A DNA stretch of 64,000 nucleotides, from the NCBI RefSeq assembly GCF_018977255.1, contig NW_024704757.1, positions 10,726,001-10,790,000 of the forward strand, read 5' to 3'. Position numbers and translations under genes: made by a program. The notes under the pieces were generated by a model. The model searched no databases and was not told the origin of the DNA. It saw nothing but the letters and a program-made list of their open reading frames with translations. Source of the DNA: Callorhinchus milii (Eukaryota). Positions 1-64,000 of this stretch are shown piece by piece (the first letter of the stretch is position 1; the number at the start of each line of letters is the position of its first letter).

Positions 1-258
1 GATTTAACACTTCCTGATCTGATTTTTACTGAAATGCGATCTACTCTGAGAATCCCTGGCTGATTAAATGCAGCGATGCCAATACGAACAGCATCTATTG
101 AGAGTGACTGGCTTCTCCGCGTGTGTGGATCTACCACTCTCTCTCTCTGTCTGTCTGTCTCTGTGTGTCTATCAAGAACACACTGGGGGTGGATGGAGTA
201 TAAACCCCGGTTTGATTTAGTTCCAACAATCAGGGCCGTGCATACTTGGTCCACTTAC

Positions 259-318
259 CGCTGCTCCGGACAGGGCATGGACAAGGGTCCGGTAGGATGT
301 CATCGAGGATCCCCCCAT
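259..318 (-). CDS. SLC25A17: First coding exon of an SLC25A17 (PMP34)-like peroxisomal carrier; gene continues left of the window
   Basis: Minus strand reads ATG at 318: MGGSSMTSYRTLVHALSGAA, then a GTAAGT donor in phase 0; a CAG acceptor lies just upstream (exon from 326). Resembles the human SLC25A17 N-terminus MASVLSYESLVHAVAGAV, recalled to end at the same exon boundary. Not in the ORF track in this frame. Confidence 0.7.
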
Positions 319-616
319 TGCTATCCCTGTTGATTGTAGGGAAACGAAGCGAGTGAGAAACTTCCTGCAAAGCAGCTCCTCCCCGTGGGATCAGACCATG
401 TACATCACTGCAGTATACACTGGCCCCCACTTGGCTCCTGCCCGCCCTCTCATGGCCGAAGACACTCCTGTACCGTCCAACCAAACCACAGATAATGTAA
501 GAAATCAATCTGTGATGCACAGGGTAATAAAATCAAGGCCGTCTCAAATGGCTGCCACCATGGGCTTTAGGCAAAACATTTGAATAAGAAAGATCATGAC
601 GCGTTGCCTCGCAGCG

Positions 617-810
617 TTTAACAATAATCCTTGCATCTGAATACGGCGCCTTATCAGGCCTTCGAGACGTCTCAAAGCGCTTTACAGAATATACTGTAAA
701 GTGAATTGACTGTAATAATTTGTGGGCGAAACGCGGCAGCCAATTGCGCACGGTAGTTTCCCCGCAAACAGTCGTGGATTGAGAGACCAAATTATTATAT
801 TGTTTTGGGG
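617..810 (-). mobile_element. SINE family copy (3' part)
   Basis: Reverse complement of the family body and tail (aataatccttgcat...gtctcaaagcgctttacagaatatactgtaaagtgaattgactg...gggcgaaacgcggcagccaattgcgcac); matches the copies at 36232-36600 and 62599-62939. Confidence 0.8.
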
Positions 811-1557
811 GTGGGAGACATCTCCAAGAACATATATTATGATTATCACACGTTTTCAAAAAATACAACACACAGAGAGCCACTCATTCGGCCCACCCAG
901 CCTATGTTGGTGTTGACTACATCCAATTCCCTACTTTTTCTCTCTCCCTTTTTTTCTCCTTCAACAATTGTTTTAAATGAGTACTGTAGCTAATTTATAT
1001 TTTGCATTATATCCAGTTATCTACTCTGCCTCCATATCCACAATGGGGATGGTCCCAATTTATGCAAAGTCTAGTCTCCCCACTGTAATTACCGTGAACC
1101 ATATTTAGACATTTTTGATGTTACAAGCACTATATTAAACAGGTGGATTATGATCCTATAAGACCGATAAGCTTTTCACAGGAAATTGCAATTGCTGGCA
1201 AGTGTAATGACTGCATATTTGTAAGCAAAGGCGGTAGCTGTTTTGCACACAGTAAATTTCCATAAATAGCCATGAAGTGAATGATCAATTTAGGTGGAGA
1301 ATTATTGGGCAGTTCTTGGGGCAAGAGTACTCCCTTCTCTTTTCGAATTGTGTGGATATTTAACAGCTAACCGAAGAACAAGCAGAAAGGGTTTCAGTTT
1401 AAGGTCTTTTCTGAAAGCATCTCCAAGGATGCCACGCTTTGCACTGGAGTGTCAGCCTATATAATATGAGCATAAACCTCTCTACCTGGTGCTTGATCTC
1501 ACAGGTGAGAGGAACTCCACCTGATGGACAAGGACATAAAAATGCACAGCGGTGGCA

Positions 1558-1643
1558 CAGTGTGTTCTGTGAAGCGCTTTGGGACGTCCTCCCGACGTGA
1601 AAAGCGCTATATCAAATGCAAGGATTATTATTATTATTATTAT
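1558..1643 (+). mobile_element. SINE 3' tail fragment
   Basis: gtgttctgtgaagcgctttgggacgtcctcccgacgtgaaaagcgctatatcaaatgcaagga(tta)n; near-identical copies at about 2650-2742 and 11880-12066. Confidence 0.8.
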
Positions 1644-2185
1644 TGGAGGGCACTGCCTCACCCTATCACTTCAAGTAACTTTTCTGAATCTTTCCCTGGA
1701 GTCAGAGCAAGGTGGAACCACAGTGACCACACAGTACATAGCAGCTGATCCACGCCCTGAATCAAAGGTCCATCAGTATATTGTTAAGGTAGCTCCACAT
1801 CAGCAAAATAAAACCACAAGCTAACGTGGTTACCCAAAGCCAAACTCTTCGAAGTTACAGGAATGACAGTGCACTTCAATGCAATTAAAACACAGAAAGA
1901 TATTCCACGTGTTGCAACTCGAGCATAATTCAGAAGAGGCTGAAATTAATATTTTTTAAACGGATTGAGGTTAGGACAGGACCTTCAAATGAATTGCAAA
2001 TCAGAAGACAGTCAATCCAGTATAACACACGCTTTACAACCGCATTAAGGCATTGGGTGCACGTTATTTGCGAGAGTTATTTGGAAGGTGTCCTTTTGCA
2101 AACGGGAGCAGAGGAGGTAAGTTACTGTCACTCTCGGGGCTACCTTAACGCCTGCAGCATCTGCTGTGCCCTGGCTGGTGGAGAG

Positions 2186-2194
2186 TGGACTTTG
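2186..2194 (-). promoter_or_regulatory. HNF4-type binding motif CAAAGTCCA upstream of ANKS4B
   Basis: TGGACTTTG on + (CAAAGTCCA on -) about 140 bp upstream of the ANKS4B ATG; ANKS4B is a known HNF4A target in mammals. Confidence 0.45.
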
Positions 2195-2332
2195 CCTGTG
2201 GGCTTCTGAGTGTTCCTCCCTGAGCGCTGGTGATCACTCTCTCTCTCTCTCTCTCTCGCTCACAGCTCCAGCCTTTCCCCATTTGGCCCTGGGAAGCAGA
2301 TCATGTGAAGTGTCCGAGAGGGGATTGCAACC

Positions 2333-5300
2333 ATGTCGGAAAGGTACCACAAAGCCGCCAGGGATGGCTACTTGGCTCTTCTGAAAGAAGCCACCAGGAA
2401 GGATCTGAACACTCCAGATGGTGATGGGATGACCCCCACCCTGTGGGCTGCCTATCATGGCCAAGTGGAGGCTTTGCAGCTGATCTGCAGCAGAGGGTGT
2501 GTATGGACAAAGAACTGTGTGTGTGTGGGGGGGGGTGTGGGGGTGTTAGCAAGTGATTAGCAATTTGCTAACCACCCCAAAATATGATTATTTTGGATAT
2601 TATCATTTGGATATTGTTTTCAAAGAGCTAAGTTGTTACCATCCTATATATACAGTCAATTCACTTTACAGTGTGTTCTGTGAAGCGCTTTGGGACGTCC
2701 TCCCGACGTGAAAAGCGCTATATCAAATGCAAGGATTATTATCCTGATTATAACACCACTGTCAACCCATTTGAGACTCCCCACCCCACCAAAAACAAAG
2801 GTTATTTTTTTAAAAAAAAACACTGTGATTTATGTTTCCATCTAGCTTGTGAAAGTCTTTTTTTAAAAAAAAACTAATGCTTTGAGTTCAAAATAACAGC
2901 AGGTTTTAGATTTTACTCTGTTGTAAACGTTGGTTAAATGTTATGCTGGGTATCAAAGTGTCATCGTTGAAAGGCAGAGTTCTTTCTTCCTCAATCTTTA
3001 AAAAGTGGTCTAAAAATACTGTATCAGAAATGTTGAAACTGAAATAATTGTTCAAGAGGCTGAATTATGAAATTCATGCGCTCATTTGATTTCAACCCAC
3101 AATTTAAACTTCGTAAATGTCACATTTTGACATTTTATTGGGCAAATGTATAAAGTATAAAGAATAAGTTATAATTAGAATCCAGATACTTTGTCCAAGC
3201 AGGAGTGTGACCTTTTTTCCAAATATTTCTGAGGTGTAATAATGAATATCTCTGAGGTTAAAATGTATTTTTTTTGTAAACAAATTTTTTATTACATCGA
3301 GGCTCGACTATGCAAACTCCCTGCTTGTCGGTCTCCCCAACTCCTCCCTCCACAAACTACAGATCATCCAGAGCTCTGCAGCCAGTGTCCTCTCCCGCAC
3401 TGACCCTATCACCCCCATCCTTGCCCAACTCCACTGGCTTCCCATCACACAGAGGATACAGTTCAAGATCTTGGTCCTCAGCTTCAAAGCCCTCCACTGT
3501 CTTGCTCCTCCCTACCTCTGCAACCTCCTAACCTACTATCCTGTTCGCTCCCTCCACTCAGCGGGCTCTGGCCTGCTTCACATCCCCCGCCTTGCTCACC
3601 CCACTATCAGCGGGTGGGCCTTTCACCACTCTGCACTACACTCTGCACCCACCCTCTGGAACTTCACCCCCTGCCCTCCCCCACCCCGACCCTTAGCTCG
3701 AGTCCGAAATTCTGCCTGTCCAACGCCTAGGGACGTCCTCCCGACGTGAAAGGCGCTATATAAATGTCATTTTGTTGTCGTTCTTGATAAGGATCTCGAG
3801 TCAAACAAATAAGTCTTTTGCTAAGCTTTCGCTATCCTTTTGCTAAATGGAAGTACGTCACACCGACTCCTGGGAACTCCACTCTGACGGGGTCTATTTC
3901 CTAAATTAAATTCCTGTGGATTGACATGACATATTGTTGATTGCTGGAAGAAGTGCTCATTTATGTGAATCAGATTCATTATTACAGAATCCCATTAGAA
4001 AACATCCAATTTTAGATCTCACCATGCTTTGTCATGTTTTTATAAAGGTTTTTATACCATTTACTGTTTCCCCATTTGCAAAGGCTGAAGTGTCATTACA
4101 GGTTTGGTTCAAAACTATTTCTATGCTTCTAACAACTGGGAAGCACTTCCAATCCCATCTTTCTCTCTTTCTCTCTAGGACAGATTACTAGGAAAGGCTT
4201 GTGGTCTGATGGGCAATCCTTCTCTCACCTCTTCACTGCATTACAGACTTTCATGTTCTTATTTTAAACAATATTTGGTTTAGCTTCCCAGAACTTTCCT
4301 CTGCTCCTCCCAAACTCTGAATCCCCTGTGACATATGCTCTTTATCCTCACTGCACCCTCTGTGATCAAATCCAGAATCAATCTACTGTCTCCCACTCTA
4401 ACTTAATCTTTCTCAGCACTTCAAGGCTGTGGAAATTCCCCCCTCCAGTCAGCCTTCGGTTTCCTCCACTGAAAAAGCTCTTGAACCCCAAGCTTGGTGT
4501 CACCTAACCACACTTTCTGATATCTCACCTCTGTCCTAAATCTTGTCATCCCTGGTGGTTCCTGTACAAGATTTAATTCTTCACCTGAACATGTTATTAA
4601 AACCACACCAGTTTCCTGGGAATGGTGTACACTAACACTATGAAGGTTATGGTGCTGTATGGTTCAAACTCCATTCTATGAGTGTGATCATACCAGTAAC
4701 TTGCAACATTAAAGTGATGATCTTTGTGGGTCAAAGTTACTCCACATAAAATAGAGAGCTAGAGTTATAAATTGATGATTAAAACTGCAGATGATTTCAC
4801 AGTCACATGCAATAATAAAGAGGATTAAACCTTCCACTGGTGAGTCAGAGAGTAATGACACACCACAGTGTGGAACTGAGCCCGACAAGACCCCAGGTTT
4901 GGTCTGTTGGAGCTTGCCGATCCCAGCTGGAACAGTATTTGCATATAGTCTTATTTCACCTGGGCTAGGGAGGGAGAAATCAGCTAGGATTCAGAATCAT
5001 ATACGGTACACATCTATTCGGTTGAGTGTGAGTTCTGGGGAACTGAACTCAGTTGATTTAGTAATGTAGCCCAGCATTGCATTTGCCTAGTTTATTGCTG
5101 CCTCACAAATGTGAGTAACAATCTTGAGTGAGGACAATATTAGAACTAGCTGTGATGGCTGAATCTTCCCCCCAAGTGCAGTGTCCAAGGACAAGGCTAA
5201 GAAATGTCTACTTAAGTGAGGTGTCAGAGGATTGCTGATGTGGGTGGAACTGGCCCTGATACAGTCAGAAGAAGACAGATGAGGGAAGGAAAGTGTATCG

Positions 5301-6494
5301 ATAATGTGTGTTATAAAACACTGCATTCAACAATTTATTTATCATTGATCTTTCAGAGGTGAACCCAATGTTTGTGATATCTGGGGCAATACCCCCTTGC
5401 ATCATGCTGCGACCAATGGCCACCTTCACGTTGTCACATTCTTAATCAATTTTGGTGCCAACATCTGGGCACTGGATAATGACTTCCACTCCGCCATGGA
5501 TGCCGCCGCCGCCAAGGACCGGATGGAGTGCGTCCGTCTGCTGGACACCGCGGCAACCAAGCAAAACATCACCCACCCCAAGCAAGTGGCCAGGCTGAAG
5601 GAGAAGGCTAGAAAGGATGCCGAGAAGCAGATCAAGGAGTGCGAGCGACTCAAGAAAAAGCACGAGAACAGAAGGAACAAGAAATACACCCGGGAAATGG
5701 AAGCCAGTAGCTCTGGCAGTGGCCCAATGCACGGAGAAACCGTGTCCAGCTTGAGTCACCATTTCTCCAAGGTGAGCACATCACAAAGATCAGGCACTGC
5801 CCCTTCATTCATGAAAGGAAGTTTGCAGAAGAAGCTTAAGAAGAAAGAAGGCAAGGCCACCGCGGAAAGGCAACTGGGGAAGGATGTGATCTTTGTGAGC
5901 CACGAAGGCAGCAACGGACTACGGACCAACGTGATAGATGTGTTCGGTGAAGAGGAGAATCGAGCCTCAGAGAGATCAGATGAAGCACGGGAGTTTGAAG
6001 ATGGTGATCATTTTGGCCATGAGTCCCTCTTCAAACGGGCTGGTTTGGGAAATATGCTCTTCAGAAGAAATTTTACCTTAGGTATGGGTATAGAAGAGGA
6101 GATGTCAACCGAGAATGAGATTGAGGATGCTGGCTCGAGATTACGGAATGAACTGTTGAAATCTGATTGGGGTTTGAAGATGGCAGAAAACCTTGAGGAT
6201 GTGGATGAAGACCTGGAGGAGGAATTACCTTGGAATGAGGAAGATATAGGGCTGGATGATGATGAACCTGGGACAACACCCCTGGAAGCTTTTCTAGCGT
6301 CGCAGAATATGATGGAGTTCATCCCGTTCCTTGCAAGAGAACAGATTGACCTGGACTCCCTCATGCTATGCTCCGATGATGATCTGAGAGGCATTCGGTT
6401 GCCACTTGGCCCAAGGAAAAAGCTGCTTTCTGCGGTGGAAAAACGGAAAATGATCATAAAAAATCCCCAAAAACTGATAGACACTGTATTGTAA
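2333..6494 (+). CDS. ANKS4B: Ankyrin repeat and SAM domain-containing protein 4B (HARP), about 433 aa
   Basis: Exons 2333-2496 ([14 protein letters not shown]...ICSRG, phase 2, GT donor) and 5357-6494 (tttcag acceptor; [18 protein letters not shown] ankyrin repeats, central region, SAM domain PLEAFLAS...[11 protein letters not shown]-terminal PDZ-binding motif DTVL). Adjacent to CRYM, as in human. Confidence 0.95.
2650..2742 (+). mobile_element. SINE 3' fragment in ANKS4B intron
   Basis: tacagtcaattcactttacagtgtgttctgtgaagcgctttgggacgtcc...aaggattatt, same family tail. Confidence 0.8.
3298..3785 (+). mobile_element. L2-clade LINE 3' fragment
   Basis: Degenerate ORF2 C-terminus ([13 protein letters not shown]...LHWLP...IQFKILVL...[10 protein letters not shown]) with tail ...cccgacgtgaaaggcgctatataaatg...ttgttg; homologous to 28034-28670 and 30405-32095. 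Confidence 0.85.
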
Positions 6495-7638
6495 GCAGCA
6501 CAGTATTAAACACCAAGCTAGCAAAAGGGTGAGACATTAAACCGAGGTACCCTCTACCTGTTCAGGTGGATGTTAAAGGTCCCTTTGTGAAAGAAAGTTC
6601 TTCTACCATTAATTTTCTGGCCTTAACTGTGCAGAATGGCTGATCTCCCCTCCAGAAACTACTCCTGCATTAGTTACCGCCTTTGTGGGTAGGAGGACGG
6701 GAGATTAGCAAAAAAAAAAACACTTGAAACTGGAAGTCTTTTGCCTCCGACACACATCAGAAATTCAGGTCTGTCCTTTTTGAGTTTCTCCCACCGCTGC
6801 ACAGCCAAATAAAGCAACAGCCTCTCACTCTTACTGACAACTTTGAAGTGCATCAAAACAGTCACATTATCTTCAGTTGAATCATTGGATCATGAAAAGC
6901 TAAACTTGGGAGAAGAGAATGCTACAAGAGTAAAATCATTTGAATGTGTTTAAACCACGTAGTCGGGTGCTTTGGAAGTCACAGCTAAGAAAAATATTAA
7001 CATTCCAATTCCTGTATTTCTATAACACTTTTGTTTAGCTTTATGACAGTTTCATTTCATATAGACATTCATAAAGCGCTTTTGAGGAGTTTTGACAGTC
7101 CAGGCACAATAAAAGCACAAATGAAGTAGGATAGCTCCACATACCTTGAAACTAATAGGAATGAATTTGTCCTGCAGAATGTTGATTCGTCATTTGATGT
7201 AAGAAATTACGTGGTAATAAAGTTTAAAGTTGGTTGACATTAACACTGTTTTGTTATTTATTTACTCTCTGCTTCCAAATGATTGCACAATAGGCTATGT
7301 CTTGGGATCTTTGGATATACTTCACACACCTTGAGAAACACAAATTTTATCAAAAAAAGTTTTTATTTTTTTTAAAATTTCTGACCAATGATCTGATTTT
7401 TAGTTTCATTAATGCACAAGACAAGGAAGAGGATAACTCCCAATAAACCAACCGTGTTTCAGACAGTGCAAGGCTCAGGTGAGCTTGAAGACAATAAGGA
7501 TGAGAACAAGCCTAGATCATAGAGGAGGATCGGTGTCTGTTACAAACCCCACACAAAAGGAGTTATACAAATAACTTGTTTTCATGGATGATTAGGATGA
7601 GGTGAATTTTATTCTTCAAATGATCGTTGTATTTGATG

Positions 7639-14484
<6,846 letters not shown>

Positions 14485-14992
14485 TGTTAAAGTGAGCTTT
14501 GCACTTCTGCCTACCTGCTCCTGCCTATAGATGTACTGAATAATATTCCTGGCCTCCCATTCGACTCGTGGCGCTTGTTGAAATCCTCTGATTTGTTACA
14601 GTCTCCACCTCCTGGTAATGTTTAACCAAAGTTTTGATTGCCAAAAACTTTCTGAGCAACAATAACAACAACAAAATTACATTTATATAACGCCTTGGGA
14701 CGTCCTCCTGACGTGAGCTGTGGGTCAGGATTGGGGAGGGTGGACGGCAGGGGGCTAATCAGGGAGATGGAAAGCACGGTCGAAGAGGAGGGTCTTGAGA
14801 TGGGTCTTGAAGGGGGCGAGGGAGGGGGCGAGGGACTTTCTCAAGGGGTCATTTCATGCAACATAGTAAATAAAGGTTAAACAAGGAAGCTGGTTCATTA
14901 CTTTCTTTCTGCTGCAGCAGCAGAGAAGGGCTCCTGCTCTTGATCCCATTTCAGTGACCCCCCCCCCCCCCTCGAGAAGTAACTGTCTCTAA

Positions 14993-15465
14993 GTGTGCGT
15001 TTGTCTGTGTGTGTGTGGAGGGGGGGAGGTGTCTGTGTGTGGAGGGGGGGAGCTGTGTGTGTGTGGGGGGAGTGTGTGTGTGGGGGGGGGGAGGTGTCTG
15101 TGTGTGTGGGGAGTGTGTGTGTGGAGGGGGGAGGGAGGTGTGTGTGTGTGTGTGTGTGGAGGGGGGGAGGTGTCTGTGTGTGTGTGGAGGGGGGGGGGAG
15201 GGTCTGTGTGTGTGGGGAGTGTGTGTGTGTGGAGGGGGGGGAGGTGTCTGTGTGTGTGGGGAGTGTGTGTGTGGAGGGGGGGGAGGTGTCTGTGTGTGTG
15301 GGGAGTGTGTGTGTGGAGGGGGGAGGGAGGTGTGTGTGTGTGTGTGTGGAGGGGGGGAGGTGTCTGTGTGTGTGTGGAGGGGGGGGGAGGGTCTGTGTGT
15401 GTGTGTGGAGGGGGAGGTGTGTGTCTGTGTGTGTGTGTGTGTGTGTGGAGGAGAGGGGGAGGGGG
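14993..15465. repeat. Compound (GT)n / G-run low-complexity tandem repeat
   Basis: Imperfect units of gtctgtgtgtgtgtggagggggggag; produces the spurious CV/G-rich and HT/P-rich ORFs. Confidence 0.9.
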
Positions 15466-15555
15466 AGCGGAAGTGCGGCGGGGGGACAGGTTAAGGAGAC
15501 GGAACAGCGGGGGGTGGGAGGGGATCGCTGGTTCCGGTGCTGACTGGGAGTGAGT
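15466..15555 (+). promoter_or_regulatory. Probable promoter / non-coding first exon of the kelch gene, divergent from CRYM
   Basis: CpG-containing segment with ETS motif gCGGAAGTg at about 15467-15475 and a GTGAGT donor at 15550. Confidence 0.4.
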
Positions 15556-15695
15556 GAAGGAGAACAGGAGAGAAGCGGTCACTGTGTGTGTGTATATATG
15601 TGTGTGTGTGTGTGTGTGTGGGGGGAGAGGGAGAGAGAGAGGTGTTGCTGAGCTCGTGTCTGCGGGAGGGTCTCAGTAGTGTTGGTGTGGCCGCC

Positions 15696-16304
15696 CTGGT
15701 GCTGGTCAGTGGGCACCTGGTGCTGGTCAGTGGGCACCTGGTGCTGGTCAGTGGGCACCTGGTGCTGGTCAGTGGGCACCTGGTGCTGGTCAGTGGGCAC
15801 CTGGTGCTGGTCAGTGGGCACCTGGTGCTGGTCAGTGGGCACCTGGTGCTGGTCAGTGGGCACCTGGTGCTGGTCAGTGGGCACCTGCTGCTGGTCAGTG
15901 GGCACCTGCTGCTGGTCAGTGGGCACCTGGTGCTGGTCAGTGGGCACTTGGTGCTGGTCAGTGGGCACCTGGTGCTGGTCAGTGGGCACCTGGAGCTGGT
16001 CAGTGGGCACCTGGTGCTGGTCAGTGGGCACCTGGTGCTGGTCAGTGGGCACCTGGTGCTGGTCAGTGGGCACCTGGTGCTGGTCAGTGGGCACCTGGTG
16101 CTGGTCAGTGGGCACCTGGTGCTGGTCAGTGGGCACCTGGTGCTGGTCAGTGGGCACCTGGTGCTGGTCAGTGGGCACCTGGTGCTGGTCAGTGGGCACC
16201 TGGTGCTGGTCAGTGGGCACCTGGTGCTGGTCAGTGGGCACCTGGTGCTGGTCAGTGGGCACCTGGTGCTGGTCAGTGGGCACTTGGTGCTGGTCAGTGG
16301 GCAC
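15696..16304. repeat. Minisatellite, 29 x 21 bp (CTGGTGCTGGTCAGTGGGCAC)
   Basis: 609 bp equals exactly 29 units with about 6 single-base variants; explains the 240-250 aa repetitive ORFs. Confidence 0.97.
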
Positions 16305-16476
16305 TTGGTGGGTGTCCTCAGTCACCGCCTATGGCCATAAGCTGTTGAGCCACTTGTCTCCTCCCAGTCACTGTGGACACTTGAAGGTCTTTAACTCTTG
16401 ACACTGTTTCTCTTCAGTTGGGTATCTTGAAACTCCCTGTATAGTGTTTGATGTTTTCCACACCAGACAGACGTTT

Positions 16477-16510
<34 letters not shown>

Positions 16511-17465
16511 CACATTTCTTTGTCTGGAGTGGAGTGCACCCTCTTCCCAGACGGATAGATTTCTGCTGACCGATCCTGGAAAATCTTAGGTGTGGTTGAC
16601 GAGAGCTAAGTCTCAGGGACTCCATGGTATTCTTGGAGACGTTTGTTCTCTAATTTCCTCATCCCTCTGCTCTGGGATGATACCTGGCTCTGATTACTTT
16701 GCTGTAACATAGCTGCAGGGGCACAGGGTGTGTGTGTGTGTGTGGGGTGAAGGGGAAAGATAGCAACAGGTGATGATGGTATTTCCAGGGTTTTTCACCA
16801 CAGTTTATTTTAACCACAAAGAAACGAGTTGTCTCCGGTCAACAAGTATTTTAAGTTTATTTGTGTAGCAACAAGAATTGATTTCCTCATTCAGTTTTTT
16901 TAAAAAATGACTGGTGTTTGGTCTGTGTCCTTATGTTGGGAGAATCTGTGATGCCACAACTGTTATCCATTTTATGTTGCAGGTTTGACGCAAGTAGGAT
17001 ATTCCAACTCCTTTCAACTTATCCCAGAGGAAGATCTGACATAGATTCTGATCTAAAAGTAGAAGCTAAACATGCTCTGAAAGTAAAGCCATTTCATACA
17101 CTACTTCAATCTAACTCTGGTTAGCTATATTTCTGTTATTTAAACAAACTTTATAGAATAAATATAGCTTTTCTCCTACCCCAAAAAGCTTTATTGTTTG
17201 CTACCACTACCATGTAATGTTAATGCTACAAATCTAATCCATTCCCTTTTTAATTCTGTCTCAACTGCATTTTGTTTGGCAGAGAATTCCATATTCCCTG
17301 TAGAATTTAATCTTTGAGGCATTGAAGTTGCTGTATAATTGTTTTGACAATCTATCCTTTATTTGCTAGGTTTAGAGTGTTTCATTTGTATTCTCTTGTG
17401 TTCTTACATCAAGGGGAGACATTGTGAGCTGAAGCTGTGGTGAGATTGAGGGCACCGGTTTCTAC

Positions 17466-20400
17466 ATGAGCCAAGTAGACAGCGAGAACTACGTGTTCAA
17501 AGAATCCAACCATTCCAACAGGGTCTTGGATGGGATGAATAGTCTGCGGCAGAACCAGGCATTCTGCGACGTGATACTGTGTTGTGATGGTAATGAATTT
17601 CCATGCCATCGTATCGTCCTTGCCTCCTTCAGTTCCTACTTCCGGGCCATGTTCTCCACGGACCTGATGGAGTCTCGGCAAGAGCGAGTGGCCATCAATG
17701 GTGTGGAGCACCAGATGATCTGGAGACTGGTAGGCTATGCCTATACCGGCCAGGTCCACATCACTAAAGCAAATGTCCAGGGTTTGCTGGCTGCCGCTAA
17801 CCTGCTTGATATCATGCCAGTGTGCAAAGCCTGTTGCAAGTTCCTGGAGCACCACATGGATGAAACTAACTGTGTGGGTATCCACTGCTTCGCGGAGGCT
17901 CACTCCTGTGTGGAGCTGCAGGCTCGAAGCTTGGACTACATCCTGCAGCATTTCAATGTGGTGTGCAAACAGGAGGAGTTCCTCTCCCTCACTGCTGAAA
18001 AACTCACCGAGCTGATCAGCAGCGACGAGTTGAACGTGCCCAGAGAGGAAATTGTGTTCGAAGCTGTATTGCTTTGGCTGAAGAAAGATCAATCCAGACA
18101 ACAGCACTTTGAAAAGGTAATAATGCATATTCTTCCATTCTGCACTATAATAATAATCCTTGCATTTGATATAGTATCTTATCACGTAATTCAGGCATCT
18201 CAAAGCACTTCACAGAATGTTCCGTAAAGTGTAGTGACTGTATTCTTTTTGATGCAGGAAATCTACCTCTCTATTCTCACCAAGACGATATGTTTGTTTC
18301 ATTGAGGTCACTCTTATTTAGGTGTCTAGTGCCATACATTACTGAAGGGGCACTGACTCCTTCTACATCAGCACAGTGTGGAGGAAGTGTACAAGATTAC
18401 TGTTTTGATTTCAGAAGGAATGAAGTAGGATTGTTTGGGAGCAGTGGAAGCAATAAAATAAAGGCTAGAAGTTGTGAGAGTTATTGAAGTCTCAGTAATC
18501 TCATTTTAGCCACAGTTTTTAAATGGATAGAAAACATGGCCTGAGGGAGAGGAAAATGTAGCAATGGAGGTGTGAGTTTAACTTAAGACCGGAGATCATG
18601 AGATAGAAATGTTAATAACGCAGTTGGATTGAGGCATCCAAAGGTAACTAAATTTGACAGATGTCATTCTTGTAATTTGACTTTCAGATATTGGAGCACG
18701 TTCGCCTGCCTCTGCTCTGCCCTTACTACATCCATGATGTTGTTGAGTCCGAGAGTGCAGTGCAAGACTCACTGCCATGTCAGCACCTGATCTCTGAAGC
18801 CAAGAATTACCTCCTATTACAGGACCGACGAGGGGAGCTCTTCAATGCTCGCACACGGCCTCGGAAATCCACCAGTGAGTAGAAGGCGAGGAGGAGGAGG
18901 TTAAATGTCAGAATTGAATTAATTCATGAATTCTTTCCCCTAAATTCTGGATGTCCAATCTAACTTTCCTGGCTACATTAATCAACAATCATATGTGTAA
19001 TGTTTGGTCATCTATCAGTTCCTTTATCAACCCCACAACAGCCACTTACAACCTTTTATGAAGTAATAGAAATATCTCAAAGCACTTCATAGAAGGAGAT
19101 TAGTTGATCAAGAAAATTAAGTGCCTTAATTAACCATTGCAGAAGCTAACCTGCACCAGCAATGTCTCACTAACAATGGGATGAGTAGCCCTCTATTTAA
19201 ATCTGGGGGCACATTTCTGTGGTTCCTATTGATTTAACGTTCTTGAGTTCTATAGAGCACTTTCTCTCTCAAGGTCTAATGGAGCTTATTGTGGCAGTCG
19301 GAGGAGAAGATGACAAGGTGGTTCTGCGCAGTGTGGAAAGTTTTGACCCCGTTGCCCATCAGTGGAAGTGCCTGGCGTGTCTGCCTTTTGCTGTCAGTAA
19401 GCATGGACTTGTTGCATCAGGTACAAAGCGAGGGGTTATGATTGTTTGAAGAGCTGAGTATTTCTGTCCTTCATTCTTGCCTCCAGGGTGATATGTGCAA
19501 TTATAACCAGTGTTTATTTTGAATCATTCATAAGACTCGAGTGGATTACAGGAGGGAGCAGTGAATAAAAATACATAAGTGCACATTCCTTCACCAGCTC
19601 CTACAACCCTATTTTTGGTTTTCTCAGAGCTTCTGTGGCTTCTCCTAACTTTCCTTTTTTCTCCCCCCAGTTCCAAATATACCATCTCACACCCTCCTCA
19701 TCCTCACTATTAAAATCTAGACTTGTTGCACCATCTCCTATTCAACTCATTCTTTTCCACTCTGTAGAATCTCTCCTCTCTTGGTGTTCGCTTTCTCCTG
19801 GAGGCTTTTAAACTTGAGCTTGACTGTCTTTTCTGTTCATGTGTCATTGCTGTTCTGCATTAAAGCCTTTGATCCTTTCCTGAGAAGGTTAAGTGATGAC
19901 CTGATGGAGATCTTCAGCATTATGAAGGGTTCAGATGGGGGTCATAGGTATTTCCCCCCAAGTATTTGGTTAATGGGAACGTAAGATCATAAAGGAATAA
20001 AACAGGAGGTTAGAAAAAAAAATCTTTGCAAAGAGAATTCTCTGCCACAAACTAGTTAAAGCAGACCATAGATTATTGTGAAAGGGAATTGGGTTGATGC
20101 TTGAAATGGGATTATTGGTATGAAAAGCGAGTGGAGGAATTGGATTAGATTAGGAAGAGAAATGCCAACAGAAAATTGATGGGTAAGGTGGCCTGTTTCT
20201 GTGCTGTAGCACTTTCTCGTTTTCTTCTGTAGGTTCAACTCTTTACGTGGTTGGCGGTGAGTTTCCTGATGGTTCTGCCAGCCGAGAGTTGTGGCAATAC
20301 GACCCATGTTTTGATACATGGCATGAGAAGGCACCGATGAATGTGGCTCGTTCTGAACTAGGTACACCTCTTTTTATATTTTCTCCCTCCCTCCCACTCG

Positions 20401-22473
20401 CACTCAAAATTATCAGCACCTACCCACCCCCAGTAGTGCTGGAGCTCTCCCAATTTTCTCTGTAAAGAAAAATTCCCCAATTTTAAGCCTTAATATGCTG
20501 TACCTGGTTCGAGGCTCCAGGGACCAGGTACTAATACCTTTCCAACTTTGACTCTTGACCCGTCGGCCTATGGGAACATTGTCAAACATTTCCTGGATTT
20601 AGTTGTCCACGTGTAACAAAGGCCGGCTCTTTCCTTCCCCCAGGTGTTGCAATGTTGAATGGCTTTGTCTTTGCAGTCGGTGGGTGGGAAGGTTCCTCGA
20701 GGCTAGATTCTGTTGAATGCTACAGCCCACACACTAACATGTGGCACTTCCTGAAACCCATAAAGATGGCAATTACCAGTCCAGCTGTGGTTGCACTGGA
20801 TGGGCTTCTGTACGTAGCAGGTAAGGGATTTCCTAATCCTAGTCATAACTAATGTCAGCTCGTGGCAGAGGTCAAAGTTAACTTGCTTATGTTTAAAATG
20901 TTGGTTCATCAATCAATAAAGTGCATTTATATTGTCCTTTTCATATAAAGGGAAACCTTTCCAAGAGCTTTACACATCTACATCAATTGCATGGCAAACG
21001 GGACTTAAATTGATTCAATTGAATAGTGAACCTCAGTCCAAGGAACTGGTCTGGCAATGAGTGAATACAAGCTGCAGCCATTTAGTCCATTCATCCCTTT
21101 TGCTCCTGCAATAGCTGATGTCAATTGGTGTGTTTGGTTAATCTCGCACTTTAGTGAGTTGGCCCTGAATTGAGATTCAGGGGGTGGTTGATTACAAGGA
21201 GGTTCTATGTTCAAATTGATGTTCTGATGGAAGTTGCTGAATTTACCGTAGCTTTTTGGCGCCTGCATTGAGCAGAGTTGAGGTGTTGGGTCAAATAAGG
21301 GAAACTCTAAAGCAGCCAGACAGTATAAATCGTTCGACCAATTTGGGATGGAGGAGTGAAAGGCATCCAGAACACAATCACAGATTTGAATTACAAATTC
21401 TTGAAGCTGGTGCAGGGTTCTCTCATTTATCTGATCTCACAGGTGGAGCTGTGTTGGAGGACGGCGATGGCATTGATCTTTTTCAAGTGTACAATCCTCA
21501 AATGAATTCCTGGTCAGAGTTGGCACCAATGCAAATTCCACGCTCTGGCTCAGTTGCCTGCGTCCTCAGAGGAAAGATTTATGTTATTGGTAAGATAATT
21601 CATCTTTAGTAACCCATCGTCTGTGGAATCTCACGATCTGGCAGGACCTCAGCATTGAATTAGTTGTCTCCCCCTCTCCACCCCACATCCCCCCAGGTAA
21701 GGCCTCAGTTAACAATTAATCAGTTACCTGTTTCAGCAGGTCATGCTGTTTGCCAAGAGCAGGTGTGAGTGGTTGAGAGGAAGCATTGTGTGGTAATTGT
21801 CATTTGGATACACATGTATTACTTTGGGACCAGCCAGATGAACCATAATGGTCCTATGTTCTGCTGGTGTGATTGAGGATTGGATGTTCTGGATGAACTG
21901 TTTGGGGGCGGCTGTGCTGGACACTGCTTGGAGGACAGGTGGAACATGTGAATGAGCTGGTTTGTTGGGTATCTGACAGGTGGCTGGCATGCTTCCACTG
22001 AGAACACCAACAAAGTAGAACAATACGACCCAAAGACCAACACGTGGCAAATGTGTGCTCCTATGAACGAGCGGCGGTACCGACCAGGTGTGGGGGTAAT
22101 AGATGGCAAAATCTACATACTAGGAGGAGAGGAAGGATGGGATCGGTAGGTGTAAATTGTTGGCAAACTATTTTCATTTTTCCCTAACCTAAAAGACTAA
22201 TGGTCTGAGTATAAAGATTAATAAAGCTATTTACTAATGCTACCTTTCATCAATATATTTTGAGTCTCTGTCGTTGCACATTCATTGGTCGATATCTCTG
22301 TTTTCAGATACCACGACACTATAGAACGGTACAGTGAAGAAAGTGGCAAGTGGGAGATATTTGGAGAGATGCTCACTAGCCGAAGTTGGTTGAGTTGCGT
22401 CTCCATCCAGGTACTGAAAGATCTGTGGCCCAGCCAACACAGTACTACAGCTGAACAAGGTGCTCGCAACTGA
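17466..22473 (+). CDS. Kelch-like protein (BTB-BACK-six Kelch repeats), about 589 aa; ortholog not assigned
   Basis: Exons 17466-18116 (BTB FCDVILCCDGNEFPCHRIVLASFSSYFRAMF; BACK NCVGIHCFAEAHSC), 18688-18874, 19274-19420, 20233-20361, 20644-20820, 21443-21589, 21980-22145, 22308-22473. All GT-AG with matching phases, 1770 nt open. Kelch GG...Y.P...W motifs. Confidence 0.92.
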
Positions 22474-24577
22474 CGGTCGTGATCTGTACTTCGTATAGGA
22501 GTAAGCTAGCTTGATTTTTACAAGCACAGAAGGACCCTGCTTTATACTTTCCAGACATTCTCTCAGCCCAACATGAATCCCTGACTTTTTGGCTTTTTAT
22601 GTTTGGATTGCCTGTATAAAACTAAAGTCTAAGTTGTATGATTCTGTTGAGTATTCATATAGCGGACGTGCTGGCACTCTGGTGGTACTTACACAAAAAG
22701 GTAGCTTAGGTACACAAGTCCATTTGAAAGGTGCAAACTATCTCTACCCTTGTGAGACTGCTGGACTCTCAGTCTCTTCCTCAGATTGTCAATGTGAGGG
22801 AAAACTAACGGAAACGAGAATTGTGAATGTTTGAAGCATACAACAGCAGGTCAATCAACACCTAAAAAGGAAGAATGGATTTGGATTTCAGGTATAACCC
22901 TATCTAAACTGGCAGAAATTCTGAGGTGAAATCTGACCTGAAAAGTTAATGTTTTCTCTTTAAGGTGCTGATCAACCTGCTGTGCACTTACATCTTTATT
23001 TTGAACTAAAGCTAGTTTTGCCTCCTATTATGTCCCTCTGCTGTCTGTTTGACATGGACATTATCTTCTGTGGCAAAATCTTAAAATATTCTGTACCCAT
23101 AATGTGCAAATTAATATCTGATGTATTGGGAATGTGTGTGTGGTACTTCTCCCAGAGAAGGCAACCAAGACAATTTGACCACTGTCTTGGGGGTTGGGGT
23201 AGAAACCTTTACACTTCGATTATGATGGATGAGAGCATTTGATTTGCACTGGGCTACTAAATGACGAGACAAAGCCACCTAGTGGCCTAGTGTGCTCCCA
23301 AATTCCTGGCTCAATTTGAAGTATGGGGTACTGTAAATTTTGTAAAGCCTTATCAGTTAAGAACATGATAAACTGTCACAAATCAAATTGTTAAATGTTT
23401 TCATGTTTCCCCTTTGATTTGCTGTGTCAAATATGAGTGAGAGGCAGATTTTTCTTAAAAGCTGCTGATGCCTGACATTAGAATAAGTTTTTTAATTTTC
23501 AGTTGCATGATCCCTAATTTCATTGTTTCAATCTCTTTTTTGGTGGGTGGAGGGGTTCTTTTGTCACTTTGTTGGAAATCTACTTTACAGAATGATGCTT
23601 GGTGTAAATCTAGAATTGTGAAACAAGTGAGTATGGAATGTTTAAAACTGATTAATGAAGATCCAAACCGAGTAAAATATACTTTTGGCAGTTTAGGAGT
23701 GCTTTATGAACAGGGTTTACACAGGCTCTGCAATGAAGACTTTTGTAGCTAATTTCAGATGAATAACCCTGTGGGTTTATAAATGCACTGTTTTGTAATT
23801 GTGTGTGTTGTATACTTGCTATAAAATATAAGTGAATAAAGATGTTAAAATTTTAATCTGTATGTAAAATGATTGTACCTAAATTTATAATAAATGGTTT
23901 TGTATTACATTTTGACTTGCTAGTTATTGTGCTATGAACCTCCTTTTGCTCTCATTGTAGAAACTGTCTTCACATCTGTACATACACACTTGCAAGTGAG
24001 TTCACGTAATTGCAGTTACATGATTCACCACTTGCTATGCAATATGTTAAGATTCAGAGATTCAACACATTTGAGTGCAATAAATTGCAATTATAGAAAC
24101 ACCTTTCAGGTTGCAGAGTGAGTCAGCAAGGAGGGATGGCAACAGTTGTATTGATTGTTTTAGATTAGCACTAGTAAAGTTGTATTTTGTGTGATAACAT
24201 TAACAGGCTAGTCCCAATCAATGCACAGCAACATTTCTCATGTAACTTTCTGGTAACTTGAGTGCTTGTTCTGACATAGGAACAGGTGGTCATTCACTCT
24301 CACCACTTTTAGATCAGTAGAAACATTTAATCTTACTTCCCTAGGAGAATGGGATGTTTCACATCCACTGACACAGGCAGATGGGATCTCAGTTTAACAT
24401 CTGCCAATACAACATGTCCCTAGCACTGAATTGGGAGCGGCAGCATAGTTTGATTCCAAGTCCTGGCATGAGGCTTGACCCTACATCTTTTGGACTCTTG
24501 AGGTAAGAGTGCTCCCAGTATAAAATGAAATCAATTTAAGTATCTGACAGCAGTAATCAGATAATTATTTGGGGAGG

Positions 24578-24710
24578 ACAAGTTTGCAGGGGTTGGGGGA
24601 AGAGAGCAGGGTAGGATTTCATCAACCCCACTCAGCATCAGAGCAACTCAAACCAGCACAGACATGATGGGCCGAATTGCTTCCTTCTGTGCTGTATGAT
24701 TCTATGAAGT
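24578..24710 (+). mobile_element. CR1-type LINE 3' tail remnant
   Basis: gggaagagagcaggg...cagcacagacatgatgggccgaattgcttccttctgtgctgtatgattctatga resembles chondrichthyan CR1 3' ends (recalled, not searched). Confidence 0.55.
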
Positions 24711-25186
24711 TGAGTGCTTTAAATTCAATTTTAGCAGCACATGTTCACTTCTCCCCCAATGGCATAATAGCTGCAACTTCCTCCACAGCCTCTTCCCCTC
24801 CTCCCAGTGCCACATTAGGTATTTTCTTTGATGTGAAATTGCATTTTAATAACACTGATTTTATATTAGCAATATCAGTTAGGGTTAGTTGAAAAAGCAT
24901 CTCAAAAGAAAGAATCCTGGAGTAGGTGAAAACATTTTGATCAAATGCACCAGTCATATCAGTTACATGACAACAACCACTTAAACTGTGTAAACACCAG
25001 TTAACATGACACAAAATTTTCCTTTATTCAAAAAAGGAATTACAATACACTGCAACTTTGCCTATTTAGACAATACTGTACTATGTTCCAAAGCAGTTAT
25101 TAAAAATAAAGTGGAATGTACATGGTTGAGTATTAGAAGCCACATCCTGTCAGGTTTTCATCAACCCCACTCAACATCAGAGCAAT

Positions 25187-27622
25187 TCAAACCAGCAGCC
25201 GTTCAATTGATTGTTGAACAGACTGAATCTGGGGCTTCAGCTGCGAGCCTTCCTTCACAGTTATTGAAGATGCAATGACAGGTCTGGAAACCCCACATGC
25301 ACGGCCCAGAGCCTGCTTGGACCTTACAAAAACATAAGGTACATTTTTATCTTCACACAGAAGAGGCAAGTGAAGAAGGATCTCCAATGGTTCAGAATCT
25401 GCTGCCATCACTATGAACTCAGCAATTCCTCTGTTCAATGTTTTGGTGGCTGGAAAGAAAAATATTGTAGTTTAGGAATGCAACTCAGTAGTTGAACCAC
25501 TAAATGACAATTCATCTAATCAGATTCCCAGTTAGTCAAAATATTCCATATTTATTTAAAGGCCAGTTCTGAAACAAATGTAAAATACATACCTTCATTG
25601 GCACCCTTTCGAAGCTGTTTGTAGCTTGCAGCTTGCTGTACAAGATCCAGTATAGTCTTCGTCAGTTGAGCATCCGCAAGGGGATAAGCCTTTGGGTTAA
25701 CGTCTGGTTCAGTCTAAAGATGGATAAACAATTTATCACAATTTAGAAGGAAAAATACTGCAACTGCAGTATTTTATTTCAGCTATTTTACTTTTTTAAA
25801 AAAAACACAAAAGAATCTTATTTGAAGTTGTATTCAGCTCAACAATAGTGACCTTCGACTGTACACCTCTTTAAACTAGAATTGGTGTGAAAGCCTATAC
25901 ATAAGGTTAAAATTTGGAAGTTGTAATCAAGAATCCTTCACCAATAATTGTCTTTCACACTTGCATTTGAGCACCTAGAACATTCAGTTGTCTGTTATGT
26001 GTTTCACAGTAATTGCCAGTTAAATGACATTAGTTCTAGGCATTACAATAAATTCAAAGATGCCAACAGTCTTACAGTAGTCAAAAGACTTAATCTCCAA
26101 TTATCAAGATTCCTTTATACAATGCTTGAGCTTTCCTCTAAATGTCCCTACTGCTCTGTATCCCTACATCCAGATACATCAGATAGGTCATGGAGTATGA
26201 CCCTTTTCCCCACGGGAAAATGTTACACTGCAACAAAGTTAGGAACTCATTACATGAGTAAACAGAGGAAACTTGAAATATGCTGTACGTTAGCACAGTA
26301 CTGGAACATCCACACACTGCTTCACCATGTGGTATAGGCTTTTTCAGTGTCGCTTTAAGGCATATTGTCATCCAAAAATAATATGAGATGACAACAACCT
26401 CATTACCATAAGGATTGAGTGTCCATATTTATTAGCAACCCAGTCCAGAATCAGCACAGACTGAATTACTGCTCGCCAGCTGCTATAATTATCCCATATC
26501 ATTGCATTTGATATAGTGTCTTTTCACGTCTTCTAGGCGTCTCAAAGTGCCTCACAGAATATACTGTAAAATAACGTTTGGTCTGTCTCAACCAGGTCTC
26601 AATGGACACTTTTGAAATGCTGTTTCCACTTGCCCTACAGCTCAAAATGCTCCCTCTCAGAGAAACTCTCGACTTGTAATAATAATAATAATAATCCTTG
26701 CATTCGATATAGCGCTTTACACGTCTTCTCGATGTCTCAAAGCGCTTCACGGAACAGACCGCAAAGTGAATCGACCGTATACCTGCGGGCGAAACGCGGC
26801 AGCCAAACCGCGCACGGCGGCGCCCCGCGGGCAGCCGTGGACTGAAGATGACCCAATGTATGATTGTTTTGGTTTGTTTTGGAGGGACGGCGGTGAGGCG
26901 CGTGGAGTGGAGTGAGGAAACCTGCCCGAGGTCTCGCCCCGGTTACCGCCGCGTTTCACGTAACCGCTCTTCCCGGAGTGCGGAGCCCCCCAACAGCAGC
27001 AAAAGCAGGTCTTCGAAACCAGTGGGTGAAGAACGGTTTCTTCTCACGACAAAATACCACAACGGTGAAACCAGTCCCGGGGCAAATGATTCAGACTATT
27101 TTCCACGAAGAGTGGGGACCGTCAGTGTCCGTGAATTTCCGGGAGCCCCGAGATACAAACCACGTGGAAATACAAGTGCTTTTACCGTCTCTCCGCCGTT
27201 TGGCCAAACCCGAAGTCACACCGTGAACCTCCCGGAACCCTCTCAACCGCACCACGGGAGTGAGGTCCTCAGCAGCCAGTGTGGGGGGAGGGGGGGGGGG
27301 GCTGCCGTTACCTGGTAACCGAGGCCTAACCCCGGGCCGGAGCCTCTTTCAGCACCAAATCCTCCGCTGGTTAGTCAGGCCGACATGACCCTCGCTCTCC
27401 GCCGCCCTACTATCTCCCTCCCTCCCACCACCACCACCACCACCCAGGGTCCCTCCTCCAGCCATCTCCTCTCTCCCCCCCCCCCCACCTCTCGGCCTCT
27501 CCCTCCCTCGGCCTCACCGCCCGCCGCGAACACACGTGGTGGCTGAGGGGAAAAGAGGCCGCCCCTTGCCTTCCCTTCCCCCCCTCCCCACTCCAGACAC
27601 TGCTCCCGCCCGGGCCTACCAT
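25187..27622 (-). CDS. SNU13: SNU13 / NHP2L1 (15.5K kink-turn-binding protein), 128 aa
   Basis: Exon 1 contributes only ATG (27620-27622, then GTAGG); exon 2 is 25593-25713 ([40 protein letters not shown]); exon 3 is 25187-25449 ([59 protein letters not shown]...IERLLV*). Total 387 nt. Confidence 0.96.
26497..26860 (-). mobile_element. Two SINE fragments in SNU13 intron 1 (about 26497-26572 and 26677-26860)
   Basis: Reverse-complement family tails; the second copy is strongly GC-shifted (see findings). Confidence 0.75.
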
Positions 27623-27930
27623 CTCTCCAGGCGGGTTAAGGTGGCGGTGGTGGTGGTGGCGGTGGTGGTGGTGGTCGCTGCCGCTCAGGCTGTCGCACGC
27701 GTCCTCTCGGCTGCTGCTTCACGGAGGACTCGCTTCACCCGCCCTGACGCACGCCGGTTCTGGCACAGACTGACCAACAGCGAGACCTCCGGCAACAGCG
27801 CCACCTCTGCCCGGGTGGGACAGGTCAGGCGCAACACCTCGAGCCCCTCCCACAAACAGAAGGGGAGGCTTTGCACCTCTGTTAGCGTTGGAGGGGCTCT
27901 CAGAGCGCGCTCGTTCTCTTCGAGCAGATC
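26740..27930. promoter_or_regulatory. CpG island over the SNU13 promoter, exon 1 and intron 1
   Basis: High GC and CpG density against AT-rich flanks; contains the SNU13 ATG and an RFX X-box-like palindrome GTTACCTGGTAAC at 27307-27319. Confidence 0.8.
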
Positions 27931-28033
27931 GGCTGTAAATTAACCAGGAGTAGGTTTTCATTTTAAGGCTGAACTGAGCAAACACCTGACTGTGATCTTA
28001 AACTAACACTGGGAAACGTTTTGAAGATAGCTT

Positions 28034-28672
28034 AACAACAACAACAAGATTCCATTTATAGAGCGCCTTTCACGTCGGGAGGACGTCCCAAGGCGCTGGA
28101 CAGAGTACAGCGTTTTCAGACCCGAGCTGGGGGGGTGGCCGATGGCACGGTCGAAGAGGAGGGTCTTGAGGTAGGACTTAAAGGAGGCTAAGGAGGGGGT
28201 CAGGCGGAGTGACTGGAGGATGGATGGAATTCCAGAGGTTGGGGGCAGAGTGGCTGAAGGCTCTCCCGCCAATGGTGGGGCGGGTGGGTTGGGGGACATG
28301 GAGCAGGCCAGAGCTGGTTGAGCGGAGGGAACTGGCGGGTTGGTAGGGGGTTAGGAGGTCGCAGAGGTAGGGTGGGGTGAAGCCATTGGAGGGCTTTGTA
28401 TGTGAGGACCAGGATCTTGAACTGGATCCTCTGAAGGATAGGGAGCCAATGGAGTCGGGCGAAAGTAGGGGAGATGGGGGTTACAAAGTTTGGTGTGGGA
28501 GAGGACACGGGCTGCAGAGTTCTGGATTATCTGCAGCCTGTAGAGGGAGGATTTAGGAAGGCCGACAAGCAGGGCGTTTGTATAGTCGAGCCTGGAGGTA
28601 ATGAAGGCATGAACAAGAGTTTCAGTGGCCTGAGGGGTGAGGTATTGGCGGAGTCGGGCGATATTACGGAGG
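28034..28672 (-). mobile_element. L2-clade LINE 3' fragment between SNU13 and UQCRC2
   Basis: Minus-strand [24 protein letters not shown] and ASFKSYLKTLLFDRA; tail (caa)n...gcgcctttcacgtcgggaggacgtccc. Confidence 0.85.
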
Positions 28673-29299
28673 TTTTACATCCATTAGCTTACCCTTTTTT
28701 GATCAACCGGGTGTCTGACACATGTGGAAATGCATAACCCTGCTTAAGAGTATCCAAACCAAACTGATAATTCCCTTCCTGGAGGGACTCATCCTGTCTA
28801 CCTAAATCCAGAAAGTATTAGGCGCAGATTAGACCCTACTATCAAATGTAAGCATTGTTCTTACAAATCCCTATCTTTCCAACCTGCTCATGCTCCATTC
28901 TTCCGTCTTCCCCCTTCCCTCAGCTAACTTGGATCTTCTGTGTGTCCCCAACCCCTCTGCTCCACCATTGGTGGCCGGGCTTTCAGTCACTACGCGCCAA
29001 ACCTCTGGAACTCTCTCCCTCAATCCCTTCGCCTTCAGATCATTCCTGATGTCCTTCCTCTTTGACCATGCCTATAGCCACCCCATTCTCCCCAGCTCGG
29101 CCGTTGTTCAGCACTCCGAGACGCTTCCCTGTTGTGGTGTTATTGTAAACACAAGTTGTTGTTATATACAGTCAATTCACTTTACAGTGTATCCGGTGAA
29201 GCTCTTTGAGACGTCTTGAAGCCGTGATAAGGCACTGCATCAAATGCCAGGAGTATTATTAGTATTATTATAAGGAAAGGGGGGGATACATTTTGCAGC

Positions 29300-30070
29300 T
29301 GATTGGATAGCTGCTGCATGTGGCAGGTGGAGTTAGCTGGAACGTGATTGGTCGCTGCTGCTCGGTATGTGATTGGCTGCCTGGTGGCGGCGGTGGTGAC
29401 CAGTGATTGGTTGGCCGCTGCCGCTGGCAAGTGATTGGCTGCCTGGCGCTCCCGGGGCTGTGGGCGCCGCCATGTTGAGTGCTGGAGCGGCGGGGATGGG
29501 GTCGGTGCGGGGAGTCACCGGGAGCCTGAGAAGCCTCAGTGTAAGTGGCCGCCGTTCAACGTTCGGCGGCGTGAACGTTAACGTGAACCTTAACGGAACA
29601 GCCACCAGCACCGACGTGTCACCCATTGCGCACAAATCGAGGCCGGGACCGCCGCGGGGCCTAGCGGCGACCTGAGCCGAACCGAGCCGGGGACCCCCAG
29701 GGTTGCCATGGAGCCGGACTTGCCCCCACACCCCCCACCCCCCACACAGCGAATAGACCCGAAGATAACACGGCCGTTGACGACGGGAGCGCTCCGTTTT
29801 GTGTTCGCGCGGGGTGGGTGGGTTGTCGGTGAGAGGAAATCCTGAATGAAGCGGAGCCGTGGTTGAAGGTCACACCGGGTCGGGGTTTATATCCCTCGTC
29901 CTTTTATAACTTGACATCGTCAAGTGGATCTCCGGCCGAGCCCGAGCTCGCAATGGCCGTAGTGCGGCTTTATTCGGCAGCTGGTTTTTCAGCTGTTTTT
30001 TTTGTCGCCGGATATTCTTTTGTCCTTCGCAGATCCCTCAGTGTCAGTTTTTTTGACGTCAATGCCTCAC
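29300..30070 (+). promoter_or_regulatory. UQCRC2 CpG-island promoter with five inverted CCAAT boxes and a YY1 site over the ATG
   Basis: TGATTGG near 29300, 29345, 29370, 29404 and 29432; CCGCCATGTT at 29467-29476; full CRE TGACGTCA at 30054-30061. Confidence 0.7.
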
Positions 30071-33000
30071 AGAGACAGAGACGGTGATTTTTAAATGTCC
30101 TTTTGTGTGTGTTTTAAAGGTTAGAAATAATCGGTGATTTATAGTGATGTGCAGAGGGAGGGTAGGTGGGGGGGGGGGTGTGCAGGGTGTAGGTACGCAA
30201 GGTCTCCTTGCAGCTGAATTGGCTCCAAGGTGACTTGCTTGGCTACGGGATGTTGGAATTGTGCGATGCGCTATGTAGTCTGGTTCCTGAGCGTGGAGGA
30301 TCTGCAGTACTCATCGGTAGGACGTGGAGTGGCCGACCAGTCACGGGTTTCTGAAGGGTATCTTTCCTGGTGAGATGTGAAACCGTTAAAAATAATAATG
30401 CATACAACAGCAACAACAATGAAATTACATTTGTACAGCGCCTTTCACGTCAGGAGAATGTCCCAAAGCGCTGGACATACAGAGTTTCGGACCCGAACTG
30501 GGGGTCAGGGAGTGAGACAGGGAAGCAGGATGATCGAAAGCACAGTCGAAGAGGAGGGTCTTGAAGGAGGTGAGGCACGGGGAGTGCGAGATGGAGTTCC
30601 AAAGGGTGGGGGCAGAGTGGCAGAAGGCCTGCCCACCAGTAGTGGGGCGAGCGATGCGGGGGACATGAAGTAGGCTGGAGCCCGCTGAGCAAAGGGAGCA
30701 AGCAGGATGGTAGGGCGTTAGGAGGTCGCAGAGGTAGGGGGGAGCAAGACCATGGAGGGCTTTGAAATGAGAGCGTGGAATGTTTGTATGCTTTGTGTGA
30801 TAGGAAGCCAGTGGAGTCGGGCGAGGAGCGCTCCCGTCTTGGACGGAGGAGTTGGGGAGGCCGACAAGCAATGAGTTTGCATAGTCAAGCCTCAATGTAA
30901 TAAATGTGTGTATGAGGGTTTCGGCGGTCTTCGGTGTGAGACAGTGGCGGAGCCGGGCGATGTTGCGGAGGTGAGAGAAGGCATAGCAGGTTATGCCGAA
31001 GATGTGGGGTAGAAAAGAAAGTTGAAGGTCAAACAAAACGCCAAGGTTCTGGACTGGCTTAGCAAGGTGGAAGGTGTATCCTGACGTGAGGAAGCGCTGA
31101 TGGGAGCCAATCAGGAGAGCTTCGGTCTTGTGGACGTTCAACTGAAGAAAATTAGCTCTCATCCAGGACTTGATGTCCGACAGACATTCTGTCAGCACAG
31201 CAGTGGTCCTGTAGTCAAGGGTGGAGGCAGAGGTATAGTTTGGTGTCATCCGCATACATGTGGAAGCTGACCCCATGTCTGCGGATAATGTCACCAAAAG
31301 GGAGCATATAGATATTGAAGAGGAGGGGACCAAGGATAGAGCCCTGAGGAAAGCCGCATGAGACGGTGTGGGGGCTAGAGGAGTAACCGTTTGTGGAGAT
31401 GAAGTGGAGGCAGTGTGAGAGATAAGATCTGAACGAGTGAAGGACAGAGCTGTGAAAGTTGAGGTGACAGGAGAGGTGGTGGATGAGGGTTGAGTGGTCG
31501 ACGGTGTCGAAGGCAGCATACGGGTCGAGGAGACCGAGGGGAACCCTGGTCGCAGATTTACAGAATGTCATTTGTCACTTTGACCAGAGCTGTTTCTGTT
31601 CTATGGGCATCACGGATACGTGATTGGAGGGGTTTAAAAAGGGAGTGGCGGGAGAGGAAGCATTGAAGCTGGGAAGCAACAACTCGTTCCAGGACCTTGG
31701 AGAGGAAAGGGAGGTTGGAGATTGGGCGGTAGTTTGGGAGTAGAGATGGGTCCAGGGAGGGGTTTTTAAGGATTAGCGTGATGACAGCGGTTTTTAATGG
31801 GGTGGGAACAGTACCAGTGTACAGGGAGAGGTTTATGATGTGTGAGTAGTGGTACAAGGATGCAGAGCTGGGAGGTAAGGTGAGGGGTAGGGATGGGATC
31901 GAGGGAGCAGCTGGTCGGTTTCATGTGGGTTATGATGGTGATGAGAGAGGAGGGGGAGACAGGTTCAAAGGTGTGGAGGGAGGGATGGGTAGGGGCCAGG
32001 GTGGGAGGGGGAGATGGGGAGAGTGTAGCAGGTGGAATGGCAGAGGCAGCTGAGTGGATTCTCTCGACTTTGGATTCGAAGACATCCAGCATCATCTCAC
32101 AGTTGGCATTAAAATTTTAAAGGAGGAGAATATCAGTGAAATGCCATATAAAGCTCCTGGCAGATAGGCTTGTTTGTTTTGCTTATGTGAATCTTTGCTT
32201 TCAGAAGAGACTTTATTCAGCGAGAGCTGCCCTTAAGTATGAAGCTGCGGCAGCCTCCCAGAGAGTTAAGCTTCCTGCTCAGGAGTTCCAGGTCAGTAAA
32301 TGTTGGCTTTGCTTGTTTCGTTTTCTAGAAATGTTATTCAGCCTCAACCACCCCATTGAGTGAGCTACTCAAAAACGTCAAGGAACGAGCCAGTTTAAGC
32401 TGTTTGTCGCCTAAAGATGTCCATGTTGCAAAAGCTTCTAGCATGAACCCTGGCTATTTTTACAGACTAACTTTTTTTTATTCCAGTATGGTTATTTCTC
32501 CATTTTTAATTATTTACAATCCTGGAGATAAAATATTGAAACAGATTACTGCAGCAAATGACATGTACAGTTTGAATCTGAATATTTACTATGGATTCCA
32601 TCACTCATGAAAAATGACATTCAATATTGTTAAAGCTTTATTGCTCTTTTATAAAATTTGATGCAATGTTTAGATTTAAATCATTAATCTTACAAATATT
32701 TTAAAATTAAAATCTAACCTGATGTGAAGAATGGCTTCATTAGTAAATCAAATTTGCCTTCAAAAACAGTAAATTCAATGAAATGCTATGAAATGTCTTC
32801 CTGATGTGAAAGATTATGTCAGATGTAAAGATTATTATTATTATTAGGGCAGCCTTGCCTGGAAGTTATAAAAATAACATTTTGGAACATTGTCAAAATG
32901 GAAATATTAATGTTTTACTTGTATTGAAGATGAAACAACGTTTGAAAGTTGGGAAAGTTATTAGAACTTGTATTCTTCTGCAGGTTTCCAAGTTACCCAG

Positions 33001-36000
33001 TGGGCTGGTGATTGCTTCTCTTGAGAATTACTCCCCTACCTCAAAGATTGGAGTCTTCATAAAGGCAGGCAGTAGATATGAGAATGCGGGGAATCTGGGT
33101 ATCACTCATGCTCTGCGTTTGGCTGCAAACATGGTAAGTATAAATAATCAAATGCAAGGATTATTATAAGTATAATGTTAAATCTGCAGCAGTTTAAAAA
33201 TCCATGACTCCTGTTTATCTGTTGGGCATTTTGGATGTATGATTCTCTCCTGGTGACTTATAGTTGAAATCCCAAATGTGCCAGAGTTGGGACTTAACTG
33301 TGAATGTAATGCATTTCAGCACCTATAATGTAGAAATTTAAGTCCTTTGATTGTAGCTCTGCAGTGCCTAGGGATCTGACTTACAGTAGTCATTTCCTGC
33401 GAATACTTGTTTTATTTTACAGACCACAAAGGGACATTCTTCATTCAAAATAACCCGTGGCATAGAAGCTGTTGGTAGCACCCTGAGGTAAGTGCTTGTC
33501 ATGCACCACTATTTACTAATTTGTTTCTGGTGAATCATCATGCTTGTCACACAGATTCTTTAGAAATGATACCTGGTGAGAGACAATATACAATATGGGT
33601 AGAGAGGCTAACTAAATTGGAGCAAGGTCCACTGGAGCAGATGGGGGATATGATAAGAGGTATTTAAGATAGTGAAGGAGTACGAAGGATGGATAAGGAA
33701 AAACTATTTCCCTTAGTTGGGGAAATGGTAATAAAAAAACATAGTCTCTGGATTATCAGCAGACTTAACTGTAGGAAAATTAGATTTTCGTGACATCATT
33801 CTTTAATTGCATTCAATCCTTATTCCCAATTTAGTTTATTATTGAGAAGCCTAGATCAAGGGACATAGTGCAGGACATCTGTCATCTTGAAGGAAGAGAC
33901 AAGCAGGTTGAGTTTTGGTACAACTAACATCTATTGTGTTAGTTGGTATGGATTAAATACTTCATTTCGTACATAACTGATGTGTAAGTGCAAAAAATAA
34001 AGCTCCATTCTGATGGTGCGAATAATTATTGTGCCTCACTAGTTAATGTGTTTTGCTTTGTGTGAAATGTGTAGGTATTTTTCTAAAAGCTGTTGTCAGG
34101 AGGTTCAGATGACTAATTTTTATTTTTAAAAAAATCTAGAAAAGTAAGAGCCAACTTTGTATCTACTTCTATCTTCATAGCGTGACATCTACGAGGGACA
34201 ATATGATCTACACTGTGGATTGTATACGGGACTATGTGTGAGTATTGGCATCTTTGCAGTCAGATTGGACAGCTAGAAGTTTTGAGCTGTAGGATATTTT
34301 TGTTTTTTAATTATGGGATAACAAGGTAAAACGTTGGTTTAACTAAATTAGTTCAAACCATTCAATTGGTGTATTGTGTTTTTTCAACTTTAAAGATTAA
34401 AGGTCCTACAACACTTTTCAAAAAGAGAGGGGAGGATTCAACTGTGAATCAGCAACGTGGGTGTGCAATGTTTATTATGCAAATTTTTATAGGAACAGTG
34501 TAAGGTTGGAGAGAGTGGGAGAAAGTGGGAGACCGAAAGCAAGGCAGAGAGAAAAAGCAGAGCTGGCACAGTGCCGTATCATTTCCATAATATAACGCCC
34601 GATTAAAGAAGGTTTTGGTTAGTCAATTATGTAGCCTATTTTGTGTGAAGCCCCATTATCAGTAGTTTATATATCCAATCAGGCTATGTTGTACATAAAT
34701 TCCTGTTGTGGCATCTCTAATTACTATTTCCCATTTGTTTCAGTGATACTGTAATGGAATATCTGATCAATGTTACTGCTGCTCAGGAGTTCAGACCCTG
34801 GGAGCTGTCTGCCCTCCCTCCCAGAATAAAGGTAGACAGAGCAGTTGCCTTTCAGAATCCACAAATAGGTGAGGCTTGAAAGTATGAGACAATGTCAGGT
34901 TTATCATTTTATAATTAACCAAGTAAACCTTGGATATGATGCTTCTCTTAAGTCCAATGGACAAGTAATTTGTCTTCCTTATTTGTAGCTGTTCTAGAGA
35001 ACCTGCATTCAGCTGCTTACTGTAACGCCCTCAGCAATTCCTTGTACTGTCCTCAATACATGATTGGTCAGCACACATCAGATAAGGTGAGGCAAAGCAT
35101 TGAAGCAAGCTTTCTCTCAAAACTTTCATTTTTTTTAATTAAAACTTTGTAAGTTTTAATGTTGCTTTCTTGTCTCCACAGCTCCATGAGTTTGTACAAA
35201 ACAACTTTACAAGTGGAAGGATGGCTCTTGTTGGATTGGGTAAGTTTCAAGTTAGGTGTATTAGCTGTAGCTTCACGCTCAGGTTTGCTTAGAAAACCAA
35301 AATAACTAGATTTAACATTCCACTTTTTCAATCATCTATCTAACTCTTTTAAACAATTTCATGGATTCTGCCTTAACAATAGATTGATTGAACTGAGTTT
35401 TACCTTGTGGTTTGGGATATACTAACTGGATATAGGAATACTAGTTACTCATGGAAATTAAAAGTAAAGTAACATTTTGCATAATAAGAGTTTTGCTTTT
35501 AAATGTACAGATTAATACCTGGGATAAAAGGAACGTAACTGTGCTGGGTAAATTTGGGTAGTATTTCTTCGATTTAAGGAAATCTCATTGAGGTATTTAA
35601 AATAACAAAAGCAAATTGACAGGTTAGAGAGAGGATGATTCTTCCCTTTGGTTGAGGGATCTAATACAAGGAGATATAATCTTAAAATTAGAGCTAAACC
35701 AGTTAGAAGTGAGATCAGAAAATATTTTTTTCCCACAGAAGATTATGAGTACCAAGAAGGCTGTAGCTGCAGAATCAGGGTTTAAAAGCGAGTTAAGATA
35801 CTGTCAAGTAAGGGTATCAAGAAGTATGGGGAAAAGGCAGGGAAATGGGATTAAAACATCTGCCATTATCCAATAAACTGATGAAATGGCTTGAAAAATT
35901 GCATTCCTACAGCTGAGTATTTTGCTCATTTTTTACTTTAGAATTTGTTTCAGCATGAACTAGATGATTGTTTCAATGTATTTTTATGTTCTGCCTCCCA

Positions 36001-38921
36001 CCCCATCCTGTCGTGACCTTCAGGGGTAAACCATGATATCCTGAAACAGGTGGGGGAACATTATCTGAACATGAGGAGTGGTACTGGCACAGCAGGAGCC
36101 AAGGCGAAGTTTCGTGGAGGTAAGCTGCCAGTGCTTTTGTGGACTTGTTTCCATTGTTCAGCAAAACTTTCTTGATCTGAAGAGATTATAACAGAATATT
36201 AAAGAGTAACATTTGCATTTATATACTGTTAAATAATAATCTTTGCATTGGTATAGTGCCTTATGACATCTTCGAGATGTTTCAAAGCGAATCACAGAAT
36301 ATACTGTAAAGTTAATTGACTGTATATTTTGTGGGCGAAACGTTGTAGTCAATTGCGCACAGCAGCGTCCCACAAACAGTTGAGGATTGAAGTGACCAAA
36401 TTATTATTATTTTTTGAAGGAATAATACCCCTGGAAAAGCGATTTCCCCAATCGACTAACAACCAGGTTCCTACCTACTGCTAGGTAGACAGAGGAGTGT
36501 GGAGTAAGGAAACGTGCCCAAAGTTTTGCCCTGCTGGGACTCAAACCCAGGTCTCTCGCTTGCAAGACGAGTGCTCTTACCACTGAGCTACAGGACTCCC
36601 AAAATTGCTCAATCAAGTTTTGAGGGTACTTGGATTAGAACGGATACTGGAGACTCATATTGCTCTCCTGAAACGTGTTCCTGTAAGTACACGTTTAACA
36701 AAATAGCTTAACACATGAACTTTCGACGTCCTTTTCTGCCAGGTGACGTCCGCAGTCAGAGCTCTGCTAGCCTGGTCCATGCTGCTGTGGTAGCAGAGGG
36801 TATTGCAGCAGGAACTGCTGAGGCCCACGCATTCAGTGTGCTGCAGCACATCTTGGCTCCTGGTCCATACATCAAAAGAGGCAGCAATGTGTCCAGCAAG
36901 CTGCACCAGGCAATTGCAAAGAAAACTTCAGACCCATTTGATGTGAGTTTTGCCTTGTTCTGAATTTGCCTTTCTCTTCTGTTTTACTCAGTTTTTCGAT
37001 CTGCCCTACATCAAACCAGACTCTTGACCTTTTTTTTTCCGAACAGGTTTCAGTTTTTAATGCAAACTACTCTGACTCTGGTCTGTTTGGCATTTACATC
37101 ATCTCACAGCCTGGTTCAGTAAATGATGTAAGTATGATACTTTTTGTTGGAAACTTTAAATTGACACTTTGGTAACAAGCTCTAGACTGAAAGTTGGCTC
37201 CTGCCTACAATTCTAGCTGTGTACGTTTTCTGTGTCTGACCAAGCCATGTCCCAAAAAAACATGAAGAAATATGGGAAAAGAGCTGGAAAGTGAGTTAAT
37301 AAAAGATAACAGTGACCAACATGGGCTGAATTGCCATATTATAAACAATTATTCCCCTTCTAATATCCAGTGGTGTCAAGAATGTGTACGAATAAGGCTG
37401 ATCATTGTATTGCATGACATGAACTGAGCTGCCTTGTCTCAAGACCATTCACATTCTTTTTGGTGACACAATGGTATTATCAGCTGCTTCAGTGCTGAAT
37501 TGGGTCGATTTAAAAGGTGATACGGTTGGTCACGGTTTCTGAAAACCCAACTATCATATACCTCTGCCGTCCAAGAACAGCCTTTTTTTAAAATACACCC
37601 AAACAAATCTTTTGGAATTTGAATTGAGCCTAAAACTCCCAATTTTGGGGCTAAAATAATTTTAATAAAAATTCTTAGATTACAGTACTATTAGAAAATA
37701 CCGCACTTGATTAAAACTTTCAATTGTTGAATCGTTTTAAAGCCGGATTGCTGGTGAAGTGCATTGTCTTATCAAGAAGGGCAGTATTTAAAGAATATGT
37801 TGCTGTAATTTGTGGCTTTATATGTGTTAATTTTACACTGTAACTGAATTTCAGGTCATCGGGACTGCACTGGCTCAAATCGGCATCATTGCAAAAGGCA
37901 ACGTCACCGAGGCTGATATCGCACAGGCCAAGTAAGCTGGATAGTTAACTCTCTGCCTTTGCATTAATAGCTGCACCTCTAATCCCGAGGTGGTTTGAGT
38001 GACTGAGACTGTTACTTTACAGGAAACAACTGAAAGCCAAGGCTTTGATGGCCGTGGAGACCTCTGACGGACTCTTGGATGAGATTGGCTCTCAGGTGCT
38101 GGCATCTGGCACGTATATACCCACATCCAGGGTGCTACAGGAGATCGACTCAGTGTCTCTCAATGACGTGGAGAATGTAAGTAATACTTGGTTTAGTCTA
38201 AAACATGTTAACCAACTGGCAAATCATAGAGTCAAAATTGTGGTAATCTTGTTTGTATTCCATTCCTTATTTAAGGAATGTTGCTGTTGAAGTTTTGAAT
38301 CATGGATTTTGGGGCCTTTCAATACCACTTCATAAGGAAACCCTGTAAATGGCTTCTGCTTTGCAGCAGCCCAGCTGCCCAGGAATCCTAAGGTGGTGGC
38401 TCTGAGTATATTCAACCATCTTTGAGTTGTACAATTATTCAGAAGTTGGAGTGGGGGGGAGGCACACAGAGAATTTCTAAACCCATTTTGATGCTGTTAT
38501 TTTTACTTACTGGGCCATGAGGGCTGCTAATATCTTGAATCTCAAAGTAAAAAAAATGAGCTTTTACTGAACCTAACTTTATTGGGACAGGGCAACATTC
38601 AACTTGTTCTGAACTCAGTTAAGTACAGAGATTGACGATGTCAAAGGCTTGCTTCCTGATTCTGTTCAGAAAGTTATTTTGATGTGGGGATGGGGTTTGT
38701 GTTGCAGGATTGTTCAGGTAATCTCATATTTGATACAGCATCTATAATACTGAAACATATAGTAACTGTAGTCAAACAATGCAGAGACCAAGTTTCCTTA
38801 ATCTCTCTTTTCCCCCTCCTCATTCTTTCTCTTACAGGCTGCAAAGAAGTTTGTATCTGGTAAAAAGTCGATGGCAGCCTGCGGTAACCTGGAAAACACA
38901 CCGTTCCTAAATGAGCTGTGA
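29472..38921 (+). CDS. UQCRC2: Cytochrome b-c1 complex subunit 2 (core protein II), mitochondrial, about 466 aa
   Basis: Fourteen GT-AG exons with consistent phases: 29472-29540, 32205-32291, 32984-33133 ([32 protein letters not shown]), 33423-33487, 34181-34237, 34744-34868, 34989-35086, 35182-35239, 36024-36119, 36743-36942, 37047-37127 ([14 protein letters not shown]), 37855-37931, 38023-38176, 38838-38921 ([12 protein letters not shown]). AATAAA at about 39160. Confidence 0.96.
30405..32095 (-). mobile_element. 5'-truncated, frameshifted L2 LINE (about 1.7 kb) in UQCRC2 intron 1
   Basis: RT motifs split across frames: [85 protein letters not shown]. Confidence 0.92.
36232..36600 (-). mobile_element. 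Full-length tRNA-derived SINE
   Basis: Minus strand starts GGGAGTCCTGTAGCTCAGTGGTAAGAGCACTCGTCTTGCAAGCGAGAGACCTGGGTTTGAGTCCC, with Pol III A box TAGCTCAGTGG, B box GGTTTGAGTCC and a TGC anticodon-like loop; followed by the family body and (TTA)n tail. Confidence 0.88.
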
Positions 38922-39729
38922 TTGTCATCAGCAGAACATCCTGAAGAGCTGCATTTGTACTTTATATCTGCTAACATAAGACTGGTCTCAAGGACTACCC
39001 TTTTATCCCCACTAAAGTTGCTGAGTAGCATATGTCATTATCTTTATTTTGTCACATTGAAACTAAACATAGGTAAGTGGCTGGGAAAGTGATGTTGTTG
39101 CAGCTCTCTATACATCTGTTGTAAATTAAGTTTACTTGTCTCAGAATTGTCCTCCCATCAATAAATCATTCGATTTAACATACTAAGTTTGGTAGAATAG
39201 AGTTTCTTTTAATTTGATATAAAAATGGCACAAATTGTGATCAAGTAGGGGTTCGGAACTGGGTATCGGAGGGGGATGGGATTCAAACCTCTTCTAAATC
39301 AACAGAAAACCATGAGAAAAATGTACACTTGGACACAGGTAGCACAGCAAAAGCTTCTTCCGATAATTGCTTCTGAGAACCCCAAATCCATATTCTGTGA
39401 GAAAGCTGTGGATGTCAAAGGAATGTGTAAGAATGTGATTCAGAGCATGGTTGACAAAGGACTAAAAGCTGGAGAAGTGTAAAGAAACAACAGCATCGAT
39501 GGCAGGTGTACATAGGAACACAGCTAAATCTTATAACAAAGACATACAGCAACTCTCTTTAAAGGTTGCAGAACACTGATAGAGTAAGTATCTCCCACAC
39601 GTAGTTTGTCCTGATTGGTCATGGGAACTTCCGTGTCTTGAATATGTCAATGTGTTTGGATTGTCATAAGATGGTTCGACAAGTGGATTGTAAGCTCCGC
39701 TGAGAAGTCTATTGCATGGGGTTGGACAT

Positions 39730-42098
39730 TCAGTGATATTTACGGATACTGTCTAGCTGAGTCATTGATGTTTCATCATGTTTGCCTTTCAGTGTTCCTG
39801 TCTCGGGTGGTTTTGATTTGGGGTTCTTGTGAGGGAGCTTGCTCTTTGAATATTTTTTATTGCGGTCATCGGTACCGACATTTCTCTTCTGGAGAGTTGG
39901 AGAGACTGTTTGCGACCTCTCATCTGAAGGCAGTTCATCCTCCCAGAATGCATCCGTAGATGAGGAAGATGAGGAAGGTGAGATTGTGTCAGCTTGTTGA
40001 GACCAATAGGGATAAAGCTTAGGGCTGTGCTTTAGAAATTCAGGGTTGGGCTCGTCCTCAAAAGAATGATGGAAGATGATGTCGCAATCGGCTTGTGGTC
40101 CAACGACCAGCACTCTGTAGTTTGTCTTTGAGTGGTGCCATGCCCTGGAGACTGGTGGCAGATTAACACTGGGGGTGTGCCATGTTGAGGAGACGGGTGT
40201 AAAGTGATTAAATTTCACAGTGATGTTATTGTCATCCTCGCTGCTTGACCGTGTGTCTGTTTCAGGACTGTTGGAACAGGAGAAACAGGTTTGGTTATTC
40301 GAATCTCCTCTACTCGCCCTCTGTCCTTATATATCCTTTGCATCAAATGTCTCAAAATTCCGCACCAACTTAAATTTTAACACGCAAATAATTTGGGGCG
40401 TCTGAAGTCATGAAAGGTAGCCAGTTGTGCGTATAAGTGCTTGTCCACTTCAAGTGTATAGTAGTAGATTAAGACCAAAGACTAAATAAGGCAGTATGAA
40501 ATAGCGTGGAGAGAGACTTGATGGTACTGCAAGATTGCACACAGTGCTGATCTCCAGGCTATTTGAGACTGTGATGAAATTAAATTATCATGAACTCTGA
40601 ACATATGATTTGAGATGTTACTGATGCCACGTGCTCCCAGATTGCAACCTACAGGCATTTGCTGTGACATCAGAAAGGCTTTAACATCTTACAATCATCA
40701 CAACAATATCTGGATATGTAAGTATGCACCACCATTTTTAATGTGGAACTTCTACTATCGACAAACTTGAATTTGCTTGCTGTCTGCTGCTGGTGGCTCT
40801 GCACCTTACCGTACTATTGATTTTAAGTTTTCAATTTCATTTTCCCAGTCATCCGGGAGTTCAAGGTAGTTTCTGTATACAGTAACCTCCACTTCAGTTT
40901 TCATTGGAATTTTCTCTATTAAATCGCACAGGTCCCGCAGCTTGTAGCCCAGGACATTTGTCTTTCCGATTTTAGCTATGATGTCCCCTGCAGAAGAATA
41001 ATTGACAAGCTCAGTCGGGAATTGTATGTAAAATAAAGGAAAAGGCTGTAATGTCTGGTGTAACATGCTATTACAACTTTATTACAAGTGCCAGACCGGC
41101 TCTCTTGGAGGAGCTCTTTATTGCATCTGGGTCAAACGTTTGTGGATTCGAACTTCACATTGGGACTTGACCTTCAAAGAACCATTCAGGTCAATAGAAA
41201 CATTTGTTCTTTAACCTCGACCGTGTTCAATTCTTAAATGGGTCTCAGTATTTATCACTTGATGGACTGTTTCAGTTTCAGTAAAGTTCTGTAAATAAAC
41301 TAGTCTCGCTCACAATTTGCTGCAAATGGAATCTCTAATCCAGTCTGAACAAAGCCAACTTTACTCCCTTTTTTCCCTCTGTTTTTAAGAAAAAGAATAA
41401 TCCTTGCATGTGATTTCGACCTTTTCACATCGGGAGGATGTATCAAAATGCTTCACAAGAGTCGCTGGTTGTGGCTTGAAATCACAATATTCTGCCTGAG
41501 GTGAGAGTCTGACCGCCTGTCAAAATAGTGGATGAGTCCATTGTTAAATTCGCACTTGGCAAATTCTATCCCATGGGCTTTTATTTTTATTTAATTTATC
41601 TGTATTATCTGTGATTGCTCCCAATGGATTCTCAGCCTCCTCTGATTCTATAGTCTTTCCCCAGCATTACACTACTGAGTCTGTGAACACAGGTCATTCA
41701 TATATGATGGAGTTGCTCTGATCAAATCTGTAGCTGATATCATCCACACAGACACTCTGTATTGTTGTGATGAGATTAATGGCTTTCACATTTCTGAGTG
41801 GAGTGAGAGGAAATACTACTCTACAACAGATGACCATGTTAGTGTTTTTTTTGGGGTGGGGATGTGGTGTTAAAATACCTGGCTTCAACATTCCTGATTT
41901 GTCCGCAGGTCCATCCTCAATAACTGTGATAATTTGCAGAAAACATCCATTCTGAATGACCACCAATCCCAGACCTTCAAGCCCCTTCTTGATTGGCGCA
42001 TGTACAATGGTACTTTGTTTCTCGTCAGCATCCCTTATTATGAACCTAGTTTGTTCTGAAACATAATGTACAATAGTCTCGCTTTTTTCATTGTTCAT
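39730..42098 (-). CDS. PDZD9: PDZ domain-containing protein 9, about 311 aa (upstream exons possible)
   Basis: Exons 41879-42098 (GLEGLGLVVIQNGCFLQIITVIEDGPADKSGMLKPG), 40810-40987 (DIIAKIGKTNVLGYKLRDL...VTVYRNYLELPDDW), 39730-40267 (...SPSSSSSSTDAFWED...). Phases match. Tail-to-tail with UQCRC2, as in human. Confidence 0.88.
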
Positions 42099-44089
42099 GC
42101 TTGTATATTATCATATATGTTATGTCACAGATATTGAACAAACAAAGCCGATCAGCAAAAGATTATCTCTACTAATTAACAAATCAGCAAAACTCAAGAA
42201 TTTAAAAAGCACAAATAGGAAGTTTGGAAGAAATGCTTTTGAACAAAGAGATTTTAGGATGTGTAATGTGCAACAAAGTTGACGTCAAGTCAACTGCAAT
42301 ATTTCGAAGGGAATTCGATAAATTCATGAAGGTTAGAGAGATATATAGTTTGATCTTTGAACCTGGAAAATAACTTTAAATATTAGCAGAAACTCTGTTT
42401 CCCAATAACGCTACATTTCTTTCAGACTATAAACTTACACTATATTTTTCATTCGCTGCTCCTGTTGATAAAAATAATGATCATTATATTTGATATAGCG
42501 CCTTTCACATCAGGAGGTCATCTCAAAGCTACACTGTAAAGTACAATTACTATTTTGTAGGTGCATGTGATGGCCAATTTCGCCACAGTAACTAATACTT
42601 CACAAACAGCCATGAAGCGAATGATTTTATTTGGGGCTTACTTTTTTCATGACACCTCTCATCATCATCCTCTGTTATCATTGAGACAATAGAGCTTTTC
42701 ATTTCTTGAGTAGACATTTGGAAGAAGGCTGTGCTGCTTAATGAGCTTAATACTTTAACCAAATGTGTTATTGCTAGTTACTGTAAAATGACTTTCTCTC
42801 AGCAATGAGCTATGAAATAAAATCTACCATGGCAACGAAAGTTTAAACAGTTTAAGAATGTTTCAAGTATAGAACATTGATAATTCTGGAACGTTGCGAG
42901 CCTGTGTTGAATGAATGAATGAATGAATCAGAGAGACTCCAATATGCTTTAACATTGTACTAAATATCCCCCCAAATTATATTCCTAATTTACAAATCAA
43001 TGGTGTCCGTATTGGAATTGATGCAAATTAGTAAATGAGTTTGTCTTTTGATCCTAGAAAATAACTTTAAATATTGGCTCAAATTTCTGCTACCCATTGT
43101 ACCAATGCTACCCATTGATAGTGATTGATCAATTACTGAAGCATGCTTCCATGGACAGACAAGATTCAGATCCTCTCTCTCTGTTGTCAGTTTGACTCAG
43201 TTGATTGTGCTTGCCTTTGGATTACAAAGTTGTGGGTGCATGCTTCCACAAATACCAAGAGGTGAACGAGCAATTAATGTTTGTTATCCAGGACCCAAGG
43301 AGAAATTCTTTTTCTTTTCCAAGTGTCTTGGGATTGTTGATGTTCACCTCAAGAATAGGCAGGTAGGGTTTTGCTTTAATATCTCACTCAAGAGGAATCC
43401 AGAGAAAAAAATTGACACCTGTCAAAAAGTGTGAGTTATTACAGTAGTCTGGAATCTCAGAGCTCCCATCTCCTCCCAAAGAGACTACCATTCTTTTCAA
43501 TAACACATCTTGAGATTATTAGGTTTCCAAGAGATAAGGGGCACTATAGTTGACTTCTTAGTTTTCAGGGATGTAGATAAAAATATTGGACAGAAATTAA
43601 GAGCATTTCACAGCACAGGAGATGGATATTTGGTCCATTATGCCCAATTTGGCTCGCTGAAGGTTATGTTTCGTATCATACCCCATTCCACTTTAGCCAT
43701 TGCATGAACCTCACTGGATCTGTCATTGCCCATTTTTTTTGTTTGTTTTTAGTCCCTTATCGGTTTGAGTGGACTTTGGGTTTCATATTTTAATCAGTGT
43801 TTCTGCCCCGAGGAAAGGGGAGCGGGCGGGCGGGCGGGGGACAAACTTAAAGAAAGTTATTTTTGTGACTTTCTCACTTAGGTTTTCCCAAAAAATATAT
43901 ATACACAGTCGCGTCTTGTGTTCAAATATTTATCTAATTTATTTTAAAAACTGGTTTCTGCTTGAACCAGCATTTTTGGTGGGACACCAAGTTATAATAA
44001 CTGTGCGTGTGTGTGTGTGTGTGTGTAAAAAAAAACACACACACAAAACCAGGCAGCAGAGGAACCTCCATCACTGCTGTTCCCTTCAG

Positions 44090-44640
44090 GTTTGTCCCGA
44101 AGCAGAAAAGGGAACAATGGCGGCGAGCTGACCCGGCATGCCCAGCGCGACTGAAAGCCCTGTATGAAAGTAATGGCCGGCGGGGATGGGGGGAGGGGGG
44201 AAGGGTTTGAGTGACGGACCGTTGGGCCGGAGGGAAGGGATTGAGTGACGGACCCTTTTAACCCGCGGGAAAGGTGGGGGGAGGACAGGGTTTGAATGGC
44301 GGCGGTGATGCCGGAGGAGGTGAGGTTGAGCCCCGAGAGCGGCGCGGGCCGGGGATCCCCAGTCCCCCCCCCCCCCGCCCGGAACATTAGACCCTCCTGC
44401 GGGTTGAGAGGCCGCGGGCGCCGCTGCTGAACTCTGCGGCGCAGCAATGGCGCCGGGGCCTGTGGGCGGGACGCGGCGCCGCGCGACGCCGCGCTGAGAG
44501 CTGAGCCGCGCTGTTTGGCCGCGTTTGTTTCGCCCACAAAAGATACAGTCACATCTCCTCCACGAGACGTGTCCCCTGCGAGTGGCTTTGAGGCCGGGCA
44601 TTGACCCGGGAAGACGCTGTGTCTCGAGCGCGAGGGTTGT
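44090..44640. promoter_or_regulatory. CpG island at the 5' end of the C8orf33-like gene
   Basis: GC/CpG-rich block containing ATGGCGG at 44117 and exon 1. Confidence 0.75.
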
Positions 44641-47600
44641 TATTTACTCTGAACGGTTTCACAGTCCCAGTTCGCACACTGTGGTACAATGTGTGTAGTG
44701 TGTGTGTGGTGTGTAGTGTGTGTGTGTGTGTGTGAGGTGTTTGGTTATAAATTCAGAGCGACTGTTGTGAATACAAGCACTTTCAGCCATGTCAGCCCAG
44801 GGTTTCCACTCCCACTGCCTCACTTCAGTCTCTTTAAATGCATTTCCCTCCCCCCTCCCCCCCCCCCACTTATCCACTGATTGACTGCTCGTCAGCTACA
44901 GGACGGGTTGGCTACGGAGTGAAGCGCCCTTTCTGTCCTGTCCCAGCACTTCCATGTCAGGTTTCGTGGATTAAACGCTTTGTAGAGAGAGTGTGGCCGT
45001 GCGCCGCTGTCGGTCAGGTCTGGAACCGTAACCTTCCGAGTCACATCTCCATTGGGGATGTTTTATGCACAGTGCTAAAGTGACATCGGTTGTGTAGCAT
45101 TTCACTTGTGCGTACATTGAGGCAATGCTGCTCGTTGACCCTTCTGAACTCTAGTCTGCCCCTTAACTGAGTTGATTTTATTTTGGGAAATGCTAAGTAA
45201 GTTGTGAGTGTCTGGATCTCCTAGCTCTGTTGTTAGCGCTTTTCGCGATTTTCTCTGAACCTTCCTGTCCCTGGCACAGCCTCCTGAAGAGACTTTCCAG
45301 AAGGATCTGAAATGGTGCATCCAGCAGCTTGAACCTGGTCAAACCCAACTCGATGTGTCATCAAAGCAAGGTAGGCAGTAGATAAGGTAACTTATTTCAA
45401 ACCTACGGGAAGGGGAAACAACACAAGAAACCCAGGTAGAACTGAGAGTTTTACATGAGAGTATTAAAGCAACTTATGAGATTGGTCTGTGAGAGCTGGA
45501 AAACAAAATAGCTATTCACCCATCTCATCAAGTAAACAGCTTTCAGTATTTCACCCCAGAAGTTGCAATGAGTGCATCGAATGCAGTTAGCGAATATACT
45601 CAAGTGTATATCTGGAGTAAATTATCAGTGAAATCATTGCAGCAGACAGCATGAATGGGTTTCAAAGACAGCCAAGTGTGCTTTTGAGGGACTGAGAAAT
45701 ACAGGGGAGAATTTACTTTGGGGCTGTGATTTGTCAGAAGAGTGCTGGTTGAGTGAAATTATAATTTCTTGTTCTTAAACCATCAGTTGCTGACCATTCG
45801 TCTCTTTCTACACAGCAATACCACCGCAGACAGAGCATTGTGCTGGGAGCACGACAGATAGGGTCGAGCCGAGGGTCCAGGAGTCTGGCCACAGCTTCCA
45901 GGTCAACTTCACTGGGTTACCAAACCTAAGTGAGGAGGCAGCTGGAGTCACTCTGAACTCTGAGAGAAAGAGACCAGTTAGCGGTGGGGTGGCCATAAAG
46001 GAATCTCTGAATGGAAGTGAAGGGAATGACTTCCCAGCCGTCCCTTCAGGAACTGATGTCCAAGAGACGTTTACATTTACAATTCCTGAGGCTGCTGGTG
46101 ACCCTCAGCAAATAGCCTTACCTGATGTCTGTTGTACAACGCTGTCAGCTCAGGAGCAGTTGGGAATCAAGACACTGATGAAAAGCTGGCGGCGGTAGTG
46201 GGACATGAGAATCCAGCTTTTCAGACATCTGAAGCCCTGAAATTAGTTGATAATGTTACCTCCAAAACCAAGAAAAAGAAGAAAAAAAAATCTCACACAA
46301 GCCAGCTGCTGAAAACACACCCAAGGACGCACATCAGGAAGGAGAAAGCCAGGACAGTGGAGGAGCTCCAGCAAAGAACCATCTCTGGTATGGATACATA
46401 AAACTTTCCAAAGTGGGATGTAATGGGGAGGTGTGTGTTTGTATGGGTGTGGGGGGGAAGAAGGAGGATGCCTGATGGGTACAGTGGATTAATATATCAG
46501 GACCAATATTTGAATCCAGAAAACTGGATTGAAGGTTTGGTCTGGTGGCTGTATGGGTGGTAGAGTGCTGTAGGAATGACAACTAAATGAAAATAATTAC
46601 ACAGGAGAGGGACCTGCGAGTAGCAGTGGATAAATCTTAAGATGCTATTTTGTGTGAGGAGCGCTTTATAAATGGAAGTTGTTGTTTGTTGTTGTAGATT
46701 ATAAAAAGGATCTTGGGATATAGAGCTACAAGGATACACAGGAACGTAACGCTGGACTTGTAGAGTCAAACCCAACTCGATGTTTCATCACAGCTCTGTT
46801 TGTCGTATTACAGTAAGGACTGGTTTACACTAAAGAAAGTGCAACAAGATTGATGTCTACAATTAGGCAGCTCAGTTCTGATGAGAGAATACAGAAGCTT
46901 TCAATGTTCCCAATGGGGAAGAGAAGGCTCAGGGAAGATCTTATTGAACGCTTTAAGATTATAAGGGGTATAAACAAACTAAACTCCATTAATATGCTTG
47001 ACATCACTACAAACTCTACAGCAAGGGGCACAGATTCAAGCTCAGAAGAGGTAAGGTGATCATCCTGTTCAGATTGAAGTAGTTTACACAGCTAATGAAG
47101 CAGATAGCGTTGTATAGTAGTCTGCAAACTTTTTGGTCCATTGGTTAAAGAGGAGGTTAGAACAAAAATGGATATGAATATGGAATTTTCTGCCACAATC
47201 TGTATTGAAGCGGAGTCCATAAATTCTTTACAGAGTAGATGTTTTAAGTCCAACACAGCTTACGTTTCTTTCTCTCCCCACTTCCAGTCTCCAGAGGAGC
47301 AACTGCAGCGGGAGGTGGATTGGTGTATTGAACAGTTGGAGCTGGGGCTGCGCACTCAGAAGAGCAATCAGAAACAAGGTGTGTGCTTGGAGCTGAAGAT
47401 CACCCGACTGTTTGTGATTACAACCCGAAAGGCGCTACAACATATAAATGTAAATTGTTGTTGTTGATCAGAGCTGGAATTGCATATGATGTTTCAGTTC
47501 TGCATTAATCATGTGGAACCATAGTTTAGAGAAGTCATTGGCTTTCAACATAGCAGAGATTCACATGTTCTCACTGTGCCACCAGACAGCAGATTGGCAA

Positions 47601-48441
47601 GTGTCAGCTTGACTCAGGCAGCAGCACTCTCAAATCTAGGTCAGAAAGCAGTGGGCTTCAAACCTCACATCGGGTATTGAGCTCTCAGTCGAGGCTGATG
47701 CTCCAATGCAGCACTGGGAGGGTGATTATGGTCCAAGGTGGCATTTTTCAGTTGAGTTGAAAGTATTATTCTGGGTTTACTTTCTCTTATTTAAAAGTTC
47801 AAAATTGACAATGCAGTTAGATAGACTAACAAATCTCACAACTATGTTTGAGAAAATCAGATTTGGGAATTGTTTGTTCTGTAAAACCAGACGGTGGCCT
47901 CTGCCAGAGCCCAGCTCTGCCTTGAGCTGTGGCCTGTATAAAGCTGCTGTCAGGATTATTGATTTACTGCTTTCTGCCTTTCAGCTGAGGAAGCACTGCG
48001 CGCTGTGAGGACCCTGCGTAGTAAGAAAGCTCCACTCGTCAAAAAGCGGCAGCTCATGCGATTAATGTTTGGAGACTACAGGAAGAAAATGGAGGTAGAT
48101 TGGCAGAGACAGCTGAAACTAATGGAGACAGGTGAGAGGAGCTTTAATCCGTCTGACATGGCAGTACATGGTGATTGGTGGTGCTGTGGTAGCAGTGGGG
48201 GGTGAGGATAAAGGCTGGTCCACGGCTCATTGCAATTTGTGTCTCTCCTGTTTCAGCTGCAAAATGTGCCAGTATTAAAACAGATGGAGTTACGCCAAAA
48301 GGGAAAGTATTCCGGAAATGTGCGACGCAGAGCAGTAAGCATTCCCAGGAATCCTGCACCACAGATTCACAGACTGGTATCAGAAAGGAGAGTGGTTTCT
48401 TCCAAACCGGCCAAGGAGAATTTCGCTTTAATTTCTTCTGA
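44138..48441 (+). CDS. C8orf33: UPF0488 / C8orf33 homolog; exon 3 frame disrupted as assembled
   Basis: Intact 3' exons 47288-47378 (SPEEQLQREVDWCIEQLELGLRTQK), 47985-48131 (RTLRSKKAPLVKKRQLMRLMFGDYRKKME) and 48257-48441 (GEFRFNFF*). Inferred 5' exons 44138-44161, 45280-45370 and 45816-46387 (in-frame stop at 46196-46198). Confidence 0.8.
46820..47055 (+). mobile_element. CR1 LINE 3' fragment
   Basis: ERIQKLSMFPMGKRRLREDLIERFKIIRGINKL...TARG, a CR1 ORF2 C-terminal motif; similar relics at about 19880-20200, 33590-33780 and 35560-35850. Confidence 0.65.
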
Positions 48442-51384
48442 AAATGGATTTGATGTACACTTCACCAGCCTCTATTTGTAAACCTTAATGTAGTCAGTTT
48501 CAGATCCAAACCTGTAGACCAGAAGTCTGCCACCTCTGTAATACTCAATGTACATGACGGGACTCCTGGATGCAGGTTACTGTTGGCTTGTGAAACCAGG
48601 CAGCATTGGTGTAAGGCTGAGTGTTGTGATTGGTCTGTACGGGTCTCAGAGTGGGATATCCAGCAGGTTCCTTCAATAACAAATCTGAGTAATGCCAACC
48701 CATTGGGAACACTTCTACAATCTGATTTATTTCCGGAGCGGTGTGGACCATCATGTTAGAAACCTCTTACATTTTAGATGACCTTTTCTATGAACTACTG
48801 ATCATGTGTGCAGCTCTGTAGAGTTGTTGACTTTCAGTATTTTGGCTGAGGGAGTAGATGTGTAAACTGCTTGAAGAGGAAAATCTATTTGCAGCTTCCT
48901 AGATGCCAGACTTTGCAAGCAATGTTGCCTAGTTGAACAGTACTCTCCAGTTTCTGGCTAAGTTTTATTAAAAAAAGAGTAAACCAATGCTTATACTTCT
49001 TGAATTTTTTTTCATATGGGGGTACTTGAAAGTGAGGAGAGTCTTGATCACATCATCTTTGTAAAGTGCTTGGAGCTGTCATCCTGCAAACAAGATATTA
49101 GTGCAAAGTGCGAACAGTCAGGCTTATTTTGTGCCAGAGGATTTATTGTTAAATACAGTATTCAAAGGCATCCAGTTTTGCCTCAGTCTTAATTTCCTGC
49201 TCATGAAGCAGTAAATTAATTTAGTATTGCTGGTAGCCACATCACTAGCACAGCTTCATTTGTTGAACTTGAGCAAATGGAAGGCAATAATTACACTTCG
49301 CCTCATACTGTGGAAATGCATTCTGATGGGACAATGGTTACTCACCAGTTGCCGTATGAGACTGAAGGTGAACAAAATTGAGCCAAGCTATACTGCAATA
49401 ATGAGATACCACAGCACTTGGAGCCATGCCTTCCGATGCCATTGCTGACTAGGTACAGAAATGTCACTGAGGAATACAACATCACAAAAAGCAATTTACA
49501 TAGATTTATTTGTTCCTGAAGAACTAAGATACAGAATCCATTTAAATATTTAATGTTAAATAGAAAAGCAGAATCCTTGCTCTTTGTTTTGGGATCTCTT
49601 GTTATAGGATATGAAAATTCAGTTTTACAAAATAAACTGTTGAATAATAAAATCAAACTAAGCATGCAGGAAACTTAATTGTTAATTTAAATGAACAATC
49701 AGGTGTACATTTTCCCTATTGTAGGAAATGATTGAACATGAAATCCTTCATGACATGCTGCTGCTATATTGATTCCAGAGGATAGATAGGCTCAGACAAA
49801 GTTAATCTCTGATTCTTGCTGGGGAGCAAACTGTGGTAATGCTTTACAAATTGAATACCAGCAGAATTAGGAAGAACGGTATTACTGCTCCATCAGGCCC
49901 ATATTATTAAATAAAACAAACAGAACAATAAATGTGGTAAAATAAAAATTGGTGAGAACCTTAAAGTGAACATAAACTTAAAAGTTACGTACATCAAGAG
50001 TAAAATAATTTTCTATGTTACTTGAAACCATTTCCTCAGATCCTTGTGGGGAGAAGTGAATCTGGTGATATACTGTGAAGTTGGGGAATTGTCTCCTAGT
50101 CCACAGATGCTCTGAGACAAACAGCCAGGAAGGAATCCAGCGATTACAGTACAAGTGCTGCTCCTGCATCAGGCTTGGAATCCTGGTGCAGAATCCGATG
50201 AATGCTCTGAGGAGCCAGGGTATCAAACAGACAACACAGTAATTGTTCCGCCTGTCAGAAACGCAAACACAGTAAGTTAGCAATAATCCCAGAGCTAGCA
50301 AGCAACAATCTAACCCAATCTTTACATGGTGAATAACGTGTTTGTTCTGTATCATTACTTTTCAATGGAATGTGAAATCTTATTAACTTCACATTGTACC
50401 TAGTGCAGTGCTTATGAGACATTTGTACTGTACTTTCTTGCTTAACTAGGTATTAATGTCACATTTAACACTGTTTTATCTCTTATCTGTGCTTGCCAGC
50501 CTCTGGCATTTTCTACCATAAGGATGTTTCCTAAATGCTGTGTTGGCATCACACGAAGAAGCCTGGAGCTAGCAAATGCATTCTAAGCGATTACGGAACT
50601 GCTATGATGAACATAATCTCCATTCCTTTGTAGTCCAGACTGACACCCCAGCACTGCATTGTCAGATGGTTGATGTGTGACCACACGTATGAGGATATAA
50701 ACTGGCCAGACAATCCCCAATGTTGCTAATGAAGTCTGTGCTGGAGAATGCTATACAGATCACTTGCCTGTTTCTCAGTCTTTGGGTAGATGAGATATTG
50801 CAGGTATTCCTGGAGCTGCAATTTGTCCCACGTGATGCTGAAACAGAGCAGAAGTGTTGATTAGATAATTGTGACCTAAACAAATTGCTGATTGGTTTTA
50901 ATTCAAATTCTGATTTTCCTACCAATTCAGGCAATGGTTTATCTACTGTGTAGGCTCTTCATCCCACAGGAAGTGAAAATAATGGGTAAAATAAGAGCAC
51001 ACACTACAAGAGAGTTTCAGATCTTAATTGCATTGCACATTTTGCCATATTTTAAACACTAGGCTTCTGCGTATTTTGACATTGCACTATCCATAACAGG
51101 TAGCATGGTCATCCTATCTTTGTAACATTGTGGTATTGCAATGCAGATCTTTTTCTAAATTACTACTGTATTTTGCAATGCCCCTGCCTCCTAACCTTCC
51201 TCTCATATCAGAATCGCATTAGGCACCAGCTTTCTCATTAACATTAACTCGAAAGTAGATGCTAAAGTAATTCAGGGTTGTTTTATCTCCCAGTGCATTT
51301 CCACATCAACAGAGAACAAGGAACATTGCAGACAGTGACAGGAAGAGCCCATTACCATTGGGAGTCTGATTAGAATATACTCAC

Positions 51385-54300
51385 CTGTTTAACAGTATGT
51401 GGAAACAAGAGATGGCATTATCTCTCTCCAGAGCTAGAAACAAACAGGGACCACTTGTGAGCAATGAGCACTGCAAAAAAAAGCAAACAGTATATTTACA
51501 ACATTTCCTGCCAAAGACAACAGCATCGCAGATACAGTGGGACCGTGACAGATCAGCACACGTCACACACCTGTATCCCAAGCGCAGTCAGGAAAAAGCA
51601 ACTTGATGCTACAATGGCAGGATGGTAGAGTGGATGTTCTGAAAGGATGAAATGGCCTGAAGGGTCCATAATAATTAATCACTTCTCTCAATCTTTTCAA
51701 ATAATTTAGTTGCCAAATAACTAATTCACCTTGGAAATTTGCTAACACAATTTAAATACTGAGATTATTTTTGTCACAGTACTTGTATCTCTCTCCTACC
51801 CTACCTATGGTTACACTGCATGAGCAGCCCCTCTGAGTGCCCCCAGGTCTGTGGGTGTATACCATTGTCGAGCTGCTGTCTGGAGTAGTGAGTAGCTTCG
51901 CTACATGCTGAGCTTGGGACAGGTCTAGAACTCCCATCCGTGCGCCCATCAGCAGAAATTTGCTTCCTGCCAGGTGATCCATAACCTCAATGTACGGTGG
52001 ATGGTGGCTCCTGCTGAAAAAGGGACCGGGTAGCAACAAGCAAGTGTCTGACAAAGGCCTGTAGAAAAAGGGGACAGAGATGCCAGATGTTAAATGTTAG
52101 TATAATTACATTAGAAAATGATTTGAAATGCACTACACATTTTAACTTTTTATAATCTTTATATATATATATATACACACACACATATCTTTGGACTGAA
52201 TACAAATGGCAGTAGTCATACACCAGTGAGATAAACAAGAAGACAGCAATTTTTGAATCTCCTTCATCTTTGTGCAATCGATTTCTATATTATTTCCCAG
52301 ATAGTATATTATCCTGGCTCAATTGCTGGTTCTATCACCTTTGAACCAGAAGGTTATGGTTACAAGCCCCACATCAGGACTTTGAACTCACAAAGTGAGT
52401 TGTTAACACTCCAAATCCAGTTCTAGTGATGTGTGGCATTGCCATCCTTTGGATGAGATGTTTAACTGAGGTCCATATTCCTGTTCACATGGACATTAAA
52501 GATCTCATGGCATTACTCAAAAAGGGAAGGGAGTTTCTCTAGTGTCCTGGCCAATAATCTCCCAAATAAAATTGGTCATTTACTTCATTACCTTTCTGTC
52601 CGAGTTGGATTTTAAACAAGCCTTGGAGATGGGAGGACAATGCAAAGTGCTAACAATTTCCCCTCCAGGTGCAATCCATATCAATGATAAAAATTTAAAT
52701 TGAGCACTCATGTTGTCCTCACTTTCTAAGGGCTCCCATATAGAGCTTGTACTGTCTCCACATGAAAGTGACATGAGCCAAAGCAATCCTGTGTCTTTCA
52801 ATCCTTCCTATTATAACAAGTGTGTAAAAGATTAGAGCCTGACCTTATAAAGTCCTTTGACAGTATTAAAGGGGAAACTTTGTCTTCCTAATCCAAATTG
52901 ATCCTCAAAATCAAATCAATTGGCTCCTAATCTTATTGTTGTGTCTATGAGGGAGTTGTACCACTGTGAATCATACTATACACTTGATTGATTTCTGAGT
53001 TTCTCACTTTGGTGAATTTAGGTGAGTGCAGCAATAATTAACATTTGGTCAAAAAATATTATTTTAAGGATAATGCAAACATGATTCAGAAAGCAGTTAT
53101 CCTGCCATTGCACCTAAATGTACAGAACTCCTATTTATTTGTGGTTTGCAAGTTGATCAACTGTTATTTGGATTCTATAAGGTTTGATGGGATTACCTTG
53201 TTGTCCACTCCATGCAACAGTTACTGCCTGGGACTCAGCAAGAGAGGAACGTCTGACAAGCTTGCGATTATGTGTGAATTCAGGGCTGATCAGCAAATCC
53301 TTTTTTTTGTGAGAATCTGAAAATGAGAAGCAGATACAAAAATTAATTACTGAACTCTACAGCCAAGGCAATTCAGGAGGAAATGCTGCCTCACAAGGCC
53401 AGGATAATTCCGAGCAATATTTAATATACAGGTCAAGGCAAGTTAATGCTTTGAGCAATACATTATTTTCTTTTAGGTCAGTCAGGTGTCTGACACGAGC
53501 AGAAACCCATCATTATGCCAAAAGAGTGTCCTAACCAGTCTGTACGTCTACCTCTGCTTCACCTGTTCATTCTGCAGCATTTGAGACTCTTCACAACACA
53601 GTCCTTCCGGGAAAAACATCTGCACATCCCTGACTGCAGTCTTATAAGATTGGGAACCTGGAAATAAGAAAGCACAGAGAGTTACAGCATCACTGCAGTT
53701 GTACACAGAGTTATCCTGTACCAGAGATGGCAGACACCAACCAGCATAATTTACAGAGATGTTTTACTCTGCTACCCAGGCTTTTCTAAATCTATACATT
53801 TCAGAAACAACAACAATTTGCATTTATATAGCGCCCCTCCTGCAGGTTGGCGTTCCAGAGCTCTAAGATAAAAGTAATAGTACTTCAGACAGTCTGCAAT
53901 GAACCCCTATTAAGTTTTGATTCAGTGGCATAATAATCCAGAAAACAAATATTACACAAATTGTGAGAATATGGAATAAATGACCTGAGAAGACCAAATA
54001 TAGTCACTTGAGAGTCTTTCAGAAGATGGAGATGGATAGATAGGATAAAGAGTTGTAGATTTAGTGATGAAGCAACTTGGGTACAACAAGATCCATCCTA
54101 GTTATGCTTAGTAAAATAAGAATAATGGACATGCGTTGTATTAAACCTGTTAAATGACGTACCATAGAAGCCATTGTGGACGAGGTCTGTCCCACAGTGA
54201 CCTCTCCATAGGAACTGGTTCAGGGCTCTGGCCTCATGGGGATCTTCCGGTCCAAGCAAGTCAAGCAGCTTTTTCACAGCATTTTCTCGTTGAACACACA

Positions 54301-57300
54301 AAATGGCTGAGGGACTTGAGGTCAGGGAATCAACACTGCGGCTCATCAAATCCGGTTCCTGAAAACAGATGTTAGATTTCAGTTATTAAGAGATCAGAAT
54401 GCATCTCACCAAGTAACTCATAGGTAGTGCTGAAACACTGGATGGTGAAGTCTGCTTTTTGACTTGACTTCAATCGAATTTCACCATAAAATAGTAATCA
54501 AACTCTCATCTCAGACTTCGTGCCCAAATATACTTATGCTTACAAAATCAGCAACCACACTGTCTATTTTTTGTTTCATGGAGAAAAATAACTGTAAAAC
54601 CATGCACATGGTGTTAACTTTTAGTCCATTCTCATAACAAAACATCCTCCTTACCCAAGATGCATCAAACGCTAATTTCTCCAGGGTATTATTTAATATC
54701 TATATTTTTAAAATCATATATTTCAGGAATACCAGCAGATAAAGACATGGTTCATTGCTCACTGAAACTTCAGAGCTTATAACAGCAATTTATCAACGTG
54801 AAAACCTAACACTTTTGGGAACTATATAGTATGCAGGCATTCTCTAATCTCTGTATGTTCAGTATAGATACAGGAACAGACAACTAGAAACACAAGAGCC
54901 ATACAACAACAACAAAATTATATTTGTATAGTGCCTTTCACGTCAGGAGGACGGCCCATACCTTTGGAAGAAAGCAAATTATTTCATTGCCACATATACT
55001 ACCTGTTGTATGTTGGACGGAGACAGAAGGGAGGCTTTCTCTTTGTCCAGACTGACCAATTTCATACCAACAATATAGAAGTGCTCCAGGTCTAGTTTGT
55101 GGAGAATCTTGGAGAAATGCCGGGGCAAAGTGGAGGGCTTGATCACCAGCACAGTAAGCAAGGGTTGGGCTCCTTTAACAAATAGCAGTAAGGTTGGATA
55201 AGTGTCACAAAGAGTTTTCTGATTCTTTTGAGCTCTAATAGCAAAACTATTCGAGCCACTGTTCTACATAAACCAATTCAGTACATGAGAAGTTTATTAA
55301 AACCTGATATTTGCGTGCCTAGCTTCACCAGTGAATTTCAAATCATTACAACACTAAAGAGATAGAATGATCGCGGAGTGAACGAATAATGCAATGACGG
55401 GGCTGGGGGGAGCCAGGGACATAAGAAAAACAAGACAGATTAGAGGGAAAAGAGAAAAAGAAGAGTGAATGATGGAAGAGGACTAAGAAAGAAAGTACGA
55501 AGAGAGAACCAAAATTAGATTTTGTGATTCAAGGACAAAAACAACAATGGGAAAGAGCTAACAAAGAAAAATAAATAATCATTGTAAATGTAGCCAGCGC
55601 TTACCAAGCAACATGTAGGTAAAGATAGACTCTTTGTTGATAGCTTGTGATCTTTTCCCTGAAACAGGAAGAGGTCTGATAAGAGTCAGCTAGGAATGGT
55701 GGATACAAAGGAGTAATGAGGAATATAGTCACATGCATAAGCTAAGGCACAACAATACCTACAGCACATTGCAAGGTCAACAGGAATAGCAACAGTGAAA
55801 GTAATACATGGATGGTAACTACAAAAATCATCATTTAATACTATGTTTTTATAATTCTCTTTATTTAGTTGTGCATAAATACGATCTACACTTTTCTCAG
55901 CATCGTCCGAATCATGGACCCCATTATCTTCACTGTAGATCATGCGGATGAGATTTTTCAGCTGTTATAAATCTATATTAAAGATACACAAACACACAGT
56001 GATATATAGTCAGAGTCAGCAATTGATTACATGTACCTGTTGCAGTGTTCCCCGAGCTGAGAGAGGGTGCAATGTACTTCAGTAACGGTCGGGCACTTGG
56101 ATCTGAGGACAGTAGAAAGTGTGTACAGAATAATAATAATCCGTGCATTTGATATAGCACTTCACTTTATTACATCTTTGAGATGTCTCAAAGCGCTTCA
56201 CAGAATATACGGTAAAGTGAGTTGACTGCAGATTTTGTGGGCGAAATATTGAAATGTCAAAACAATGCAACTATCAGTTAAATGGATCAGTGGAAAACTA
56301 TGATTATTTCTGGTTATGTTGTAACTGCATCCCTTATAGATTAGATCTTCCTCACTCGGAGTTAAAGATGTGTTACGTAATATGTATGCATCATACCTGA
56401 AACTAGTTCCCGGTCAGTGAAGAATAAAGCAGCTTGTCGGAAAGCTATCTCTGGAGTTGGTGACATGATTTTCTCCAGGTTGCTTTGCTTTGCATTGAGT
56501 AGACTGACTTTGGAGTTAGTTGTATTTAGAATTTCAGCCAACACACCAAAGGCACGGACCCGCCGCAGCACACATACAAGAGCTGGGCTGGACACCAGGC
56601 AGTCAATGCTACCCTGCCAATGTCGGTCGCCCACTTCAAATGGGGTTAGTTCCTTGGCCTGGCTGCTGCTCAGATGCGGCAACCATTTCAAGCCTAGCAG
56701 TTCAAAACCTCCATCTGCCATATTGTTTTCTGAGGAAGTAAGCGCAGAAATTAGCAAAAGACATTCAAAGGATCATTAATGCTGCAGTATAGAAACAACC
56801 CATTTAGTGAATCAAATCTGCACTAACGTTTTTCCACATGAGTCACCTAATTGAAATCCATGTTCCTACTCACTATTCCTTCAGGTATCTACATAAATCC
56901 CATTTCAAATAATTTTTGTACTTTTCTAATTTTTGGCCTTAACAACAATCCAACCATCTTTTGTGTAAAGAAATATTTTTTGAATTTCCACTTTAATTCA
57001 TTGTGTTTATTTTATTTGTGTGACTACTTGCTATTGATTTTCTGATTAGTGAAAAGTTCACAAAATACATTTTCTCCATTTAACAAAATTATTAAGCCTG
57101 CTGCACTGGAAGGTAAGGCGATTCTTACCTCTGATAAAGTTTTTCTGCTAGACTTTACTCCTCCTTTAATATATGTTAAATGGTCTTACCAGATTGACCT
57201 TGTGATTGGTTCACTGTAGGACGCAGAAGCTCCCGCAAGCCGATCCCGGCTTCTTTCATGGTTTTGTGCCCAGTCATTGTGAGAACGACAACCTGCTCCA

Positions 57301-60300
57301 GTTCGGGGTTGGACATGTAGCTGTGCTTATAGAGCACATCCAGTGTGAGACTGGCAGAGTCAGCCACTGCACTCAGACTTCCTCCTGCCACCGGCAACAA
57401 TCACATAATGGTAAATGAATCACTGAGAGCAATCTAAGAACACAAAGCTGAACCATATCTGAAATATATAAGTAAACGTTTTAAAGGGTAACATTCAGAT
57501 GAAGATGTAGATAGATTATAAATGTCCAGAATCACACTTGATGGGTCAGTTATAGGAAAGACCTAATCTGAGGTTGAATTATTTCTGAAGGATGTTGTGC
57601 TTCAAAACATATCATTGAGCTTCCAGCGTTGTCGTGTTTTAAAATGCCTTTAAATAGATATGGAAATCCATCACCATGCTTAAAAGTATCCAAACCAAAC
57701 AGAGCTCCATGCATTCCAATTACATATGGAAATTCCTGTATATTGGAATAGAATGCTCTCTTCCCAGAGGGACATACCCTACTTATCTATTAGGGATGCT
57801 AGAGTGTGGATTGGGGTACTGCTGATTTTTAACCAGCTAAAACCACATAGCTTATCTTTGAAAGCCCTGTCTGGCAAGCCTCCTGCTGTTTGTCCAGCTT
57901 GAACCATCTTATCTGTTAGGCTATTTTAAGTTATGATTTGAAAAAGATATTTACCTGGCTACTGGAAAGTCCTTACCTAGTCCCTGCAGAATGTGGTCAG
58001 TGTAAGGCACCACATGAAAACACAATCCAATATCAAATTCAGTGATGTGGGGAAGTCTGCTCTGTACACTTCCAATCAAGCCCTGTTCAGACAGTTCATT
58101 CATTAATCCTGCAGAAGAATAGTAACCCAGACATTGTGAAACGACTCCTGACTGAAATTGTAGAAACACAGGGATGGCAATAACTACAAAGGTCAACACA
58201 AAGAGGCAAAGAAAAAGCCATATCGGTTAATCATTTCAACGCTGTACCTTTCAGTAAACTGGGAACATGATGACAAACATTCTCTTTTCTCAGCAGCATT
58301 AAAAAACAGTGACTAGGCAACTCATCAACAGCAGAGCCTTGTGAAGTTAAGGATCCATTGCTGGATGTTCGACAAAACACTGAGATCTGCAAGTTAACAG
58401 AAATATATTGATAACAATATCGCTTTTTAAAAGTAGATTGCAGTTACTTTTCATTGCTCTACATACAGCCTTCCACTAGTACTGGCAAAATGTCACAATT
58501 TTTGAAACTCATTGAGAAACAATTTGATAAGACTAACAGCAAACATGCTCCCAACTAAAATCCATGCTTTACCAATCGTTTCCTACCTCAGCGCCTTGGG
58601 ACGTGCTCCCGACGTGAAGGGCGCTCAATAAATGGAATGTTGTTGTTGTACCTGCTTACTCCCGATGCCGAGACTGTTGGCTCGCTTTGGAGTCAGACGC
58701 AAACGTCGCACACCTTGCAGACTGAATCCCCGTCTGGTACAGACTGACAGGATATCACCACAGCAATTCAGAGGCACAGCAGGCGATACCAGCAGCAGTA
58801 GGTCAGCTAGGAAATAGAAAAAGAAACAAACAAATTACATCAAAAATAACTATATAGTGAAATCCTGTTGATTGTGGCCTTCAGGTTGCTGATTTCTTGG
58901 CAGAAAGCACCAGTTACAGTAGAGTAAGTTTAACCTGATACCATGCATTCTGAATCACATTTCAAACGGGATGCTTGTTCCTTTAGTATATTTAACCTTT
59001 GCCAACTTAATCCATAGTTCTTTAGATTAGAGTGGACAGCTCTGCTCAGTGATAAAACCATCAAGTCCCATTCCCTTATCACTTGTATCAATTCAGGTAG
59101 TGTCTCCAACTTGAACTTTTGAAAGATTTGTTCAATGGTTTGCGGTCTAGAATAGGGTAGAAACTTGTTGAGAAAATGCAAAATACTGCAGATGCTGAAA
59201 ATCTGAAAATAGAAACAGAAGTCGCTGGGAACACTCAGCAGGTCAGGCTTTGTCAGAACAGATGCAGTTCTGACGAAGGGTCGTGGACCCGAAACGTTGA
59301 CTCACTTTCCTTTCTCCATAGATGCTGCCTGACCTGCTGAGTGTTCCCAGCGACTTCTGTTTTTGTGTTCAGAAACTTGTTGAGTCTGTGGAAAGTATGA
59401 AACAGCAAACACAGAATCCAGTTCCCTTGATTTCATCGTTACATTAGGTCGTGACATCTCCGAGCTGACCATCACTGATGACTTCCTCACCTCCATCACC
59501 ACATCTCCCTCCCTTCCACTAAATCTGCCCCACGCTGTTTCTTCTCTCTGTGTTGGGAGTCGCAGAGCATTTACCTTTGATGGTTGCAACAACTGTAGCA
59601 GGAGGTCTGCAGGGTATAATCTGTTGTGCACCCCTATCCTGTCTGGAGTTTGTGTGGGTTCCTGTGGGCTGTGGACTGTTTGATCTGAAAGTAAAGAATT
59701 AAATGATAATAATAATTGGCATGTTTGATATAGCACATTTCACAGCAGGATGGCTCAAAGAGCTTCACAGGATTTACGGTGAAGTGCAGTGACTATGTTT
59801 TTGTAGGAGAACAAAAGTTAGAGTCAGAGAGCTAGAGAAAGAGAGAAAACAGGCTGATACAGTAACAGTATAATTCCTGATGGAAGAATTGCTTGTTTAA
59901 AACTGTGGTCAATTTGTATTTTAGGAGCTGCCACTGCTTTCATATCTAAATGGCTCTCAGCTTTTTACTGTAGTCTCACATCCTTTTATTTTGTTTATCT
60001 TCGAATACGTGTCCTATTCATTTTTAAGTGTTGCCACGGTCAAAGGATTCAGTGTTCTAATGTAGGAAAACATAACATCTAAGAGAAGCTATTTCTGCTA
60101 CCTTCCCTCTCAAGTGACAAACCTAGATTTAATGACCCTTCTTTCCTGATTCTGTGAAAGGTACGATGGATCCTGTTGCTCATATATGAATGGGATAGAC
60201 GCCTGTTTTAGATTTATTTGCATTGGATGAACAAACACGCCCTTCCTGTACAGGGTGCCACATACCTGGATCTGAACCTGGTCCTCCTGACAGGATTCTG

Positions 60301-63190
60301 AATGCCAACTTGCACAATCCCATCTTCAGGAACCCTCCCACCGAACCACACGTACAGCTCCCAGTAGATACGACTCTCCTGGCGCGGGGAGTAAAGGAGT
60401 GGCTCACTACGACTCTTGCAGTACAACGCATTTATGGAATGCCGATCTGTCACACTGGCTACCCCAGGATCAAATGGTCCTACAATGTCCATCCACAATA
60501 CACGGGCATTTGCACCTCTCAGTGCCAATGCCAATACAGGCATTGTTTTTGTATCATCAGAGCAATAAGTAGAAGGCAGTTTACCTAAAGAAACCAAAAT
60601 CCGAATGAGAACACAGAAATGTACGTTAGAGTGCACTTAAAGGGAGTAAAGACGTCTTGAAGACGTGATAAGGCGCTAGATCAAATGCAAGGATTATTAT
60701 TAGTGTGTGAAATGAAGCTTTAGTGGCCACTTCATTGTGTACAGTAGACTTTGTGGGAACACTTCAGTCTGCCATAACAATGCAGCACACGACATTATAA
60801 CAATTAAGCCCATTCAAACAACTTCAATAAGCCTTTAAATGCTCAACTCTTCACCCTCCCACCCAATATAAATAATTACATATAAATGTGCAGCCTTTGC
60901 AAATATACTCCCTGAATGAGATACTTTTCTCTCCTAGCGTAATCACGGAAAATCACCACAGGTGTTTGGTGCTGCAGTTCCCTTACCTGTGCTGTCAGTC
61001 AGGAGGCTATGTGTTGGATACAGCAGTCGAAGACCACAGATATCTATACCATTGCTTAGGATGAGCTGCAGCACGTGGTGAAATGCTATGGGATCACTGA
61101 ACAAGTTCTCAAACACTAGTGCCATGGTAACCTGAGAGTAGAGAAATATTAGAATTAATGCTTCAATCAATCGACTGATACCAAGTTCCACTGTGCATCC
61201 TTAGCTATTGGTAAATCAGTACTTTTTAACAGAATTATTCTATTATAATATTATTCGTTGGATAGGAAAATTCTCTGAGACTGGGTTCTTTCTGATTTGG
61301 AGTATTGTTAATGGGAATTGTCATTGTACTGTTATTGGATTTTTTTTTACCAACACTAGAATTTGCGCCCAGTGGCTCCTATGGCACAGAGATTATGCAC
61401 TTTAATGCTCCTACGTTGGACAACTCTCTCCCTATCACATTATTAATGCCTGAATTATTAGGCCCAGGAAGCGAATGATCACCTTGCCATACCTCAGGAT
61501 TCTCCTTACAATTCTCCCCAATCTCCTCGGCACTGGGGCAGCAGTTTTCCTCGGTCTCCACTGTTTGCCAGTAAAACCCAATCTGAACCTTAAAAACTTT
61601 TTCAACGGCCTGTATAAGAGCCAAAAACTAAGAATGAAATTAAATCCAAACCATAAAGACAAACTTATTCATAATTGATTTGTAGTTTAGTAATAATTCC
61701 TTCAAACCATAATAATAAATTGGTCACTTCAATCCACAATGGTTTGCAGGACACTGCTGTGTGCAATTGACTGTCGCTTTTCGCCCACAAAATATACAGT
61801 CAATACACTTTACAGCATGTTCTGTGAAGTGCTTTGAGATGTTTCAAAGACGTGATAAGGCGTTATATCAAAAGCAAGCATTATTAGTATTATTTATAAT
61901 GATGGACATTTAGCCATCAAATAGGATATACACCAAATAACACTGCTAAATTGTAATAAAGCATTACTCTATATCACAAGTATTCTTTAAAGCTTTCAAT
62001 CCATTAGGTTTTTTTAAAAAAATCCCATATATCACCACTAGCCACAATATATTCAAACACTATCCACTGGCTGACCTTAGTGTCTGGACTGACAGAAATC
62101 ACGGAGCTGAGGCGAGCAGAAGGAAGGCACACGTGCATTGGACACAATTGTTCCGAAAGACGATTGTTCAGCTGTTCACTCCACCAGATCACTGGTTTCA
62201 GACTAGTTTGTGATAGGAATTTCACAACCAGCTGATAAAATGCAGAGGTGCCTCTTAACTCTTCCTTTACCTGAAAATAATCAAAGAGAAGAGGCAAACC
62301 CGGACAGCCAGTCAGCAATCACATAATCAGCCACTTACCTCCGAACCCTCAGGAAACCTCTGGGGGACAATGACATCAATTTACTGCCCACCTTCAAACT
62401 GACTGGATGGATGCATAGGAATTGGCTGGACAATATTGCAGGCAAAGACATTAGAATTCATAGGGTTTCAAAATTACACTGTAGCAGAAAGATACTTCTG
62501 TTGCATTTCATTTCACCTTTAAAGATGTACTGTATTTGCCCTTAGATCTCTCAGTTTCTCAACATCATTAAGAACTTAACAGCACAATACACAGTTAGTA
62601 AGCGAGAGACCTGGGTTCGATTCTCGGGCAAGGCGAAATGTTGGGCAAGTTTCCTTACTCCACACCTCTCTGTTTACCTAGCAGTAAGTAGAAACCGTGT
62701 TGTTAGTCGATTGGTGGATCGCTTTTCCAGGGGTAATAATCCCTTCAAAAAAAAATAATAACAATATATTGGTCACTTCAATCCATGACTGTTTGTGGGA
62801 CACTGCTGTGTGCAATTGGCTGGAACGTTTCGCTCACAAAATATTCAGTCACTGCACTTTACAGTGTGCTCTGTGAGGCGCTTTGAGACGTTTCAATGAC
62901 GTGACAAGGTGCTATATCAAATGCAAGGATTATTATTATCATATTATCAGTATAATACTCGCACGCTAAAGTATTTCATAGTTGAGTAGGGCATCACTGA
63001 CCCTGTTCTTTCGATTCCTGCTGTAGATAGGCTGGACAAAACCCTCACACATTGGTATCACACAGACGTAAAAAGCTAGCCCATCTTCACGCCAGGTCTG
63101 TTGGAGACCCACCACCTGAAATGGTGCGACCACCTCAGCTTCAGAGCAATCTCCATATGATCGATTCACAGAACAGGTAGGAACGGTCAC
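51385..63190 (-). CDS. DNAAF8: Large protein with degenerate nucleoside-diphosphate-kinase-like domains, probably the long non-mammalian form of DNAAF8 (C16orf71/Daap1); partial
   Basis: Phase-consistent GT-AG exons: 63002-63190, 62076-62270, 61493-61609, 60987-61131, 60266-60584, 59575-59684, 58652-58806, 58248-58386, 57977-58108, 57190-57384, 56397-56729, 56037-56102, 55605-55658, 55003-55172 (LTVLVIKP...FYIVGMKL), 54163-54358 ([11 protein letters not shown]...[11 protein letters not shown]), 53563-53657. Then 53197-53316 and 51863-52058 (each one base short) and 51385-51470. The NDK-fold motifs are seen directly; the gene name is inferred. Confidence 0.7.
56128..56250 (-). mobile_element. 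SINE 3' fragment
   Basis: aataataataatccgtgcatttgatatagc...gtctcaaagcgcttcacagaatatacggtaaagtg...gtgggcgaaa. Confidence 0.75.
59173..59370 (+). mobile_element. Short foldback element (Penelope-like terminal repeat derivative) with a 14-bp target-site duplication
   Basis: Direct repeat AGAAACTTGTTGAG at 59159-59172 and 59371-59384; perfect 36-bp inverted arms at 59213-59248 and 59327-59362. Confidence 0.8.
59266..59302 (+). ncRNA. Minimal type I hammerhead ribozyme motif
   Basis: AGTT-CTGACGA-A-GGGTC-gtg-GACCC-GAAAC-GTT-GACT: CUGAnGA and GAAA core boxes, 5-bp stem II, palindromic ACGT stem III, stem I AGTT/GACT with one G-U pair. Confidence 0.65.
61705..61895 (+). mobile_element. SINE copy (body and tail)
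   Basis: ttggtcacttcaatcc...ctgtgtgcaattgac...cgcccacaaaatatacagtcaa...gtgataaggcgttatatcaaa. Confidence 0.8.
62599..62939 (+). mobile_element. Near full-length tRNA-derived SINE lacking the A box
   Basis: aagcgagagacctgggttcgattctc (B box), then body and tail colinear with the 36232-36600 copy. Confidence 0.85.
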
Positions 63191-63319
63191 CTAATCAACC
63201 AAAAAAGAGTTACTTCATAAATACAATCCACTCGTCTTAGTGTGCAACTTAATTTTCTTACAGTATTATTTTTCAAATACAATGACGTAGTTTTATTTCC
63301 CCAGTTTGTTTAGCTTCCA

Positions 63320-63430
63320 GTAACAACGACAACATTACATTTGTAAAGCGCCTTTCACGTCGGGAGGACGTCCCAAGGGTCTAGACAGACAGAGTCACGG
63401 ACCTGAGCTGGGGGTCAGGGGTCGGGGTCG
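63320..63430 (-). mobile_element. L2 3' tail fragment
   Basis: aacaacgacaacattacatttgtaaagcgcctttcacgtcgggaggacgtcccaag; same tail as at 28034 and 30405. Confidence 0.7.
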
Positions 63431-64000
63431 GTATCAAGTTCCAAGGCAATAATTAGTTTAGGCAATTCTGACAGTGCCACGAACTCTGAAGAGTCCAACT
63501 ACAAGGTTATTCTGTACTTATTAAGGTGATGGAACACATTCCCATTTTAGGTACAAAGCATCAATTAGTATGAAGCACTTCCGGATTACGTGAAAAGCAA
63601 AGGTGAATGGAAAAAGCTGTGTGGGGTTGTCAGTGATACCAGCAACAACCTGATAACCTTTAGTCATTCTTTTTAAGCTTTGTTATAATGCAGTCTGAGA
63701 CATTAGAGCCAGACAACTACATTATAGTGTAGTTATACAACACTTGAAAATATTTTTGGTCAGTTTAATAGTTTTCCTTATATCGGGATGTCTGAACGTG
63801 CTCATCAGTGCAGATGTTGGCATGCATGAGAACATGTGAAGGAGCAAAAAGAATGTAAATTCATTCCACAAAAATGTTTTAAATTAAGTCAAGCAGCGGA
63901 TCACTTCAGGATCTTGAGAAAACAAAGTCACTCTGTTCCTAATGGTTAAAAATAACAAATCTAGTGAATCGACAGAGGTATAGACATTTCTAAAAGCAGA

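Follow-up and report, generated by a model that had tools for sequence, protein, structure and literature searches.

Penelope-like elements (PLEs) are the closest described systems to the locus studied here. The accessible parts of two reports describe PLE insertions in which an inverted truncated copy is accompanied by a one-sided tail, the C-x4-C-x2-C feature being named as well (PMC8557442), and the combination of an inverted pLTR, a tail, and a target-site duplication (TSD) of 8-10 bp (PMC3846280). According to the portion of PMC11167929 used here, two adjacent internal RT start sites serve insertion, both strands are cut and extended, and hammerhead cleavage is dispensable for insertion in vitro. 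The excerpted text of PMC4209133 covers minimal PLE hammerheads, which occur as solo motifs and as opposite-strand pairs 100-700 bp apart, and places an intron end in D. virilis at the 5' end of helix I.

We analyzed a 198-bp hairpin at positions 59173-59370 of the window, i.e., the whole 64-kb stretch of DNA under study. Very probably, this insert is a head-to-head pair of 5'-truncated ends from an endonuclease-bearing PLE, one of which has a 32-nt tail; the pair likely arrived in a single insertion event and has likely been inert since. It was rightly singled out and belongs to a kind already on record: the literature on PLEs describes inverted pLTRs, one-sided tails, TSDs, and minimal hammerheads. 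The single locus carries little weight, being one stub among thousands; the statistics of its family bear on the way in which PLEs generate inverted repeats and tails confined to one side.

Architecture of the insert and its host intron

The insert is flanked by an exact 14-bp repeat, AGAAACTTGTTGAG, at 59159-59172 and 59371-59384, with no further occurrence in the 64-kb window, in agreement with the TSD claimed by an earlier sequence-only reading. The first three bases of the right copy (AGA) also match the continuation of the parent element, leaving the boundary uncertain by 3 nt. Equally exact are the 36-bp inverted arms of that reading: 59213-59248 is the perfect reverse complement of 59327-59362, and the inverted arms reach 47 nt at 94% identity. 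The whole insert folds at -115.3 kcal/mol (z -12.4), none of 200 shuffles being equally stable, an excess for which the inverted arms alone account.

The right arm (59265-59370, plus strand) is a forward, tail-less PLE end, which begins with CAGTTCTGA at the 5' pile-up of the family (see below) and corresponds to the final ~105 nt of the element. It shows 80-100% identity, mostly >90%, to the 3' ends of RT/GIY-YIG-bearing copies, and the absence of any substitution relative to the column-commonest letter over 107 aligned columns places the window insert among the better-kept copies. The left arm is the same PLE end inverted, with 4 departures from the column-commonest letter in 75 aligned columns over its whole length. 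Read on the minus strand, it comprises GTTCTGACAAAG (59248-59259), a 49-nt gap, the end body including the 36-bp arm (59205-59248), and a 32-nt tail (59173-59204). The tail represents the distal RT start zone and matches the sequence beyond the arm end in tailed copies; in the parent element, it runs on into the 5' ORF region, as seen in L192, L197, and L198. The 49-nt deletion, which has 1-nt microhomology, left GTTCTGACAAAG behind as a remnant of the 5' end of the inverted copy, and five bases of filler (59260-59264) separate the two arms. Undeleted relatives, namely L057 and a mini copy with its own TSD inside L143, are near-perfect palindromes. Judged from their sequences, the two arms of the insert are independent truncations of one PLE end, although later deletions could mimic the same pattern.

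The right arm harbors the hammerhead core that the sequence-only reading had recognized, a complete minimal type I motif on the plus strand (59266-59302), whose architecture supports the Penelope-type assignment by comparison with the accessible part of PMC4209133. The 4-bp helix I is formed by AGUU (59266-69) and GACU (59299-302), the core CUGACGA (59270-76) is followed by an unpaired A (59277) preceding the 5-bp helix II (GGGUC/GACCC, 59278-90), and GAAA (59291-94) leads to helix III, a palindromic ACGU, with the predicted cut after 59298. This is the sole clean hammerhead core in the 64-kb window, where no second matching copy was found; a looser core pattern also matched 47393-47440 on the plus strand (CTGAAGA...CGAAA). 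A scan of 54000-64000 with Rfam returned no hammerhead family, its lone match being a weak miRNA hairpin far below cut-off, which is no evidence against a hammerhead because minimal motifs lie outside the models. Compared with shuffled sequences, the hammerhead part alone has no extra stability (z -0.25 and -0.39).

The remnant CTTTGTCAGAAC (59248-59259) pairs with 59267-59278 in the 5' half of the hammerhead at 11 of 12 positions, a pairing also present in the MFE structure. Its presence lowers the computed share of hammerhead-like folds from 4e-3 to 3e-7 in a calculation confined to monomers and free of tertiary contacts, so that the left arm is predicted to keep the monomer hammerhead of the full insert from folding correctly. 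The proposed sequestration of the ribozyme therefore holds as pairing but not as a dedicated switch, because the 12-mer is the 5' tip of the inverted copy left by the 49-nt deletion. We infer that the hammerhead is a passenger, having no adjacent same-strand partner and lying antisense to the host gene.

The insert resides in a 768-nt intron (58807-59574) with minus-strand splice ends between the exons 58652-58806 and 59575-59684. A contig from run X6, guessed to be RNA, joins these two exons with 60266-60580 and 60983-61133, and a contig from X5, likewise guessed to be RNA, covers three of the host-gene exons. The gene spans 54100-61200 of the window on the minus strand and contains several degenerate NDK-like domains; Pfam NDK (PF00334) matches appear in four of five exon translations, all below cut-off. 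We take it, as a guess, to be dynein-assembly-factor-like. Its orientation makes the plus-strand ribozyme antisense to the host transcript, as had been stated. Both insert junctions were found in the organism A runs X1, X2, and X4, and the right one in X5. In a second species, organism B, a 3,272-nt contig (runs X17 and X19, one sample) aligns to 58649-59120 and 59534-59751 and has 196 nt between the aligned blocks, compared with 413 in the window; these 217 fewer nucleotides are close to the 212 expected for an empty site, which agrees, by length and in one sample, with an orthologous site shorter by about the size of the insert. Elsewhere, the window contains a tandem array with a 63-bp period and ~98% identity (15695-16310).

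The parent element and its relatives

A 30-mer from the right arm has 2,094 exact matches genome-wide (992 Mb; control 0), while the junction between the arms occurs once at ≤1 mismatch, in the window itself, which indicates that the unit has not been re-amplified. BLAST with the whole insert yielded 1,394 candidates, of which 40 were scored. The sequence-only reading had proposed asking whether copies share both ends and have their own TSDs: the 30 best relatives have both end zones in common, and TSDs of their own accompany many of them; their middles differ among the relatives shown. Among the relatives, solo ends grade continuously into ORF-bearing copies of kb length, and arms range from the tail only to >1 kb. 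The refutation proposed in that reading, according to which random ends without TSDs would mark an ordinary fragment, poses a false choice, since ordinary PLE fragments too have non-random ends and TSDs.

Upstream, several long copies continue as a decayed reading frame in which YIDN-type RT motifs, a C-x4-C-x2-C linker, and a GIY-YIG-like EN can be recognized. Decayed RT frames with a C-terminal GIY-YIG were found in L105, L124, L134, and L143, and the linker, a feature of the Neptune clade, in translations of L122, L123, L124, L129, and L135. Pfam detected GIY-YIG in one of four parent fragments (E 0.0064, below cut-off) and no RT match on three parent fragments; the nearest Atlas clusters of the parent fragments are GIY-YIG (0.97) and RVT_1 (0.95). 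An RVT_1 search of the genome gave at least 150 RT matches, and none of the translated copies showed an intact parent ORF. Together with a pLTR end carrying an optional tail, a minimal hammerhead in the pLTR, and a short TSD of variable length (14 bp here), the RT and C-terminal GIY-YIG of the parent identify the insert as a probable fragment of an endonuclease-bearing PLE.

On the 5' side, the hammerhead region and the tail pass on into the 5' ORF region in L192, L197, and L198, and L183 and L192 are partial tandems. L192 (1003-1400) keeps ~45 nt upstream of the hammerhead, including a TATA-like box, followed by hammerhead, tail, and ORF start, and is thus a partial tandem retaining a putative promoter. 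The copies L216-L240 constitute a second subfamily, in which helix II reads AGGUC/GACCU, the changes (G-C to A-U) keeping the pairing. L143 was at first suspected to contain a full-length element; it turned out to contain a truncated long copy, with an unrelated mini foldback lying 1.6 kb further upstream. This mini insertion (minus strand, 3483-3712) is near-perfectly palindromic, with its own TSD, and its arms meet at CAGAAC/GTTCTG, making it the clearest case of two cDNAs ending on the same base.

Arm pairing, 5' ends, and the origin of the insert

For family statistics, we used 99 of the first 100 listed 30-mer sites, taken in the order of the genome irrespective of their similarity to the insert, and removed seven second matches within already counted units, leaving 92 insertions. 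Forty-five are two-armed, and exactly one arm is tailed in 42 of them (24 + 18), the others being two scored as tail-less and one scored as two-tailed. On inspection, these three exceptions proved to be two partial tails and one double insertion. L061 (1750-3600) looked like a two-tailed unit, a reading that was dropped, as ~12 nt of flank are inverted too and a later fold-back duplication is likely; two other repeats are nested in its long arm. The remaining 47 insertions are one-armed (27 tailed, 20 without tail), some of them showing very short or distant inverted pieces on inspection. TSD scores of ≥8 were obtained for 30 of the 45 two-armed insertions (lengths 8-16; null 3.5% from 400 shuffled flank pairs) and for 8 of the 47 one-armed ones (null 4.3%). 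Two-ended priming is therefore not established for all copies, given that 47 of 92 are one-armed and only 8 of these have a TSD.

Arms were compared in 41 one-tail units, with L046, L077, and L101 left out and the window copy added. The tail-less arm extends further 5' than its partner in 19 units, the tailed arm does so in 13, and in nine the two end within 8 nt of each other. Tail-only tailed arms face long arms in five units (L053, L082, L095, L098, and L116). Together with the 19 further-reaching tail-less arms, these five argue that neither arm was simply copied from the other. The 3' ends lie mostly at +93 to +105 in tail-less arms and at +129 to +142 in tailed ones. Variants are shared between the arms of one unit at 0.0140 per site (null mean 0.0053, maximum 0.0106 in 500 shuffles), and such arms differ at 9.6% of sites, which is close to the null mean of 10.7% and shows that they have not been homogenized.

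The 5' ends of the arms are concentrated. Of the 92 pattern-bearing arms, 33 start inside a 7-nt stretch where helix I begins, including 14 whose first base is the G of GTTCTGA, and the others start within the next 53 nt upstream (6), further upstream (13), or downstream (40). In the genome, 389 sites match the hammerhead-start pattern exactly; the first 100 of them served as a second sample for a hand count, in which 48 differ from the parent at the base immediately preceding that G and just 19 carry on with the upstream sequence of the parent. In copies retaining the upstream part, a TATA-like box lies 30 nt upstream of the pile-up in two subfamilies, as TTAAAAG and as TTATAAT-like words in L216-L240. 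The forward arm of L077 comprises the tail plus ~70 nt from the 5' ORF region, abutting CCAGTTCTGA without a gap inside one TSD, a join that looks like a template jump at the RNA 5' end. The pile-up and the upstream TATA-like box suggest run-off at a transcription start, which is our preferred reading; trimming of the RNA down to the folded motif or a splice-related end, as in D. virilis, might instead be the cause. A 3' splice site (CAG/TTCTGA) fits poorly, given that the G is retained in 32 of the 33 arms of the pile-up and that no upstream exon common to them was seen. An apparent G excess before A-starts, considered as a cap-G signature, lost its support in the same hand count of the first 100 of 389 matches, where the base preceding GTTCTGA is A in 52, C in 20, G in 15, and T in 13. 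Starts at the predicted cut site (+28) were likewise dismissed, with few arms starting at +23 to +29 and no comparable peak. The terms searched retrieved no paper on such a 5' pile-up.

The insertion probably arose as follows. The RT/GIY-YIG protein would nick both strands 14 nt apart, and each nick would prime reverse transcription from a start site of its own: the distal one at the tail end in one case, the proximal one, ~35-40 nt upstream, in the other. The two resulting cDNAs would run to the RNA 5' end, the first base of the hammerhead, and would be joined via the 5-nt filler, fill-in giving the TSD. The 49-nt deletion, during copying or later, would have shortened the left arm. Frangieh et al. 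found start-site use to be without strand difference, which counts against two-site priming because the one-tail rule needs paired, unlike site use. A more detailed version, which we regard as plausible yet rather more doubtful than secure, has a TATA-type promoter of the upstream pLTR set the start of the element RNA to precisely the first base of helix I, one RNP prime both nicked strands at two internal sites of the 5'-proximal copy, and both cDNAs run off the RNA 5' end after 105-140 nt. If true, double run-off would account for the mini foldbacks in their thousands as well as for the one-tail rule and the shared ends, and no dedicated non-autonomous element would be needed. From the one-tail rule and the pile-up follow clear-cut predictions, both for the in vitro PLE system and for mapping of 5' ends.

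Among the other explanations, single priming with subsequent formation of the second arm from the first, through either fold-back self-priming or the copying of an antisense template, has been proposed for rotifer PLEs from palindromic junctions (PMC3846280, in the part accessible). The near-perfect palindromic junctions of L057 and of the mini copy in L143 are consistent with it, as is the within-unit sharing of variants above the shuffled maximum, although such sharing is equally expected from one source locus or subfamily. We nevertheless consider this route improbable, because in 19 of 41 units neither arm contains the other, the tail-less arm having extra 5' sequence and the tailed arm the tail, and because tail-only arms stand opposite long ones.

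A dedicated non-autonomous foldback of retrozyme or MITE type, transcribed, self-cleaving, and re-inserted as a unit, is very unlikely in our estimation. The end zones shared by the 30 best relatives with their TSDs, the intact core of the insert, and non-LTR retrozymes reported as PLE derivatives in the available text of 10.64898/2026.07.22.740005 would all suit such an element, but the middles and arm lengths vary, the core is intact in just 24 of the 52 sampled arms reaching it, no tandem array exists at the locus, and the hammerhead-like fold of the full insert is computed to be vanishingly rare. The mobile unit of the sequence-only reading thus survives as a piece inserted at once with its own TSD; as a self-contained, self-cleaving unit or retrozyme it does not, the junction being unique and the relatives a continuum. 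Least credible of all is co-option of the hairpin or ribozyme for control of the host gene as an editing substrate, splicing modulator, or antisense switch. A 36-47-bp duplex would form in the pre-mRNA, 204 nt from a splice donor, and insert junctions recur in four other runs of organism A, but the insert is absent by length in organism B, is one of thousands of similar stubs, and carries an antisense ribozyme, and the X6 contig joins the flanking exons normally.

Comparison with known systems

The insert resembles non-LTR retrozymes, as far as the consulted portions of 10.64898/2026.07.22.740005 and PMC6155905 describe them, in being short, non-coding, and PLE-related and in carrying a type I hammerhead. 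Unlike those head-to-tail tandems with a hammerhead in each unit, it is a single head-to-head stub in the 64-kb window, and with its one genome-wide junction match the unit has not been amplified as a family. With the hammerheads in the accessible part of PMC4209133, the motif shares the short helix I, the unpaired base between 9 and 10.1, the G10.1-C11.1 pair, and the palindromic 15.2-16.2. Its helix II has 5 bp, in contrast to 7-8 bp in the schistosome families covered there; its cut site is GUU, and its opposite-strand partner has lost most of the motif.

Compared with Poseidon of Anolis carolinensis (PAc), in the part of PMC11167929 available, two RT start zones likewise bound the tail ~100-140 nt behind the hammerhead, and hammerhead and tail stand at the start of the 5' ORF region of the unit. 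The parent linker is, however, of the C-x4-C-x2-C (Neptune/Nematis) type, the start zones are U-rich where those of PAc are AC-rich, and the insert has no ATG at helix II. The closest match is to the PLE insertions in the accessible text of PMC8557442 and PMC3846280. Whereas the arms of the insert are cut to ~85-105 nt with no ORF sequence between them, it shares with those insertions the head-to-head end repeats, the tail on one arm (30-40 nt there), the parent with RT and C-terminal GIY-YIG, the TSD (8-16 bp), and, in its relatives L183 and L192, the partial tandems.
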